Positions 1 to 64,000 of a stretch of 64,000 bases of DNA are shown one piece after another. The notes beneath the pieces are model-generated. The model was not told where the DNA came from. It was given only the letters and a program-made list of their open reading frames with translations, and did not search any database. How positions within the stretch are numbered: the stretch's first letter is position 1; each line of letters starts with the position of its first letter. This DNA is from Salinispira sp. (GTDB lineage: Bacteria; Spirochaetota; Spirochaetia; DSM-27196; Salinispiraceae), in the NCBI GenBank assembly GCA_965602015.1, contig OZ271918.1, positions 3,072,001-3,136,000 of the forward strand. The letters run 5' to 3'. The translations under genes were made by a program, and so were the position numbers.

Positions 1-11
1 GTGTTGAGTCG

Positions 12-1517
12 ATGGAATGCTCGGCTGATTTGGGAAATGGAGAAAAGCTGATTTTTAATTACTCTGCAAAACAGATTTCCGACGAGATTATCGATGCACT
101 TTATTCGCTTGCTGAAGAGCAGCAGCTGCTAAATAAGTATGCTCTTCTGGCGGCAGGGGAATACATGAATACCGGAGAAAACCGCCGGGTGCTTCACCAC
201 CTCACCCGGGGACAGCTCGGACCAGCTGTCATGCATGAGGGAAAGGATCTGGGGGGCTTTTACCGCGAACAGCAGAGCCGGATAGCCGACTTTTCCCGCA
301 AGGTTCATGGCGGTGAAATTAGCTCGGAAGGAGGTGCCCCCTTCGATACGGTGGTTCAGGTAGGCATCGGAGGTTCTGACCTGGGGCCCCGCGCAATGTA
401 CCTTGCCCTGTTGAACCATGTCGCTTCCCGGGCAGCCGACGGGAGCCGGGGAACCGGAAGCAAGCTCGATGCCCACTTTATTTCTAATGTTGACCCGGAC
501 GATGCAGCGGATGTCTTAAGAAAAATCGATCCCAAAACCACGTTGTTTATCCTCGTTTCCAAGAGCGGTACCACCCAGGAAACCCTGACCAATGAAGCGC
601 TGGTCATTTCGGCCATGAAAAAAGCTGGGATTTCGGCACCGAAAAAACACATCGTGTGCGTAACCAGTGAAACGAGCCCCCTCGCCAAGAGCGACGACTA
701 CTTAGCCTCGTTTTTTATTGATGATTTTATTGGCGGTCGATACAGTTCCACTTCTGCAGTCGGGGGAGCGGTGCTGAGCCTGGCATTCGGACCGGAAGTA
801 TTTGCTGAGTTCCTGGAAGGTGCACACGCGGCGGACAAATCAGCTATGGAAAAGGATATACGGAAGAACCCTGCGCTAATTGATGCACTAATTGGCATTT
901 GGGAGCGAAATTTTCAAGGCTTTCCCGCCACGGCAGTCCTCCCCTACTCTCAAGCCATGAGCCGATTCCCCGCCCACCTTCAGCAGATGGACATGGAGAG
1001 CAATGGAAAGCAGGTGAACAGAGACGGCGAAATACTGGATTACCCCACCGGACCGGTTATCTTCGGCGAGCCGGGAACCAACGGACAGCACAGTTTTTAT
1101 CAGCTTCTTCATCAGGGAACCGATATCGTACCCCTTCAGTTCATCGGTTTCCTGGAGAGTCAGGACGGTCTGGATGTAGATTTTTCCGGTTCCACGAGTC
1201 AAAAAAAGCTCAATGCGAATTTGGCGGCGCAAATTATTGCCTTTGCAAAAGGAAGTGCAAACGACAATCCGAACAAGCACTTCCCCGGGGAGCGCCCTTC
1301 GAGCCTGCTGTATTCCACGCGTCTAAGCCCCCGGGTTTTAGGCGCCTTGCTTGCCCATTTTGAAAACAAGGTGATGTTTCAAGGACTTATCTGGAATTTG
1401 AACAGTTTTGATCAGGAGGGCGTGCAGCTCGGCAAAATACTCACCAAGCAGGTTCTCGGCTCCCAGGAACTGGATAGCTCCCTCGAAGCTTTTAGTAAGA
1501 AACTCGGAGTACGTTGA
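12..1517 (+). CDS. pgi: Glucose-6-phosphate isomerase; the true start is probably upstream of the window
   Basis: Motifs GIGGSDLGP, SKSGTTQET, GGRYS, QQMDMESNGK, GEPGTNGQHSFYQL and FDQEGVQLGK. The frame is open back to the window edge. Confidence 0.97.
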   Translation: MECSADLGNGEKLIFNYSAKQISDEIIDALYSLAEEQQLLNKYALLAAGEYMNTGENRRVLHHLTRGQLGPAVMHEGKDLGGFYREQQSRIADFSRKVHGGEISSEGGAPFDTVVQVGIGGSDLGPRAMYLALLNHVASRAADGSRGTGSKLDAHFISNVDPDDAADVLRKIDPKTTLFILVSKSGTTQETLTNEALVISAMKKAGISAPKKHIVCVTSETSPLAKSDDYLASFFIDDFIGGRYSSTSAVGGAVLSLAFGPEVFAEFLEGAHAADKSAMEKDIRKNPALIDALIGIWERNFQGFPATAVLPYSQAMSRFPAHLQQMDMESNGKQVNRDGEILDYPTGPVIFGEPGTNGQHSFYQLLHQGTDIVPLQFIGFLESQDGLDVDFSGSTSQKKLNANLAAQIIAFAKGSANDNPNKHFPGERPSSLLYSTRLSPRVLGALLAHFENKVMFQGLIWNLNSFDQEGVQLGKILTKQVLGSQELDSSLEAFSKKLGVR

Positions 1518-1525
1518 CACAAAAC

Positions 1526-1553
1526 CCGCCGCCGGGTTAACGGCGGCGGTTTA
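1526..1553 (+). terminator. Intrinsic terminator-like hairpin between convergent pgi and hydrolase genes
   Basis: CCGCCGCCG-ggttaa-CGGCGGCGG, followed by TTTA and preceded by AAAA. Confidence 0.7.
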
Positions 1554-1579
1554 TTCTCAATAAACCTGAAGGGAAGCGG

Positions 1580-2605
1580 CTACAATCGATTCTCTATCCA
1601 TCGCAGACAGTCATCGAATGCCTTCGCCTGTAAAGCATCGTGGAAAACTTCATGCCTGCAGCCCTCATAAATTGCAGTTTCACATTGGTCCCAACCGAGT
1701 TTTTTATAAAATTCAGCCAGTAGACCGGGAGTTTTACCAAAACCCGCCACCGGATCGTCACTGCCGCAGAAAAACAGCAGGGGAATGCTCTGATCCGCCA
1801 GTTCACGCCGATACTGACGGGAATACACATAAATATTGATATCCACCAGGGCCGCATACGCGCCAAGGCGGAGAATATTTCCGCAGAGGGGGTCGGCAAT
1901 GTAGGCATCAACCTCATCCGGAATGCTGCTTATCCAATCCAGCTCGGTACGCATGCCCGAATATCGTTTATTCTTATGATAACGCCCCAAAACCAGATCA
2001 TCTATTGCAGCGCTGACGTGAGATTCACCGTGTCGTTTTATTTGGTGCATAATAAAGCGCAAGCCAAGCCTCGCCAGGAGCTTTCCGTTTTCCGGATGAC
2101 CGCTGAGAATGACTCCGCTAATCCGGCCGAGGTGGCCAGGTGGCAGGGTAGCAAGGGCGGCCCTGACAATCATCGATCCCATGCTGTGACCGAAGAGAAT
2201 AATTTTGCCCTCATCATAACGGGAGAATACATACTCCAGCACATGGCTCAAATCATCCAGGTAAAGCCGCCAGCCTTCGTCGAGGGGAATCAGCCCAAAA
2301 TCCGGATTATCGTACAGATGTTTTTTCAAACTGATGGGATCTTCGCTGTGGGAGCTATTAATCGCCGTATACCCGTGACCTCTCTGATCGTAGGCGAGAA
2401 CATTATACCCGTTATGGGCCAGAAATAGCGCAAACTGCTGGTACCGGGCGGAATGCTCCGCAATCCCATGCACCAAAACAACGGTCCCCCGGGCGGTACC
2501 TTTTGCATTCCAAAGCCGGGCAAAGGCCATGGAAGCTTTAACCGGTATATGTAGCTGTTCTTCCCGCATGTATCTAGCATATGTCCTCAAGAGGTCGTTG
2601 TCCAA
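1580..2605 (-). CDS. Alpha/beta hydrolase (lysophospholipase/monoacylglycerol lipase-like)
   Basis: HGIAEHSARY, YDQRGHG, nucleophile motif GHSMG and C-terminal RHEVFHD. Confidence 0.9.
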   Translation of the reverse strand: MDNDLLRTYARYMREEQLHIPVKASMAFARLWNAKGTARGTVVLVHGIAEHSARYQQFALFLAHNGYNVLAYDQRGHGYTAINSSHSEDPISLKKHLYDNPDFGLIPLDEGWRLYLDDLSHVLEYVFSRYDEGKIILFGHSMGSMIVRAALATLPPGHLGRISGVILSGHPENGKLLARLGLRFIMHQIKRHGESHVSAAIDDLVLGRYHKNKRYSGMRTELDWISSIPDEVDAYIADPLCGNILRLGAYAALVDINIYVYSRQYRRELADQSIPLLFFCGSDDPVAGFGKTPGLLAEFYKKLGWDQCETAIYEGCRHEVFHDALQAKAFDDCLRWIENRL

Positions 2606-2635
2606 TGTATTTTTTTTCTATCATTTTTTATGTAC

Positions 2636-2786
2636 CCAGTGCCCCGAAAACAGCTGATTTAAAACAGCTAATCCGTTTGCTGTCCTGCAATTGCCGGCCT
2701 CTGATTACTATTGAGACATAAAATCATGCTATCCCACGCCTTATAAAGGTTTACCACAGACAAATCAGCTGTTTTCGGGGCACTGG
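2636..2786. mobile_element. MITE-like element, copy 1 (151 bp, perfect 25-bp terminal inverted repeats)
   Basis: CCAGTGCCCCGAAAACAGCTGATTT (2636-2660) and its exact reverse complement (2762-2786). A related copy lies at 48552-48690. Confidence 0.75.
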
Positions 2787-2806
2787 CTTTGGTTTACACT
2801 GGAGAC

Positions 2807-3352
2807 ATGAATACAAAAGGAAACACCCTGTCTGTCCTGCTGCGCATTCTGGACGTCGAGCAGAACAACCTGCAACGCTCGGACTCAAAGGCGACGGCCC
2901 TGCTCTCGACCCTCGGGGTCTTTATGGTCTTCTTCATCGTGCATTTCGATAAGATCACCATAAATGAAATCTCCCTGACGCTGGTCTTTTTTTATTTTTT
3001 CAGCGCACTGACCACGATATTCTGTCTGTTAAAGGTGATCAGTCCCAAAATGGTAAACGTTCCCGAAGAGCCTGATCTCAAGGATGCCCGATTCTCCATC
3101 AACCCGACGTTTTTTGGCGGAATTTCCCGATTCAAAACTCCCGGCAACTACGCCCGCTACCTCGAGGACCTAGCGGAAGATGATCATGCGGTATATACCA
3201 TGTTCAGCAAGCAGCTGTTTGCCATTGCAAAAATCAATATGCGAAAAAACAAGTGGCTCAAGCGGGGAATGAACTCGTTTATCGCCGCTATAAGCTTTGA
3301 GTTATTTTCGATAATCACTGTCTACGTGGATTTCGCATTCTCAAAAGCATAA
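2807..3352 (+). CDS. Pycsar effector-like (PycTM/DUF5706) membrane protein, orphan
   Basis: N-terminal RSDSKATALL, two TM helices, FFGGI, then KQLFAIAKINMRKNKWLK before a third TM helix. This pattern is typical of DUF5706. ATG 2807 is preferred to TTG 2789. Confidence 0.7.
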   Translation: MNTKGNTLSVLLRILDVEQNNLQRSDSKATALLSTLGVFMVFFIVHFDKITINEISLTLVFFYFFSALTTIFCLLKVISPKMVNVPEEPDLKDARFSINPTFFGGISRFKTPGNYARYLEDLAEDDHAVYTMFSKQLFAIAKINMRKNKWLKRGMNSFIAAISFELFSIITVYVDFAFSKA

Positions 3353-3405
3353 AAAGATATTAGTATACAATCTCTTTTACCAGATCCGCATCATTAGGAG
3401 AAATC

Positions 3406-4488
3406 ATGGCACGCAAGTACAATTTTTACGCCGGACCTTCGACTCTGCCCGAGGAAGTGCTCAAGGAACTTGAGGCAGATTTCGTTGATTACAAGGGATT
3501 GGGTCTCTCCCTCGTTGAAACCAGCCACAGAAGTCCGGAGTACGATGAAGTGCATCAGTCGGTCATTCAGGGTGTCAAATCACTCCTCGGTTTGAGCGAT
3601 GATTATGAAGTGGTTATGATGGGAGGAGGAGCCACCCTTCAGTTTTCGGCTGTCCCCATGAATCTTCTGGGTGATAAAAAGCGGGCTGATTATGTAATCA
3701 GCGGTACCTGGGCAAAAAAAGCCCTGGCTGACGCCAAGGTATACGGCGAACCAGTGGTTCTTTGGGACGGGAAGGACGGTAATTATACCAGTCTACCGGC
3801 AGCGGATTCTGTCCGCCCCGGGAAAGACAGTGCCTATCTGCATATTACCAGCAACGAGACAATTAACGGGGTTCAATGGAAGGATTTCCCCGATGTGGAT
3901 ATTCCGCTGGTGGCAGACATGTCATCGGACATTCTCTCGCGCCCCCTACCTGTCGATCGCTTCGGTTTGATCTATGCAGGAGCTCAAAAAAACCTGGCCC
4001 CCGCCGGGGTTACCCTGGTCATTATCCGCAAGGATCTGCTTGATCGGGCAGGGGACAATGTGGGCGCCTACCTGAAATACAAGACCCACGCTGAGAAGGA
4101 CAGCCTCTACAACACGCCGCCGGTGTTCTCGATTTGGGCCATGAGCCGGGTACTTAAATGGATTGAGCGGAACGGCGGTCTGGCGGGCATAGAGAAAATC
4201 AATGCGGAAAAAGCCGATATGCTCTACCGGGCCATCGATGAGGCCGATGGTTTTTACAACTGCCCCGTTGATGCCTCGTACCGTTCAAGCATGAACGTGG
4301 TTTTCACGTTGGCCGACGAAGAGCTGCAGGGCGAGTTTCTCAAGGGCGCAGGTAACCTGGGAATGCTCGGCCTCAAAGGCCACCGATCGGTGGGCGGGTG
4401 CCGCGCTTCGATATACAACGCCATGCCGATTAGCGGAGTACAGGCCCTTGCGGAATACATGAAGGATTTCGCCGCGAAAAAGGGCTAA
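3406..4488 (+). CDS. serC: Phosphoserine aminotransferase
   Basis: YNFYAGPSTLP, SHRS, DMSSD, AGAQKNLAPAG, YNTPPVF and LKGHRSVGGCRASIYNA. RBS AGGAG. Confidence 0.97.
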   Translation: MARKYNFYAGPSTLPEEVLKELEADFVDYKGLGLSLVETSHRSPEYDEVHQSVIQGVKSLLGLSDDYEVVMMGGGATLQFSAVPMNLLGDKKRADYVISGTWAKKALADAKVYGEPVVLWDGKDGNYTSLPAADSVRPGKDSAYLHITSNETINGVQWKDFPDVDIPLVADMSSDILSRPLPVDRFGLIYAGAQKNLAPAGVTLVIIRKDLLDRAGDNVGAYLKYKTHAEKDSLYNTPPVFSIWAMSRVLKWIERNGGLAGIEKINAEKADMLYRAIDEADGFYNCPVDASYRSSMNVVFTLADEELQGEFLKGAGNLGMLGLKGHRSVGGCRASIYNAMPISGVQALAEYMKDFAAKKG

Positions 4489-4547
4489 GCGACTCGGATA
4501 TCCATCGACTGACACAAAAAAGAATGTGATTTTCTTTCAGGGGAATC

Positions 4548-4576
4548 TTGACGACAGGTTCGGGCGGTATTAGAAT
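4548..4576 (+). promoter_or_regulatory. Sigma70-type promoter of the stand-alone RNA
   Basis: TTGACG (4548-4553), 17 bp, TAGAAT (4571-4576). Confidence 0.7.
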
Positions 4577-4582
4577 TTAACT

Positions 4583-4837
4583 GTTGATGAAGATTTCATC
4601 AGGATTCCAGGTTCCCGGGAGAACCCGTAAGTTCCCCGAGGAAGGGTCCAGAACATACTGCAGGAGGGCTTATGGCAACTCCACCTAAAGCAGACGGGCC
4701 TGACAGTCCTTGATTCTCAATCGGGACTGCCGATGCCCCGTGTCAGACAAATCCATCAATGTCTGTGACATTGATTTAAGAAGCCCGGGAACATGATCCC
4801 GAGGTTAAGGCCGGCAGTTAGTGCCGGCCCTTTTTTT
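4583..4837 (+). ncRNA. Structured non-coding RNA candidate of unassigned class; 6S RNA should be tested first
   Basis: Has its own promoter and terminator. GTTCCCGGG (4611-4619) pairs with CCCGGGAAC (4784-4792), with several internal hairpins. No long sense ORF is present and the next gene is convergent. Confidence 0.65.
4809..4837 (+). terminator. Rho-independent terminator
   Basis: GGCCGGCA-gttag-TGCCGGCC followed by C and T7. Confidence 0.85.
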
Positions 4838-4970
4838 GCCCGCATATCAATCTAAATTATCGCTAAACTATTGGCGCTGCAGTTCGAGCCTGGTGCATCA
4901 ACAGATACGGCAACATATAGCTATGCCAGCCAGTCTGACGGCATATACCCGTTACATCTATCCCCAGGCA

Positions 4971-6032
4971 TTATTCCGCAAGCAGTGGGCCGAGAAAATC
5001 CAAGTAGGTTTTCCAGGCATTGTCGCCGTAATTTCCGGCCTGGACCCAGGCAGCCGGTATGTCCCTGCTTCTGAGGAAATCCCGAACGAGGGTATTTCTT
5101 GCAAGCATCTGACGCCGGTTTAGTTTGAGAAGTTGGGTGGAGGGCAGCTGATCTTCTTCAAAAGGATCGGCTCCTGCTACGATAAACGCGATATCAGGGG
5201 TGGCTCGCCCCCACTGCTTTTCGCTTCGAGACACGAGCTCGCTCAGGCCGACGGCCAACCGCGAGTTGTACGTACCCTCTTCGCCGGCATCGACTGCAAT
5301 ATCGATATCGCTGGATATCCAGGCCGGATCCGAGTCATAGCCCGGAACCTGCCGCCGCTCGTCAAGCGGCCAACCTCGGGCCATATGGATGCTTAAGGCG
5401 ATGACGCCCTGGTCTCCCCCCTGATTCAGGCGCTTGACCAGATCTGCGGTTCCGTCACCCTTGTGGGCGTCAATATCAATAATCCATGCCGACGGCTTTT
5501 CCCCGCCTCCCGCTAGGCGCTCCCTGGCGGCCAGAGTGTCGCTGTAAAAGCAAAAACCCGAACCGAAGTCCCAGTGAGCATGGTGAAATCCTCCACCAAA
5601 ATACCAGGCTTCACCAGTTTCGAGAGCGAGCTCAGCGGCGCGGATAACCCCGCCGCCTCGCCGACGGACAATCTCGAATAGCTCGGATAATGGCCTGCTG
5701 GCTGCCGAGGGTGCATAGCGGTAATAGTCGCCGTTGCGGTCAATCAGCTCAAAGGTGCGAAGGATTTCGGTCTCCAGCTCGGCTCCGCCGGCGAGAAGCC
5801 GCCGTATGTAATTGGGGCAATGAACCGCGGCCAGCTCCGCTTCGCTGGGGGCCTTGGCCAAATCGGAGTGATACCAGGACGGCATGGATTCTCCGGAAGG
5901 CGGAATTGCGCTTTCCCCGGACATATGCAAGAGCTCCTTCATGGTTTTGAGCGCATTATTAAATGATATGGGGATATCTATACCGTAATCCGCCACATCC
6001 AGGCGGTCTGATGGATCGTAAATAATTTCCAT
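4971..6032 (-). CDS. Histone deacetylase-family (Zn-dependent) deacetylase
   Basis: GGGFHHAH..GSGFC, IDIDAHKGDGT, AGADPFEED and GNYG. Start placed at ATG 6032, just after the pfkA stop. Confidence 0.88.
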   Translation of the reverse strand: MEIIYDPSDRLDVADYGIDIPISFNNALKTMKELLHMSGESAIPPSGESMPSWYHSDLAKAPSEAELAAVHCPNYIRRLLAGGAELETEILRTFELIDRNGDYYRYAPSAASRPLSELFEIVRRRGGGVIRAAELALETGEAWYFGGGFHHAHWDFGSGFCFYSDTLAARERLAGGGEKPSAWIIDIDAHKGDGTADLVKRLNQGGDQGVIALSIHMARGWPLDERRQVPGYDSDPAWISSDIDIAVDAGEEGTYNSRLAVGLSELVSRSEKQWGRATPDIAFIVAGADPFEEDQLPSTQLLKLNRRQMLARNTLVRDFLRSRDIPAAWVQAGNYGDNAWKTYLDFLGPLLAE

Positions 6033-6039
6033 GGGATTC

Positions 6040-7383
6040 CTATGTGCTTTTTTCCCCCGCTTCAGAAGACCACTGAACCGGCATACCGGTGGCGTCAATG
6101 AGATCGCGCCACAGACTGCTTTCCGGATCTACGTGATTCCGGGTTCCCGTGGCAATTCTCATGGGAACGTGTACGAAGTGGTTGTTCAGCAGGCTTACCA
6201 GTATCTTCGTTTTTCCCGCCATGGCCGCATGCACCGCATTTGTTCCCAGACGCGAACAGTACAAGCTGTCCGTCGGTATGGCCACCGATGACCGGATGAT
6301 ATAGCTGGGATCTATGTATTTTATGTTCACCGGGAAATTAATACTTGAGAAATGATCCGCCAATCGTTTTTTGAGGTACACGCCGATATCCCCCAGAAGC
6401 TTGTTTCCCGAGGCATCGGTTCCCTCCTGAGCATCCAACAGCCGCTGTCCGGCACCTTCGGCCACGACGATAACCGCATGGTTTCGCCGTTCAAGGCGCT
6501 TCTTCAAATGCTCGAAGAGCCCTCCGGGACCTTCGAGGGAAAACGGAACCTCGGGAATAAGTACATAATTGACATCATGACTCGCTATCGCAGTGTGGGC
6601 GGCAATAAAACCGCTCTCCCGGCCCATGAGTTTTACCAGGCCGATACCGTTTTGCGCTGAATGGGCTTCCTGATGGGCGGCGAACACCGATTCAGTAGCC
6701 CGGACCACCGCGGTCTCGAACCCAAAGCTCTTTTCGATAAAGCTCAAATCGTTGTCTATGGTCTTGGGAATACCGACCACGGCAATTTTGAGCCCGCGTT
6801 TCTCGATTTCCTCCGCCAGGGCAAGGGCCCCTTTTTGCGTCCCGTCGCCCCCGATGGTAAAAAGCATATTGATATTCAACCTTTCCAGGGCGTCGACCAG
6901 ATCTTCGGTGCGGTCCCCGCCCCCGCGCGAGCTGCCCAGCATTGAGCCGCCTATGCGATGAATATCATCCACCACATTGGGGTTTAATTCGATGATCGGC
7001 TCGCTGACAGTTCCCAAAAGACCGTTGTACCCGAACCGAATGCCGGTTATGCGCTGCACTCCGTAGCGGTACCAGAGGGTCCGAACCACCGAACGGATTA
7101 CATCGTTGAGCCCGGGACACAGGCCTCCGCAGGTCATGATTCCCGCCCGCACATGCGCCGGCTGGAAATAGATCATCTCCCGGGGACCCGCCTTCTGAAG
7201 CGTTCCGTAATCCTCGTAGTTTCTGCTTTCCCCGTCTTTCTCAACTTTAACATGATAGAGGATTTCCTCGTCATCGCTCACATAGTTTGCTATAGTGTCA
7301 CCATAGATCTTCGAAAAGACGATGGGCGACTGAATTTTCGTTTTTCCGAGATCGGGAACGGAAAAATCGTAGGTTTCTGCCAT
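6040..7383 (-). CDS. pfkA: 6-phosphofructokinase (long form, probably ATP-dependent)
   Basis: TCGGLCPGLNDVIR, GGDGT, PKTIDND, MGRESGFIA and YIDPSYIIRS. Confidence 0.93.
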   Translation of the reverse strand: MAETYDFSVPDLGKTKIQSPIVFSKIYGDTIANYVSDDEEILYHVKVEKDGESRNYEDYGTLQKAGPREMIYFQPAHVRAGIMTCGGLCPGLNDVIRSVVRTLWYRYGVQRITGIRFGYNGLLGTVSEPIIELNPNVVDDIHRIGGSMLGSSRGGGDRTEDLVDALERLNINMLFTIGGDGTQKGALALAEEIEKRGLKIAVVGIPKTIDNDLSFIEKSFGFETAVVRATESVFAAHQEAHSAQNGIGLVKLMGRESGFIAAHTAIASHDVNYVLIPEVPFSLEGPGGLFEHLKKRLERRNHAVIVVAEGAGQRLLDAQEGTDASGNKLLGDIGVYLKKRLADHFSSINFPVNIKYIDPSYIIRSSVAIPTDSLYCSRLGTNAVHAAMAGKTKILVSLLNNHFVHVPMRIATGTRNHVDPESSLWRDLIDATGMPVQWSSEAGEKST

Positions 7384-7487
7384 CTGCGGACTCCAGATTT
7401 TTATGATGTTTCCATATTAGTCCAAGGACAGCTGCTACACAAGCTGAGCGGATAATCCGCAGGCCGCCTAGCCGCTGAGGAGAATTC

Positions 7488-8471
7488 ATGAAAGTATTGG
7501 TAATCGGCGGAGCAGGCTATATTGGTAGTCACGTATGTCTCGAACTTTTGAGCGGCGGTCATGAGGTGGAAATCTTCGACAATCTCTCCAGCGGCGTGAG
7601 GACCAACCTGCTTCCGGGATTCGGCTTTACCCACGGCGACATTTTACAGAAAGAACAGCTCTTGCACTGTATTGCCAGCAAGGGCCCCTTCGACGGGGTG
7701 ATTCACCTGGCGGCATTTAAGGCTGCCGGCGAATCAATGATTAAGCCGGAAAAGTACTCGGTGAACAATATTACGGGCACCATCAACATCCTCAACGCCA
7801 TGTCTGAAACCGGGATTCCGAATCTGGTCTTTTCATCTTCGGCGGCGGTCTATGGCGAACCCCAATACCTTCCCATCGACGAAAATCACCCCTGCGATCC
7901 GGAGAACTACTACGGTTTTACCAAACTTGAAATCGAGCGCTTCCTTCAATGGTACTCGAAGTTGAGGGGTATCCGCTTCGCAGCCCTGCGCTATTTCAAT
8001 GCCGCGGGTTACGATTCCCAGGGCAGGATCTACGGGCTGGAGCAGAATCCCGCCAACCTGCTGCCGGTAATCATGGAGGTCGCGGTAAACACGCGTCCTC
8101 AGCTGAAGATTTTTGGCAACGATTTCGCCACCGATGACGGATACGGTGTTAGGGATTACGTCCACGTCAGCGATCTCGCCGACGCCCATTTAAAGGCTAT
8201 GGATTTCATTCAGAAAAACGGCAGCGACTTAATTGTCAACCTGGGGTCTGAATCGGGAATTTCCGTTAAAGAAATGCTGGAAACCGCCCGGGAAATTACC
8301 GGTCAGGCGATTCCATCCAGTGTTACCGACCGGCGGCCCGGAGACCCGGCAAAACTAGTGGCATCATCAGAATTGGCGAGAAAAACCCTCGGCTGGACGG
8401 CTTCGCGGAGTGATGTGGGAAGCCTGGTCGAGACTACCTGGAAGGCATACACCAAGAACTTTTCCATGTAA
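7488..8471 (+). CDS. galE: UDP-glucose 4-epimerase
   Basis: GGAGYIGSH, FSSSAAVYG, YGFTK, LRYFNAAG and RDYVHVSDLA. Confidence 0.95.
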   Translation: MKVLVIGGAGYIGSHVCLELLSGGHEVEIFDNLSSGVRTNLLPGFGFTHGDILQKEQLLHCIASKGPFDGVIHLAAFKAAGESMIKPEKYSVNNITGTINILNAMSETGIPNLVFSSSAAVYGEPQYLPIDENHPCDPENYYGFTKLEIERFLQWYSKLRGIRFAALRYFNAAGYDSQGRIYGLEQNPANLLPVIMEVAVNTRPQLKIFGNDFATDDGYGVRDYVHVSDLADAHLKAMDFIQKNGSDLIVNLGSESGISVKEMLETAREITGQAIPSSVTDRRPGDPAKLVASSELARKTLGWTASRSDVGSLVETTWKAYTKNFSM

Positions 8472-8486
8472 GCAAATATCCGGGCG

Positions 8487-8678
8487 CTAAGCCCTGATCC
8501 TGGGGTTACGGGTAAAACTGGGGCAATTACGGCCGGTATTGCGCAAAACCTGGGTGCTGGGCAGCTCCCTGCTCTTTATTCCGAATTGCCGGCATCCCTT
8601 TGGGTAATTCTGATCCCAGGTCACAAAAAAATGTGCGCAGTTGTGACAGTTGGGAGGGGGGGCCGGACTCTGATCCAT
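8487..8678 (-). CDS. Small Cys-rich protein (CxxCxH...C...C), putative metal-binding
   Basis: 63 aa: NCHNCAHFFVTWD...GCRQFGIKS...CPSF. A -10 box TAGAAT lies 5 nt upstream. Confidence 0.7.
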   Translation of the reverse strand: MDQSPAPPPNCHNCAHFFVTWDQNYPKGCRQFGIKSRELPSTQVLRNTGRNCPSFTRNPRIRA

Positions 8679-8783
8679 GCGCTATTCTACTTTTTTTTAT
8701 GTACTTTTTGAACGGTTGGCCCTAAGATTTTTATAGGGTTCGCGGGTTCGCGGATCTGCCAGAAGCATACTCGGAGGTACCCC

Positions 8784-9551
8784 ATGCAGACCTACTTTTA
8801 TCTGTCAATCTTTCCTACTCAGGCGTTGATCGCGAGCCAACTCGAGCCACGGCATTTCGGCAGCTATATGGCCACCGGAAAAAAGAACGGATCGTTTGAG
8901 CGCATTATTTTTATTGAGGTAGAGGGGGGCTTCGGGGAATACTTCGACTGGGAATATGCCCGGAAGCGCTGCGTCCTCCATGAGGACGGTCGCCCGAAAA
9001 ACTCCGTATGGCTCAGCGTATACCGGGCACTGGAGCACACGCCGCTCACAGCCCTGAAATCCCTCTATCTCGTCACCAAGGATGGCCGGTCGCTCGAAAT
9101 TCCGTCAAAGTCATACTCGGCACCGAAGAACACCCAGTATTACGTCTACAACGAGCTGTGCCCCATTAACCCTTTGGTGGTCAGCCGACTGGACCCCCAT
9201 GATTTCGGCGCGTATATGACGAATCCTAAGGTAAAAGTATCGGTTCCGAAGGTGGTCTTTGCGGACTTAAAAACCATCGATCTGGATAATCCCGAGCAAA
9301 CGGGAAACATCGGCCCGACCTATGACCGGAACCTGGAGCACTTCAAGGACTGCGTTCAGGCGGTTTCAGATGATCCTGAAAAAATGAATAAAAATGTCGA
9401 ACGCAGCCATTCGGAGAGCTTCTCGTACAATATCATCAACCGGGGAATTTATGTGTGCCAGGGAGAGGACACGGTGTTCTTCCCGATGCCCGACGTGGGC
9501 GTCCTTCGTCAGAAGCACTACGACTGGGCACGCTCTGCGATGATTCTCTGA
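8784..9551 (+). CDS. Hypothetical protein with an internal two-domain duplication
   Basis: RBS GGAGG. The two halves share Y...P...S.L.P..FG.YM...(I/V)(I/V)F and (F/Y)DW. Confidence 0.8.
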   Translation: MQTYFYLSIFPTQALIASQLEPRHFGSYMATGKKNGSFERIIFIEVEGGFGEYFDWEYARKRCVLHEDGRPKNSVWLSVYRALEHTPLTALKSLYLVTKDGRSLEIPSKSYSAPKNTQYYVYNELCPINPLVVSRLDPHDFGAYMTNPKVKVSVPKVVFADLKTIDLDNPEQTGNIGPTYDRNLEHFKDCVQAVSDDPEKMNKNVERSHSESFSYNIINRGIYVCQGEDTVFFPMPDVGVLRQKHYDWARSAMIL

Positions 9552-9602
9552 CACCCGGCCGGCTCTACCCAGAAGCCGTCGGGCTCATTATACTTTGCGC
9601 CA

Positions 9603-10901
9603 ATGATTGAATACGAACAACTCGACATAGAACGGGCGGTCCTGGTAACCATCAGACCCCGGGAACTCAGCGAGCGCGAAGCCCGCAATCACCTCGAAGA
9701 ACTAGAGGGCCTGTGCAGAACGCTGGGCTTTGAGAGCGCCGGTGAGTTTATCATCCCGATTAAAGAGCCTCAGCCGAAATATCTCGTTGGCAGCGGTTGG
9801 GCCGAGGAAATATCTGTACAGGCGGAAGCCCTGGAGGCCGACTATATCGTGTTCGACGACGACCTCAGTCCTAGTCAGCAGCGAAACCTCGAAAAGCTCT
9901 GCAAAAAACCGGTTATCGACCGGCACCAGGTTATCATCGATATTTTCGCCGACCGCGCGCAAACGAGGGAGGCCAGCCTGCAGGTCGAACTGGCACGACT
10001 GGTGTACAGCCTTCCACGGCTGCGCCGGATGTGGACCCACCTTTCCCGTCAGCGGGGAGGCGCTAAGGGAACCCGGGGAGAGGGAGAAACCCAGCTGGAG
10101 GTCGACCGCCGGCTCGTGGAAGCCCGTATAGGCAAACTGAAGGCGGAACTTAAGCAGGTGCGCAGTCAGCGGGGCACCCTGAGAAAACACCGTGAATCCG
10201 TTCCGGTTCCCACCGCCGCCATTGTCGGCTACACCAACGCGGGGAAGTCCAGCCTGCACCACGCCCTGACGGCCTCTGAGATTCTCGTCGAAGACAAGCT
10301 CTTCGCCACCCTGGATCCGACCACTCGGCGCTATCGACTGCCGAGCGGCATGGAGCTTCTGGTCACCGATACCGTAGGCTTCATCAGAAAGCTGCCCCAT
10401 GACCTGGTAGATGCCTTCAAGTCCACCCTGGAAGAAACCGTCCTTGCCCACTTCCTCCTTCATTTGGTGGACATAACCAATCAGGATTTCCGCCAGCACA
10501 TCGAAACGACCCGGGAAGTGCTGGAAGAAATCGGAGCGGAAGACAAGCCGGAGATTCTCGTTTTTAATAAATGCGATCTGGCCAGTCCGGAGCATCGGAT
10601 GTACGTAATGCAGGAGTATCCCGACGCCTTGTATATCTCCGCAAAAACCGGCGACGGTTTCACTGAACTCTCCGAGGCAGTCGAACGGGAGATGATGAAA
10701 AATCTCTCCTCGGTCACCATTACCCTGCCTCACAGCCGAAGTGATGTGGTTGCCCTGGCTCACCGGGAGGGCACCGTGCTGGACACCGAGTATCTGGACG
10801 ACCACATCATTCTCAAAGCCCTGCTTCCCGGACGGGTAATTAATCGTCTCGCCGAATTCCCTGTTGAGTTCACCGCCGCCGTTCCCGCGGAGCCGGAGTG
10901 A
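9603..10901 (+). CDS. hflX: GTPase HflX
   Basis: LSPSQQRNLE, GEGETQLEVDRR, GYTNAGKSS, DKLFATLDPT, DTVGF and NKCD. Confidence 0.97.
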   Translation: MIEYEQLDIERAVLVTIRPRELSEREARNHLEELEGLCRTLGFESAGEFIIPIKEPQPKYLVGSGWAEEISVQAEALEADYIVFDDDLSPSQQRNLEKLCKKPVIDRHQVIIDIFADRAQTREASLQVELARLVYSLPRLRRMWTHLSRQRGGAKGTRGEGETQLEVDRRLVEARIGKLKAELKQVRSQRGTLRKHRESVPVPTAAIVGYTNAGKSSLHHALTASEILVEDKLFATLDPTTRRYRLPSGMELLVTDTVGFIRKLPHDLVDAFKSTLEETVLAHFLLHLVDITNQDFRQHIETTREVLEEIGAEDKPEILVFNKCDLASPEHRMYVMQEYPDALYISAKTGDGFTELSEAVEREMMKNLSSVTITLPHSRSDVVALAHREGTVLDTEYLDDHIILKALLPGRVINRLAEFPVEFTAAVPAEPE

Positions 10902-11869
10902 GGGAGCGGCTGCCCCGGCTGGACACAGCCCCGGAGCTCCGGGCACGGCTGCTGGCCCATTGCCGGCTACAGCCCGGTGAAACCTGGTACGACCCTAGCG
11001 GCCGCCATGCGGTAGCCGTCCTCGATGCCCGGGATGGCGATTCTGCCGATAAGGTTCGCAGAACCGGTGATTTTCCCCCGCCGGTCATGCTTATTGCCGA
11101 TCCCCCGTACAACTTCGCCGTGGGGGGCCGGAAGAGCACCCAGCTTTTCAGCGGGGACAGCGGACATTATATACGCTTCAGCAGGCAGTGGGTAAGCGCC
11201 GCCGTCCAAACACTGGCCGCAGACGCCCATCTATACATTTGGCTCGGCGCCGATCAGAACGACGGGTTCCAGCCTCTTCCGGAATTCATGATTATGATGC
11301 GGGAGTTCACCGGACTCAGGTCCCGAAGCATGATCACCATGAGGAACCAACGGGGATACGGAACCCAAAAAAACTGGATGAGCGTTCGTCAGGAACTGCT
11401 TTATTACCTCAAAGGCAAACCGGAATTCACGGCCCAATACACGGAAATCCCCAGGCTCCTCAGGGGATATTACAAGAACTCACGTTCCAATGACGACCGA
11501 AGTAAAAACAGAAATATAAGACCGGGAAATGTTTGGGTCGATATCCAGCAGGTCTTTTACCGTCTTGAAGAAAACGTACCCGGAAGCTATGCTCAAAAAC
11601 CGATAAAAGCCCTCGAACGGGTTATATTATCCGGTAGCGGGCAGGATGAGGTTATATACGATCCCTTCGCTCATTCGGGAACCACCCTGATCGCCGCCGA
11701 GCGGAGCGGTCGACGATGCATCACCGCAGACATCGATCCGCTGTTTGCGGAAATCAGCATTCGTCGCTTAGAATGGTACAGGAAAACCGGAAAAACCGGC
11801 TGGCAATGGAATAATCCCTTTCCCGAGTCCGATATGCCCCCGGAGGCAGGGAAAATTCAGCCGGAATAA
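10898..11869 (+). CDS. Orphan amino (N6-A/N4-C) DNA methyltransferase, beta-class motif order
   Basis: Catalytic DPPY is N-terminal. QKP and the SAM-binding DPFAHSGTT are C-terminal. GTGA overlap with the hflX stop. Confidence 0.88.
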   Translation: MRERLPRLDTAPELRARLLAHCRLQPGETWYDPSGRHAVAVLDARDGDSADKVRRTGDFPPPVMLIADPPYNFAVGGRKSTQLFSGDSGHYIRFSRQWVSAAVQTLAADAHLYIWLGADQNDGFQPLPEFMIMMREFTGLRSRSMITMRNQRGYGTQKNWMSVRQELLYYLKGKPEFTAQYTEIPRLLRGYYKNSRSNDDRSKNRNIRPGNVWVDIQQVFYRLEENVPGSYAQKPIKALERVILSGSGQDEVIYDPFAHSGTTLIAAERSGRRCITADIDPLFAEISIRRLEWYRKTGKTGWQWNNPFPESDMPPEAGKIQPE

Positions 11870-11881
11870 GAGGTACGATAC

Positions 11882-12433
11882 ATGCTTCGAAAATTCATTC
11901 TCACAGCGCTAATCTTCGCACTTCTTTTGCCGGCCGGGCTTTTTGCCGAAGGCGGAGCCACGTCCTCCGGACTCAGGCTCGGGCAGCTCCAGAGCGAAGA
12001 AGCCCCTGAGGAAACCGATGAACCGATATACGACGGCGGGCTCAGCGGCATAACTGCAATAAGCGGCCGGGGCAAACTGGTTCTGGGACTGAGTCTCAGC
12101 GCCTTGGGAGCCGGGCTGGTAATTATGGGCGAAATTTACCGTCAGCCCTTCCTTGATGCCAGGGAAGCGTATAAATCAATAGATCCGAACAGTGCATCGG
12201 TTGCCGATATTACCGCAGCCCGGGATGATTTCGAGCAAAAGCGCTTGCTGCACTACATTCCGCTTTTCAGCGGCATTGCCATTAGCGGGGTGGGCCTGTT
12301 TATAACCATCGACGGGGCATTTTCCGTAGACATTTATGAACCGCGGCAATATACGCCGAACCCGGTTATCCCCCAGAGTGGCAGCGGTTTCCTCATTTCT
12401 CCGAATTTCAACGGATTAGTGCTGCGATTTTGA
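11882..12433 (+). CDS. Hypothetical exported/membrane protein
   Basis: Signal peptide plus two hydrophobic segments. RBS GAGG. Confidence 0.7.
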   Translation: MLRKFILTALIFALLLPAGLFAEGGATSSGLRLGQLQSEEAPEETDEPIYDGGLSGITAISGRGKLVLGLSLSALGAGLVIMGEIYRQPFLDAREAYKSIDPNSASVADITAARDDFEQKRLLHYIPLFSGIAISGVGLFITIDGAFSVDIYEPRQYTPNPVIPQSGSGFLISPNFNGLVLRF

Positions 12434-12474
12434 AAGCTTGCGCCCCAGGGAGGGGCATCACTATAATACAAGCA

Positions 12475-13026
12475 ATGAGCCCCGACCTTGTTTCCCCGAC
12501 AATTTTCACCCACAGCATGACCACGCCCGTCGGCCCGCTGCACATCGCAGTTGACAGAAACGGCGCTGTTTTGCGCCTGAGTTTCCTGCCCCTGACGGAG
12601 TTTCCCGAAGGAGCGGAAGTCGAGAGCAACCGCTATGCCTGCGGCGAGGTCGCCTACCAACTGGATCAGTACTTTCGCAGCCGGCTAAAACATTTCGACC
12701 TTGATGTGGTTCTGGAGGGTACGGATTTCCAGCTGGATGTGTGGTCGAGGCTGCAGAAGATTCCCTTTGGCACAACCGTAAGCTATGGAGAGGTGGCCCA
12801 AAAGATCGGCCGGAAATACGCCGCTCAAGCGGTTGGCCGGGCCGTAGGGCAGAATCCCGTGCCGATAATTATTCCCTGCCACCGGGTGGTTCCAAAAAAC
12901 GGAGGCATCGGCGAGTACGTGCTGAATCAGCTTGATCCGGAGAGGGGACGGGAGATTAAGGAATTTTTACTCGAACTCGAAACCAGGCCTACGCAGCATG
13001 ATGAAACTGCAGCGAATTTAACCTGA
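12475..13026 (+). CDS. ogt: Methylated-DNA--protein-cysteine methyltransferase
   Basis: GTDFQLDVW, IPFGTTVSY, AVGRAVGQNP and active site PCHRV. Confidence 0.93.
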   Translation: MSPDLVSPTIFTHSMTTPVGPLHIAVDRNGAVLRLSFLPLTEFPEGAEVESNRYACGEVAYQLDQYFRSRLKHFDLDVVLEGTDFQLDVWSRLQKIPFGTTVSYGEVAQKIGRKYAAQAVGRAVGQNPVPIIIPCHRVVPKNGGIGEYVLNQLDPERGREIKEFLLELETRPTQHDETAANLT

Positions 13027-13037
13027 TAAGGCGGAGG

Positions 13038-14606
13038 TCAGACCTCCGGAGCGGTATCGGGGCGGCCGGGTTTTATAAACATCTGCATCAGCTGAATGAA
13101 ATAATAGATTTTTTTGTACGCATCAGCCATGCGAGTTTTTATTGGGATCTCGGACATTGATTCGAGCTCTTTCCAGTTGATAATCAGCTCATGATCCTTC
13201 CGGTCAACATCCTCCAGCAGGCTCTTCAGATTTTTGCCAAAAGAAATCAGGTTTCCCGCAGATTCATTGATGATGGTGATCGCCATCTCGTTAATTTCCT
13301 TAACCATGGTCTGGACATTTCGGGCAGATGCCGGTTCCTTCTCCACCACCCGGGCGAGACTGCGTTTCAGCCGGCCACCCAGCTCCCCTTCCTCATTTAA
13401 GCCGTCATCAAACTGGAGAAGCTGTTCGGACATTTCAAGAACCCGGTAGTAGGCGTCGGACATTTGCTGCGACATGACATTTGTCGACCATTTGCCTCTG
13501 ACCAGCAGCAGATCTTCCAGCTCTCGGATATCCTTTTTGAAGAAATCCAGGAGAAAGGTCTTGAGGTAATTCATCGGGGTCAGGTAGCGATATTCCACAT
13601 TCAGTTTTTTGCTGAACATCATATTGGCTTTCTCGGTGTAGTTTTTCATCCTGGGAGTCGGATTGGCGCCAAAAACCATTACGCAGAGCTGATCGACCTT
13701 GGCATTGCGCTTTTCCAGAAGTATCCGCTGCACCACATTCTCGGTTTTCACCTTGAGGGCGTCCAGATAGCTTTCGACGATGCGCACCCGGGTGAGCTCG
13801 AGCGGAGCCTTCCAATACGGGTCCTGATCGAGATGCTGAACGATCATTGAGAGAATATTCGAACCGACGATATTTTTCAGCGCATTCATCAAGCGGGTCC
13901 ATGCCTGCCGATTGACTACCTCCACTCCCTTGTAGGACGCAAGGATGTCGAACACGGGATTCCAATCGGCCTCCCGATCAAGGGGAAGCAGGACCTCGAG
14001 AAAATCTTTGATATCATCGCTAACATAGTCGCCGTTGATTTGCTCGAGTTTCGGCGCGTTACTGACGTTTCCTTCCTGAAATGAAGCATCGTATTTCTTG
14101 AGCACGAAATAATAATCGAAATTTACGAATTCTATGAACCGCAAAATCATGTTGTAGGCCTCGTCGACCCGATTCACCATTGAACTGTCGAAGCTGCTGA
14201 AAAAACTCACCATATTATCCTTGAGTTGTGTGGCATGCACTTTCGGATCCATGGTTTTGGCGTTTTCCCGGATTTTCGCCTCGTCAAAGCTCTCCGCCAG
14301 GGCTTTTTGCTCTTCAGTCATGTACTGATCAATGCACAGCCCCCGGAGCGCCTGGCTGCTGGAGGCGTTTTGCATGAGCGAACTTGCGCTGGCGGTGATT
14401 TTATAAATTTCAAAGAAGAATTTGCCGAGGCCAGGGAGCGCGACGTTGCCCCGCGGTCGATAGAACTTGTAACGGACCCTCGACAGGTCCTTGCCGATCT
14501 GCTTGAGCAGTTTCTTTTTCTCCCGCTCGGGATCATTGCCCCCGGTAAAGAAATTTAGCAGCCAGGAGATGAAGTTACCGCTATCGTTGGCAGAGTTGTC
14601 TGACAT
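13038..14606 (-). CDS. Conserved spirochete helical protein (DUF5312-like)
   Basis: About 520-aa ORF with DPEREKKKLLKQI and FDYYFVLKKYD. Family recognised from memory. Confidence 0.7.
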   Translation of the reverse strand: MSDNSANDSGNFISWLLNFFTGGNDPEREKKKLLKQIGKDLSRVRYKFYRPRGNVALPGLGKFFFEIYKITASASSLMQNASSSQALRGLCIDQYMTEEQKALAESFDEAKIRENAKTMDPKVHATQLKDNMVSFFSSFDSSMVNRVDEAYNMILRFIEFVNFDYYFVLKKYDASFQEGNVSNAPKLEQINGDYVSDDIKDFLEVLLPLDREADWNPVFDILASYKGVEVVNRQAWTRLMNALKNIVGSNILSMIVQHLDQDPYWKAPLELTRVRIVESYLDALKVKTENVVQRILLEKRNAKVDQLCVMVFGANPTPRMKNYTEKANMMFSKKLNVEYRYLTPMNYLKTFLLDFFKKDIRELEDLLLVRGKWSTNVMSQQMSDAYYRVLEMSEQLLQFDDGLNEEGELGGRLKRSLARVVEKEPASARNVQTMVKEINEMAITIINESAGNLISFGKNLKSLLEDVDRKDHELIINWKELESMSEIPIKTRMADAYKKIYYFIQLMQMFIKPGRPDTAPEV

Positions 14607-14670
14607 GATACTTACACTAAGAGAAATGTCAGCAGTTGTCAATTAAGTGCCAACTTGCTATGCTCTGGCT

Positions 14671-16008
14671 ATGAATGCCATTGCCCAAGAACTCAATAAA
14701 CAATTAACAGACAGCGTGGCGGCCCGCCTCCTATCGGATCTGGGAAAGAAGATGTTTTTCCCCAAGGGAATAGTTGCTCAGAGCGCTGAGGCTACTCAAA
14801 GGGCCGATAAGTTAAACGCGACCATTGGAATGGCATATAAAAACCGGCAGGCCTTCGCCCTTCCCTTGCTGGGTGAAATGCTCCCCGGTTTAAGCAACGC
14901 GGAGGCCGTGGCCTACGCTCCCACCGCCGGAGTTCCGGCCCTCCGTCGGCGCTGGAGAGAGCTGCAGATCGAACGGAACCCGGCTATGGCCGGCATGGCC
15001 TGCAGCCTCCCCGTGGTGGTGGCGGGATTGACCTCGGGAATTTTTCAGATTGCCGAGCTGTTCGCCAACCCTGGGGACCGGGTTCTTATCCCCGATATGT
15101 TCTGGGGAAACTACCGCATGGTTCTCAGTGAGCGCAGAGAAGCGGTCATTGAGAATTTCCGCTTTTTTAATGATAACGGCCGTTTTAACCTCGCAGATTT
15201 CGCACAACGGCTCGGCGAGTGCGCCGAAGCCTCCCGGGGTGCAGACGGCCGAGGCAAATTGATGGTTCTGCTGAACTTTCCGAACAACCCGACGGGATAC
15301 AGTCCCACGGAATCCGAGGCTCATGCCATCGCAAAAATCCTCGGGGAAACCGCCGACAAAGACTGCGACATCCTCACCGTGCACGATGACGCGTATTTCG
15401 GACTCTTCTATGAAGAGGATTTGTACCGGCAAAGCCTATTTACCTTATGCGGTAATCTCCATGAGAATATCCTTGCGGTAAAAATCGACGGCGCAACCAA
15501 AGAAGAGTACGCATGGGGATTCCGGGTCGGTTTTATGAGCTTCGCATCCAAGGGCACCTCCGCCGAGGGGTTCGATCCCCTCATTAAAAAACTCATGGGC
15601 TCCATTCGGGGAACCGTCAGCAATTGTCCGGGAATCAGCCAAAATCTCCTGTTAAAAATCTTTGATCATCCTGGGTACCGCTCGCAAAAACGTGAAGCCG
15701 AGGAGGATCTTACCCGTCGATACCTCAAAGTCAGGGCATTACTGGATGAGGCGTACAAGGGAAGCGAAGGAGAATCCCTCTCGAATATCATAACCCCGCT
15801 GCCCTTCAACTCAGGATATTTCATGGCATTTAGGATAGATACAATCTCCGCAGAAGACCTGAGGCTATCCCTCCTGGACCGGGGTATCGGCAGCATCGCC
15901 ATTGGAGAGAACTATCTGCGCCTGGCCTTTGCCGCAATCGACGAGGACGATTTGGCTGAATTGTACCGTGAAGTTTTTAGTGCGGCCCGGAATCTGGCAG
16001 ACGCCTGA
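14671..16008 (+). CDS. PLP-dependent aminotransferase, class I/II
   Basis: NATIG, NFPNNPTGY, DDAYFG and KIDGATKEEYAWGFRVG. Confidence 0.92.
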   Translation: MNAIAQELNKQLTDSVAARLLSDLGKKMFFPKGIVAQSAEATQRADKLNATIGMAYKNRQAFALPLLGEMLPGLSNAEAVAYAPTAGVPALRRRWRELQIERNPAMAGMACSLPVVVAGLTSGIFQIAELFANPGDRVLIPDMFWGNYRMVLSERREAVIENFRFFNDNGRFNLADFAQRLGECAEASRGADGRGKLMVLLNFPNNPTGYSPTESEAHAIAKILGETADKDCDILTVHDDAYFGLFYEEDLYRQSLFTLCGNLHENILAVKIDGATKEEYAWGFRVGFMSFASKGTSAEGFDPLIKKLMGSIRGTVSNCPGISQNLLLKIFDHPGYRSQKREAEEDLTRRYLKVRALLDEAYKGSEGESLSNIITPLPFNSGYFMAFRIDTISAEDLRLSLLDRGIGSIAIGENYLRLAFAAIDEDDLAELYREVFSAARNLADA

Positions 16009-16011
16009 GTC

Positions 16012-17304
16012 GTGTTGAGAGCCCCATCCATCACAGCCCTGCTCCGGTTTCTGGCAAAGACCGTGGTGAGAAATACCGTCTTATTTCTCTCTCTTGCCGT
16101 GCTGACGGCGGCGGCTTTTAGCTCCTGCGATTCCCGGCCTCCCCTCCAAGTAGTCACTGATATTCCCGAAGTAATTGAATACGCCGAGTACCTGCGCAGC
16201 AGCACCGACACCAGCGATTTTTCCCTGCGCTTTATCCGTGAACCTGATCGCGCCATTGCCCTGGGAGAAATTTCTGCCGATGTGATCATTTCTCATAATA
16301 TCGCTCACGAAGGATTCTCGGGCTTTCTGCATCCCATTCCCCTTGTGCAGCTCAGGAGCGCCGCAAAAAGCCTGGACGACGGATTTGCTTTACAGGACAT
16401 GTATCCCGAATCCTATGAACCCTTTGTTGAAGACAACAGCGTACGGGTCATGCCCCTGGCATTCGACATTCCGATTGTATACCTGAGCGATCCGCTGCTG
16501 CGGGCGATCGGCGAGCGGGATTCGATAGACTATCGTTCGCTGCTTACTACAGCCGCTGAATTTAACCGCCGTTCACGAGACAACTATTCCGAAATGGGGT
16601 TCTCAAGTCTTCGAAATATCCGGTTCATCGAACTGTTGCTCAACGACCTGACTGGGATTCGTGGCGGGCTGCCCGACGAGGAAACATTGGGAGCGGCCCT
16701 GGTTGAACTGGTTAATCTCCTCAACGAAAGCGGCCAGGAACCCGATGCCCAATTATATTACAATCAGGTATTCGCCTATGCGCCGGACCACAGTGTGATT
16801 GAGTCGGGCCGGCTTCATGCATCCTTCGGCTCTCTTTCCGGTCGGAGCGCTGCCCACGAGTCGCTCATTGCCCGCCTTCCCTTCGTATGGCTCACCTCGT
16901 CGGACGGCCTTGAGCTCCAATCTCCTGGGATCTATGCCGGCGTTTCGCGGCAGAGTTCTCAACGGATGAGATCAATTCACTTCATCAGGGAACTTCTCAG
17001 CGCTCAGAATCAGGCGGGTTTTATGTCGGAACGTCCCTATGGCGATATCGAAGCCTTCCTCAACCGGCTCAGCACAAACAGGATCATTAATGAGAATGTT
17101 TTTCCCGAACGCAACACCGGCCTGGTGCTGCCCGGAGAAACCGAGCTCATTTTTCCCGGAGTTCCGGTAGAGCTTTGGGACCGGGTGCGGCGGGAGGCTT
17201 TGCATCCCTGGCTTGAAGATTTTCTGGCAGGCGTCTCCCCGGGGCCCGCAGAGCTGAACCGAGCGGTAGAGAACTTCTACCGGCTGAACGGCGGCTACAA
17301 CTAA
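16012..17304 (+). CDS. Lipoprotein resembling a carbohydrate ABC solute-binding protein; start uncertain
   Basis: Lipobox-like AFSSC and MPLAFDIPIV. Lies upstream of a sugar ABC ATPase. Confidence 0.65.
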   Translation: MLRAPSITALLRFLAKTVVRNTVLFLSLAVLTAAAFSSCDSRPPLQVVTDIPEVIEYAEYLRSSTDTSDFSLRFIREPDRAIALGEISADVIISHNIAHEGFSGFLHPIPLVQLRSAAKSLDDGFALQDMYPESYEPFVEDNSVRVMPLAFDIPIVYLSDPLLRAIGERDSIDYRSLLTTAAEFNRRSRDNYSEMGFSSLRNIRFIELLLNDLTGIRGGLPDEETLGAALVELVNLLNESGQEPDAQLYYNQVFAYAPDHSVIESGRLHASFGSLSGRSAAHESLIARLPFVWLTSSDGLELQSPGIYAGVSRQSSQRMRSIHFIRELLSAQNQAGFMSERPYGDIEAFLNRLSTNRIINENVFPERNTGLVLPGETELIFPGVPVELWDRVRREALHPWLEDFLAGVSPGPAELNRAVENFYRLNGGYN

Positions 17305-17327
17305 ACCATTTCACCAGATGCTTTTAC

Positions 17328-17356
17328 TTGACAGGCTATTACTCTCCCCCTATCAT
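17328..17356 (+). promoter_or_regulatory. Sigma70-type promoter of the sugar ABC ATPase gene
   Basis: TTGACA, 17 bp, TATCAT. Confidence 0.7.
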
Positions 17357-17391
17357 TATCGAATAAGATAAAATGATGGAGGTCCCATCTT

Positions 17392-18492
17392 ATGGCAACA
17401 GTTGAACTGAAAAATGTCAACAAAGTGTATGATGGCGGTGTTCATGCGGTAAAAGACGCAAACATCACCATCCAGGACAAGGAATTTGTCGTCCTTGTCG
17501 GCCCTTCCGGCTGTGGCAAGACCACAACACTCCGCATGGTTGCGGGGCTCGAGGATATCTCCGGCGGCGAACTTTATATCGATGGCAAGCTCGTCAACGA
17601 TGTTCCCCCGAAAGACCGGGATATCGCGATGGTTTTCCAAAACTACGCCCTGTATCCTCACATGACCGTATTCGACAACATGGCCTTCGGCCTGAAGATT
17701 CGAAAATACGACAAGGAAGAGATACAGAAGCGGGTTGATGAAGCTGCTGAAATCCTTGAAATCAAGGAACTGCTCGAGCGGCGTCCGAAGCAGCTTTCCG
17801 GTGGTCAGCGCCAACGTGTTGCGGTCGGACGGGCAATCGTACGGCACCCCAAGGTATTCCTCTTTGACGAGCCCCTTTCGAACCTCGATGCAAAGCTTCG
17901 GGTTCAGATGCGCGCTGAAATTTCATCGCTGCACACCCGCCTTCAGGCAACCATGATTTACGTAACCCATGACCAGGTAGAAGCCATGACCATGGGCGAC
18001 AAGATTGTTGTTATGCGGGACGGTATCATCCAGCAGATCGGTGATCCTCTCACCCTCTACAACAAACCGGTGAACCGCTTCGTAGCCGGCTTCATGGGTT
18101 CTCCTCCGATGAACTTCATGACCATGGAAATCAAGGAAGAAGGCGGAAAGGTCGTAGCTGACGAAGGCACCTTCTCCCTCAACGTCGATGGAAAGAACGC
18201 CGACGCCATCAAGCCCTATGTAGGTAAGAGCATGGTAATGGGCTTTCGCGCTGAAGACCTGGTATTCTCCGATAAGCCCCAGCCCGGCAAAACAATGCCC
18301 GTGAGCATCGGCGTAATCGAGCCCCTGGGTGCTGAAACCCATGTATACGGAAACACAACAAAGCATCAAATGATTGCCCGGGTCGAGCCCCATATCACCT
18401 TCAATGTGGGTGATACGGCGAACTTCGCTCCGAACATGCAAAAGGTCATTTTCTTCGACATGGAAACCGACCAGGCAGTAAATCTCGACTGA
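17392..18492 (+). CDS. Carbohydrate ABC transporter ATP-binding protein (MalK/MsmX/UgpC family)
   Basis: [33 protein letters not shown] and FMGSPPMN. Confidence 0.95.
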
Positions 18493-18516
18493 TTGCTTGT
18501 CCAAGATCCAACTGCT

Positions 18517-18552
18517 AAAAAACGCCGTTCCGGTTTGGAACGGCATTTTTTT
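18517..18552. terminator. Bidirectional intrinsic terminator
   Basis: A-run, GCCGTTCC-ggttt-GGAACGGC, T-run, between convergent genes. Confidence 0.85.
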
Positions 18553-18566
18553 ATGCCCGCTTGCGC

Positions 18567-19691
18567 TTACTCTCCAAAAAAATCTCTTTCGTTGGCAAAG
18601 CCCTCCTCTGCCAGAGCGCCCGGAATCCCCTCAAAGGGGGAAACGCCGTCGTTGCGAAGGGTATACAGTTTGATAATATAGCGAACCTCTCTCATGCGGC
18701 GACGGATTATTACCCTATCTTGCTCATACGTTCTGCGCAGGGTCCGTAAATCCAGGCCGGGCATAATTTCAGTGTTTCGGGGAGTGTCCCGGGACTCTTC
18801 GAGTAGCCGGCCAAGACGGATAAAAACCCGCTCCATCTGAATAAGCCGCATCCGCATATTCAATAGTCCGCCGATAACCTGCCGCTTCTCCCTCACACGC
18901 TCGGAAACGGTTCCGGTTATTCCGAGGCGGTCTTCATCCATCCATTTCTGAATAATATCGCGGTTATTGAGCAAACGTACGTAGGCTTGAATAAAGGGCT
19001 CTCTGAGTTCCACATAGCGGCGGCCGTAAAAACTCAGCAGCTCGACCGTCCGTTCTGATATCGATTGCTCCCTGGAGTTGTACCAGTCTATGAGAAACGC
19101 CTCGTAGAGAGTGGAGTCGAGACTGACGTTACGCCAGGGACTTCCAGAGATTTTTTCCACGATTTCCCCGGGGACACTATATAGGATTGTGTTGGATACG
19201 GTCCGGCATTCAACCCGACCTTCACGGACCGCCAGCAGAACATCATCGGCGATTGTGCTTATGACTGTAAACTCGGTTCCTCGTACAGCCATGGTTGCCT
19301 GTGCGGTTCGCAGCACAAGCTCGTTGCCGCCGGTGAGCCGTCCGGCGGTTATATCAACTCTCCCGGAAAGAAGCTCTATACTTCCCGGAACGCCTTCACT
19401 GAGTCCCGATATGTCGAAGTATAGGCTGGTATTGGGAGAGATGATGATCGCGGCGTGTATCCCGGTCTCGGGATAGAGGGCGATTTCCACCGTTGCTCCC
19501 GGTCCGGTTTCAAGAAAATCAAAGTTTTCTATTTGATCCCCGATTTGAGGACTGGGCATTCCCGCATTGTTTCTAACCAGCGAGACCGAGCCGCTGAGAA
19601 AAACGAGTTCGCCAATAATATCAGTCTCGGCAATAAGAGGCGTACCGAGCAGAACGATGAAAAGCACAGCAAGCCGGAACACTCTCCGCAT
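18567..19691 (-). CDS. Exported FecR-domain protein
   Basis: Signal peptide from ATG 19691, then LETGPGA, LLSGRV, AVRGTEF and VREGRV. Confidence 0.8.
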   Translation of the reverse strand: MRRVFRLAVLFIVLLGTPLIAETDIIGELVFLSGSVSLVRNNAGMPSPQIGDQIENFDFLETGPGATVEIALYPETGIHAAIIISPNTSLYFDISGLSEGVPGSIELLSGRVDITAGRLTGGNELVLRTAQATMAVRGTEFTVISTIADDVLLAVREGRVECRTVSNTILYSVPGEIVEKISGSPWRNVSLDSTLYEAFLIDWYNSREQSISERTVELLSFYGRRYVELREPFIQAYVRLLNNRDIIQKWMDEDRLGITGTVSERVREKRQVIGGLLNMRMRLIQMERVFIRLGRLLEESRDTPRNTEIMPGLDLRTLRRTYEQDRVIIRRRMREVRYIIKLYTLRNDGVSPFEGIPGALAEEGFANERDFFGE

Positions 19692-19887
19692 TTTCCCCCC
19701 TCGGCGGAAACCGTTACCGCCAACTCTCAATGTGGGCCTCAGCCATTGTACCATATGGCGCAAAGCTATCAAGCTCCCGGGTACCATGCCATAAAGTCAA
19801 GGAATGGAGCTCAGCTTGACAGTCTGAAGGTCTATGCATAGGATGTTATGCAGTTTTTTTCGATAAATATGCAATCTCGGAGTACTC

Positions 19888-21243
19888 ATGAGCATAAAAA
19901 ATCCCTTATCCATGGCTGTGGCCCTAGTCGGCTGCGGAACTGTGGGAGGAAGCAGCGCATCCCTTCTTGTGGAGGACCGTGAAGAACGGCTCGGCCGCAG
20001 CGGAGTTGATGTGTATCTAAAATATATCGTCGATAGAAATTTCGACAATGCCAGGGCCCTCGGACTTCCTGAAGAACTGTTTACCGAGAACCTGGACATC
20101 GCCCTCAATGATGCCGACGTTGGAGTCGTAATTGAGTTGGTGGGCGGCACGGGTTTTGCCAAGGATTTGATCCTGCAATCCCTTAAGGCCGGGAAACATG
20201 TGGTAACCGCCAACAAGGCCCTGCTTGCCAAGCATGGAAATGAACTTTATGCCGCAGCCCGGAACGCCGGAGTTAGTCTCGCCTTCGAGGCCAGTTGCGG
20301 AGGCGGAATTCCGATTATTCGCGCCCTGGTCGACGGCCTCACGGCGAATAAAATCGACGCCATATTCGGTATTGTAAACGGAACCTGCAACTATATTCTC
20401 ACGGAGATGATAGAAAAGGGCCAGAGTTATGCCGAAGCCCTCAGTGAAGCTCAGGCTGACGGCTTGGCGGAGGCCGATCCGACCCTGGATGTAAACGGAA
20501 GTGATTCAGCACATAAAATCGCCATAATGGGATCCCTCGCTTTTGGCCAGGCTGCCGATCTGGATCTTATTCAAGTGGAAGGAATTGATACTCTGGAGGC
20601 CCAGGATGTTGCCTTCGGTTCTGAGATGGGCTACGTAATCAAACTTATCGCATCGGCGATTAAGACCCAAAAGGGGGTTTTCCTCCGGGTAGAACCGGCG
20701 TTTATTTCCCGGGATCATCCCCTTGCCTGGGTATCGGGATCCTTCAACGCCGTAAGCGTTTACGGGCACAGTGTCGGCCACACTATGTACTACGGAAGAG
20801 GCGCCGGGGGCAGCCCTACCGCCTCGGCAGTGGTCGCCGACGCGGTTAGCATCGCAAACGGCAGTTATCCGAGTATTTTCTCGACCATGAAAACCTGGCC
20901 GGACCTCACTGAGCCCGCCCGTCAGCTTCCCCCGGACAAAATACACCGCCGTTACTTCATCAGGCTCATACTCAAGGACAAACCGGGAATTCTGGCGCAG
21001 GCTGCGTCTATTCTTGCGGAGGAGGGCATCAGCGTCAGTTCCATTCTCCAGCATGAGGCCCCGGAAGAACCGCTTTCCGGACAGTCCCTCGACTCGGCGG
21101 TGCCCCTGGTTATTACCACGCACCGGGTACAGGAAGAGTCCGTCCGGAACGCGGCATCGAGAATTACGTCTCTGGACAATGTGGACCCGGCATGCAGCAT
21201 TATACCGATTCTCGACGAACATCCGGAATTTATCAGCTCCTAG
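19888..21243 (+). CDS. hom: Homoserine dehydrogenase with C-terminal ACT domain
   Basis: GCGTVG, HVVTANKAL, FEASCGGGIPII, NGTCNYIL, AEADPTLDV and DKPGILA. Confidence 0.96.
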   Translation: MSIKNPLSMAVALVGCGTVGGSSASLLVEDREERLGRSGVDVYLKYIVDRNFDNARALGLPEELFTENLDIALNDADVGVVIELVGGTGFAKDLILQSLKAGKHVVTANKALLAKHGNELYAAARNAGVSLAFEASCGGGIPIIRALVDGLTANKIDAIFGIVNGTCNYILTEMIEKGQSYAEALSEAQADGLAEADPTLDVNGSDSAHKIAIMGSLAFGQAADLDLIQVEGIDTLEAQDVAFGSEMGYVIKLIASAIKTQKGVFLRVEPAFISRDHPLAWVSGSFNAVSVYGHSVGHTMYYGRGAGGSPTASAVVADAVSIANGSYPSIFSTMKTWPDLTEPARQLPPDKIHRRYFIRLILKDKPGILAQAASILAEEGISVSSILQHEAPEEPLSGQSLDSAVPLVITTHRVQEESVRNAASRITSLDNVDPACSIIPILDEHPEFISS

Positions 21244-21386
21244 GACCCTTCGGTTTATCGGAGATTCATCGGCCGCATTGGTCTGGACATCGGGCTTAGT
21301 TGACCGCGGATTTTGGCTATGGTACAATTTTTATCATTTCTTAGGGTAGCGCCACATCAAAACGACAAACGAGGCCGGTATACCGA

Positions 21387-21689
21387 ATGGAGTCCACAAA
21401 AGTGCATTGCGCAAACTGCCAAAACTGCAAAATCGTCGTTAATGATGAGCGGGATGCCAGGCGCCTGCGGGTGCGTTGCGCGGCCGGGATGTGGCTAACC
21501 CGCGGCGGTTCTGAAAAATACTATAAATATTTTACCGTTGCCCGTAGAGAACAGGAAGCATGCGCCCATTACAATCCCATGGGAGATCCTGAAGAGTACC
21601 TGCGCGACTTAAAAAGAAATTTGCCGATTCAGGATGAGCTCTACGATCCGAAAACCATGAAGGCCCTCGATACCGAGACCCTTCTGTAA
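21387..21689 (+). CDS. Small Cys-rich hypothetical protein
   Basis: CANCQNC...RCAAGMW...CAHY. Confidence 0.7.
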   Translation: MESTKVHCANCQNCKIVVNDERDARRLRVRCAAGMWLTRGGSEKYYKYFTVARREQEACAHYNPMGDPEEYLRDLKRNLPIQDELYDPKTMKALDTETLL

Positions 21690-21728
21690 CATGCTCTTCA
21701 AAACGGGGTTTGAAGCTACGAGGATAAC

Positions 21729-22127
21729 ATGAAAAATACAAAAACCATCGCCATACTGTTCGCGGTCATCATCACGGGTCTTCTTCTCGCTGCCTGCCAA
21801 ACTGTTCCCCAAGACATCCCGGAGGGAATCAGTCAGCAGGAGTTTTTTCAACGGGCCCAGGAGTTCACCGACGACCTCAATTATGATGCCGCACTGGTCT
21901 ATCTCGAGGAATTCAAGATCCGCTATCCGGAAGACCAATTCAACGGTCTGGCTGCGGATTATCAAATTGCCCTAATCAATTACAAGCAAAATAATTTTCG
22001 CGATGCCCTGACCCAGTTCCAGGACATTATTGAGCGGTACGAATCGGCTGAGGCGGGAACGTATCCCGAGTGGGTAAATGTGCTCAGCCAGAGGCTTTTG
22101 GAGAAAATCGAAGAAAACCAGGGGTAA
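21729..22127 (+). CDS. TPR lipoprotein (BamD-like short helical repeat)
   Basis: Lipobox LAAC, TPR pattern FKIRYPED...ADYQIAL, RBS GAGG. Confidence 0.75.
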   Translation: MKNTKTIAILFAVIITGLLLAACQTVPQDIPEGISQQEFFQRAQEFTDDLNYDAALVYLEEFKIRYPEDQFNGLAADYQIALINYKQNNFRDALTQFQDIIERYESAEAGTYPEWVNVLSQRLLEKIEENQG

Positions 22128-22159
22128 TCCCCGCACAAGAAGCAACCGTGTTTTTTGCC

Positions 22160-23317
22160 CTAATGCGGCAGAATAATAACGTGAACACCCACCGCGAGCT
22201 CTGCCGCCTTTACTTCTACCATTTCTGCGGTTACATTGCCCCTGGGTCGAGGATGGGGCGGCGCATCTCCGATGAGTATGATTTTCCGGTTATCAGCTAA
22301 CCAGTCGAACTCTGTCAGGGCGGCGTAAAGGGCTTCGTTAACGGCTTCTGGAATATCCCGTCCTCCCGCAGGGCGAATGCGGTCCAGTACCCACTGAATT
22401 CGATCAACCCCGGTTTCGAAGCGGCTGACCCGATAGAGGTACTCCTCCAGATAGTCCCGGTAATAGACGAATCCGACTCGAACCTGTTCGAAACCTGCAC
22501 TGTGCTCCTGCACCAGTGAAGTGAGATTCTCCCGGAGCCAGGGCATATCGTTTTTCATCGATTCCGTACTGTCCAGAGCCAATACCAGATCGAGCATCCG
22601 CCCTTCTTCTCCGTTCAGTATGTCTTCAATCTGGTTGAGGATGTCCTCTTCCCCTTCGGAGTACAAAACCCGACCGTCAGTGGATTCGGCGATTCTCGAA
22701 AAGCTGTCGACGGTCTCAGCCATGTAATTACCTTCGGGCGGACCCTCAGCGGGTCGCTGGGTTACCCGGATTATAAACGGATTGTCCTGGAAACCGCCCC
22801 GGTAATCGGCATAGGGGAACTCAAACGCCCGCACAGACAGGTAGGTGCCGTCAAGGACCTGTAGTTCCCCGTTTCGGGTCCATTCATATCCGAAAACGAC
22901 TACATAGGGAATAAAAATCCGAAACGCCTGCCCGAACTGCTCATCCGGAACTGGTGTGGAATCGATCAGAGAGTACAGTCCTTCATTATCGAGGATCTCT
23001 CCGTCCAGCATACGCAGCTCATCTCCGTTTTCCGGATGATATCCGGGGTTTCTTAGAGAGTAACTGGCGACTTCCCGTTCGGGGTCTTCGGTCGATTCTG
23101 TGAGGAGGATGGATTGCATCTCGGGCTTTTTTCGTACATAGAGGTAGTATCCGCCTTCAATGGTCTGCTCGATGCGCAGGTCATCGACCCGAACAGAGAG
23201 GTCTTGTGCGGAGATGGCGCTCCAGGCGGAAAGACTCAACAGAGCAATGAGGATGACTGTTCGAATAGCGGGGAATTTTTCGAGTGTCCGTTGTACATAC
23301 TGCCTTTCGGTCCTCAT
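22160..23317 (-). CDS. Exported von Willebrand factor A domain protein
   Basis: MIDAS motif DSTESM, YRDY, GGRDIPEAV and ILIGDAPPH. Confidence 0.85.
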   Translation of the reverse strand: MRTERQYVQRTLEKFPAIRTVILIALLSLSAWSAISAQDLSVRVDDLRIEQTIEGGYYLYVRKKPEMQSILLTESTEDPEREVASYSLRNPGYHPENGDELRMLDGEILDNEGLYSLIDSTPVPDEQFGQAFRIFIPYVVVFGYEWTRNGELQVLDGTYLSVRAFEFPYADYRGGFQDNPFIIRVTQRPAEGPPEGNYMAETVDSFSRIAESTDGRVLYSEGEEDILNQIEDILNGEEGRMLDLVLALDSTESMKNDMPWLRENLTSLVQEHSAGFEQVRVGFVYYRDYLEEYLYRVSRFETGVDRIQWVLDRIRPAGGRDIPEAVNEALYAALTEFDWLADNRKIILIGDAPPHPRPRGNVTAEMVEVKAAELAVGVHVIILPH

Positions 23318-23359
23318 ACTATTTACTATCGGCGATGTAATTATTTCTATAAGGGTATT

Positions 23360-23908
23360 TTACGGTGGAAGCGCGCCCAGAACCGCGGGGAACTGCTGCC
23401 GGCCGGGCCCAAGCTCCCGGTAAAAATATTCAGCCAAGGGAAAAAACACATCGAGAAACTCGCACAATAGTCCCTTTTCATCGCGATTGACCAGCAAAAC
23501 GGTGATATCCCGGGTTGCCGTTAGACTGTACAGATTCCGGCCCGCGCTTGTGGAGTAAACTCTTCGCCCGGGACAAAGGCCGTCGCTCGAGCGCCACGGC
23601 GGCAGTTCATTGCTTTGAAGAGCGCGATTGCGCAACAGCACGGTTATCGGCTGTTGGCGAAAAACATAATCAGCCCGGTACCAGGTGCCGCCCAAATCGC
23701 CGACGGCGGTGCGAATCGCCTCAGTGTTTCCGCCGGAACCCTCTCGGTCATCAGGCCCGCTAAACAGGATGGCTGCCGCCTCACCGCCGCCCGGGGCGAC
23801 GCTGGCCAAGAAACCCTGGATATTTTGAATTTCCGGCGGCGTGGAGTATAGCCCCGTGTCAAAAAGCAATAAGGTTACCAGAAGTAAAAACCGGGTGCTG
23901 CGTTTCAT
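23360..23908 (-). CDS. Hypothetical exported protein
   Basis: Signal peptide from ATG 23908 (MKRSTRFLLL). TATACT lies 6 nt upstream. Confidence 0.6.
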   Translation of the reverse strand: MKRSTRFLLLVTLLLFDTGLYSTPPEIQNIQGFLASVAPGGGEAAAILFSGPDDREGSGGNTEAIRTAVGDLGGTWYRADYVFRQQPITVLLRNRALQSNELPPWRSSDGLCPGRRVYSTSAGRNLYSLTATRDITVLLVNRDEKGLLCEFLDVFFPLAEYFYRELGPGRQQFPAVLGALPP

Positions 23909-24001
23909 GATAGAAGTATAGCTGTTTTTTTCTATACAGACAAAATCCCGCATAATCGAATCAAATCCTTTCCTTCTGCAGTAATACAGCGGGAGGCATA
24001 T

Positions 24002-25090
24002 ATGAGTATCGCTCAACGCTGGAACTATATGATTCGTTCGTTATATCGTTCCAACATATCGCTCTTTTTTTTGACCCTCACGCTGTTTGGGGCATGCGTG
24101 CCACTGTATCAACGGCTTCAATCTTCTCATGATGTAAGCTCGCCGGTTTTATTGGAATACGCCCTCAATGGGGCGCAAACCATAACTATGGAGTTCTCCG
24201 AGCCGGTTATTCCCGGCGATGTCCAGGAGTATGAGATAAGCGGCGGACACGTCGTTAGTATAGATGCGGCAGAAACTGTGGTGAAATTTTCTTTCAGCGG
24301 ATGCAACGAGCCGGGAACCCGATATGCGCTAAGCGGACGGGTTGAGGACCTGAAGGGGAACGAGTTGTGGTTTTCCCTACCATTTTACGGATATAACGCG
24401 TCACCGCCTGAACTGGTAATCAATGAAATAATTGTTGAAAACAGCTCGTCACGATATGAAAAAATGGAACTCTATGTCCTACGCGGCGGAAACCTCGGAG
24501 GAATCACTATATACAACGGGTCCCCCGGGGAACACCGCAGCCGTATGATTTTTTTGCCGCAGGATGTCGAAACAGATGAGTATATGGTGATTCATTTTCG
24601 AAGCGATGAAGCTATTGATAACCTCATCACGGAGATTGACGAGTACGGGGAGTCGGAAACAGCCATGCTGAATACCGCCACCAGCGCTCAGGCGACGACA
24701 TCGGTTCGGGATTTTTGGGTCAGAGGGTACCAGGGGTTAAGCGACAGCAATGGCGCGGTGTGTATAGCTTTAAATCCCGATATTCGAAGCCCTATTCTCG
24801 ACGCCTTCCTGTGGAGTAACAGGAATTTCGATCCCGACGCCGTGCACGGGAGCTTCGGAACGGCCTTCACGTATAATGTTATGAGGGATTTGCAGTCCTC
24901 GGGGGCTTGGGAAATCGGCCATGAGGTTATTCGGCCGGAAGACTGCTACCGATCTGAAGACAGTACCTCCACCAGAAGCATCAACCGCGCAAGTCCGCAT
25001 AGAGACAGCAACTCAGTTTTTGATTGGCATATTTGCCCTACCGGGGAGAGCAGCTTTGGATGGGAGAATAGCACAGAAGAGTATCAGTGA
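24002..25090 (+). CDS. Hypothetical lipoprotein (lamin-tail-like LVINEI segment)
   Basis: RBS GGGAGG, lipobox FGAC, LVINEII..EKMELYV and C-terminal S.G..N. Confidence 0.7.
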   Translation: MSIAQRWNYMIRSLYRSNISLFFLTLTLFGACVPLYQRLQSSHDVSSPVLLEYALNGAQTITMEFSEPVIPGDVQEYEISGGHVVSIDAAETVVKFSFSGCNEPGTRYALSGRVEDLKGNELWFSLPFYGYNASPPELVINEIIVENSSSRYEKMELYVLRGGNLGGITIYNGSPGEHRSRMIFLPQDVETDEYMVIHFRSDEAIDNLITEIDEYGESETAMLNTATSAQATTSVRDFWVRGYQGLSDSNGAVCIALNPDIRSPILDAFLWSNRNFDPDAVHGSFGTAFTYNVMRDLQSSGAWEIGHEVIRPEDCYRSEDSTSTRSINRASPHRDSNSVFDWHICPTGESSFGWENSTEEYQ

Positions 25091-25175
25091 AAGTAAAAAA
25101 CCGCCTGCATTCGCAGACGGTTCGGAGCTGCTGGAGCCTCAATGTCGTGGCCTGCGCTGTTGGCGTACGGCGAAT

Positions 25176-25505
25176 CTATAGCAGGTCGGAGACCAAAGCC
25201 TCAATGGTTGCCTTGGGGGCAGCGCCGACGTGCTGCTTTACCATTTGGCCGTCTTTAAAGAGCAGCAAGGTGGGAATACTGATAATATTATATTTCGTTC
25301 CGATTTCGCCATGATCGTCTACATTAAGCTTGCCTATTTTGAGACGACCATCGTAGGTCTCGGACAGTTCCTCGAGAACCGGGGCAATCATCCTGCAAGG
25401 CATACACCATTCGGCCCAAAAATCTACAATCACCGGTACATCGGACTTTATAACTTCGGCCTCGAAATTATCGGTGGTTAGCGTCACTTCCTTACTCATG
25501 TACAC
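25176..25505 (-). CDS. trxA: Thioredoxin
   Basis: VDFWAEWCMPC and SIPTLLLFKDG. Confidence 0.95.
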   Translation of the reverse strand: MYMSKEVTLTTDNFEAEVIKSDVPVIVDFWAEWCMPCRMIAPVLEELSETYDGRLKIGKLNVDDHGEIGTKYNIISIPTLLLFKDGQMVKQHVGAAPKATIEALVSDLL

Positions 25506-25557
25506 CTCCTGGGTTTGCAGTTGACCCTTAGAAGGGTAAAGAATTACCGGTCTTAGG

Positions 25558-26322
25558 TCAATTGCGCCCGGCCCGCAGGTCCCGAATAAGCATTTTCACC
25601 GCATTCGGACCGATTTTGCCCTTATACCCCTGGTCATGAGCCCGCAGAAAAGCCGATCCGACCACCGCGGCATGGGCATTTCCTTGCAGCACCTTCACCT
25701 GATCCCCGCTGCTGATGCCGAACCCTGCAAGTATTTTTGCCCCGCCTTCAGCTGCTTTGTGCAGAAACTTTATATTGGCATCCCCGAGAGATGTTTTCTC
25801 TCCGGTGATGCCCTTCCGCAATGCGCAGTATACAAACTCGCTGCGGCTTTCCACGGCCAATGAAATCCTGTCCTCCCGCGAACTTGCGGCAAGAACGGGA
25901 ACCAGTGTGAGCCCGGCAGCTTCCGCCGCGGCCCTCAAACCTTCATCGCTATCCAAAGGGAGATCGGGCACAATGAGGCCCCTAACCCCCCTCTGCGACG
26001 CTTCACGGCAAAACGAGTCGATTCCTCGGGTGAATATAATGCTGGCATAGGTCATGACAAACAGCGACGCGCGATTATTTTTGAGGGATTCACTCCTTTC
26101 CCTGAGAGACCCGATGAAGTCGAATCCCCGGTCGACGGAGAATCCGCTTTTTAAGGCCTTCTGACATGCCGCCTCTATAACCGGACCGTCTGCTCCAGGG
26201 TCGGAAAAGGGGAACTGGATTTCGAGATACTCCGCCCCTTCCCCGAGCATCGCCAAGGCTATCTCGCGGCTGGTTTCTTCGTCCGGGTAAAAAGGAATCA
26301 TGTGCGCCATCAGTGAAATCAT
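25558..26322 (-). CDS. trpA: Tryptophan synthase alpha chain
   Basis: EIQFPFSDPGADGPVI, VPDLP, GITG, GFGIS and VVGSA. Confidence 0.95.
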   Translation of the reverse strand: MISLMAHMIPFYPDEETSREIALAMLGEGAEYLEIQFPFSDPGADGPVIEAACQKALKSGFSVDRGFDFIGSLRERSESLKNNRASLFVMTYASIIFTRGIDSFCREASQRGVRGLIVPDLPLDSDEGLRAAAEAAGLTLVPVLAASSREDRISLAVESRSEFVYCALRKGITGEKTSLGDANIKFLHKAAEGGAKILAGFGISSGDQVKVLQGNAHAAVVGSAFLRAHDQGYKGKIGPNAVKMLIRDLRAGRN

Positions 26323-27572
26323 ATCCGGCCTCCTTGTGCTTCAGCTGCACCGCGTATTTCGGTAAACTCCCTCTGCATAAAATCCGCCCATTCTTCGGGC
26401 TGGATCGCCTTTGCGGTAATAAAGATATCCTTGTCGCCCCGGCCGGACATGTTAATAATCACCGCCTTGTTTTTTGGCAAGTCGGCGGCGAGCCGTAAAC
26501 CGTACGCTGCGCCATGAGCCGATTCGAGGGCGAAAATCACCCCCTCTTTCCTCGCCAGGCTTTGAAGGGCTTCAAGGGCTTCGGCATCGCCTGCGGAGTA
26601 AAACTCAACACGTCCGGTGCTGCCCAGGTGGGCCAGCTGCGGGCCTATGCCCGGGTAATCCAGACCAGCGGAAATCGAGTGGGTGTGCTGGACCTGGCCG
26701 TCGTTATCCACCAGAAATTTACTCTTGTATCCCTGGACTATTCCGGTGCGGGCCTCGCCGGTCATCCTCACGGCATGCTCACCAATGCCCATACCCCTGC
26801 CGCCGGCTTCGACGCCGATGAGCCGTGGCCGTTCCCGCTCAATAAAGGGAGCGAAAAAACCCATTGCGTTTGAGCCGCCGCCCACGCATGCCACCAGAGC
26901 TTCCACATCGATGTCCCGTTCGCGAATTTGCTCATCGACTTCCCGGCCGATTACCGCCTGAAATTCCCTGACCATGTCCGGAAAAGGACTTGGACCCAGG
27001 GCGGAACCAATGAGGTAATGGGTATCATCAAAGCTCGCTGCCCAGTCCCTGAGTGCTTCATTTACCGCGTCTTTCAGGGTTCGGCTGCCGGTCTTCACCG
27101 GTTCGACCCGGGCGCCGTAGAGCTCCATGGAAAACACATTCGGTCGTTGCCGGGCCATATCGACCTCACCCATGTATACCGTGCAGGGCAAGCCAAGCTT
27201 GGCACACACCGCGGCCGTTGCCACGCCGTGCTGACCGGCTCCTGTTTCGGCTATGATGCGGGTTTTACCCATTCTTTTGGCCAGAAGGGCCTGGCCCAGG
27301 GCGTTGTTGATTTTATGAGCGCCTGTCGCCGCCAATCCTTCCTGTTTTATGTAAATCTGTGCGCCCCCGATTTCCCTGCTCGTATTTTCCGCATACAGCA
27401 GTGGTGTCGGCCGCCCAATGAACTCTTTTTGCAGAAGGCTTATCTCGTCGAGGAAGGCCTGGTCAGCCATGGCATCAAGATAGGCCTCTTCCAGATCGTC
27501 AAGGGCTCCTCTGAGCACTTCGGCCACATAGCGGCCGCCGAACTCTCCAAAATAATTATTATATATCTGCAC
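26319..27572 (-). CDS. trpB: Tryptophan synthase beta chain
   Basis: TGAHKINN, AETGAGQHG, VGGGSNA, SISAGLDYPG and SGRGDKD. Confidence 0.98.
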   Translation of the reverse strand: MQIYNNYFGEFGGRYVAEVLRGALDDLEEAYLDAMADQAFLDEISLLQKEFIGRPTPLLYAENTSREIGGAQIYIKQEGLAATGAHKINNALGQALLAKRMGKTRIIAETGAGQHGVATAAVCAKLGLPCTVYMGEVDMARQRPNVFSMELYGARVEPVKTGSRTLKDAVNEALRDWAASFDDTHYLIGSALGPSPFPDMVREFQAVIGREVDEQIRERDIDVEALVACVGGGSNAMGFFAPFIERERPRLIGVEAGGRGMGIGEHAVRMTGEARTGIVQGYKSKFLVDNDGQVQHTHSISAGLDYPGIGPQLAHLGSTGRVEFYSAGDAEALEALQSLARKEGVIFALESAHGAAYGLRLAADLPKNKAVIINMSGRGDKDIFITAKAIQPEEWADFMQREFTEIRGAAEAQGGRI

Positions 27573-29034
27573 GTCCCATCTCCTCGAAATATCGTGTAAG
27601 CAAAGTATGATCCTTTACGCCCGGTGCTGACTCCAGCCCGCTCGAGGCGTCGACCAGCTCAGGCGCAAAATCCCTGATGACATTGCGGATATTGTCAGGT
27701 CCCAGGCCCCCGGCGAGCCAGAGGGGTTTTTGAAGCGTCGCCGCCCGGACGATGCCATCGTCTATCCGCTTTCCGGTTCCGCCTGCAGAATCCGGACTGT
27801 ATGCATCAATGAGCACTCTGGGTGACGGATAGTCCATTATCATGGCTGCATCCCCTTCACGGCGAAGACTCAGCGCCTTGTAGAATGGCAGACCTCTTTC
27901 CAGGCAAGCAGCAGGTGTTTCCCGGCCATGATACTGGAATGCGTCAATCAGTCCTGACCGGGCGGCATTCGCAAGGTCCTCAGACGGGATTTCGGTGACC
28001 ACGGCGATCTTCAAAACTGGAAGATCTGACAGCTCGCGCAACAGGGCGATGTCCGCCCTGCGGGGGCTGCCGGCAAATACCAACCCGATCATGTCAGCCC
28101 CCAACTCGACAGCCTTGACGGCGTCAGAGCGTCGTGTAATGCCGCATATTTTTACCAGGGGTCGTTTTCCGCCTCCGCCCGTATGCCGGAGCTCACGCAC
28201 CGCCCGTACCCGTTCCCAGAACCGTGCGGAGGACGCCGGATAACTTTCCGGTGATTTCAAAGCCAGCCCAAGCTGGGCCGCCAGCTCTGGTTTCCTGACA
28301 ACCGCTTCTCCGACCAGGACACCGGTGAACCCCCCTTCGGATGCAAGAGCTACCTGCTCAGGAGAAAAAATGCCCGATTCATAAACAACTTCACAAGGCC
28401 AATCGATGTGCCTTCGCAAGTTCAGGGGTCCTAATGGATCCACGCAGAAATTATTGAGATCTCGGGCATTGATGCCCATCACCTGCGGTTTTATACCCGA
28501 ACGACGCACGGTATCCAACTCACGGGCGTTATGCACTTCCACGAGACAGGCCATGCCCCGCTTTTCAGCGGATTCATACATTTCTCGAAGTTGCTCGGGC
28601 TCGAGAATTGCGGCAATGAGCAGAACAGCATCAGCGCCGGCCCGCCAGCTCACCTCAACGTCTTTGTTATCGAGAAGGAAGTCTTTTCGCAAAATCGAAC
28701 ACTGGGGAAATTCTCTCTTGATGCGCATGAGATCTTCTAATGATCCATTAAATCGCCGCTGCTCGGTGAGGACAGAAATGCTGTTTACCCCTGACTGCAC
28801 ATATATCGAAGCCTGTTTAACCGGATCGAGATGTTCACTGATACTTCCCCTGGACGGGCTGCTGCGTTTGATTTCGCAAATGACGAAGGGGTGCCGGGAA
28901 AAGCCCTCTTTTCCCCGCACAGGAAGGCTGCTAGAGCGCGCCTTCGGTATATCCGCCCCCATTTCATGACCCATCGCCCGAATGTCCTGTCTACGGACTT
29001 CAACAATGTCATGGAGGACCTTGGCGACGGTCAC
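27559..29034 (-). CDS. trpCF: Bifunctional indole-3-glycerol phosphate synthase / phosphoribosylanthranilate isomerase
   Basis: TrpC motifs [15 protein letters not shown] and ESGI, followed by TrpF motifs VKICGIT, GGTG, LAGGL and DASSGLE. Confidence 0.95.
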
Positions 29035-30650
29035 CGCTGTCCCCCTGACTCCTTAACCTGATTGCTGAGAAACAGGGTCTCTTCGATTTTTCTCCCTACC
29101 TTCCCGCTTTTTATCGCCTCAAGCCCCATGGCATATCCCTCGGGGATGCTTCGAGCCAGCCCGTAAATGTACAGGGCAGCCCCGGCGTTGAGACAAACCG
29201 AATCGCGTATGGCATCGATGCCCTGACCGCCGATTATTTGGCGGGCCAGTTCGGCGTTTGTCCGGGCGTCCCCGCCCAATAGATCATCCACCACATGCTT
29301 TTTTATTCCGCAGCTCTCGAATGGATCGAACTCATACTCTTCGGTACTGCCGTCCTCCTTGAGCTCCACAATCAATGAAGTGTCGGTAACCGACAGCTCG
29401 TCCTCGCCGTCCCTGCCGTGAACCACCAGTCCCCGCTTCAGACCAAGCATTCCGGCGGCCTTGGCTATGACCGGCGCAAGGGCCGCATCGTATACCCCGA
29501 TGACCTGATATTCGGCTCCCGCAGGATTCGCCAGGGGTCCCAAGAGATTCATGATTGTTTTCACCTTGAGGGCCTTGCGGGCCGGAGCCGCATACCTCAT
29601 GGCCCCATGGTACAAGGGGGCAAACAGAAAAGCAAAGTCATTTTTCCGCAACAGTTTTTCGGTCTGTTCGGGGCTGATATCGATATCGATTCCCAGTTCA
29701 CGGTAGAAATCCGCGGAACCGCTCTTTGAGCTGACGGCCCGGTTACCGTGCTTTGCCACCACTGCGCCGCAGCTTGCGGCGACAATCGCCGCCATCGAAC
29801 TGATGTTGAATGTGCCAAGCCCGTCGCCCCCGGTTCCGCAGGTATCGAGCAGCGGCCTGTCGGAACTGATGGGAATGCGTTTTTTTTGCAGCACCCTGGC
29901 GCAACCGGCAATTTCATCGGGAACGATTCCCTTGGTGCTGATTGCCGTCAGGAAGCCGGCGATCTGAATATCGCTGAGGTTTCCTTCGGTCAGCTCGGTC
30001 ATAAACGCTTCAGCCTGGTCCGCGGACAAATCGGTTCCCCCGATTACCTGTTGAAGCACATCCTTCGCCACGAAGGGCTCCCGCCGATAATGGATGAAGT
30101 TTTTTAAAAGGCGCTTGCCGTCCTCCGAGGCGATTGATTCGGGATGAAACTGCACACCTTCGAGAATATACTCCCGGTGCCGTATTCCCATTATTTCACC
30201 GTCGGCTGTCCTGCTGGTAACCTCAAAGGCAGAATCGAGGGTGGATTCCTCGACAGCAAGAGAGTGGTATCTTGTGAAAGAAGAAGCTTTTGGAATGGAA
30301 CGGAATAGGCCTTTTCCATCGTGACTTACTTCTTCAGCCTTTCCGTGAACAATTCTCTGAGCCTGCACAATCCGAGCCCCGAACGCCTGGGCAATGGCCT
30401 GATGACCGAGGCATACGCCCAATATGGGTATCTTACCGGTGAAACGGCGAATAACCTCGAGACTAATACCGGCATCCTCCGGCCGTCCTGGTCCCGGACT
30501 GATGACGATATAACGGGGTGCAAGTTGTTCTATCCCCGCAATGTCAATTTCGTCGTGCCGGACAACACAAACTTCACTGTCTGTTATTTCTCGGAAATAC
30601 TGGTACAGGTTATGGGTAAACGAATCGTAATTATCTATAAGCAATATCAT
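29031..30650 (-). CDS. trpGD: Bifunctional anthranilate synthase component II / anthranilate phosphoribosyltransferase
   Basis: TrpG motifs [15 protein letters not shown] and QFHPES. TrpD motifs [24 protein letters not shown] and NAGAAL. Confidence 0.96.
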
Positions 30651-30651
30651 C

Positions 30652-32067
30652 TTACTCTCCCGTTCCGATGGCCCTTAACAGGGCGGACATTTTTTCATTG
30701 GTTTCTTCAAGTTCCCGCTCGGGTGTACTGTCGTAGACAATACCGCCGCCGGCCTGCAGGTTTAAGATGCCGTCGCGGTACAGGGCGGAGCGAATAGCTA
30801 TGCAGCTGTCCAGGTCGCCCCCCGGTTCAACATATCCGACAATTCCCGAGTAGAATCGGCGCTGCACGGGTTCCAGCCGGTCAATTGTTTTGATGGCCTG
30901 AATCTTTGGCGCACCGCTGACGGTTCCGGCGGGGAAGGTGGCCCGCAAAGCGTCGAGGCCGGACTTTCCGCTCTCTAAATCTCCTTCAACCTGACTTACG
31001 ATATGCATAACCCTCGAATAGCGCTCTATTACCATCAACTCGGAAACCTCAACGGATCCGGGCTTGCACACTCTACCGAGGTCATTTCTGCCAAGATCAA
31101 CAAGCATAAGATGCTCTGCCCTTTCCTTCTCATCGGACAGAAGTTCCCGCTCCAGCGCCTTATCCTCTGCCGCATCTGAGCCCCGGCGACGGGTTCCTGC
31201 AATGGGGCGTACAACGGCGCGGCCTTCTTTCACCTTGACATGGACTTCAGGGCTCGCACCGAAGAGCTGATACTCACCAAAATCGAGAAAAAACAGGTAA
31301 GGGGAGGGATTGGCGCTTCGCAGAGCCCGATATGCCTCGATGGCAGGCATTGATGTCTTGAATCGCCGGCGCCTGCTTGGCACTGCCTGCAGCAGATTAC
31401 CGGCGACAACCTCCTTCCTTACCGCTTCTACCATGTCGAGGTATTTCTGCTCATGTGAGGGATCACTCACCTCTTCCGCACGGTAATCCCGTTTTTCATC
31501 CTGAAGATAGTTGAAATTTAGATCATGTATCCTCTCCTCCATGCGATGAATCGCAGATTCGAGGTCGATGCTTTTTTCCTTGTAATTAAGAGCAATGAGA
31601 TACAACTGATCGGTATAGTGATCGAATACCACAAAGCTGTGTCCGAACATAAACGCTGCATCGGGAAGGTCCAGTTCATCGGGCTTGTCGAGTAAGTCTA
31701 TGGTATCGCAGAATCTGCTGAACTCGAAGCTGCAAAAACCCAAACCTCCCGCAGGGAAGGGAAAGTCCTGATGCATTGAGTTATGCTGATCCGAAAAATA
31801 CCTCAACACATCGAGAATGTCCCGAGCACGGCTTTTCACCCTCTTTTCAGGGGTTCTTCCTTCGGCGGCCGGAAAGCTTATGAACACTTCTGCTCCCCTT
31901 TGGACCACAGTGAATGCCTCATCGATCATCAAAAGGGAGTAACGTTCCCGTCCCTTTTGGTAACTGGATGATTCGAGAATAACCCGAGCACCGAGCTTCC
32001 GCGCAAGGGATAGGGGCGTGTATTTATCGCCCGATACAATTTTGACCAACTGGTTCTTCATTACCAT
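30652..32067 (-). CDS. trpE: Anthranilate synthase component I
   Basis: [34 protein letters not shown] and [11 protein letters not shown]. Confidence 0.96.
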
Positions 32068-32108
32068 CCTCCCTGTTGCCCCCGGCTCGTTGTAAAACCC
32101 CAGCGGCC

Positions 32109-32143
32109 AAAAAAAAAGCCGGTCATCTCGAGGATGATCGGCT
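32109..32143 (-). terminator. trp attenuator terminator
   Basis: Minus strand reads AGCCGATCATC-ctcga-GATGACCGGC followed by T9, about 40 nt upstream of trpE. Confidence 0.85.
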
Positions 32144-32202
32144 AAATTAATCCGGCATCCCTGGGGTTCTTACCAGGGTGCCATACGTGTGCGGTCCCCG
32201 GA

Positions 32203-32268
32203 TTAGTTACCGAGCCACCACCACGATGAGTTTTCAACAAATGTCTGACCTGAATATTTATGTAGCAT
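32203..32268 (-). CDS. trpL: trp operon leader peptide MLHKYSGQTFVENSSWWWLGN (21 aa)
   Basis: ATG...TGG TGG TGG CTC GGT AAC TAA, read directly. It precedes the attenuator hairpins and trpE and is absent from the ORF track. Confidence 0.88.
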   Translation of the reverse strand: MLHKYSGQTFVENSSWWWLGN

Positions 32269-32275
32269 CGACGCA

Positions 32276-32304
32276 AGAATATCAAAAGGCGTAAGGGAGG
32301 TCAA
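32276..32304 (-). promoter_or_regulatory. trp operon promoter
   Basis: TTGACC (32304-32299), 17 bp, TATTCT (32281-32276). Confidence 0.7.
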
Positions 32305-32305
32305 G

Positions 32306-32343
32306 AAAAAAAAGCGAAACGATTAAGAAACCGTTTCGCTTTT
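32306..32343 (-). terminator. Terminator downstream of ssb
   Basis: AAAAGCGAAACG...CGTTTCGCTTTT inverted repeat, with a U-run on the minus strand. Confidence 0.75.
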
Positions 32344-32390
32344 GCTAAGGGCTTTACCAGCCGGCACTTTGACGGACCGGCTGCAATGGA

Positions 32391-32810
32391 TCATAGGAGT
32401 GCGGGTTCGTTTTCCGCCCCTTCGAGGGCATACTCAACACCTTCCTCGATTTCTTCATCAGCTCCCTCATCGCCGCGCTTGATTCTCGGTTTGAATACGA
32501 TGTGTTCGGCGACGATTTTGACCCGGCTTCTGTTTTGTCCCTCATCATTCTGCCAGCGGTCCTGCTTGAGTCGTCCTATGACCCGAACCCCTCGGCCCTT
32601 TGTCAGGTTGTTGGCGCAGGCCTCCCCCAACTTCGACCAGCTTTCGATATCAAAGAAGCTCACTTCCTGAACCTTCTCTTCTTCGACCTCATAATACCGG
32701 TTACTGGCGAGCCCGAAATTACAGACCTTCGTACCCTTGCTTGTGGTTCTTACTTCCGGATCCCTGGTGAGATTACCGTCGATCAGAACTGAATTCAGCA
32801 TATTGCTCAT
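32391..32810 (-). CDS. ssb: Single-stranded DNA-binding protein
   Basis: NSVLIDGNLTRDPE, KGRGVRVIGRLKQDRW and an acidic tail. Confidence 0.93.
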   Translation of the reverse strand: MSNMLNSVLIDGNLTRDPEVRTTSKGTKVCNFGLASNRYYEVEEEKVQEVSFFDIESWSKLGEACANNLTKGRGVRVIGRLKQDRWQNDEGQNRSRVKIVAEHIVFKPRIKRGDEGADEEIEEGVEYALEGAENEPALL

Positions 32811-32882
32811 ACAACACCTCCGTCGTGCGATTCACAGTAATAACCGGAATGACGGCGCTGGTGCTTCGATTACGGCAAAAGC

Positions 32883-33584
32883 TTATTTCAAAAATGCGAT
32901 ATATACCTGTCCACTGTGAAAGTGATAACCGGCTACATGAAAGCCCTCTTCAAGACGCTCATTTATCCCGATGACGAAACTATTGCCGTCATTGGGATAT
33001 GCCTCGATTCGGTAACTGCCCTCAATTCCCGCGTGACTGCTGCGGTGGGGGGTTGTGAAGCCGATCATCAGCTTATCCTGAAAGCGGGAGAGTCCAAAGG
33101 GTATGTATCCCTCTGACGCCGACTCGCTTACCATACGGGTGATATTTCCCTGCCTTTCAGCATCGGTGGAGCCATCAACCGAAGACATTCTCCAGCCTCT
33201 CATATCGGCAGCGGTCTGCATAAACAGCGCAAACATCCCATCGTTAAAAAAAGCCACATCAGACGGAGCCCAGCCTTCCTGCAGGAAGAGGGCAAAATCT
33301 GCGCTGAGATTGGTAATGTCAGAAAAATAGTGAAGGTAAAAGCTGGTGGATGAACTAAAAATACGCTCGAACAACACCGATAGGTCGCGATTCGCCAAAA
33401 CCTCGATGCCGACGGGGTAATACCCGTCTTTAATCATGTCTGCCATCCCCTCGGAGATTGAATCCTGATCAAGGAGGGAATAGTTTACCACCTTCCACTC
33501 GGTTTCCCCTTCCTGGGCCATCAGAACCGAAGAAAATGCGAAGAGTAATGCGACAAGCAGTAATAATGTCAGTAGTTTTTTCAT
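32883..33584 (-). CDS. Hypothetical exported protein with repeated EG(Y/W/F)-like units
   Basis: Signal peptide, then DGYYP, EGWAP, EGYIP and EGFHV. Confidence 0.7.
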   Translation of the reverse strand: MKKLLTLLLLVALLFAFSSVLMAQEGETEWKVVNYSLLDQDSISEGMADMIKDGYYPVGIEVLANRDLSVLFERIFSSSTSFYLHYFSDITNLSADFALFLQEGWAPSDVAFFNDGMFALFMQTAADMRGWRMSSVDGSTDAERQGNITRMVSESASEGYIPFGLSRFQDKLMIGFTTPHRSSHAGIEGSYRIEAYPNDGNSFVIGINERLEEGFHVAGYHFHSGQVYIAFLK

Positions 33585-33652
33585 AGAACCTTCCGTTTTA
33601 CCGGGGACTTTACCTCATCTAGGTAGTTTTTTCAAACATCTGGAGAATGCAG

Positions 33653-33686
33653 AAAAAATAAAAAAGGCGGCCTCCAAGAGGCCGCC
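33653..33686 (-). terminator. Terminator of the outer-membrane protein gene
   Basis: GGCGGCCTC-caa-GAGGCCGCC with a U-rich tail on the minus strand. Confidence 0.8.
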
Positions 33687-33709
33687 CAGATTTACAATCC
33701 GAATGGGGA

Positions 33710-34825
33710 TTAGTAGGAAATCGTTGCAGAGAAGTTGATTTCTCCGCTGATGTTTTCGAGATCAGCATTGGTGTAGTTAACATCGAGGTCAACATTTTCG
33801 ATTACAGCAATACCGGCACCAACTTTCAGACCAGTTGCAACTTCATAGTAGTCGAAGTGTACATAGGGAGTAAGGGGTGCAACATCAAGACCGAGCTCTG
33901 CGGAGATTCCGAGGTCGGAAAGGTCAGCAAACTCAACGTTTACAACGAGGGTGAGCATCTCAACCAGACCGCTTGCATCAAGTTTAACTTCCAGGTCGCT
34001 GGCAGTGGTATCAGTACCGAACTCAACGTCAGCAGCAAGACCGGCTACAGTGAGTCCGAGAGCGGCAGCTACTTCCAGATCGCCGGCATCATTGGCATCT
34101 ACGCCAACGCTTACAGTGGCAAGATCAGTTACTGTGTAACCTACTTTACCGCCGAAACCGAGGGTACCGGATGCATCGTAAACAACACCGGCATCAACGG
34201 TGAGACCGTCAACGGGAGCGAGGCCAACAACAAGACCGAAGTCGAAGCCATTTCCGGCAGCAGCATCATCATCAGCTACGTGAACACGAACATCAAACAT
34301 TTCTGTATCGTATACAAGGCTAACCTGACCGGTAGGAGCAGTGTCGCTGTTAACGTCTGCAGAGGTTTCTGCAAGTGCAGGATCAGCTGCGATAACGCGC
34401 TGGTTGTCGAATCCGGGGCCGTCAGCAAAATCGATGGAGTTTCCAACAGTTGTGATGTCGAGAACAAGAGTGGGTCCCATCAGGTAGATTTCTGCATCTA
34501 CCGCGAGAGAATCAGCATCGCCATTGGTTCGCACAACACCGGTACCGGTTCCTTCATCGATAGCACCAATTTCGAGTGCAATGCCAGAAATGGTGATGTG
34601 ACCTACTACATCGCCTTCGCCTTCTTCTACAGAAGTGGAAGCAATGAGAGAAACGGTCAGATCAGCACTTGCAGCATTAACAATGTTGAGAGTGCTTGCA
34701 TCCAGATCATAGGTGAAGGTTACAGACGCCTCACCGGATACGGTTGCGCTGGGAGTTACGTCTACAGCGAAGATAGATACGCTGAGGACGAGGAGCGCAG
34801 CAATTACGAGGTTGAACTTCTTCAT
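33710..34825 (-). CDS. Probable abundant outer-membrane beta-barrel / major outer sheath-like protein
   Basis: Signal peptide, alternating beta-strand pattern, C-terminal FSATISY, RBS AAGGAGG, biased codon use, and its own promoter and terminator. Confidence 0.75.
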   Translation of the reverse strand: MKKFNLVIAALLVLSVSIFAVDVTPSATVSGEASVTFTYDLDASTLNIVNAASADLTVSLIASTSVEEGEGDVVGHITISGIALEIGAIDEGTGTGVVRTNGDADSLAVDAEIYLMGPTLVLDITTVGNSIDFADGPGFDNQRVIAADPALAETSADVNSDTAPTGQVSLVYDTEMFDVRVHVADDDAAAGNGFDFGLVVGLAPVDGLTVDAGVVYDASGTLGFGGKVGYTVTDLATVSVGVDANDAGDLEVAAALGLTVAGLAADVEFGTDTTASDLEVKLDASGLVEMLTLVVNVEFADLSDLGISAELGLDVAPLTPYVHFDYYEVATGLKVGAGIAVIENVDLDVNYTNADLENISGEINFSATISY

Positions 34826-34905
34826 TTAAGTTCCTCCTTGAAGGTACAGGGGACCGTTTTCAACGAAAACAGTGGTTATCCCCTTATTCTTAGGATTTCT
34901 GAGTC

Positions 34906-34935
34906 AGTATAGCAACCTGCTTCAAAAGGTGTCAA
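34906..34935 (-). promoter_or_regulatory. Strong sigma70-type promoter of the OMP gene
   Basis: TTGACA, 18 bp, extended -10 TGcTATACT. Confidence 0.7.
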
Positions 34936-35167
34936 GTTTTTTCAAATGGCGTTCAATAGCCGAAGGGCCGTTTTGAGCTCTTTTTTGAATGAAATTCAGT
35001 TATTTTCCGCCTATTTGCTCAAGCGGGACTAGGACGGTGGGGAAAACATTTGTCAATAATCGTTCAATATATTAAACAATTCTTGACCGGTGTATTCTCC
35101 GGGCGTAAAATACAAGATAGTTTCAGTGTTTTTACGACCACTGGACCCCATGCAAGGAGGACGCGCC

Positions 35168-36262
35168 ATGGCCGCTGGATTCACCCTTTCACTTTATCCC
35201 TGGACATACAATGCCCAGTACAAGACGGACGGCAACTGGAAAGAGGACTACGTAGAAAAACCTCATAAGACTGTCGATGAAGAAGCTTCGCTCGGGGCAG
35301 CAGAGCGTCAAAATATTATGACGGCGCGCAACAGTTTTCCCGAACTGCCGATGATTAACTACACAAGCCAGTACGGCATGGGTTGTTTTGAAGGCCTCAA
35401 GGCATTTCCCCAGAAAGACGGCAGCCTCAAACTCTTCCGCCCCGACCTCAATGCACAACGCTTCAAGGAGTCGATGGAGGGGCTCAAAATGCCCGGCTTC
35501 CCTGAAGATATGTTCTTTGACGCAGTAAAATCCGTCGTCAAGCGCAATGCGGACCTTGGTTTTCGACCTCAGTACGACAAAGCGTGGGAAGCTGACAACT
35601 TCCTGCACGCCACCTCGGTGTATCTGCGGCCTTTCAGCTGGACCGAAGGGGGAATCGGGCTGAACCTGAGTTCCAACCCTTACGTAGTCATCGTAACCAC
35701 ACCGGTGGGTTCCTACTTTGATCCCGACGCTTCCAGCAAGGCTATCACCACTGACTCGGTGCGCGCAACTGACAACGGAACGGGCTGGATTAAATGCAAC
35801 GCCAACTACGTTATCCCCACACTCGCCAAAAAGCAGGCCATCGCCGAGGGCTACATGGAAGCGATCTTCCTTGATTACAAGGAACAGAAGTTCATAGAAG
35901 AGGGTTCCAGCTGTAATATTTTCTTTCTGCTTAAAAACGGCAGCCTGGCAACTCCCGCCCTGGAACGACGGGTGCTCAACGGCGTCAACCGCAGAAGCGT
36001 TATGCAGCTCGCCGAAGACAAAGGAGTGCGGGTGGAAGAACGGAGAATCAGCATCGACGAGGCCATGAGCGAGGGAACCGAGTGCTTCGTCACCGGTACC
36101 GCCGCAGGCGTCAGCTACATCGAGTCGGTGACCCACAAGGGCAAAACCGCAGAGTTCAACGGAGGCAAGATGGGCGAGTTTACCCGAGACATGCTTCATA
36201 CCCTCAAAGGAATTCAGTACGGCGCAGAGGAAGACACTCACGGCTGGATGTTTGGGATCTAG
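35168..36262 (+). CDS. ilvE: Branched-chain amino acid aminotransferase (class IV)
   Basis: YGMGCFEGLKA, LFRPDLNAQR, YLRPF, KCNANY, EEGSSCN and TGTAA. RBS AGGAGG precedes ATG 35168. Confidence 0.93.
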   Translation: MAAGFTLSLYPWTYNAQYKTDGNWKEDYVEKPHKTVDEEASLGAAERQNIMTARNSFPELPMINYTSQYGMGCFEGLKAFPQKDGSLKLFRPDLNAQRFKESMEGLKMPGFPEDMFFDAVKSVVKRNADLGFRPQYDKAWEADNFLHATSVYLRPFSWTEGGIGLNLSSNPYVVIVTTPVGSYFDPDASSKAITTDSVRATDNGTGWIKCNANYVIPTLAKKQAIAEGYMEAIFLDYKEQKFIEEGSSCNIFFLLKNGSLATPALERRVLNGVNRRSVMQLAEDKGVRVEERRISIDEAMSEGTECFVTGTAAGVSYIESVTHKGKTAEFNGGKMGEFTRDMLHTLKGIQYGAEEDTHGWMFGI

Positions 36263-36338
36263 TTTTCGCTGTTCTCCCATGTGTCAGGGCGCGAAAAAAC
36301 CGCAATTCTGACAAGAGGAAACGACAATTGCTAATACG

Positions 36339-36365
36339 AGCCGGCCTTTTGGCCGGCTTTTTTTT
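36339..36365 (+). terminator. Rho-independent terminator
   Basis: AGCCGGCC-tttt-GGCCGGCT followed by a T-run. Confidence 0.85.
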
Positions 36366-36367
36366 GC

Positions 36368-39300
36368 TTAGAAGGTCGGCGCCTGGAGATCCTTTCTGAT
36401 GTCGGGGTCGATCTGGACCGCGTCATCGAACTCCGGCGCGAGAATATATGTGAGATTCAGGAAGGCCAGCGGCCGGGCATCGGCCCGAACCGCGGTTTCC
36501 ACATCGCGATTCAGGTTCTCCGAGAGTTCGGCAGACCGGCTAAGGAAGAGCTGGCTTTGGGCCAGGAGATCCTCTGCATTCTGTCCGCCCTGGCGGTACA
36601 ATCGGTAGAGGGTCACGCCGAGATTGTTGTTGGCCCGGACCTGGAAATCTATCAGTGCGCGGTGGCGCTGATCCTCCTCAAGAAGGAAGGTTGATATGCT
36701 CCGTCGTTCTGCGGTGAGTTCTTCCAGGAGAATGCGATAGAGGCTTGCCGCATCAAAGTAATTCTGTCGCATGAACTGGGTGTTCGCCCGGGCGTACAGC
36801 AGGTTGATATTCGCGGTGGGTATGGACCCTTGTGCGGTATTAAACTCCCTGATCGCCTGGTCGAGAAGGGCCTGTTGCCGCATAAGATCCCGTTGATCGG
36901 CCAACTCTACTCTTGCGCCTTCGAGCCGCAGATCAAGATTGTTCGCCCGGTGAAGAGCAATAAATCCGAGCTTGTATGCCAGATCCTGCCGTTCCCGGAA
37001 GAGTTCCGGGTGGGTGTCCGGCCGGCCGTAGTCATTTTCCCTGGCCTGGGTGAAGTACTGGTAGGCCGCATCATAGTTGCTCGCTTCGTAGTAGTAAATA
37101 TCACCCAGAAGGGCGTACGCCCTTCCGAACATCGGCGATGCTTCAACCTTGCGGGCCTCCAGAGCCCTTTCGTATTCCTGCACCGCAGTGCGCAGCCGGG
37201 TTTCGGCGCTGAGGACTTCTTCGAGGCGATACAGGTTTTCCGCCTCCCGAATATACGTATCTACCTTCCGGGCAGTCTCGAAGCGGTCAAGAGGCCGCTG
37301 CAGCTCCAGTTCCTCGAAGAGCTCCCGGGCATTTCGGAGGGCGGTAATTTCATCCTGCAGATCGCCGGTCAGCCGGGAATACCTGGCGCGATAATAGTGG
37401 ACTTCCGGAATAGTATCGTCCAGCTCCATGGCCCGATTAATCACCCGGAGGGCATCCTCCTGAAGGGACGCGACGGTTTCATCGCCCCGCAAACCGGCGA
37501 CGAACTGATTTATCAGTTCCTCGCCTCCGCCGGGACCGACGCCGCCTATGCCTTCTTCGCTCAAATCAAGCAGGAATCCTCCGAGCTCGGTCATCCCCCG
37601 GGGATCAAGTTGTGCCCTCTCATCGGTGAGGAATAAATCTTTCAGATTTAAGGCGTCTTCGATATTACGGGTGTTGATAAAATAGCGCAGCATCCTGAAC
37701 AGAAGCTCATCGGACTGGCCGTTGCGGTCGATCAGGCTTGCGTACTCATATCTGGCGGACTCAAAGTACTCAGCGCGCTGATCCTCATCTCTGGTAAGAA
37801 TGCCCCACTCAAGGTACGCGTCACCCTGAGTGATGCGGGCATCGTAATCCCAGGGATCTTCCCTCAGCAGACGACGGAGATATTCAATGGCCGTTGGATA
37901 GTCCCGAAGATCGTAAATCGCGAAATCCGCGTATCGAAGAATTCCCTCCCGGTTGAGCGGGTCAATATCGTCGGACAAGAGGGTTTCGTACTTTTCCCGG
38001 GCAAGGGCAAACTGCCGCTGATCAGAAAATGCTTCGGCATACTCCAGAAAGCGGGAGTTGACCGGCCAGATTTCATATGCCTGCTCAAACAGCCTGTTGG
38101 CCTGCTGGTATTCCTGGAGTTCGATATTTTCCAGACCCTGCTCATACAGGTTCCGGGCGAAAAGCGGCTGGTATATAAATCGGTATCCGAGAAACAGCAT
38201 GGCCGCCAGCATGCCGGTTGCGGCCAGCACCAAGCGGAGCACCGGCCAAATGGTTTGGCTGAACTGGTAGGCAAAGCTCTTGCGTTCCTGCTCAAAATGT
38301 TCCCCGGTGCGTTTTTCATAACCCCGGGGTATTTCTATTTTTTTGCCGGAAATCTTACTGACGATTTTCGCGATATCCCGAGGGGGTTGCCGCTGGTACA
38401 ATGCCTCGATGAGGGGAAGGATTTCCTCAAAATCGTATTTCCCCCCGGCGATGATTTCCGAGGCTGCGATTTTTAAATTGAGAGGCAGATACGCGAGAGT
38501 ACTCTTGAGGTCGGAGAACTGATCATCGGTGATGGCGAAATCCGCGGCCTGGTCTTCTGCGGCGGCCTCTTCAAGCGCCTCTTCGACCATCGCCTCGGCT
38601 TCCGGAGACGCGGGTTCTTCTTCAGCGAAGTCTTCGGCGGCTTCGTCTTCCATGATCCCGAATTCCGCACCGAAATCTCCCATGGAAAACTCATCGCCAA
38701 AATCCGAACTGTCGAAATCCGAATCGAAGTCTCCAAAATCCTCGAGACCGCCTCCGGCCTCATCCGAAAAATCCGCTGACTCAAAATCCCCGGAATCAGC
38801 AAGACCATCTGTTGGGGCGGTTTCTGCAAATCCCTCAGCATCGAATGCCTCGTCGTCGCCCGGAGCGTCAAAATCTCCGAAATCACTGTCGGGCGACTCG
38901 TCGCTGAATTCGATGCCCTGATCAAAATCCGTATCGAAGGACGGCTCACTGAGATCTTCCGAAAGATCTCCGTCTAGGCTGTCGCCCAGTTCATCGGCGT
39001 CATCTATTGATTCAAAATCATCCAGGCCGTCACCGAGATCATCTGACAGATCACCGCCGAGATCGTCGCCGAGGCTGTCGCCCAGTTCATCGCCGCCGTC
39101 TATTGATTCAAAATCATCCAGGCCGTCACCGAGATCATCTGACAGATCGCCGCCGAGATCGTCGCCGAGGCTGTTGCCCAGTTCATCGCCGCCGTCAATA
39201 GTTTCAAAATCATCCAGGCCGTCACCGAGATCATCTGACAGATCACCGTCGAGATCGTCGCCGAGGCTGTCGCCCAGTTCATCGGCGTCATCTATTGATT

Positions 39301-40024
39301 CAAAATCATCCAGGCCGTCACCGAGATCCTCTGACAGATCACCGTCGAGATCGTCGCCTAGGCCGTCGGCATCATCAGCAACGTCAAAATCATCGAATCC
39401 GCCGCCCAGATCGCCCGGGATGTCCCCCTCGAAATCTTCGGGCACATCATCGTCGGGGCTGGCGGAGAAATCATCGGGGACGTTTTCAGGAGAGGTGAAC
39501 TCATCGGCGCCGTCGAACTCGTCTGCGCCGAAGTCTTCCATGGAAAGGTCGTCGCCCAGATCCAGACCGTCGTCGGATTCCTCATCCATGTCGGGGCTGT
39601 TAAAACTGGAAAGGTCGGTTTCTGCTTCTTGTTCTGCTTGTTGATCATCGGCGGCGTCAAGACCGAAGTCGCCGCCGAAAACGTCCGATGAGAAATCCTC
39701 ATCTTCCGGGGCATCCAGCCCAAAATCCGTCAGCTGCGGTTCTTCTTCGTCGAGTCCGAGATCGCTGAGAAAATCCGCATCCGGGGCAGGCATGCCCTCG
39801 ATCGATTCATCCTGGGTATCATCCGTTAGACCGTCACTGAGATTGGAAAAAAAGTCCTGTGCGACAGCCTCTGCGGAATCGGCTGGGGACCCCGAGTCAA
39901 ACTCTCCAGCCCGGGGCGCTTCAACGGCCTCGACCTGCTCGCCGCGCTCCGCAGCTATTTCAGGCTCGTTACCCGTGCGAACGAGAGATTCGTTAAACTG
40001 TTGCAGGGACTCATTGCTGGGCAT
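36368..40024 (-). CDS. flcA: Periplasmic flagellar collar protein FlcA-like
   Basis: Long acidic N-terminus, LPLNLKIA..EII, KKIEIPRGYEKRTG, a single TM helix and a TPR-rich C-terminus with NNLGVTL. This is the architecture of spirochete FlcA. Confidence 0.82.
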   Translation of the reverse strand: MPSNESLQQFNESLVRTGNEPEIAAERGEQVEAVEAPRAGEFDSGSPADSAEAVAQDFFSNLSDGLTDDTQDESIEGMPAPDADFLSDLGLDEEEPQLTDFGLDAPEDEDFSSDVFGGDFGLDAADDQQAEQEAETDLSSFNSPDMDEESDDGLDLGDDLSMEDFGADEFDGADEFTSPENVPDDFSASPDDDVPEDFEGDIPGDLGGGFDDFDVADDADGLGDDLDGDLSEDLGDGLDDFESIDDADELGDSLGDDLDGDLSDDLGDGLDDFETIDGGDELGNSLGDDLGGDLSDDLGDGLDDFESIDGGDELGDSLGDDLGGDLSDDLGDGLDDFESIDDADELGDSLDGDLSEDLSEPSFDTDFDQGIEFSDESPDSDFGDFDAPGDDEAFDAEGFAETAPTDGLADSGDFESADFSDEAGGGLEDFGDFDSDFDSSDFGDEFSMGDFGAEFGIMEDEAAEDFAEEEPASPEAEAMVEEALEEAAAEDQAADFAITDDQFSDLKSTLAYLPLNLKIAASEIIAGGKYDFEEILPLIEALYQRQPPRDIAKIVSKISGKKIEIPRGYEKRTGEHFEQERKSFAYQFSQTIWPVLRLVLAATGMLAAMLFLGYRFIYQPLFARNLYEQGLENIELQEYQQANRLFEQAYEIWPVNSRFLEYAEAFSDQRQFALAREKYETLLSDDIDPLNREGILRYADFAIYDLRDYPTAIEYLRRLLREDPWDYDARITQGDAYLEWGILTRDEDQRAEYFESARYEYASLIDRNGQSDELLFRMLRYFINTRNIEDALNLKDLFLTDERAQLDPRGMTELGGFLLDLSEEGIGGVGPGGGEELINQFVAGLRGDETVASLQEDALRVINRAMELDDTIPEVHYYRARYSRLTGDLQDEITALRNARELFEELELQRPLDRFETARKVDTYIREAENLYRLEEVLSAETRLRTAVQEYERALEARKVEASPMFGRAYALLGDIYYYEASNYDAAYQYFTQARENDYGRPDTHPELFRERQDLAYKLGFIALHRANNLDLRLEGARVELADQRDLMRQQALLDQAIREFNTAQGSIPTANINLLYARANTQFMRQNYFDAASLYRILLEELTAERRSISTFLLEEDQRHRALIDFQVRANNNLGVTLYRLYRQGGQNAEDLLAQSQLFLSRSAELSENLNRDVETAVRADARPLAFLNLTYILAPEFDDAVQIDPDIRKDLQAPTF
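38976..39362. repeat. Intragenic tandem repeat, 96 bp x about 4 (32-aa acidic unit)
   Basis: TTCAAAATCATCCAGGCCGTCACCGAGATC recurs at 39011, 39107, 39203 and 39299. Confidence 0.95.
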
Positions 40025-40140
40025 TGCCTATCTCGGTCTTCCTCTTGCACATTTTCGGCATTCGCCGGGAAATCTCAAGCTCAGGGGCAAACATTCCGAT
40101 TCTTTTTATATAACGAGCTTTAGTCGGCGGGGAGCAGGGA

Positions 40141-40896
40141 ATGAAACGCTTCATCTCTATTATATATATACTCTTTTTTTGTGTCTCAGCACTATCCTCA
40201 CAGGAACTGGCAGCCCATTTATACATCCGCGGGCTGGAATCCGCGTCAGCTCCGGTGTACCATCCGGGCAGCGACTCCGTGATTTTCAGCTATCAGGTAA
40301 AGGAGATGAGGTTTCAGCCCCGGCACGTGGGAATCAGTTTCGAGCATGAACGCTTCGCTTCGGTTCATGAAATGCAGTACGTAGACCGCAGGGATGAAGA
40401 AAACCGGCTGGTTTCCCGGGTGTACTTCCACTTCCTTCCTCTGACTCCGGAAATTCAAAATCTGGAGCGACTCGCCTATCGCTTTGTTGTCGACGGTGCC
40501 TGGCTTGAGGATCCGCTCAATCCGGCATTCGTGGAAAAACTGAGCGGACGTCGGATGTCTGTCGCACAATTGCCGCCGGAAAGAGAGACCCTTCCGGTCA
40601 GCCCGGAAATTAGGAGAGAGACTGATCAAGGCAGATCCAAGCTGGTGAAATTTCGGTTTTTCGCCGATCCGGGGCAGCGAGTAAATGTGGCCGGGAGCTT
40701 TAATAACTGGGATCCCTTTATGTATGTAATGCGGGAAGCGACTCCCGGGGAATACGAGCTCACCTTGAGGCTGCTCCCGGGGGATTATCATTACAATTAT
40801 TACTATCGCGGAAGGCGAATTATTGATCCCCTCAATGTGCGTTCGAGCTATGACATAGAGGGTTACGAATATTCGACGTTCTCAGTGGACTCATAG
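40141..40896 (+). CDS. Exported glycogen-binding (CBM48/AMPK-beta-like) domain protein
   Basis: YRFVVDGAWLEDPLN and VAGSFNNWDP...LLPGDYHYNY...DPLN, plus a signal peptide. Confidence 0.82.
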   Translation: MKRFISIIYILFFCVSALSSQELAAHLYIRGLESASAPVYHPGSDSVIFSYQVKEMRFQPRHVGISFEHERFASVHEMQYVDRRDEENRLVSRVYFHFLPLTPEIQNLERLAYRFVVDGAWLEDPLNPAFVEKLSGRRMSVAQLPPERETLPVSPEIRRETDQGRSKLVKFRFFADPGQRVNVAGSFNNWDPFMYVMREATPGEYELTLRLLPGDYHYNYYYRGRRIIDPLNVRSSYDIEGYEYSTFSVDS

Positions 40897-40902
40897 ATTT
40901 CG

Positions 40903-41556
40903 ATGGCCATAATAGACCGGCTCGACGCCCTATTCTTTGACCTTGACAACACCTTATACCCGGCAAGCAGCCCAATGACCACAGAGATTTCTCGCCGGAT
41001 TACTCTGTACGTCCAGCGGATTCTCCAGGTGGATTATGACGAAGCGTCCACCATGCGCCGACAGGGGTTTTTACAATACGGCACCACTCTCAAATGGCTG
41101 GAGAAGGAACGGGACTTTACCGACATCGAAGACTATCTCGAGGCGGTTCATCCGGAAGACGTTAATAACTATCTTCCGGAAGGTGGAGAACTTGGAACCA
41201 TGCTCGACTCAATCCCGCTGCCAAAGTACGTACTGACGAACTCATCAATTCAGCATGCCCGAAGAGTTCTCGATCATTTTGGTATTCGGCAGAAGTTTCT
41301 CTCTATCTTCGATATCACCTACAATAACATGATGGGCAAGCCCCACGAAAGTTCGTATACCTCTGCCCTCCGGGAAAGCGGGCATCCGGCGGATCGGGTT
41401 CTGTTCATCGACGATGTGCCATCCTATCTGGAAGGATTCGCAGGCCTGGGGGGACAGTGCCTTTTGGTGGATGAGAATCTGCAACATGAAGCCAGCAGTT
41501 TTGACTCAATCACAACTATTTATGAACTGCCCCGATTCCTGAACCGCGCCTCCTGA
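40903..41556 (+). CDS. HAD hydrolase, pyrimidine 5'-nucleotidase-like
   Basis: FDLDNTLY, YGTTL, LTNS, KP and FIDD. Confidence 0.88.
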   Translation: MAIIDRLDALFFDLDNTLYPASSPMTTEISRRITLYVQRILQVDYDEASTMRRQGFLQYGTTLKWLEKERDFTDIEDYLEAVHPEDVNNYLPEGGELGTMLDSIPLPKYVLTNSSIQHARRVLDHFGIRQKFLSIFDITYNNMMGKPHESSYTSALRESGHPADRVLFIDDVPSYLEGFAGLGGQCLLVDENLQHEASSFDSITTIYELPRFLNRAS

Positions 41557-41706
41557 CATTGTTTGCCGGAGACGGGGGTTGCCGACGGCGACTGGCGGCA
41601 GCGGTTTGCGATGTTAGCTGCCGGGTGCGACTGGCGGCAGCCCCGAAAATGGGCTATAATTTCGCCGGAAACGAATTTTCACCAATTAAAAACCCGGAGG
41701 CAGACG

Positions 41707-42615
41707 ATGGGAACCGTTAGGGACGTTTACGGCCACATTGCGCTCGAACTTGTAAAAAATAGTGTACACAGCAGCCAGATCGAACCGGATGCGGTCTACC
41801 AGGAAGCCAACAAATCGAACCGCCGCATTCTGAACAAAATTATCAGCGATCTGTTATTGCCGGAAAGCACAATCCTGGGCTTCCACAACCTGCAGAGACT
41901 GCATAATCTCGCAGAGGAGGGCAAATCCTGCCTCATACTCATGGAGCATTACAGCAACTTCGACCTTCCGAACTTGTATTATTTACTTGAAAACCTCTAT
42001 CCCGGCGGAGAAGAAATCGGCGATGACATCATCGCCATGGCCGGTATGAAATTAAATGTCGAAAGCGATTTCGTACGGGCATTTACCGAAGCCTATACCC
42101 GAATAGTCATCTATCCTTCCCGAAGCCTTTCAAACCTGGAAGGTAGCGAAGCCTATGAAGCAGAACGAAGCAAAAGCCGGAAGATAAACATGGCGGCATT
42201 GCACGAAATGGTGCGTCAAAAACATGCGGGTAAGATTATTCTACTGTTCCCCAGCGGGACCAGATATCGACCGGGCGTGGAAGAAACCCGCAGGGGTCTG
42301 GCTGAAGTCGATTCGTATATAAAAGGCTTCGACTATATCCTTCCCATAGGAATCGCCGGCAACACCCTCAGAATCAACACCAGCGGGAGCATGAGCGAGG
42401 ACTACATCCAGAAGGACTGCATGGTTTTCGCCGCCGCCGAAGTGCATGACGCCAAAGAATGGCGAAACGGGATCCGGGAAAAGGCGCCTGAGGGAACCGA
42501 CTCAAAGCAGTTCGTCGCAGATGCAGTGATGAAATGGCTTTCGGATCTTCACAACGAAGCTGAGGACTACCGTCAAAAGCACCTGCCCGAGGGTTATCCC
42601 GACAGCGTACTATGA
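41707..42615 (+). CDS. Glycerol-3-phosphate/lysophospholipid acyltransferase
   Basis: HX4D motif (EHYSNFD) and FPSGTRYRP. RBS GGAGG precedes ATG 41707. Confidence 0.85.
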   Translation: MGTVRDVYGHIALELVKNSVHSSQIEPDAVYQEANKSNRRILNKIISDLLLPESTILGFHNLQRLHNLAEEGKSCLILMEHYSNFDLPNLYYLLENLYPGGEEIGDDIIAMAGMKLNVESDFVRAFTEAYTRIVIYPSRSLSNLEGSEAYEAERSKSRKINMAALHEMVRQKHAGKIILLFPSGTRYRPGVEETRRGLAEVDSYIKGFDYILPIGIAGNTLRINTSGSMSEDYIQKDCMVFAAAEVHDAKEWRNGIREKAPEGTDSKQFVADAVMKWLSDLHNEAEDYRQKHLPEGYPDSVL

Positions 42616-43539
42616 GGCGGGACGGGATTTTCTTCGGTCAAGGGCGTACAGCCTGACCTGTTCGGCAAACCCCATCCGCTCCAGGAGCGAGCTGAGGTAC
42701 ACGCTTCCGCTCCAGTTCTCCAGGGTGATTATGTCTATGCTTTCTTCCGCCGATGCCTCTATGTAGCGTTCGATGAGGGTGGTGGCGATTCCCAGCCCCC
42801 GATATTGGGGCTCAATGTATATTTGCAGCATGTGGCCCACCGAGCGCTCAGAACTGAGTTCATCATGCAGGACCCACAAAAAACCGCAGATCTCCCCCCC
42901 CGGAAGAAAAACCCCCAGGATGTACGATCCGTTTTCCAGGTCATCAGCAGCCGGCAAGTGGTCCCGGCGAAATGAATACCAATACGAGGATTCCCGGGGG
43001 TCGGGGAAGATTTCAGCGAATACTTTTTTATCGAGATAGACAACGGTCTGCAATGTGGCCCGGTCCTCGACCTGGCAAATGGTGAAATCGCTGAGCACCA
43101 GGTCCTCACCTTCGAAAATATCGGCTTTAAGGGCTTCCAGTCCCCGGCTTTCCCTGATGCCGTTAAACCATTGAAGAACCCGGCTCTTCATTTGGCGGTC
43201 TTTAAAGAAGAACCACAATTTTTCCACTTCCCGGTGCTCTTTCAGGCAGTTTTTGAACTGGCGGAAAACTCCCCTGCCGCTTTGCAGAATGCTTTGAAGC
43301 TCGTGTTTCACGATGGGATTTTTCAGATCGGCGACGAAACGCTCCATCAGGTTATATCCGTCAACCGACCGCCATTCCGGTATTTCTTCCAGGTCAGGTT
43401 CTCCGTCAATAGCTTCGGCCTCGTCGCCACCGATGACCTTTCCCCGGTCCAGATCGAGGAAAAACAACTGGTCCTGATTTTCCATCCCGAATATGACCTG
43501 GTCGACAAGTTCTTTGCTTAATTCCATATCGCTGCGCAT
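42610..43539 (-). CDS. UPF0158-domain / GNAT acetyltransferase fusion
   Basis: N-terminal GYNLMERFV...GRGVFRQFKN. C-terminal IYIEPQYRGLGIAT (acetyl-CoA motif A). Confidence 0.82.
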   Translation of the reverse strand: MRSDMELSKELVDQVIFGMENQDQLFFLDLDRGKVIGGDEAEAIDGEPDLEEIPEWRSVDGYNLMERFVADLKNPIVKHELQSILQSGRGVFRQFKNCLKEHREVEKLWFFFKDRQMKSRVLQWFNGIRESRGLEALKADIFEGEDLVLSDFTICQVEDRATLQTVVYLDKKVFAEIFPDPRESSYWYSFRRDHLPAADDLENGSYILGVFLPGGEICGFLWVLHDELSSERSVGHMLQIYIEPQYRGLGIATTLIERYIEASAEESIDIITLENWSGSVYLSSLLERMGFAEQVRLYALDRRKSRPAS

Positions 43540-43544
43540 AACTG

Positions 43545-45365
43545 TTAGTTCGCCTGCTCCGAGGGAAATCGATGGCCCTCTGCGAATCGCTCCTGCTCCA
43601 TTTCCTCCAGCTCTCGAATCTTCCCTTCCACGTGGTTCAACTGCAGTCGTGCCGGCGGACAAAGCCTACGGTGCCAAACCGCCACCTTTCCATCGTCCAA
43701 GGTCTGGCCTGAGACAATAATGCGCACCGGGACGCCCATCATATCCAATTCGCGAAATTTTTGCCCCAACGGGATTTTTCTGTCGTCATGGAGGATCGAT
43801 GCGCCGAGGCGCAAGTGAAGCTTGTCGCCGATTTCCCTGATGGTAGCGCTGCGGCCCACAACCAACAGCGCCGCCTTGTACGGCGCGATATTTATAGGCC
43901 AGAGAAAGCCGTTCTTCATCCGGTGAGCCTCCACAAGACTGGCCAGCAGCCTACCGAGGCCGATTCCGTACGCTCCCATTGAAGGATAGAATATTTGTCC
44001 CTTTGTATCATGCAGGGAAAAATCGAATTTCCGGCTAAAATACTCGCCGATGCGGTATACGCTGGCAATTTTTATGGTTTTTTCTAGCTCAAGTGCGCCG
44101 CCGCAGTGACGGCAGGTACAGTTTTTATCGACCTCGACAAAATCACCCACGTAGTCCCCGTCGAAATCCCGCCCGAAATTGACATTTATTAAAAACTTCC
44201 CCGGACTGCCTTGTGAGAAAACCAGATTGCTGCTCTCGCTGACCGTAAGATCCACAGCAGTCAAAAACCGGCCGCCCTGGTCCTCCATGGTAACCGGACG
44301 CTTCATGCCGACGGGGGTGAGAAATGCCTGTGCCGTCGGAGGGCCGGGTTTGCGGCGGCCCTTTTTCGGCCGCTGATACCGGGCATACCCAAGATCGTGA
44401 AGCTCCTGCTCTCCAAGCTCGGATATGATGGGCTCGCCGATTACCCGAGCGAGCTTATCGAGGGATATTTTTTTGTCTGAACGGTATACGGCGGCTACAT
44501 ACCCGTCCATTATCCGGTAGATTCCGCAGGTCGCAGTGCGGCTTTTTGGCAGGCCTTTCTGTTGACGAAAGCAGGAGAGACCAAAACAGTCGGGGTTCGT
44601 AATGATTTCCATCGGCAGGGGACGGCCGCTGGGATGGGCCGAGTTGGCGACAGCCACATCCTGGTTCGCGTTATAGCCGCAGGAGGGGCAGCGAACCAGA
44701 ACATCCTCTCCCCGTTCGTGCTTCATGAGGAAATCATACGAACTGGTGCCGCCGGTGAAATTGGCGGCACCTTCAGTTGAAGCGATATTCAGCCCGAGCT
44801 GCCGGAAAATACGGGAAAAAATCGCGAAGATTTTCGGCATAAAGTTATTCAACTCGGTAAAACTGCGGTGAAATGAGTAGCCGTCGCTCATGAGAAATTC
44901 CCGGGCCTTGAGAAGTCCGGATTCGTCGAGAGCCTCGTCGCGGAATTTATTCTGGAACTGAAAAAAGAAACGGGGAAGCTGCTCTACCGAAGATATGCTT
45001 CTGGCGAGCATTTCGATGCACGCCTCTTCGTGCATGGGAGCGAGAACCAGGTTATTGCCGTTATGGTCATTAAACCTCGTCAGTTCCCGGCTTATCATTC
45101 GGCTTCGGTCCGATCGGTCCCACAGGTCGCCGGGATTCACCAGAGGGAGGAGAATTTCTTCTCCACCCAAGGCACGGAACTCCTCGGCAATAATGTGGCC
45201 GATTTTCTTCATGACCATCATGCCGAGGGGCATAAAGGCGAATAGCCCGTCACCGATTTGCCTGATATAGCCTCCCTCCACAAGCATGCGGCTTCCCTCG
45301 AGACGATACTGCGGGGTCGGACCGGCATTCTGGGATGGTATGTGGAGAATTTGGCTCATTTTCAT
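43545..45365 (-). CDS. Divergent prolyl-tRNA synthetase paralog (bacterial type with INS region)
   Basis: KFRDE...REFLMSDGYSFH, MGAYGIGLGR and anticodon domain DDR..GQKF..DMMGVP are present, but several conserved residues are substituted. Confidence 0.85.
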   Translation of the reverse strand: MKMSQILHIPSQNAGPTPQYRLEGSRMLVEGGYIRQIGDGLFAFMPLGMMVMKKIGHIIAEEFRALGGEEILLPLVNPGDLWDRSDRSRMISRELTRFNDHNGNNLVLAPMHEEACIEMLARSISSVEQLPRFFFQFQNKFRDEALDESGLLKAREFLMSDGYSFHRSFTELNNFMPKIFAIFSRIFRQLGLNIASTEGAANFTGGTSSYDFLMKHERGEDVLVRCPSCGYNANQDVAVANSAHPSGRPLPMEIITNPDCFGLSCFRQQKGLPKSRTATCGIYRIMDGYVAAVYRSDKKISLDKLARVIGEPIISELGEQELHDLGYARYQRPKKGRRKPGPPTAQAFLTPVGMKRPVTMEDQGGRFLTAVDLTVSESSNLVFSQGSPGKFLINVNFGRDFDGDYVGDFVEVDKNCTCRHCGGALELEKTIKIASVYRIGEYFSRKFDFSLHDTKGQIFYPSMGAYGIGLGRLLASLVEAHRMKNGFLWPINIAPYKAALLVVGRSATIREIGDKLHLRLGASILHDDRKIPLGQKFRELDMMGVPVRIIVSGQTLDDGKVAVWHRRLCPPARLQLNHVEGKIRELEEMEQERFAEGHRFPSEQAN

Positions 45366-45560
45366 GTACTGCCATTGTAATTTGCCTTCGCTCTGCTGTC
45401 CATTGACAGTTCGTCAGTCGGGCAGCAGCCTTGACAACCCAACGGCTTTGTCAGATATTTGTCCTATACCAACCCTCAATTTGGCTGCGGAAACATCGTT
45501 CCCGATGTAATCCGCCATCTGCCGCTTTCCGCAACGGAACGGTGGAAACACATACAATAG

Positions 45561-46862
<1,302 letters not shown>

Positions 46863-46896
46863 AAACCCGCCCCAAGGGGCGAAGTGAGTGAAACAG

Positions 46897-46924
46897 ACCC
46901 GGAGCCCATGCTCCGGGTTTTTTT
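46897..46924 (+). terminator. Terminator after eno
   Basis: ACCCGGAGC-ccat-GCTCCGGGT followed by a T-run. Confidence 0.85.
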
Positions 46925-47351
46925 AATATTCAACGGTGTCATCCCAGAAAAATTCAGATTCACGGGGCAGTATGGATTCAAGCAGAAATCCGGTTTCGGC
47001 CTGGAAGGTACTTATGTGATAATCTCCGGGGGCCGATACCGGCAATACCGAAGCGGCCACCAGAAATTCGGCTTCCCGGTATGCCAATCTCCGGGTGCTG
47101 AGGCTGAAACCGACCTGGGATATAAAGTAGACTGCGGCACCCAGAACAAGGACTGCGGCAGCAGCCCGGGCGGCTAGGGCAGGGCCGCGACGAAACGGCT
47201 GCGGCGCCCGTCTGGAATAGCCGGGCCGGGGCTCTGCTCCTGCTGCGGCGATACGCCGATCGAGCTCGGAACGGCCGGAGTTGCGCAGCATGCCGATGAC
47301 CTCATCTGAGCTGTATGTTCCCTGCCTATGACGAAATTGTCTCCTACTCAT
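46923..47351 (-). CDS. Putative single-TM anti-sigma factor
   Basis: Overlaps the ECF sigma stop codon and has one TM helix. Confidence 0.6.
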   Translation of the reverse strand: MSRRQFRHRQGTYSSDEVIGMLRNSGRSELDRRIAAAGAEPRPGYSRRAPQPFRRGPALAARAAAAVLVLGAAVYFISQVGFSLSTRRLAYREAEFLVAASVLPVSAPGDYHISTFQAETGFLLESILPRESEFFWDDTVEY

Positions 47352-47907
47352 GTTTTCCTCCCTCGACTTCACGGCCATAGAGCCTGTTGAACTGGCGGGC
47401 CAATCCTTTCCTTCCCGCAGAAAGGCGTGATTTAACCGTGCCCTCAGGCAGCTCCAGTATGCTGGCCACTTGGGAAACCTGCATGCCCTCCAGCTCTTTG
47501 AGCAGGAGAGGAATTCGAAGCCGCTCCGGAAGTGCCATCAACGCATCGATAACCGCCCTTCTCTTCTCATCGCGTTCCAGGACTTCTTCCGGACCGGAAT
47601 AGGGGCTGGCGGCGATGGTCAGGAAATCATGATTCTCAACAGATTCCCTGCGCCTTCTGGTCCTGCGCATCGCATCAAGAGCGGCATTGCGGCAAACAGT
47701 AAAAAGCCAGGTCTTGAACCCATCGGGGCCATGAAAGCTATTGAAATTCAGATAGGCGCGGAGCAGCCCTTCCTGAAGGCTGTCCTCAGCTTCATGGTAA
47801 TTGCCCCGATGAAGAACAAACAGATAGCGTCGAATCGACGGGAGATGAGGTGCAATAAGCTCCCCTATCTCTTCCCGCCGATTCCGACTCTGTGCGGAAT
47901 CATGCAT
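47344..47907 (-). CDS. ECF (sigma-70 group 4) sigma factor
   Basis: AEDSLQE, FKTWLFTVCRN, ALMALPERLR and GTVKSRL. Confidence 0.93.
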   Translation of the reverse strand: MHDSAQSRNRREEIGELIAPHLPSIRRYLFVLHRGNYHEAEDSLQEGLLRAYLNFNSFHGPDGFKTWLFTVCRNAALDAMRRTRRRRESVENHDFLTIAASPYSGPEEVLERDEKRRAVIDALMALPERLRIPLLLKELEGMQVSQVASILELPEGTVKSRLSAGRKGLARQFNRLYGREVEGGKHE

Positions 47908-48419
47908 TAATCCGCGTGCTGGTAAATGAAGCGCAGAGTTGGAAGGAGCTCTGGCCGGGCTGCGCGGATCCGGTCGTCAAGGAGCCTCATGTCCATACCA
48001 CGTTCTCCAAGACCTCTGCCAAACTGCTTCATCTGGGCCCATCGGCGCTGACCGAGGATTTCCTGCAGCTCTATACCTCGACGGATCTCCGCCATCCGCA
48101 GCTGGATTTCGAATTCGATTCCCTGCCGAATGAGATCTTCAATTTCTTCGAGGTCCGGGTTTTGCTCTACCATTTCCCGGGAAATCTGCGCTCTCAGCAC
48201 TTCCAACTCGGCAGTCGGAATGCGTCGAGATTCGACAAACCGGTTTTGTACTTCATTTATTGCTTCGATTTCCTCTTCGCTGAATCTCAGGCGCTCGAGA
48301 TTTTCAATAATTTCCCGGTCCGCCCGGTCTCCACGGTGATTCTGCCCAAAAAGCACGGCGGGCAGCACGAGCAATAGGGAGAGTCCGATGCCGATTCGCA
48401 ATAGAGTATTGTTTTTCAT
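47907..48419 (-). CDS. Periplasmic Spy/CpxP-like (heavy-metal-sensor-like) protein
   Basis: Signal peptide, helical body, LRFSEEE and EILGQRRW (LTxEQ-like). First gene of the ECF operon. Confidence 0.7.
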   Translation of the reverse strand: MKNNTLLRIGIGLSLLLVLPAVLFGQNHRGDRADREIIENLERLRFSEEEIEAINEVQNRFVESRRIPTAELEVLRAQISREMVEQNPDLEEIEDLIRQGIEFEIQLRMAEIRRGIELQEILGQRRWAQMKQFGRGLGERGMDMRLLDDRIRAARPELLPTLRFIYQHAD

Positions 48420-48503
48420 GATTTTCTCCTGGCCGGCGGATTTATGACAGCCGCTGTTAATAGTTAAAGCCGTTCGGATGTGACGCGAGGGGCTTTGTAT
48501 ATA

Positions 48504-48531
48504 TAGACGCCTGCCAGGGCTTCGAGGTTCA
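48504..48531 (-). promoter_or_regulatory. Candidate ECF-sigma-dependent promoter
   Basis: Minus strand TGAAC, 17 bp, CGTCTA, upstream of the Spy/sigma/anti-sigma operon. Confidence 0.6.
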
Positions 48532-48551
48532 TTTTATTTGGTAGATTATGC

Positions 48552-48690
48552 AAGTGCCCCGAAAACAGCTGATTTAAACCACCTAATCAGTTGGTGGACA
48601 ATGGGTTGCCTGAGTACCATTGCCAAAACCCGGCTTGTCCCTCGCACACAATGATTTATAGCAGAAAAATCAGCTGTTTTCGGGGCAGTT
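48552..48690. mobile_element. MITE-like element, copy 2 (139 bp, 24-bp TIRs with 1 mismatch)
   Basis: AAGTGCCCCGAAAACAGCTGATTT (48552-48575) and AAATCAGCTGTTTTCGGGGCAGTT (48667-48690). The interior aligns by eye with copy 1. Confidence 0.75.
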
Positions 48691-48697
48691 CCAAGAA

Positions 48698-50017
48698 TCA
48701 CGGAAAGTAGAGGAAGCAAAAATCACACACATTTGTGTTTGTGGGTCCGGTTTTGTACAGCACTCCCTGTTCAGCCAGATAATGATATGAGTCGTTTCGT
48801 CCCAGCCAAAGCTCGGGGTCCGGCCCCTGGGCTAGCCGGCTCAGGTCACCGGCGGTGACAATTGCTCCAGCGGCATCGGTTGGTCCGTCATTTCCATCGC
48901 TTCCCGCGGCCAGGAAGGAGGCCGTGACCGTTGAGCTGTGGGGCAAAATACTATTGATGTATGAAAGAGCCAGTTCCTGGTTTCTTCCGCCAAGTCCGTC
49001 GCCCCTGATGCTAACGGTTGTCTCACCGCCGCATAAGAGAAGCGTCGGGCCAGGCATGGGCGGCTCCAAGGCCATGGCGGCAAACAGCTTTGCGATCTCC
49101 CGGGCTTCCCCGGTCATACGGGAGCTGAGTATCAGTGTTCGAACTCCCTTTTGCCGGGCACAATCGGCTGCGGCTTCCAAAGCCGCCCGGTTATTACCCA
49201 GAACAATGGTCGAAACAGTTGAAAATACTTCCGCTCCCGGCTTTGGGGTTTCCAGCGAGTCATCTTCCAGGCCCTTGTGGAAGTGCTCAAGAATCGGATG
49301 GGGAATCCGGGCTTCAATGCCGTATTTTTGCATTATGGCCCACACATCGGAAAACCTCGATGGATCAGGCACTCCGGGGCCCGAGGCAATGCTTTCCACA
49401 TCATCACCGACCACATCGGAGAGCAGGATGTTTATCAATCGGCCGGGATACACCAACTCGGCGAGGCGTCCGCCCTTGATTCCGCTGGTATGCTTCCGCA
49501 GAATGTTCATCTCATGGATGTCCGCCCCGCACTCAAGGAGAATCCGGGTCATCTCCTGAATATGATCATAGCCGAGCCCGGGGTAAGGCCGGGTAATTAA
49601 TGCCGAACCGCCGCCGGAAATCAAATTCAGAACGAGGGTGCGCCGGTCGGCGCTTTCGACAAATGCCGCAATGTCCCGCCCCGCCTGGATGCTGTTTTCA
49701 TCGGGGACTGGGTGGCCGGCCTCCTTCAGCCTGACATACGCCGTACTGTCTACGTGACCGTATTTCACCGCGACCAGACCGTCCACGGCGCCGGAATAAT
49801 TTTCCAGCACCTCCTCCATCGCCCTGGCCATGGGCGCAGAAGCCTTTCCTGCCCCGGTTATCAGGATGCGGTCAAAATCGTTCAGATTGATATCGAGGTC
49901 TTCCCCGATAACAAGCAGCCCGCCCTCCTTAACCTTGATCCGTTTGCGAATCATCTCATAAGGATTAACCCGGCGAACCGCCGCCACATACAGTTCTTGC
50001 AATAGCTCTCGCGACAC
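48698..50017 (-). CDS. Glycerate kinase type 2 (MOFRL family)
   Basis: GAGKAS, AGHPVPD, ISGGGSAL, SDVVGDD..IASGP, GGETTV, GGRNQE and TGPTNTNVCD. GTG start follows AGGAG. Confidence 0.92.
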   Translation of the reverse strand: MSRELLQELYVAAVRRVNPYEMIRKRIKVKEGGLLVIGEDLDINLNDFDRILITGAGKASAPMARAMEEVLENYSGAVDGLVAVKYGHVDSTAYVRLKEAGHPVPDENSIQAGRDIAAFVESADRRTLVLNLISGGGSALITRPYPGLGYDHIQEMTRILLECGADIHEMNILRKHTSGIKGGRLAELVYPGRLINILLSDVVGDDVESIASGPGVPDPSRFSDVWAIMQKYGIEARIPHPILEHFHKGLEDDSLETPKPGAEVFSTVSTIVLGNNRAALEAAADCARQKGVRTLILSSRMTGEAREIAKLFAAMALEPPMPGPTLLLCGGETTVSIRGDGLGGRNQELALSYINSILPHSSTVTASFLAAGSDGNDGPTDAAGAIVTAGDLSRLAQGPDPELWLGRNDSYHYLAEQGVLYKTGPTNTNVCDFCFLYFP

Positions 50018-50083
50018 TTTTGGCTCCTGATTGATTGCTATTGTCAGTATAAACCCGGCTATCAATAATTTCCGAAAATAAAA

Positions 50084-50136
50084 TTGACGTCCTACAAAAA
50101 CGGTCCTACAATACTGCCATAAACTAAACCGGTTTA
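50084..50136 (+). promoter_or_regulatory. malQ promoter with LacI-type operator
   Basis: TTGACG, 17 bp, TACAAT. The perfect palindrome TAAACCGGTTTA at 50125-50136 lies just downstream of the predicted TSS. Confidence 0.7.
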
Positions 50137-50166
50137 CCTCATTTCAGAAGTATTTCAGGAGTGCAT

Positions 50167-51693
50167 ATGTCTCGTATCTCAGACCTGCGCCGCAGCGGTA
50201 TTCTGCTTCATCCTACCGCTCTACCCGGCGAATATGGAATTGGAAGCCTCGGCAAAGATGCCCGGGATTTTATTGACTTTCTCACTATATCCGATCAACG
50301 GCTTTGGCAGATTTGCCCCCTCGGCCCGACGGGATACGGAGATTCACCCTATCAATGCTTCTCCGCATTTGCGGGCAATCCCTACCTGATTGATTTATCC
50401 ACCCTCATTCAGGACGGTGTGCTCAAGGGTTCGGAGCCCGAACTTGCGGAATTACAAAAATGCCCTACCAAAACCGTCGATTTTGGAAGGGTGATTCCCC
50501 TCAAAATGGCCCTGCTCGAAAAGGCCTTCGAAGGTTTTTACGCGGCGGGCAAGGACGGTAGTCTGGACAGGGTAATCGAGGCCCGATACCGCCGCTTTTG
50601 CCAGGACAACCAAAACTGGATTCAGGATTATGCGGAATTCATGGTCATAAAGGCGTCGCAGGGCGGAGTCAGTTGGGACAATTGGCCTGAAGACCTACGC
50701 TCCCGCAAGCCTGAGGCGATGGATCAGATCAGAAAAGCCCACGAAAAGGACATAGAGTTCCAGAAATACATTCAGTTTCTTTTCTTCGAGCAGTGGAAGG
50801 CCCTGCGTTCGTATGCCGGTTCGGCGGGCATTGAGATAATCGGTGATATGCCGATTTTCGTGGCCTACGACAGCGTCGATGTCTGGGCGAACCCCCAGCT
50901 TTTCCAGCTGGACGAAGCGGGACACCCGACCCATGTTGCCGGCGTTCCGCCGGACTACTTCTCCAAAACCGGTCAATTATGGGGGAATCCCTTGTATGAC
51001 TGGGAGTACATGATGCAACGGGGTTTTAAATGGTGGATTTCCGTTCTCGAGGCCAAAATGGATCTCTACGACATCGTCCGCATTGACCATTTCCGGGGAT
51101 TCGAGGCTTTCTGGGCGGTACCGTTCGGTGAAAAAACCGCAATCAACGGCACATGGACCAAGGCTCCGGGGAAGGAACTTTTTGCCGCTATCAAGGCCGC
51201 TCTGCCGGAAGCCAAGATTATCGCTGAGGATCTTGGTGTGATTACTCCCGAGGTTGAAGAACTGATAGCCTTCACCGGCTACCCGGGAATGAAGGTGCTG
51301 CAGTTCGCCTTTGATTCGAATGACGACAGTGATTTCCTACCGCATAATTACAACCGCAACGCAGTGGTATATACCGGGACTCATGACAACGAAACCGTCA
51401 GCGCCTGGTTCGACAATGCCGCCCAATCCGACCGGGAAATGGCCTCGCGCTACCTGGACTTGGGGGAGAATCCCAAAGCTGTCCACTGGGATTTTATCCG
51501 GTGCGCCAGCTCATCTGTGGCCGCCACTGCGGTGTTCCCGTTGCAGGACATCCTGGGACTGGGCGATGAGGGGCGTTTCAATCTTCCGGGTACCCTGGGA
51601 GGAAACTGGGACTGGCGCTATGAGTCCGCCGACCTCAAGCAGGAGCATGCCGATCGTCTCGGTGAAATCACCAGAATCTACGGGAGGTCCTGA
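50167..51693 (+). CDS. malQ: 4-alpha-glucanotransferase (amylomaltase, GH77)
   Basis: GILLHPTALP, GVPPDYFSKTGQLWGNP, RIDHFRGF, AEDLG and YTGTHDN. Confidence 0.97.
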   Translation: MSRISDLRRSGILLHPTALPGEYGIGSLGKDARDFIDFLTISDQRLWQICPLGPTGYGDSPYQCFSAFAGNPYLIDLSTLIQDGVLKGSEPELAELQKCPTKTVDFGRVIPLKMALLEKAFEGFYAAGKDGSLDRVIEARYRRFCQDNQNWIQDYAEFMVIKASQGGVSWDNWPEDLRSRKPEAMDQIRKAHEKDIEFQKYIQFLFFEQWKALRSYAGSAGIEIIGDMPIFVAYDSVDVWANPQLFQLDEAGHPTHVAGVPPDYFSKTGQLWGNPLYDWEYMMQRGFKWWISVLEAKMDLYDIVRIDHFRGFEAFWAVPFGEKTAINGTWTKAPGKELFAAIKAALPEAKIIAEDLGVITPEVEELIAFTGYPGMKVLQFAFDSNDDSDFLPHNYNRNAVVYTGTHDNETVSAWFDNAAQSDREMASRYLDLGENPKAVHWDFIRCASSSVAATAVFPLQDILGLGDEGRFNLPGTLGGNWDWRYESADLKQEHADRLGEITRIYGRS

Positions 51694-53024
51694 TGCCGAT
51701 GAAGCGCGAGCTTTTGAACTCGACCATTTATTCGGTTTTTGTCCGCAACTACGGGAAAAAGGGGACGTTTGACGACGTCCGGGCGGACCTTCCGCGAATT
51801 TCCGGCCTGGGCGCTGACATACTATGGCTCATGCCCGTTCATCCCATCGGGAAGCACGCGAGAAAGGGGGAACTGGGCAGCCCATACGCAATTTCCGATT
51901 ATCGGGGTATCAATCCGGAATACGGCACCCTGGAAGACTTTCGCGCTTTGGCCGATGCGATACACGCGCACGGCATGAAGCTCATGATAGACGTGGTCTA
52001 CAACCACACCAGTCCGGACAGTGTCCTGTACGCCGAACACCCGGAGTGGTTTTATACCAAAAAAAACGGCAAGCCCGGGAACCGAATCGGCGACTGGTCG
52101 GACATCATCGATCTCGATTTCGACAATCCGGAACTTCGGGAGTACCTGATAGATACGCTGAAATATTGGCTGGAGCAGGGTGTGGACGGATTCCGCTGCG
52201 ATGTCGCCCCGCTCATCCCCCTGGATTTTTGGATTGATGCCAGACGAGCCTGCGATGAGTTCAAAAAAGATGTTGTTTGGCTCACCGAGTCGGTCGAACC
52301 TCATTTCATCGAAGAGCTCAGGGGACGGGGCTTTATATGCCACAGCGATGCGGAGATGTATGGCGCCTTCGACATTGCCTATGACTATGACACCTACTTC
52401 GCCATCCACCGCTATGCCGCCGGTGAGATGAGTCTTGAGCAATACATGGACCTCAAACGAATTCAAATCTACAGCATGCCGGGCCATGCGATTAAGCTCC
52501 GACATATTGAGAATCACGATACTCCCCGGGGAGCATGGTTCTTTCCCGAGGCGAAAGCCCTGCGAAATTACACAGCGTTCACCTTTTTTGAACGGGGCTG
52601 CGCCTTGTTGTATAACGGCCAGGAGGCCGGGGAAAACAATCGCACCAGTCTTTTTGACGCGGATCCCGTGAATTGGGAGCGCCTGCCGTCTCACGCGGAT
52701 TTTATAAAAAGCTGTGTTTCAATGCACCGGGCGGAAATCATGCGGGACGGGTGGTACGAACTCCCCGAAGGACCGGTAAAGGGGGTAGTGATTGCGGCTT
52801 ACCGGGAGATTGACGACACTGAATCCAAGCAGTGGAAGCGAGTCGGGGTTTTTAACATCGAAGGAAAGCAGGGGGCCCTTGATCTCAGCGCATACCTGCC
52901 CGGGCTTTCGAAGCTCAGCGGCAACTATAAAAACCTTCTGGACTACGACGGTGCGGAATCCGGAATAACCGTGAAGGACGGTGTCACCGTGCTGCCCGCA
53001 GAGCCGGTAATCTTCGACCTTTAA
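51693..53024 (+). CDS. Alpha-amylase family glycosyl hydrolase (GH13)
   Basis: DVVYNHT, GFRCDVA, catalytic E and ENHD. Confidence 0.93.
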   Translation: MPMKRELLNSTIYSVFVRNYGKKGTFDDVRADLPRISGLGADILWLMPVHPIGKHARKGELGSPYAISDYRGINPEYGTLEDFRALADAIHAHGMKLMIDVVYNHTSPDSVLYAEHPEWFYTKKNGKPGNRIGDWSDIIDLDFDNPELREYLIDTLKYWLEQGVDGFRCDVAPLIPLDFWIDARRACDEFKKDVVWLTESVEPHFIEELRGRGFICHSDAEMYGAFDIAYDYDTYFAIHRYAAGEMSLEQYMDLKRIQIYSMPGHAIKLRHIENHDTPRGAWFFPEAKALRNYTAFTFFERGCALLYNGQEAGENNRTSLFDADPVNWERLPSHADFIKSCVSMHRAEIMRDGWYELPEGPVKGVVIAAYREIDDTESKQWKRVGVFNIEGKQGALDLSAYLPGLSKLSGNYKNLLDYDGAESGITVKDGVTVLPAEPVIFDL

Positions 53025-54514
53025 GCATCCGATGGACCGGCGGCCGCATCGCTTGCGGCCAGTGCCGGTGCCCCGGCCGCCTGCCCGTCGTCGCTATCGT
53101 CCTCAGCGGCTTGCGAACTTTCATCCAGAGGCGGACGCTGCTCCGCCTCTTTTATTTTCCTGTTCGCCCATATCAGCGTAATAATTGCGGCGGACCAGTT
53201 TACAATTACCAATCCGACCCACACTCCCCGCTCGCGCATCCCGAGGGCAAAAGCCAGGAGGGAGAACACCGCCGCCGGCGCGAGAACCTGACGATAGAGT
53301 CCCATCCACATGGTCATGGCCGGGCGCTTAAGCCCCTGGAGAACCGAGTTGGCCTGAAAAAGGATAACATAGCTGTAAAAGGTTAATCCTTGAATGAGAA
53401 GGTATTCATACCCGATGCGGATAACATCCTGATTTTCAGTGAATACCGAGAGAACATAGCGCCCGAATATCAAGACCGGCGTGAGCAGGGCAATCATTAT
53501 ATACAGTCCGTAGCGCAATGTTGTTCGAAAGCTCTGACGCACTCTGTCGAGTCGTCGGGCCCCGTTGTTCTGCCCGACCAATGCCGAAAGGGCGAAGGTC
53601 AGACCGATGTTGGGAATAAGAGCAATCTGCTCGACCCGGACCGCAGAGCCGTAGGCTGCAACCACGTCGGTGCCGTATCGCGAAATATACCAGGTTATGA
53701 CAAAGGTCCCCATTGCCATAACCATAAAACTCATCATTGCCGGAAGTACCTGGGAAATAAGTTCGCTCGCGGATTTCCGCTCGGGTATAAAATCCCGAAC
53801 TGTCATGCCCTTCAAGGCGCCGACCCGTACTGCCCTGGTCAGAATATACACAGCGGTAATCGCCTGGATTAAAATGGTGGCAAGGGCGATGCCACGTTCT
53901 TCGAGGGCGGGAATTACCATGACCCCGCCGAGATTTACGCCCCTCATCAGCAGGGGATCGAGTCCAAGGTTTAGTAAAAATCCGGCTATGAGGGAGTTCC
54001 GGAATACCTTGGAGTTGCCCCGGGCCGCGAGAGCCGAATTGAACACGGAATTCAGGCTGATAAAAACCCCGCCGATTACGATTACCGACGCATAGCCGAA
54101 GGCCCTGGGAATAACCGAGGCTTCGGCGTTCATAAAGGTGAAAATCGGACGGATGAGAAAGTAGAGCGGAACTGAAATCAGAATCTGCGCAATGACGGTA
54201 AAACTGATGGCCTGGGCATAAATGTGCCGAGCGTCATCAGGTTTCTTGGCTCCGAGAAAATTGGATATAAGCGCATTGGAGCCCTGGGAGAACCCGACGC
54301 CGATGGCCATTACCAGGAGGTAGACAGGAAAGTTCAACGACAGGGCTGCCAGTGACTCGGTGGAAAGCCGTCCCGCCCAATAGGTATCGACCACGTTGTA
54401 CATGGTGGTAAAAATTGTCCCGATACTTGCGGGAATAGCGATGTGACGGATCATTGCGGGTATATCCCCGCTCACCAGGTCCAGATCACCGGTGAAAGCC
54501 GGACGTTTTGCCAT
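53021..54514 (-). CDS. MATE family efflux transporter
   Basis: MYNVVDT, NLGLDPLL, GIALAT and VGQNNGA, with about 12 TM helices. Confidence 0.92.
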   Translation of the reverse strand: MAKRPAFTGDLDLVSGDIPAMIRHIAIPASIGTIFTTMYNVVDTYWAGRLSTESLAALSLNFPVYLLVMAIGVGFSQGSNALISNFLGAKKPDDARHIYAQAISFTVIAQILISVPLYFLIRPIFTFMNAEASVIPRAFGYASVIVIGGVFISLNSVFNSALAARGNSKVFRNSLIAGFLLNLGLDPLLMRGVNLGGVMVIPALEERGIALATILIQAITAVYILTRAVRVGALKGMTVRDFIPERKSASELISQVLPAMMSFMVMAMGTFVITWYISRYGTDVVAAYGSAVRVEQIALIPNIGLTFALSALVGQNNGARRLDRVRQSFRTTLRYGLYIMIALLTPVLIFGRYVLSVFTENQDVIRIGYEYLLIQGLTFYSYVILFQANSVLQGLKRPAMTMWMGLYRQVLAPAAVFSLLAFALGMRERGVWVGLVIVNWSAAIITLIWANRKIKEAEQRPPLDESSQAAEDDSDDGQAAGAPALAASDAAAGPSDA

Positions 54515-54665
54515 ATGCGCTCCTTTTTATGCCTGACAATTAAGCTAATCGCCTGAGTAGATTAGTACAAGTCAAGAAGAGGACTCAGGACAAATTTATT
54601 ATCAATTTTCTCATATTTAATAGAGATTATGTACTTTTATCAGCCGCCGGGGCATAATAAGAGCC

Positions 54666-55604
54666 ATGGCCGATCTCGAAACTGTAACCTCCATATTAAA
54701 GACCTTGTCTGACCAGAACCGCATCCGGGTGGTGAGCCTCCTGGAGGAGACCGAATTGACTGTGAAGGAGATGCTGGAAATCCTGCAAATTAGCCAATCT
54801 ACCTTGAGTTCGCAGCTCGGTCAGCTCAAAGACTCGGGATTGGTAAAATCCCGCAGGGAAGGTCAGTTTGTATACTACAAGCTGCTGCGGCAAAACAGCG
54901 ACCAATTCAATGCGCCTCTGATAAGTCTGATCCAGCCGTACATAAAAGAGGCCGAATGGTTCGACCGAGACCGGAGAAATCTCGGAGAAGTTCTTAAAAA
55001 GCGCCAGGCTGCTTCCTGGCATTACTTTGCAGACAGGAATGTTCAGAACAGCAGGAGTCCCGGGCAAACCTGGGAATCCTTTGCCCTCGGTATCATGAGG
55101 CTCCTGCCGGAGAGTCGAATCGCAGACTTCGGCTGCGGGGCCGGCCGGGTTGCCGGGCTTTTGGCGGAATATGGCCACCGGGTCACCGGAATTGATAATA
55201 ACAAAAAGCAAATAACTGCCGCGAAAAAGCTTCATCAGGATCAGTCCGACCGCTTGGACTTCATGTGCGCGGATATGGAAAAGTGCGGCTTACCGGATCA
55301 ATCCATGGATGTGGTAATTATCAGCCAGGCCCTGCATCACAGCGCCGATCCGGCAACCGTCGTGGCGGAAGCCGCACGGGTCCTCAAAGAGGGCGGCCAG
55401 GTACTTATTTTGGATCTTCACCGTCACACACAGGAATGGCTGCAGGACAGTTTCGGAGACCATTGGCTAGGCTTTACATTGGAACAAATTGGGAAGTGGC
55501 TTGAGGGAGCTGGCTTTTCGAAGCAGAACACGAGAATTCTACGTTCGGATGCTGAGCATAGTGAAATAGATACACTAATTGCTCATGCGGTAAAAGTCGG
55601 ATAA
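54666..55604 (+). CDS. ArsR-HTH plus SAM-methyltransferase-fold regulator (SahR-like)
   Basis: LSDQNRIR..SQSTLS..L..SGLV.SRREG, then DFGCGAG, QALHH, VLKEGG and HWLGF. Confidence 0.85.
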   Translation: MADLETVTSILKTLSDQNRIRVVSLLEETELTVKEMLEILQISQSTLSSQLGQLKDSGLVKSRREGQFVYYKLLRQNSDQFNAPLISLIQPYIKEAEWFDRDRRNLGEVLKKRQAASWHYFADRNVQNSRSPGQTWESFALGIMRLLPESRIADFGCGAGRVAGLLAEYGHRVTGIDNNKKQITAAKKLHQDQSDRLDFMCADMEKCGLPDQSMDVVIISQALHHSADPATVVAEAARVLKEGGQVLILDLHRHTQEWLQDSFGDHWLGFTLEQIGKWLEGAGFSKQNTRILRSDAEHSEIDTLIAHAVKVG

Positions 55605-55617
55605 GTATCCGGCATAG

Positions 55618-55701
55618 TGCCGGCGGGGAGACTTGAACTCCCACACCATTGCTGGCGGCAGATTTTGAGTCTGCTGCGTCTACCAATTCCGCCACGCCGG
55701 C
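55618..55701 (-). tRNA. tRNA-Leu(CAA); CCA end not encoded
   Basis: GCCGGCGTGGCGGAATTGGTAGACGCAGCAGACTCAAAATCTGC...GGGAGTTCAAGTCTCCCCGCCGGCA, with a long variable arm. Followed by CTA. Confidence 0.96.
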
Positions 55702-55784
55702 ATTACCGCATGCAGGACTATACCCTAATGAACAAAGCTTGGCAATCTGTGGCTAGCGGAGCCGGATTTGTGCATAATACATTT

Positions 55785-57392
55785 ATGCGAAGCGGCCTGC
55801 CCCTCGACATTTTTTCCTTCCGATTGCCGCCCGCAGCGAGAATGATTGCGGTGTTTTTCTGCCTGGTCCTGGTGTTCTCCTGCCGTAGCACTCCCCGGGA
55901 AGATCCCGGGGCCCTGGAGCGGGCGGTACTTCCGGAGCTGCCGCCACTGTTGAGTCTTTCCTATCAAAGACTGCTGGAAGTCGAAGAGCCTGATTCGCAA
56001 TTGTTTATCCTCAGAAATGCTGCAGACTCGCTTGTGACGCTAAATGAGCCTGAGCTTGCCGAGGAGTTTCTCAACCTCGCTTTGGAACTCGCCAGGGAAA
56101 ACTATACGGGCAACCGCCTCGCGGAAGTTCTGGTTGAACTCAGCAGGCTGTACACCGAAGCGGGAATCATATCCCAAAGTCTCGTCCTTCTTCAGTCGGC
56201 CCTCGACGAAGCCCGCAGGGAACAGGACAGTCAAATCCGCGGACCATTGGTGCAGGAGGTGATAACCGCATGTTTTGCCATAGGCACCGAAGCCATTGAG
56301 CTGCTCCGGCAGGCGGTACAGCAGATTTACATTATCGAAGACTATCGCCTGCGAAGCGAACTGCTATTGGATACCGCCCGCAGATACCAGGAAAGCGGTG
56401 AGGGCCAGCGGTCGGCAACCCTACTCCAGCAGGCGATTCCCGCCGCCGGTTCAATAGCCGAACCCCTTCCCCGGGCAAGGGTATTCAGCCAGCTGGGCCT
56501 CCGACTGGCGAATGCCGGCGAGCAGCGCCTGTCCCAGGTGTACAGCAGGAAGGCTGTTGAAGAAATCGACCGCCTCGCGGCGAGTCCCGGCGGCGCAAGC
56601 CTCTTCGGCAACCAAAGAAGCGACGATCTCCTGTCAGACACGCTGATAAACCTGGCCCGCAGCGGTCTGGCAGCCGACGCACTTCGGCTTAATATTCTCA
56701 TCGGAAATTCCCGGCTGCGCCTCGGCGCTTTGCTGGAAACCGCCCGGCGGTTTTACGCCGACGGACAATTCCTCCAGGCCGACCTGGTATTCGGACGCAT
56801 TTTCACGGCCCTCGAGGCCGACGCACCGGCTGACCTGGTGATTTCAGTCCTGCTGAGCCTTGGGCAGATTTACTATGAACGCGGCGATCAGTTTTCCGCG
56901 GATCTGTATATCAGCGCCGTCGATCCTTATTTTGCCGAGCTCGAGAATCAACTTCTTCAGGACAGCCTGTTGTCTGAGACGTCATTGGCGTATGCCCGCA
57001 TCGGTCAGCCCGAAGAAGGGGCCCGCCGCTCGGCGCAAATAGTAGACGGGTTATACGCCTCGAGGGCGTATATCGGTTTAAGCGACATAATAATAGAGGA
57101 ATGGCTGAGGAATAACCGGGAATCCGCGGAACAGGCCCGGATAGCATCGGAATATCTTGCAAATGCGGCCTCAGTCAGCCTGGACTCTCAAAGCATTGCG
57201 GATTCGGCGTTCGCAGATATCGCCGTTCAGTACGCCCGCCTGGGAGAAATAAGCGAAGCTCTTGCAGCGGTCCGGCGCATTGAAAACCCCTTTCCCGCAG
57301 CCCTCGGTCTGGCCCGAATTCAAGCCTACGTAGTGATAAGCGAGGAGAATAATGCTGACATTGAGATGCGCTGGAATCAGGTCAGCCGATAG
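55785..57392 (+). CDS. TPR/helical-repeat lipoprotein
   Basis: Lipobox VFSC and repeated helical TPR-like units. The start is moved downstream of the tRNA. Confidence 0.75.
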   Translation: MRSGLPLDIFSFRLPPAARMIAVFFCLVLVFSCRSTPREDPGALERAVLPELPPLLSLSYQRLLEVEEPDSQLFILRNAADSLVTLNEPELAEEFLNLALELARENYTGNRLAEVLVELSRLYTEAGIISQSLVLLQSALDEARREQDSQIRGPLVQEVITACFAIGTEAIELLRQAVQQIYIIEDYRLRSELLLDTARRYQESGEGQRSATLLQQAIPAAGSIAEPLPRARVFSQLGLRLANAGEQRLSQVYSRKAVEEIDRLAASPGGASLFGNQRSDDLLSDTLINLARSGLAADALRLNILIGNSRLRLGALLETARRFYADGQFLQADLVFGRIFTALEADAPADLVISVLLSLGQIYYERGDQFSADLYISAVDPYFAELENQLLQDSLLSETSLAYARIGQPEEGARRSAQIVDGLYASRAYIGLSDIIIEEWLRNNRESAEQARIASEYLANAASVSLDSQSIADSAFADIAVQYARLGEISEALAAVRRIENPFPAALGLARIQAYVVISEENNADIEMRWNQVSR

Positions 57393-57400
57393 ATTGTGAA

Positions 57401-58087
57401 TCAGGCGCCAATGAGGGTTCCGAAGAATTCCCTGCCTTCGAGAATATTTTCAATATTTTCTAGATTTTTTCCGCCGGCGCTGATCACCTGAAGCCCCAGC
57501 TCCGCTGCCCTTCGGGTGGCGACGGGGTCGAACGGGAGGTTTTTTCCCGGGGTCCAGTCTTCTCCGACCATTGCTCGGAATTCTTCCCAGCTTACCGAGT
57601 CCAAGGGTCGGGCATCGGGATCGAGCTTGGGGTCGGCGGTATATACCTTCTCAATGTTCGAAAGATTGATAACCCTCTCGGCTTTGAACCGCTCGGCTAA
57701 AACCACCGAATCGAAGTCCGTGGAGAACCCGGGCTTCCATCCCGCGGCAACCAGTACCTGACCGGTGAATTCGAAATCTGCACTCGGATCGGTAACGACG
57801 GGATTTGAGCAGCGCTCGCCCAGACTGGCTCGCACCAGCTCGGCATTGAGCCTGGTCGCCATAATTCCTATCCAATCCTGATCATCGCTGCTCACATCGT
57901 TGCATATATCCCGGTACGCCGCCTGATATCGGCGGGCAGGGGCGCCGCCGCCGACAATGAGCACTACCCGGCGGCCCGGTTCCCGGTCAAGATGCTTTTT
58001 TACCAGGGCAATGAACGCTTTCACAAAAACCGTATCCACCTGCTCGGGAGCCACGATGGATCCCCCCAGTGAAATAACCGTAACCAT
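57401..58087 (-). CDS. pyrH: UMP kinase, archaeal-type sequence
   Basis: ISLGGS, VGGGAPARRY, DWIGIMATRLNA, GWKPGFSTD, VYTADPK and PFDPVA. Confidence 0.9.
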   Translation of the reverse strand: MVTVISLGGSIVAPEQVDTVFVKAFIALVKKHLDREPGRRVVLIVGGGAPARRYQAAYRDICNDVSSDDQDWIGIMATRLNAELVRASLGERCSNPVVTDPSADFEFTGQVLVAAGWKPGFSTDFDSVVLAERFKAERVINLSNIEKVYTADPKLDPDARPLDSVSWEEFRAMVGEDWTPGKNLPFDPVATRRAAELGLQVISAGGKNLENIENILEGREFFGTLIGA

Positions 58088-58230
58088 TTCTCACCTCCAG
58101 GGGATAAAGCCCCTATTCCCGAGATGAGATTCTATCCTGTTTACCCCGCAACCCTCAAGGACAAGGCCGCCTCGGACAGCTCAGCATTGACAAAGCAGGG
58201 GCGTTTATCGGATATTGTCAGCGTCTAATT

Positions 58231-58917
58231 ATGAAAGTGATAAATAAACTGCCACTCTTATGTGTACTGTTTCTCCTCGTTTCCGGGTTTTTACTCACCG
58301 CCCAGGAGATTGTAACCGGAACGGATTTTTTCGACCGGGTTGCGGCAAACTACGGCAATATACAGGATTATCTCGCTGATTTCGAAATGATCGTTGAGGA
58401 TAATCTCATGTCCGGCACCATATATTTCTCCCAACCGAACCGGATGAGGATAGATTTTACCGAGCCCGAAGAACAGGTCCTGGTGTCCGATGGACAGATC
58501 ATACAGGTTTATGTTCCGGAGTATAACGTAACCCTCACTCAAACCCTCAACGAGCAGACCAATCCCGGAACGGCTATCAGCGAAGAAGGCCTGCAGCTTC
58601 TTCGAAGAAACTACCAAATAGCTTTTCTCAACAGCCCCGATCCTGAACCTCTGGAGGAAGGGGATGCGTCCTCTGAACTGGTGTACAAGCTCTTCCTCAC
58701 CTGGCGGAACACCGCTCAGGGTTTTCGGGAGATCGAAATCGCCGTTACTCCCGACCTGTTCATTCGGCGAATGACTGCCGTTACTGCCGACCGGAAGAAT
58801 GTCCAGTTCTCTTTCAACGACATCCAGATTAATCAGAACATACCCGATGCCCGGTTCGAATACGATTCACCGCCTTCTTCCAATAACTTTGATAACTTCC
58901 TGTACGGAGTCGAATAG
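58231..58917 (+). CDS. lolA: Outer-membrane lipoprotein carrier LolA family
   Basis: SGTIYFSQPNRMRIDFTEPEEQVLVSDG and C-terminal FEYDSP. Confidence 0.85.
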   Translation: MKVINKLPLLCVLFLLVSGFLLTAQEIVTGTDFFDRVAANYGNIQDYLADFEMIVEDNLMSGTIYFSQPNRMRIDFTEPEEQVLVSDGQIIQVYVPEYNVTLTQTLNEQTNPGTAISEEGLQLLRRNYQIAFLNSPDPEPLEEGDASSELVYKLFLTWRNTAQGFREIEIAVTPDLFIRRMTAVTADRKNVQFSFNDIQINQNIPDARFEYDSPPSSNNFDNFLYGVE

Positions 58918-58919
58918 CC

Positions 58920-60002
58920 ATGGAGTCCATCGGAGAAAAACTCTCACGCCGACGCGAGGAAAAGCATTATAGCCTGGACCAAGCGGCCAGGGAGACCCAT
59001 ATTGCCAAGCGCTTCATTGAGGCCCTGGAGACCGAAGCCTTCGATACCTTCCCCGGCGAGAGTTATCTGGTGGGATTTCTCCGGAAATACAGCGATTATC
59101 TCGAGCTCGATGCGGAGGAAATGATTTCCCTGTTCCGCAACACAAAAATTCAGGAACAGCCCAGCCCGATGGATGAATTATTGGTAACTAAACCTAAAAT
59201 CCGTTGGGGACTCATAGCGGGAATATCTGCAACAGTGGTGGTGATCGGCCTTGCCGCGGTATTGCTGTCTACCCTGGGAGATCCTTCAGCTTCGGCCAGA
59301 AACCAAGGGGATGAACCGGCAGCCCCGACGCAGCCCGAGGTCAACGAGGTTCTCTTCACCGCTGAAATCATTGAACAGGAATTTGAGGAAAATACATCAA
59401 TCATCATCCCCCTGGAAGAAAACGAGTATCGCATTGAAATCCGCAGCATTGGCAACCCGCTTACTCTTTTTCTCGGCGACCAGAGCTTTTCCCTTGAAGA
59501 GGGAGGATCGGGCTTCGTGGATTTAAATCGGGACAACGACCCGGACCTCCGCATCGTCTTCAGCGGCAGCATGGAAAACGGAAACCCGGTACTCCGACTC
59601 GATAAGGTGGTTGCCGGCGCATTTGCAGAAAACAGCACAGCAGCTTCGGAAAATCAGGGCGGCGTGGACATCGGTCAGACCATCGAGCAAAGCCGTATTC
59701 AGCCTCCTCAGACCATCTTCGAAGCGTCTGAACCAGACACATTTTTTATTGAGGCGATTTTCCGCGGTCCGGTCCTCCTTCGTCACCTGAATGAGAACGG
59801 CGAACAGGTGGAGCAGTTTTATTCCAGCGGCGAGCGCTTTCAGACCGAAGCCAGGGAATATGTATACTTTTGGATATCAAACGCGGGCAAAACCCAATTT
59901 AGCGTCGCCGGACGAAACCTGAGGCTCGGCATCGACGGAGAGACCGCAGCTTTCAGGATCGCCTGGAACGCCAACCGTCTGGAACTCATCCCCATGTATT
60001 GA
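58920..60002 (+). CDS. rodZ: RodZ-like HTH membrane protein
   Basis: IGEKL..RRE..SLDQAARETHI..RFIEALE, GFLRKYSDYLEL, a TM helix and SNAG. Confidence 0.82.
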   Translation: MESIGEKLSRRREEKHYSLDQAARETHIAKRFIEALETEAFDTFPGESYLVGFLRKYSDYLELDAEEMISLFRNTKIQEQPSPMDELLVTKPKIRWGLIAGISATVVVIGLAAVLLSTLGDPSASARNQGDEPAAPTQPEVNEVLFTAEIIEQEFEENTSIIIPLEENEYRIEIRSIGNPLTLFLGDQSFSLEEGGSGFVDLNRDNDPDLRIVFSGSMENGNPVLRLDKVVAGAFAENSTAASENQGGVDIGQTIEQSRIQPPQTIFEASEPDTFFIEAIFRGPVLLRHLNENGEQVEQFYSSGERFQTEAREYVYFWISNAGKTQFSVAGRNLRLGIDGETAAFRIAWNANRLELIPMY

Positions 60003-60055
60003 TATCCTGTATCATCGGCGTTTTGCGCGGCACATGCCGAATACAGGAGATTATC

Positions 60056-60403
60056 ATGGATGAAAAAACAATTTTCGAAAAGATTATCGAAGGGGCTATA
60101 CCCGCGGATATCGTCTCCGAGGGTCCTCATTATCTTGCGTTCAAGGACATAAATCCCCAGGCGCCGGTTCACGTCCTGGTAATTCCCAAGGTGAAGGTGC
60201 GCGGAATGCATCAGGTTCAACACCTTGATCCTGAGGTGCTTCACGGGTTTATGAGCGGCATACGCGATACCGCCCGCATCCTCGGGCTGGAAGAATCCGG
60301 GTACCGGGTGGTATTTAACACGGGCAAGGACGCCCAGCAGAGCGTCGACTACATTCATGCCCATATTCTCGGCGGCAGACCCATGAACTGGCCGCCGGGA
60401 TGA
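60056..60403 (+). CDS. Histidine triad (HIT) nucleotide-binding protein
   Basis: TIFEKII, AFKDINPQAPVHVLVIPK and YIHAHILGG. RBS AGGAG. Confidence 0.92.
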   Translation: MDEKTIFEKIIEGAIPADIVSEGPHYLAFKDINPQAPVHVLVIPKVKVRGMHQVQHLDPEVLHGFMSGIRDTARILGLEESGYRVVFNTGKDAQQSVDYIHAHILGGRPMNWPPG

Positions 60404-60413
60404 CTCAACAGCT

Positions 60414-62612
60414 ATGATGGATATCGAACAAAGTCTTCAGCATCTCAATGAAGCCCAACGACGGGCAGTGCTCCACAACGGCAACTCACTATTGATCCTC
60501 GCAGGAGCCGGATCGGGGAAAACCCGGGTAATTACCGTAAAAATCGCCTATCTCATTGAAAAACTCGGGGTAGATCCCCGTTCCATTTTGGCGGTAACCT
60601 TTACGAACAAAGCCGCGGCCGAGATGAGGGAGCGGGCGGAGCAGCTCAGCTCCCGGGCATCCCAGGTGGTAATCCGCACGTTTCACAGCTTCGGCGCCTG
60701 GCTTATGAGGCGAAATGCCTCAGCGCTGAATCTGCCCGCGGGCTTTACCATCTATGACGATGATGACAGCATCAGCCTGCTCGGCAGCCTGCTTCCAGAT
60801 CGCTCGCGCCAGCAGCTTCGATACTTCGCACACTTGATCAGCCGCGCAAAGGATAACTGCATCGGCCCCGAAGGGCAGCTCGAATTAATCAGCAGCGACC
60901 CGGACTTCCGGGAGGCATACCGCCTCTATGAGAGCCGGCTGAGGGAAATCGGCAACGCGGACTTCGGCGACCTCATTCTCCGACCCATTGAGCTCCTTGA
61001 GGAGGACAACAGCATCGGCTCCCGCATTCGCGACCGTTTCCAGGTGCTGCTCGTCGATGAATATCAGGATTCCAACATCGCCCAATATGAACTCCTGACG
61101 CATTTGTACCAAAAAGGGAGCTATATCTGTGTCGTCGGGGATGATGATCAGTCCATTTACCGTTTCCGGGGAGCGGAAGTTAAAAACATCCTGAATTTCC
61201 CCAAACAGTTCGAAAATACCGACATTATCAAACTCGAACAGAATTACCGGAGCACCAACCCCATACTCCAGCTCGCCGGAGCCGTGGTTCAGAAGAACCA
61301 GGGACGGCTCGGAAAGGAGCTCTGGACAGACCGGCAGGACGGCACCCTCCCTGTCATCGCCCGGCTCAGCGATCAGGATGCGGAGGTCGATTATGTAATT
61401 CGGCTTATTCGGGATGATTTTGAAGGCGAAACCGCAATACTGTACCGCACCAATGCCCAAAGCCGCCTGTTCGAGACCCGATTCCTTCAGGAAGGGATTC
61501 CGTACCGCATCATCGGCACTTTGAGATTCTACGAAAGGGAAGAGGTAAAAGACGCCGTCGCCCTGCTCAAACTTCTGGCTAATCCCCGGGATGAGGTTGC
61601 ATTTACCCGGATCGTAAACAAGCCGAGCCGGGGAATCGGACAGGTCGCCATGAGAAAAATTCTCGGCCAGCTCGGCGCCGCGCGAGGAAACCTGGTCCAT
61701 GCAGCGGAATACGCTATTCCCGGAAGCAATAAAAAAACCGCACACGGCATTGGGGAGTTCGTCGCATGCATGGAAAAAGCAAAAAAGTACCTGAATGCCC
61801 CGGCATCGGAAATATCTCACCTGGGTGAGATCGTCGAACGGACGCTTCAGGACAGCGGGCTCGCCCAGTATCACCTCAATCAGGATGAAGTAACCGGCAG
61901 CGGAAAAATTCAAAACTTGGAGGAACTGGCCAACGCCGCAAGCCTTTATCCGGCAAACAGCGACGGTCTGGTCGAATTCCTCGAGGCCATCGAATTGGAC
62001 AGCGCCAGGGAGCAAAACGACCTCGATGCCGACGTAACCCTCATTACCATGCACAATACCAAGGGACTGGAGTTTGACCGGGTGGTTATAACCGGTCTGG
62101 AAAATGAACTGTTTCCCCGGACCGATGACGGAGACCAGGAATCCCTGGAGGAGGAGCGGCGCTTATTTTACGTCGCCATCACCCGTGCGAGGCACGAGCT
62201 GCATATTACCAGCTGCTCTAGCCGCAGAATCCACGGGAAAACCATGAGCCTCAACCCGTCGGTATTTCTCAGTGAAATTCCGGATGAGATGGTCGAGCAT
62301 TTTGGAAGGCGGGGTTCCGGCGTCGATTCATGGAAGGATGCTTTCGGCGGGGTTGACCCCTGGGCCGCCTGGAAGGGCGGTCAGAATTCAAGCCGAAGGG
62401 AAGAGGGGGCCGACGACGGCTTCCCCGACGGAATGCAGCCAGAGTTTCCCCGGGGTCAGCTGGTGTATCACGACGAATACGGCACCGGCGAAGTGGTAAA
62501 AACCAGCTATAATGGAAGCGAAGAAGTAATTCTCGTCCGCTTCGAATCGGGCAACAACGCCCAGTTCATCCCCCGCTTCAGCGGAGTCGAGAAAGTCAGC
62601 CGGGACTGGTAG
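60414..62612 (+). CDS. pcrA: UvrD/PcrA-family DNA helicase
   Basis: AGAGSGKT, TFTNKAA, VDEYQD, GDDDQSIYRFRG, LEQNYRS and EEERRLFYVAITRA. Confidence 0.93.
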   Translation: MMDIEQSLQHLNEAQRRAVLHNGNSLLILAGAGSGKTRVITVKIAYLIEKLGVDPRSILAVTFTNKAAAEMRERAEQLSSRASQVVIRTFHSFGAWLMRRNASALNLPAGFTIYDDDDSISLLGSLLPDRSRQQLRYFAHLISRAKDNCIGPEGQLELISSDPDFREAYRLYESRLREIGNADFGDLILRPIELLEEDNSIGSRIRDRFQVLLVDEYQDSNIAQYELLTHLYQKGSYICVVGDDDQSIYRFRGAEVKNILNFPKQFENTDIIKLEQNYRSTNPILQLAGAVVQKNQGRLGKELWTDRQDGTLPVIARLSDQDAEVDYVIRLIRDDFEGETAILYRTNAQSRLFETRFLQEGIPYRIIGTLRFYEREEVKDAVALLKLLANPRDEVAFTRIVNKPSRGIGQVAMRKILGQLGAARGNLVHAAEYAIPGSNKKTAHGIGEFVACMEKAKKYLNAPASEISHLGEIVERTLQDSGLAQYHLNQDEVTGSGKIQNLEELANAASLYPANSDGLVEFLEAIELDSAREQNDLDADVTLITMHNTKGLEFDRVVITGLENELFPRTDDGDQESLEEERRLFYVAITRARHELHITSCSSRRIHGKTMSLNPSVFLSEIPDEMVEHFGRRGSGVDSWKDAFGGVDPWAAWKGGQNSSRREEGADDGFPDGMQPEFPRGQLVYHDEYGTGEVVKTSYNGSEEVILVRFESGNNAQFIPRFSGVEKVSRDW

Positions 62613-62628
62613 TCCCCTGAGGAAGCCC

Positions 62629-63588
62629 ATGAAAATTACCCGTGCCAGGGACTACCGCCTCTACTACGGCGATCTGCACCAAAGAATTCTCGATATGGAA
62701 CTTGACGGAGGCCGGGCGCTCTTCGGACACAGCCCCAGAGGCTTAGCGAAGGCGTACAAAAACAGTATTTCCCGGGGCCTGTATTGCGGATTCGATTCGG
62801 CGATGCACCGCACGGCTGTCCGGCTGCTTAAAGAACTGTTTCCCGGATACGGCGCACTTATCTTTCCCGACCGTCGATCCGCAGGGGAGTTCCTCGCACA
62901 TAACATCGAGCTCTCCCTGGATGAATCGGAGTACCAAAGGTTTATCCCGGCCCCTGGCTCAGGACCGTCGGTGCAGGCTGTGGAAATGTGGCGCCCCTTC
63001 ACCGACAGGGCAAGGGGTGAAATCCTGCTGCCGATCATCCCCCAGCCCGGCGCCATAAGCCCCCAGCCGCTGCTTTACAAGAAGGAGCCGCGTCAGGAAG
63101 AAAAACCAGGCACCGGAGACCCGGCGGCACCTTCATCCGGATTCCGTCAAAAACACAGACGCTTTATTCTGAATGAGAAACTACCCTGTTCACAGTTTCA
63201 GCTCAGCGGGCTCGTTCAGGTCCTCTCCCTTATGCTGCAGGCCAGAACATTCAGCTGTTTTGGGAGCACTCCCAAACTTATCCATCAGCCGAAAAAACAT
63301 CAGCAGGCCTTGGGGCGGACAAGACAATGGTTCTCCGATGATCTCTGGTCCAGGATTATTCAGACTGATAACCCCATATGGAGCAGAACGGGTCCTTATA
63401 TCTTTCCTAAAGCCGGTCACCAGCTGCCCGCCGCTGAATGGGAAGGTTTTCGCGCAAAGGCAACGGCTTTGGGAATCCGGCTCCCCGAAAGCCCCGATTC
63501 GGTTATAATAATTCCATCAATGTTCAGCCAGAGAGAGGAACAGGCGATGCGAGAACTATTTTCAAGTCCGGAGGCCGCCGATGTCTGA
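62629..63588 (+). CDS. Hypothetical protein with a degenerate class III aminotransferase-like N-terminus
   Basis: ITRARDYRLY...RILDMELDGGRALFGH. No recognisable PLP-lysine motif. Confidence 0.6.
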   Translation: MKITRARDYRLYYGDLHQRILDMELDGGRALFGHSPRGLAKAYKNSISRGLYCGFDSAMHRTAVRLLKELFPGYGALIFPDRRSAGEFLAHNIELSLDESEYQRFIPAPGSGPSVQAVEMWRPFTDRARGEILLPIIPQPGAISPQPLLYKKEPRQEEKPGTGDPAAPSSGFRQKHRRFILNEKLPCSQFQLSGLVQVLSLMLQARTFSCFGSTPKLIHQPKKHQQALGRTRQWFSDDLWSRIIQTDNPIWSRTGPYIFPKAGHQLPAAEWEGFRAKATALGIRLPESPDSVIIIPSMFSQREEQAMRELFSSPEAADV

Positions 63589-63871
63589 TGCTATTCTCCT
63601 GATGATGATCCAGTTAGTGACCGGGGCCCTGGCCACCCTTTTCGCCATTCTGCTCTGGGCAAAAACCCGGGATAGCGCGTGGATGATGGTTATCATCGGG
63701 ATTATCCTGTGGTACGGCAGAATTCTGTTCCGTGCCCTGGAACTCTTCGGAATTGCGAGGCTGGAGCTGGATATCCGCTGGATGAATCTCATAGCCCTGG
63801 CAGCCCTTGAGAATCTGCCTGTGGTCTTTATCACCATAGGCATAATCGTTATGATTAATCGCAAGACTTGA
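63581..63871 (+). CDS. Small 3-TM membrane protein
   Basis: Three hydrophobic segments; overlaps the upstream stop; RBS GGAGG. Confidence 0.75.
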   Translation: MSDAILLMMIQLVTGALATLFAILLWAKTRDSAWMMVIIGIILWYGRILFRALELFGIARLELDIRWMNLIALAALENLPVVFITIGIIVMINRKT

Positions 63872-63954
63872 CGCAGCGCGAGTCTTTGTGTTTTTATTTG
63901 CTCACTGCGGGCCGTACATGCAGTGAAGGATTAAATCCGCCCTTTGGAGGCTTT

Positions 63955-64000
63955 ATGGTTGCGCTTTTAATTGGAATCATCTTTATCGCATTTGCAGTTG
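63955..64000 (+). CDS. Partial CDS (MVALLIGIIFIAFAV...), runs off the window
   Basis: GGAGG-cttt-ATG followed by a hydrophobic open frame to the window end. Confidence 0.65.
   Translation, partial: MVALLIGIIFIAFAV

Follow-up and report, generated by a model that had tools for sequence, protein, structure and literature searches.

A widespread, stand-alone spirochaete RNA with a conserved reading frame and a constant spacing between Pro-Pro and a hairpin: a candidate ribosome-pause sensor

The window analysed here, a 64,000-nt stretch of contig OZ271918.1 from Salinispira sp., carries at positions 4548-4837 a single-copy, stand-alone structured transcription unit. The element is real, widespread and uncatalogued. 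From promoter to terminator its parts are variable 5′ hairpins, a Shine-Dalgarno sequence (SD), a start codon, 1-12 codons, Pro-Pro, 10 nt and hairpin P2, followed by a linker, P3, P4, an A-rich gap and the terminator (Table 1). We are highly confident that this is a stand-alone translated unit. Whether it also works in trans as an orphan sensor of ribosome pausing is a proposal whose chances we consider evenly balanced, and the mechanism set out below, which draws on modelled folds, is plausible. The original prediction of an undescribed non-coding RNA class holds insofar as the unit is real, stand-alone, structured and uncatalogued. The term ‘non-coding’ has to be dropped, because the SD, the start codon and the in-frame Pro-Pro, part of an SD-AUG-Pro-Pro frame (4662-4713) overlooked in that prediction, are what is most conserved.

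Table 1. Parts of the RNA in the window and the genes flanking it.
Feature	Position	Strand	Remarks
Sigma-70-type promoter	4548..4576	+	−35 at 4548-4553, 17-nt spacer, −10 at 4571-4576; same position in 106/119 homologs
Predicted transcript	4583..4837	+	~255 nt; ends inferred, the 5′ one by the −10 box and the 3′ one by the T-run
Two 5′ hairpins	4585..4649	+	4585-4601 and 4602-4649; lineage-specific, number and length vary among homologs
Shine-Dalgarno of the small ORF	4662..4667	+	From sequence; also in homologs
13-codon ORF	4672..4713	+	Pro-Pro is codons 4-5; stop codon within hairpin P2
Pro-Pro codons	4681..4686	+	No letters of the 5′ half are better conserved; 10 nt ahead of the P2 arm
Hairpin P2	4696..4738	+	Longer interrupted stem in the window copy; short GCCGG/CCGGC stem in 89/116 homologs
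Hairpin P3	4755..4775	+	Equivalent hairpin covaries in family f10
Hairpin P4	4782..4806	+	Local fold of the segment originally paired with the 5′ end; homologs also have a hairpin here
Intrinsic terminator	4809..4837	+	Stem-loop 4809-4829, conserved in stem and loop sequence, then T-run
Aminotransferase class V gene (serC-like)	3406..4488	+	Flank, outside the element
Deacetylase-family gene	4971..6098	-	Flank, outside the element; convergent

The TTGACG-17-TAGAAT promoter, the 5′ hairpin, the hairpin later named P3, the terminator with its T-run and the convergent deacetylase-family neighbour are all present as first described. Taken alone, the promoter match in the window is near chance (1 found vs 0.9 in shuffles); across the homologs, a promoter scoring at least 9/12 is in place at 106 loci, compared with 26/119 on the opposite strand and 6/114 further upstream. 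The window RNA folds with a z-score of −3.84, and 0/200 shuffles were equally stable. The long-range stem proposed to close the molecule (4602-4619 with 4784-4799) was not confirmed: the complementarity exists in the letters, but its expected number of pairs in the ensemble is 0.06, against 17 and 8.6 for the local hairpins that its two halves favour. The suggested CCCGT/ACGGG helix is likewise missing from the predicted folds. Homologs fold as strings of local hairpins, with at least six long-range end-to-end pairs in only 1/39 and a median of 4.4/63 long-range pairs over 95 loci. RNAalifold picked 12 pairs of the long stem in three same-genus rows, with 6 broken in one row and 4 showing a double-sided change, and the stem may be a genus-level alternative fold.

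Homologs had been called for by the original prediction, and 120 loci were collected, one per genome in 120 genomes from 23 families of the class, with lengths of 145-327 nt including the terminator. A DNA search returned homologs in two genera, and a terminator pattern matched 40/99 genomes of the order (control 0); 39 of those 40 supplied the first set of loci. Named records carrying the terminator belong to Salinispira, Alkalispirochaeta, Spirochaeta and Spirochaetaceae by title, apart from one contig of a Bacteroidetes-titled MAG (L018). That contig matches the G002 locus (serC and the RNA) almost exactly and is likely a mis-binned spirochaete contig. A model built from 16 of the 39 first loci (R1) matched, at E ≤0.05 and with weak terminator-only matches counted in, 66/99 genomes of the order and 63/150 of the class. 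Seventy-five further matches were inspected and 60 kept, the other 15 having been discarded by eye, ahead of counting, for a missing module or promoter.

A second model, R2, was restricted to the 5′ module. It matched 29/121 genomes of family f12, including 15/15 of genus g45 but only 1/18 of g27, 1/28 of g33 and 1/14 of g31. Inspection of 33 R2 loci yielded 21 new members, with the terminator found in 21/21, ~95-115 nt on, and the listed promoter in 17/21; since both lie outside the R2 model, their presence is an independent test of membership. Three second matches within one genome were inspected and none was a member. The element was found in 0/8 genomes of family f15, whose genomes measure 1-1.8 Mb. 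R2 also matched 15/150 phylum genomes, among which no credible member was found outside the class: matches there reached E 0.01 or worse only, and the terminator was absent from all 6 loci inspected. Class coverage, taken from these two partial models, is a lower bound.

The terminator pattern hit 26 genomes in a 401-genome sample of the phylum, mainly through 3-mismatch matches near control level. A metagenome pattern gave 70 matches, 60 of them distinct; 27 have the terminator and family-like peptides, and the remainder are mostly GC-rich chance matches. The exact terminator pattern had 0 matches in metagenomes. A single viral match is a long ORF and hence no family member. One locus, L109 (G054), lacks promoter, SD and start codon and keeps everything from the Pro codons to the terminator, reflecting either a deletion or an assembly error.

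The start codon with the best SD is in frame with Pro-Pro in 38/39 first loci and in 56/57 later loci, the latter gathered with a model that contains the Pro codons and scored after 3 of 60 loci without an anchor were set aside. A second script rescored the first set at 33/38, with two anchors mis-picked and three starts assigned to an out-of-frame neighbour. The distance from start to Pro-Pro in in-frame loci is 3, 6, 9, 12, 15, 18, 24, 33 or 36 nt. The same SD-start-Pro-Pro pattern taken genome-wide has no such bias, its frames splitting 22/20/11. Entropy is highest at the third codon position (1.62 vs 1.04 and 0.96), and synonymous to non-synonymous changes number 36/48 in frame, compared with 22/78 and 16/84 in the other frames. 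Synonymous variation extends to the first Pro codon itself (CCA 65, CCG 47, CCC 4; n=116). The preferred CCA makes up 105/1650 first codons of Pro-Pro pairs in the window genome; in E. coli, CCA has been reported to strengthen weak pauses (PMC8129111). Exceptions are G009, G097 and G170, which lack one proline, and G567, which has a single one. An anti-SD role for the Pro codons was rejected: over 96 loci, the natural codon pairs form 2.9 base pairs with the SD and their synonymous counterparts 3.3. On these comparative grounds, the reading frame and the proline are under selection.

The distance from Pro-Pro to P2 is invariant, at exactly 10 nt in 39/39 loci, and position +16, counted from the first base of the Pro codons, is a G in 39/39 and then 109/116 loci. 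The peptide, by contrast, is free to vary: it is 9-47 aa long, its tails are unrelated, and the stop codon falls within P2 in 49/115 loci. With the spacing fixed and the length free, what is conserved appears to be the act of translating Pro-Pro beside a hairpin, not a protein. The residue following Pro-Pro is mainly V, E, K, Y or D, all of which are weak-to-medium pausers, and an acidic residue adjoins Pro-Pro in 76/116 loci.

If the peptide were the product, the RNA would be an mRNA with a structured 3′ UTR, coding for a small protein whose N terminus bears an acidic/Pro-Pro motif. This reading would account for the frame and codon signal, for the acidic neighbours of Pro-Pro, and for the first six residues, which are near-constant across the genera of f12. 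We consider it unlikely, because the lengths and tails of the peptides diverge, the fixed distance runs to an RNA hairpin instead of to the stop, and so many stops lie inside P2.

Compensatory changes back P2 and the terminator. In their joint alignment, 99.9% of cells are paired and double changes occur in 9/13 pairs, in an alignment that was fitted to the structure it scores and whose related rows are not independent; the family f10 alignment has 98.1% of cells paired and double changes in 9/23 pairs. The span from P2 to the terminator is 73-136 nt (10th-90th percentile). In nascent-RNA folds (n=115, with a hairpin mis-located by script in 7), pairing between the 3′ arm of P2 and the 5′ arm of the terminator forms in 77 with a ribosome footprint on Pro-Pro, in 9 when free and in 16 with the footprint at the stop codon. 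This arm pairing has no covariation support, with own arms scoring −11.2 and swapped arms −11.0, and the terminator re-forms in 102/115 full-length folds. The logic is the opposite at 14 f10 loci, where a ribosome on the stop codon is what favours the pairing, and in the window RNA the arms pair in both states. The modelled switch logic is thus not uniform across the family.

The gene downstream was classified at 99 loci, using Pfam on 77 representatives and BLAST clusters for the rest: 58 are convergent, 30 co-directional and 11 undetermined. Convergent genes include phosphofructokinase (24), DNA polymerase III delta (6), cation efflux (5) and deacetylase (4), among others, and gene families are unrelated between lineages. 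With the majority convergent and the others unrelated, there is no fixed regulated gene, and the RNA leads none. As first argued from the convergent gene in the window, it is not a riboswitch leader.

These observations bear on a classical cis attenuator, in which a Pro-Pro pause would favour an antiterminator and read-through into the following gene or antisense to it. In its favour are an SD and a short ORF with control codons, then P2 and a terminator with matching arms in a 1:2 / 2:3 / 3:4 layout, the 2:3 pairing formed under a stall footprint in most of the nascent folds, and a co-directional gene at nearly a third of the loci. Against it stand the convergent or unrelated neighbours, the lack of covariation between the P2 and terminator arms and the differing logic in f10. 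No consistent, signal-related co-directional gene follows the RNA over the 99 loci, and membership of the attenuator class fails for want of a regulated gene. We regard this explanation as distinctly unlikely.

Predicted pairing with the genome’s own efp was at control level (−9.0 vs −8.8 kcal/mol for foreign efp, 30 genomes), as was pairing with the proB start region (−10.2 vs −10.4, 26 genomes). The window genome encodes efp, as do 29/30 member genomes, and also rho, RNase Y and csrA. Hfq was not found in it, nor were RNase J and Rae1, which would suit a stall-and-cleave or 5′-block model. The EF-P tip loop reads VNPGKG in 28/30 genomes (L090, L228-L256). A tRNA-editing domain was matched at E 1e-10 in 28/30 genomes and in neither the window genome (G000) nor G002, whose ProRS may lack the editing insert.

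Two families of repeats were observed in the same genome. Short MITE-like elements with ~20-nt terminal inverted repeats lie at 2641-2781 and 48556-48686 of the window; genome-wide there are ~30 BLAST places and more than 50 end matches, and L002 has a related element just after the RNA locus. A second, palindromic family of ~115 nt occupies 28 places, nearly all in two clusters with ~1-kb spacing (G000:C1, ~1.716-1.742 Mb and 3.440-3.456 Mb), which could mark cassette arrays.

Comparison with Rfam, which the original prediction had recommended, revealed no known family: none of 41 loci scanned (the window RNA and 40 homologs) gave a gathering-score match at the RNA, and the sole match in the window copy is a 16-bit chance match to the terminator. 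The RNA is not SRP, tmRNA or RNase P, as first argued, each having its own model match elsewhere in the window genome. No description of it was found in the literature searched, subscription papers apart. In the available portion of a 26-genome ncRNA survey, Leptospira is the only spirochaete named; the main text of a 50-genome survey mentions no spirochaetes, and its supplement, beyond the text covered, may bear on novelty.

The suggestion of a divergent 6S RNA that binds the RNA polymerase holoenzyme is not borne out. It gains some support from the vacancy it would fill: 6S models (RF00013, RF01685) matched nothing in the window genome; RF00013 matched 0/99 genomes of the order; and no 6S candidate was present behind rplT or zapA or before rny in the window genome. 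In a rod-fold scan of intergenic regions covering 3.62 of 3.87 Mb, the best 14 of 60 rods were repeats, tRNA pairs and weak folds. The RNA is also single copy, of similar size (~200 nt) and widespread in a class, as are known 6S RNAs including Borrelia Bb6S (PMC6041397, PMC10319736). It differs in having no open-promoter-like rod, and in having a reading frame and its own terminator. A long rod with paired ends and a central bubble was not found, with partial support in three same-genus rows only. Homologs show no closed rod, their lengths range widely, the reading frame is conserved and the element was found in none of the small f15 genomes. We consider a 6S identity very improbable.

Other characterised RNAs share features with it. 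rnTrpL of Sinorhizobium and E. coli, which acts in trans (PMC6614838, PMC12612679), shares a short terminated transcript, an SD, a tiny ORF of control codons and alternative hairpins; rnTrpL, however, serves as the trpE(G) leader and responds to Trp, whereas the present RNA has no fixed gene, keeps Pro-Pro at a set position before a hairpin and has no target found. The mgtL leader of Salmonella and E. coli mgtA has, as here, a very short ORF with prolines and acidic residues; in mgtL this ORF pauses or destabilises the ribosome (PMC12856214). It controls a downstream Mg transporter via Rho; the present RNA is followed by no transporter and ends at an intrinsic terminator, and the stretches left unpaired in it seem too short to load Rho. 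Dual-function sRNAs (SgrS, SR1, AzuCR, Spot 42, VcdRP; PMC12612679, a review whose main text does not mention spirochaetes) likewise are independent transcripts in which a promoter and terminator of their own flank a small ORF, the rest of the RNA being structured. The peptides of these sRNAs are of set length and function, whereas the present family keeps only Pro-Pro and its spacing, and Hfq is absent from the window genome. By analogy, its mode of action would be closest to that of rnTrpL and other sRNAs derived from attenuators, here freed from any operon.

CsrB/RsmY-type sponges share with it a string of hairpins, a conserved terminator and a host with csrA. This likeness invites a further reading as a decoy for CsrA or another SD- or hairpin-binding protein, the ORF merely gating access. 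About half of the RNAs carry two SD-like purine motifs, the second falling in the first 14 nt (49/94, vs 4/65 in the next 14 nt; absent from the window copy), and two near-identical GC stems lie ~96 nt apart. Yet GGA, counted over the whole RNAs, is not enriched (217 vs 198 in shuffles, 39 RNAs, SD included), the repeated GGA loops of CsrB-type RNAs were not seen, and the ORF is conserved, so we give the decoy a small probability. The extra SD-like motif would also suit a ribosome trap. Ribosomes recruited through a strong promoter and SD would then halt at Pro-Pro, up against the hairpin, and the RNA would act as a buffer of ribosomes, EF-P or Pro-tRNA, its hairpins purely protective and without a separate 3′ effector. 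That only the 5′ module and the terminator keep their sequence, and that no pairing with efp or proB was found, agrees with a trap. The retention of P3, P4 and the P2-to-terminator span argues against it, as does a motif context resembling a weak pauser, and on balance it is improbable.

The reading we prefer is an RNA gated by a ribosome pause and acting in trans. It is chosen over attenuation because the arm switch has no covariation, the terminator dominates, f10 follows the opposite logic and the window RNA pairs its arms in both states. A counter-indication is that P3 and P4 keep their shape and little of their sequence, which makes them unlike a seed-bearing sRNA and weighs against action in trans. 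The control-level pairing with efp and proB, the absence of Hfq, the weak-to-medium pausers that follow Pro-Pro and the mixed switch logic speak against the preferred reading too. When the second proline is in the P site, ribosome geometry would place P2 at the mRNA entrance, and a translating ribosome would meet the hairpin at that point. Slow Pro-Pro bond formation, limited by EF-P or Pro-tRNA, could combine with the hairpin into a tunable pause. Pro-Pro is known to be slow and EF-P dependent, with codon choice tuning weak pauses (PMC8129111), and known sensors include leaders that combine acidic residues with proline, mgtL being one (PMC12856214). The paused ribosome would open the first bases of P2 and release its 3′ arm, which could then pair, as the RNA is being made, with the 5′ arm of the terminator. 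Either this pairing or ribosome cover against RNase Y may change the amount of terminated RNA bearing the P3-P4-terminator end; a preprint on Rae1, an enzyme not found in the window genome, reports that RNA cleavage can be determined by stalling at Pro-Pro (bioRxiv 10.1101/2025.06.04.657793). In this way the pause would govern how the RNA folds or how much of it there is, action in trans being the predicted outcome.

We tentatively propose, as a possibility somewhat short of probable, that the RNA founds a class of orphan attenuators, translated up to Pro-Pro and a hairpin roadblock, that convert the state of ribosomes or of EF-P into a signal carried by RNA (or store ribosomes), regulate no gene of their own and are kept in most sampled free-standing lineages. 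Apart from Borrelia and Leptospira, spirochaetes have few known regulatory RNAs, and the interest of this one is framed by hosts without Hfq (the window genome) or a detectable 6S RNA (99 genomes of the order). That several lineages with small genomes have lost it or carry a diverged form (f15, and genera g27, g33 and g31 of f12, where few members were found) offers a handle on its role. The 10-nt ruler between Pro-Pro and hairpin, present in at least 23 families, makes it a natural device combining a nascent-peptide pause with an mRNA roadblock. If the RNA indeed reports on EF-P or Pro-tRNA without a downstream gene, the logic of attenuation would extend to stand-alone RNAs.

What the first reader, a model, noticed from the sequence alone, without database searches (positions are those of the whole stretch)
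42610..45402. Full-length ProRS paralog with substituted catalytic residues, in an operon with a UPF0158-GNAT acetyltransferase
Seen, compared with established E. coli ProS motifs: LGPTHEE becomes LAPMHEE (proline-binding TxE Thr lost). [26 protein letters not shown] becomes FRDEALDESGLLKAREFLMSDGYSFH (basic motif-2 loop turned acidic). GIEVGHIFQLGTKYS becomes TIKIASVYRIGEYFS (conserved Glu and His lost). MGCYGIG becomes MGAYGIG. The INS editing region lacks an obvious conserved Lys and GSLGP, and carries a basic insert RYQRPKKGRRKPGPP. Even so, the 606-aa frame, the motif-2 and motif-3 arginines, two CxxC pairs and the anticodon domain are intact. It has its own promoter, and the UPF0158-GNAT gene starts about 5 nt after its stop. 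Inference: probably not the housekeeping ProRS but a retained paralog with a new role. Options are a different amino acid, a tRNA or nucleotide sensor, or a regulatory subunit in the manner of HisZ or EpmA. It may work with the acetyltransferase. This is the best candidate in the window for an undescribed protein system.
Basis: partly seen in the sequence, partly recalled or inferred. Interest (0 to 1): 0.72.

Follow-up and report, generated by a model that had tools for sequence, protein, structure and literature searches.

The report
Disarmed second proline-tRNA synthetase in spirochaetes
This bacterium keeps a second, full-length copy of the enzyme that loads proline onto tRNA, but the copy has lost key catalytic parts while keeping a unique surface patch shared across many free-living spirochaetes, so it probably does a different, undescribed job such as docking tRNA to a partner protein.

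Summary
The 606-aa gene (43545-45365, minus strand) is a bacterial-type ProRS paralog; the housekeeping ProRS is a separate archaeal/eukaryal-type gene elsewhere in the genome. It belongs to a distinct clade found in 52 sequence-checked genomes of 25 families of the class. A second ProRS was found in 78 of 80 genomes tested. In 48 of 52 loci it is followed by the UPF0158-GNAT gene. It is under purifying selection (dN/dS about 0.1). One correction: most clade members keep a complete active site. Loss of the proline-binding Thr, the metal site, the acceptor-stem Arg and the editing Lys/His marks the window's family, and happened separately in at least one more lineage. What never changes is a clade-only helix motif, H-x5-L-N-x-F-x-P (119 of 119 homologs), at positions that are variable and polar in canonical ProRS. 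The best reading is a pseudo-synthetase kept as a tRNA/nucleotide-binding adaptor with a new docking surface. The GNAT link is ancient but not obligate in either direction. No structure or complex could be modelled, and no description was found in the papers searched.

The parts
43545..45365 (-). ProRS paralog, 606 aa: catalytic domain, insertion (INS) domain, four-Cys site, anticodon-binding domain
   Evidence: orthologs start at the same Met
44835..44870 (-). Clade signature H166-x5-L172-N173-N174-F175-x-P177 on the helix after motif 2
   Evidence: H166, L172, N173 and P177 in 67 of 67 clade sequences; P177 in 1% and F175 in 6% of 140 canonical ProRS
45027..45035 (-). TxE proline-binding loop, read M111-H112-E113 (Thr lost, Glu kept)
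   Evidence: residue roles from PMC13629369, mapped by motif
44055..44072 (-). Metal/ribose strand, read K432-I-A434-S435-V-Y437 instead of E-x-G-H/N-x-F
   Evidence: Lys in 11 of 11 nearest relatives, Glu in 108 of the other 109
44337..44381 (-). Basic insert in the INS domain (residues 329-343), shared only with the closest relatives
43848..43856 (-). G504-R-S506, second clade signature, in the anticodon-binding domain
   Evidence: G504 in 65 of 67 clade sequences, the largest entropy drop of 537 columns
42610..43539 (-). UPF0158-GNAT gene, 309 aa, probably co-transcribed; acetyl-CoA motif A intact
45374..45402 (-). Promoter-like site 8 nt before the ATG, with no Shine-Dalgarno sequence (probably a leaderless mRNA)
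   Evidence: -10 box within 4-10 nt of the start in 41 of 47 loci scored; this promoter type is common in this genome
45570..46862 (+). Enolase gene, divergent neighbour and part of the conserved locus
   Evidence: beside the paralog in 45 of 52 loci; name from sequence recognition (recalled)
41710..42615 (+). Acyltransferase gene, convergent neighbour whose end overlaps the GNAT end

Best explanation
The gene is the window family's version of an ancient, class-wide second ProRS that is kept for a role other than supplying Pro-tRNA.

Shown: a working ProRS of another type is present; the paralog is full length and under purifying selection; it has lost the proline H-bond Thr, the three metal-positioning residues, the acceptor-stem Arg and both editing residues; it keeps the adenine contacts (R142, E144, F157, R472), the four Cys, most anticodon-domain residues and an invariant clade-only patch.

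Inferred: it is a pseudo-synthetase dimer that still binds tRNA-Pro through its anticodon domain, and probably ATP/AMP without metal (a Lys stands where the metal-binding Glu was). It uses the L-N-N-F-x-P helix to dock a partner protein, so it works as a tRNA-presenting adaptor or a tRNA/nucleotide sensor. The co-transcribed UPF0158-GNAT acetyltransferase is the first candidate partner but not an obligate one. In most other spirochaetes the same protein has probably also kept the ability to form Pro-AMP, which is dispensable.
For: Housekeeping ProRS elsewhere in the genome. A second ProRS in 78 of 80 genomes: 61 archaeal-type and 17 canonical bacterial-type. Distinct clade: support 1.0 in FastTree and SH-aLRT 100 in IQ-TREE. 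dN/dS 0.10-0.13 for the window gene, against 0.03-0.06 for housekeeping proS; pN/pS 0.22-0.26 in all four domains against G006. Catalytic decay falls on separate branches: the window's family (99.9), a group of four (98.5) and one more sequence (88), yet all 13 most degenerate sequences keep L-N-N-F-x-P. The top five entropy drops from canonical to paralog are G504, P177, F175, N174 and N173; canonical residues at 173-175 and 177 are 69-90% polar, as expected for an exposed face that became an interface. In the 11 nearest sequences E113, R142, E144, F157, M159, K432, R472 and K536 are each 11 of 11. Precedent for a synthetase acting as a tRNA selection factor: SerRS with METTL6 (PMC11479938).
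Against: No binding, activity or structure was shown. Core members keep a full active site and editing residues, so for most of the clade a catalytic role is not excluded. The GNAT does not need the paralog (28 of 40 fetched GNAT loci have none), shows no strong co-varying sites, and the signature persists in the three GNAT-less loci; so the true partner may be another molecule. The anticodon-domain Gly534 is relaxed (9 other of 54 in the core is Ser; 2 of 13 Gly in degenerate members). The most degenerate members have also lost motif-2/3 arginines (9 of 13 kept), so nucleotide binding is not the clade-wide essential function. Exposure of the signature helix is inferred from sequence variability, not from a model.
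Confidence: 0.45

Rival explanations
1. Re-tooled enzyme: the active site was remodelled rather than silenced, and the protein activates another amino or carboxylic acid, or makes a nucleotide product, for transfer to a non-ribosomal acceptor, possibly with the GNAT.
For: The substitutions are fixed, not random: K432 11 of 11, A434 10 of 11, D211 9 of 11, M/S111 11 of 11, with E113, R142 and R472 invariant among the nearest relatives. The proline-binding loop differs clade-wide (D200 to Gly/Ala, aromatic residues at 203 and 210). Known aaRS paralogs transfer amino acids to other acceptors (PMC9437257).
Against: All three residues that position the catalytic metal in the Mtb structure are changed together. 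Related sequences lose even the motif-2/3 arginines while keeping the signature. No biosynthetic cluster or carrier protein lies in 12 wider loci. EpmA-like genes are present in 41 of 45 paralog genomes.
Confidence: 0.2
2. Back-up or stress isozyme that still charges tRNA-Pro, like the two coexisting ProRS types of Bacillus thuringiensis.
For: Core members pass the PRK09194 cut-off (576-605 bits against 558; 3 of 3 tested) and keep the catalytic, acceptor and editing residues. Two fragmented assemblies (G164, G173) show only the paralog. Both B. thuringiensis enzymes are functional (PMC11229370).
Against: The window protein fails the cut-off and lacks T111, the E422/H425 equivalents and the acceptor Arg. 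A back-up enzyme does not explain an invariant new surface motif or repeated catalytic decay under selection. Congeners of G164 and G173 carry the archaeal-type gene. More plausible for core members than for the window's copy.
Confidence: 0.12
3. Slowly decaying relic of a displaced proS, kept in place by synteny and on its way to loss.
For: It evolves about three times faster than housekeeping proS. The window's family sits on long branches. GNAT genes without the paralog are scattered through the GNAT tree, which implies repeated loss. Two loci are split by single-base indels. Two of seven family genomes gave no match.
Against: The frame is intact, dN/dS is about 0.1 with synonymous sites near saturation, the promoter is conserved, the gene is kept in 25 families, and the signature is invariant in 119 of 119 homologs. 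The two split loci have indels in A-runs and may be sequencing errors.
Confidence: 0.1
4. Trans-editing factor: kept for its INS domain, to clear Ala-tRNA-Pro made by the archaeal-type ProRS, which has no editing domain.
For: The window's genome has no other INS/YbaK-family match. In 13 of 45 genomes with paralog plus archaeal-type ProRS the paralog holds the only match. Core members keep the K279 (51 of 54) and H369 (40 of 54) equivalents.
Against: The window protein has Thr for K279 and Phe for H369; K279A is editing-defective (PMC3973320). 32 of 45 such genomes have further INS-family matches, and 20 of 35 genomes without a paralog-tier match have none, so there is no complementary pattern. 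17 genomes keep the paralog beside a canonical INS-bearing ProRS.
Confidence: 0.06

Closest known systems
Bacterial (P-type) prolyl-tRNA synthetase, PRK09194/TIGR00409; nearest canonical branch includes Anaerolineae and other spirochaete ProRS
   Same: Domain order, motifs 1-3, four-Cys site, INS and anticodon domains; about 29% identity to a canonical member; tree position.
   Different: Below both cut-offs; T111, metal site, acceptor Arg, editing Lys and His replaced; clade-only L-N-N-F-x-P and G-x-S motifs; found with a second ProRS in 78 of 80 genomes.
Coexisting P-type and E-type ProRS of Bacillus thuringiensis (PMC11229370; abstract and passages read)
   Same: One genome with both ProRS types.
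   Different: There both enzymes charge tRNA-Pro. Here the P-type copy is a separate fast-evolving clade that also coexists with canonical P-type ProRS and has degenerated repeatedly.
ProRSx of Streptomyces (PMC9437257; passages read)
   Same: A duplicated bacterial ProRS with a non-housekeeping role.
   Different: ProRSx works with a dedicated tRNA bearing an Ala anticodon. No such tRNA was found here: 14 of 14 Pro-acceptor tRNAs in five genomes have Pro anticodons, and the window's genome has three ordinary tRNA-Pro.
HisZ and EpmA/GenX (aaRS paralogs; PMC7373986 and PMC9437257, passages read)
   Same: A class II synthetase paralog recruited outside tRNA charging.
   Different: Both lack the anticodon domain (recalled), while this protein keeps every domain. 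No co-occurrence with proB and no complementarity with EpmA.
SerRS-METTL6 and DALRD3-METTL2 (PMC11479938; passages read)
   Same: Functional analogy only: a synthetase or synthetase-derived protein selects tRNA for a modifying enzyme.
   Different: Eukaryotic methyltransferases; no homology to this system, and no binding was shown here.

Membership tests
Housekeeping P-type ProRS | Catalytic, INS and anticodon-binding domains in one chain | tested here: met
   (INS weak, E 0.003)
Housekeeping P-type ProRS | Score above the curated equivalog cut-off | tested here: not met
   377 < 558 and 301.2 < 306.7; three core clade members do pass
Housekeeping P-type ProRS | TxE loop Thr and Glu bind the proline nitrogen | tested here: not met
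   M111, E113 kept; roles from PMC13629369, mapped by motif
Housekeeping P-type ProRS | Metal-positioning Glu211, Glu422, His425 (Mtb numbering) | tested here: not met
   D211, K432, S435
Housekeeping P-type ProRS | Adenine/phosphate contacts Arg142, Glu144, Phe157, Arg462 | tested here: met
   R142, E144, F157, R472
Housekeeping P-type ProRS | Motif-2 loop Arg that contacts G72 (E. coli R144) | tested here: not met
   L146; Arg in 134 of 140 canonical sequences; role from PMC10164551; E. coli numbering recalled
Housekeeping P-type ProRS | Charges tRNA-Pro | not testable with these tools
   needs an assay
INS editing domain / ProXp-ala | Conserved Lys (K279) and gatekeeper His (H369) | tested here: not met
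   T279, F391; roles
ProRSx | Dedicated tRNA with Pro acceptor stem and non-Pro anticodon | tested here: not met
   strict pattern, six genomes only
HisZ-type regulatory subunit | Loss of the anticodon-binding domain (recalled) | tested here: not met
   HGTP_anticodon found in 43 of 43 aligned members
HisZ-type regulatory subunit | Co-occurs with the first enzyme of the amino-acid pathway | tested here: not met
   proB not found in 7 of 45 paralog genomes and in 4 of 35 others
EpmA-type EF-P ligase | Replaces EpmA where that is missing | tested here: not met
   EpmA-like match at E <= 1e-60 in 41 of 45 paralog genomes (most are under the family cut-off)
GNAT acetyltransferase (downstream gene) | PF00583 above cut-off and acetyl-CoA motif A | tested here: met
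   39.3 > 20.7; R-G-x-G conserved
GNAT acetyltransferase (downstream gene) | Substrate, and binding to the paralog | not testable with these tools

The most novel reading that the evidence does not exclude
An undescribed, class-wide spirochaete system in which a full-length ProRS paralog acts as a tRNA-Pro-specific adaptor or charge-state sensor that directs the UPF0158-GNAT enzyme, or another partner docking on the L-N-N-F-x-P helix, to acetylate tRNA-Pro, Pro-tRNA-Pro or a translation protein. It would be caught mid-evolution: catalytically intact in most families and independently disarmed in several.
Probability: 0.25. Interest if true: 0.85.

Novelty: new variant of a known kind. Interest (0 to 1): 0.62.

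Why it matters
Synthetase paralogs have repeatedly turned out to hold new biochemistry (HisZ, EpmA, ProRSx). This one is ancient, spread over at least 25 families of one class, and labelled an ordinary proline--tRNA ligase by most sources that name it, so it is hidden by annotation. Intact and disarmed versions share one invariant patch, which gives a natural series for watching an enzyme become a non-catalytic adaptor and an exact target for mutagenesis. Cultured hosts exist (named hits include Spirochaeta thermophila, S. africana and S. lutea). It would also give the first handle on the uncharacterised UPF0158 domain.

Tried and rejected
No RNA holder was listed, so expression is untested.

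The search for related loci with the single protein returned one unrelated locus. Atlas searches only returned the known families. Four look-ups of earlier findings returned nothing.

Leaderless promoter as a special feature: rejected. It is conserved (41 of 47 loci against 0 of 32 for enolase), but 63 long ORFs of this genome, among them other synthetase genes, have the same layout. A few of the 47 starts were mis-picked by the pattern.

Obligate paralog-GNAT pair: rejected. proB regulator, EpmA substitute, ProRSx-like tRNA and complementarity with free-standing editing proteins: none supported.

Presence outside the class: in a phylum-wide sample of 151 genomes no genome outside the class scored above 653 bits, against 727-874 for clade members. 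Twenty loci were read, and all were canonical, without the signature and without enolase or GNAT neighbours.

My 13-sequence 'degenerate' set came from a FastTree grouping; IQ-TREE later split it into three branches, so it is not one clade.
Full report
OBSERVATION. It matches bacterial-type ProRS but stays under the curated cut-offs: PRK09194 377 against 558, TIGR00409 301.2 against 306.7. The best solved relatives are bacterial ProRS structures (5znj, 5ucm, 2j3l). Five bases after its stop begins a 309-aa gene with UPF0158 and GNAT domains above their Pfam cut-offs. A promoter-like site ends 8 nt before the ATG. Enolase lies divergently upstream, and an acyltransferase gene converges downstream. 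Named homologs are all spirochaetes.

IT IS NOT THE HOUSEKEEPING ENZYME. The genome (one contig, 99.67% complete) has a 484-aa archaeal/eukaryal-type ProRS that passes TIGR00408 at 591.9 against 437, and three ordinary tRNA-Pro genes.

A CLASS-WIDE CLADE. A search of 301 genomes of the class gave a top tier of matches. I read 71 full-length matches: 52 formed one clade apart from 19 canonical spirochaete ProRS (support 1.0). The 52 come from 52 genomes in 25 families; eight more intact copies turned up later. With 138 database representatives added, the clade kept support 1.0 on a stem of 0.42 and nested in a bacterial subgroup that includes Anaerolineae and other spirochaete ProRS. IQ-TREE on 46 sequences gave SH-aLRT 100. 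Outside the class only canonical genes were seen among 20 loci read from a sample of 151 genomes. Of 80 genomes picked for a top-tier or high-identity split match, 61 have the archaeal-type ProRS and 17 a canonical bacterial one. Two fragmented assemblies (G164, G173) showed only the paralog. Not all 80 were sequence-checked.

SELECTION. dN/dS (Nei-Gojobori; synonymous sites near saturation, so approximate) is 0.10-0.12 against G006 and 0.13 against G005. Housekeeping proS gives 0.03 and 0.06, enolase 0.02, and the seven other paralog pairs with finite dS (of ten) give 0.03-0.10. All four domains are constrained about equally against G006.

WHICH RESIDUES ARE LOST. Residue roles come from the M. 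tuberculosis ProRS Pro-AMP structure (PMC13629369, section 7 read), mapped by motif rather than by direct alignment, and from E. coli work (passages; numbering recalled, columns checked against 140 canonical sequences). The window protein has lost the proline-binding Thr (M111), the metal-positioning trio (D211, K432, S435), the acceptor-stem Arg (L146) and the editing Lys and His (T279, F391). It keeps E113, R142, E144, F157, M159, R472, the four Cys and most anticodon-domain residues. The key correction is that 54 core clade sequences keep the catalytic set: Thr/Ser 53, R142 54, E422-equivalent 54, R462-equivalent 54, K279-equivalent 51. Three of three tested pass the ProRS cut-off. The decay marks the window's family (branch support 99.9) and arose separately in a group of four sequences (98.5) and probably in one more (88). 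Among the 11 nearest sequences the changes are fixed: K432 11 of 11, A434 10 of 11, D211 9 of 11, while the adenine contacts are 11 of 11. More distant degenerate members lose even the motif arginines.

WHAT NEVER CHANGES. The helix after motif 2 reads H-x5-L-N-N-F-x-P. H166, L172, N173 and P177 are in 67 of 67 clade sequences and F175 in 66; L-N-x-F-x-P is in 119 of 119 homologs (this set overlaps the 67). In canonical ProRS these columns are variable and mostly polar; P177 occurs in 1% and F175 in 6%. Of 537 columns, the five largest entropy drops are G504, P177, F175, N174 and N173. I infer that an exposed face became a binding surface. An alternative is an internal repacking with the neighbouring proline-binding loop, which also changed clade-wide. 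No model could be made to decide this.

THE GNAT LINK. The UPF0158-GNAT gene follows the paralog in 48 of 52 loci and in 0 of 19 canonical loci; one miss is a contig end. Enolase is beside the paralog in 45 of 52. But the GNAT profile matches 196 of 301 genomes, some of them weakly. In 40 GNAT loci fetched, 36 of them chosen because no paralog was apparent, 12 had the paralog whole or in part, 19 had the GNAT directly beside enolase, and 9 had neither. GNATs without the paralog are scattered through the GNAT tree and differ only by conservative changes. Three paralog loci have no GNAT, their genomes gave no UPF0158 match (positive control), and they keep the signature. The operon is therefore ancient, with repeated losses of either gene. 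Cooperation is possible but not required.

MECHANISM. Most likely (0.45) the window protein is a pseudo-synthetase that still binds tRNA-Pro and perhaps an adenine nucleotide, and presents a new docking helix to a partner. It would work like SerRS selecting tRNA for METTL6 (PMC11479938, passages), with the GNAT as first candidate. Shown: the second ProRS, the clade, selection, residue losses, the invariant patch and the linkage. Inferred: loss of activity, tRNA and nucleotide binding, surface exposure and the partner. Rivals: re-tooled enzyme (0.2), back-up isozyme as in B. thuringiensis (0.12; PMC11229370, abstract and passages), decaying relic (0.1) and trans-editing factor (0.06). Co-occurrence tests gave no support for a proB regulator, an EpmA substitute, a ProRSx-like tRNA or an editing substitute.

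WHAT IS IN PRINT. Searches found no description of this clade. Term searches for spirochaetes gave zero hits in four papers (PMC9437257, PMC5388404, PMC7373986, PMC11229370; passages only). A genome paper for a free-living spirochaete does not mention prolyl-tRNA synthetase (PMC4511686, term search). UPF0158 appears in one paper (PMC8767425, listing only). One passage of bioRxiv 10.1101/603548 was seen. No supplements were read; the genome tables of PMC5388404 may list some of these organisms as having two ProRS genes. Most subscription journals are not in the library.

VERDICT. Real, conserved and apparently undescribed: a new variant among synthetase paralogs, whose function is still inferred. 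Interest 0.62.

Noticed in passing
window 43545-45365: The database gene call for this protein is 580 aa (P0179), starting about 26 residues later; orthologous starts and the promoter support the 606-aa start.
   Followed up: yes
G014:C431:19198-19560, G047:C6:120179-120550, G223:C101:26352-26702: These genomes carry another 574-602-aa frame with an INS domain besides the paralog and the archaeal-type ProRS, so possibly three ProRS genes.
   Followed up: no
L138:1730-3411 (G126) and L155:3743-5439 (G244): The paralog is split by single-base indels in A-rich runs; decay or sequencing error.
   Followed up: partly
window 42610-43539: UPF0158-GNAT is itself a widespread spirochaete protein of unknown function; its N-terminal domain is far more conserved than its GNAT domain and carries invariant basic and aromatic residues.
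   Followed up: partly
whole genome G000: 63 long ORFs have -35/-10 boxes ending 4-10 nt before an ATG, which suggests many leaderless mRNAs, among them several synthetase genes (names by recognition).
   Followed up: partly
whole genome G000: No YbaK/ProXp-type editing protein was found, although the housekeeping ProRS has no editing domain.
   Followed up: partly
window 36368-40024 (-): A 1218-aa protein with a long, repetitive acidic N-terminal region and TPR repeats, resembling the spirochaete flagellar collar protein FlcA (name recalled); syntenic with the CBM48, HAD and acyltransferase genes in relatives.
   Followed up: no
window 46923-48419 (-): An ECF-type sigma factor gene flanked by two small genes without Pfam matches.
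   Followed up: no
window 55617-55701 (-): One of two tRNA-Leu(CAA) calls in the genome; the genome also has two tRNA-Leu(CAG) calls.
   Followed up: no
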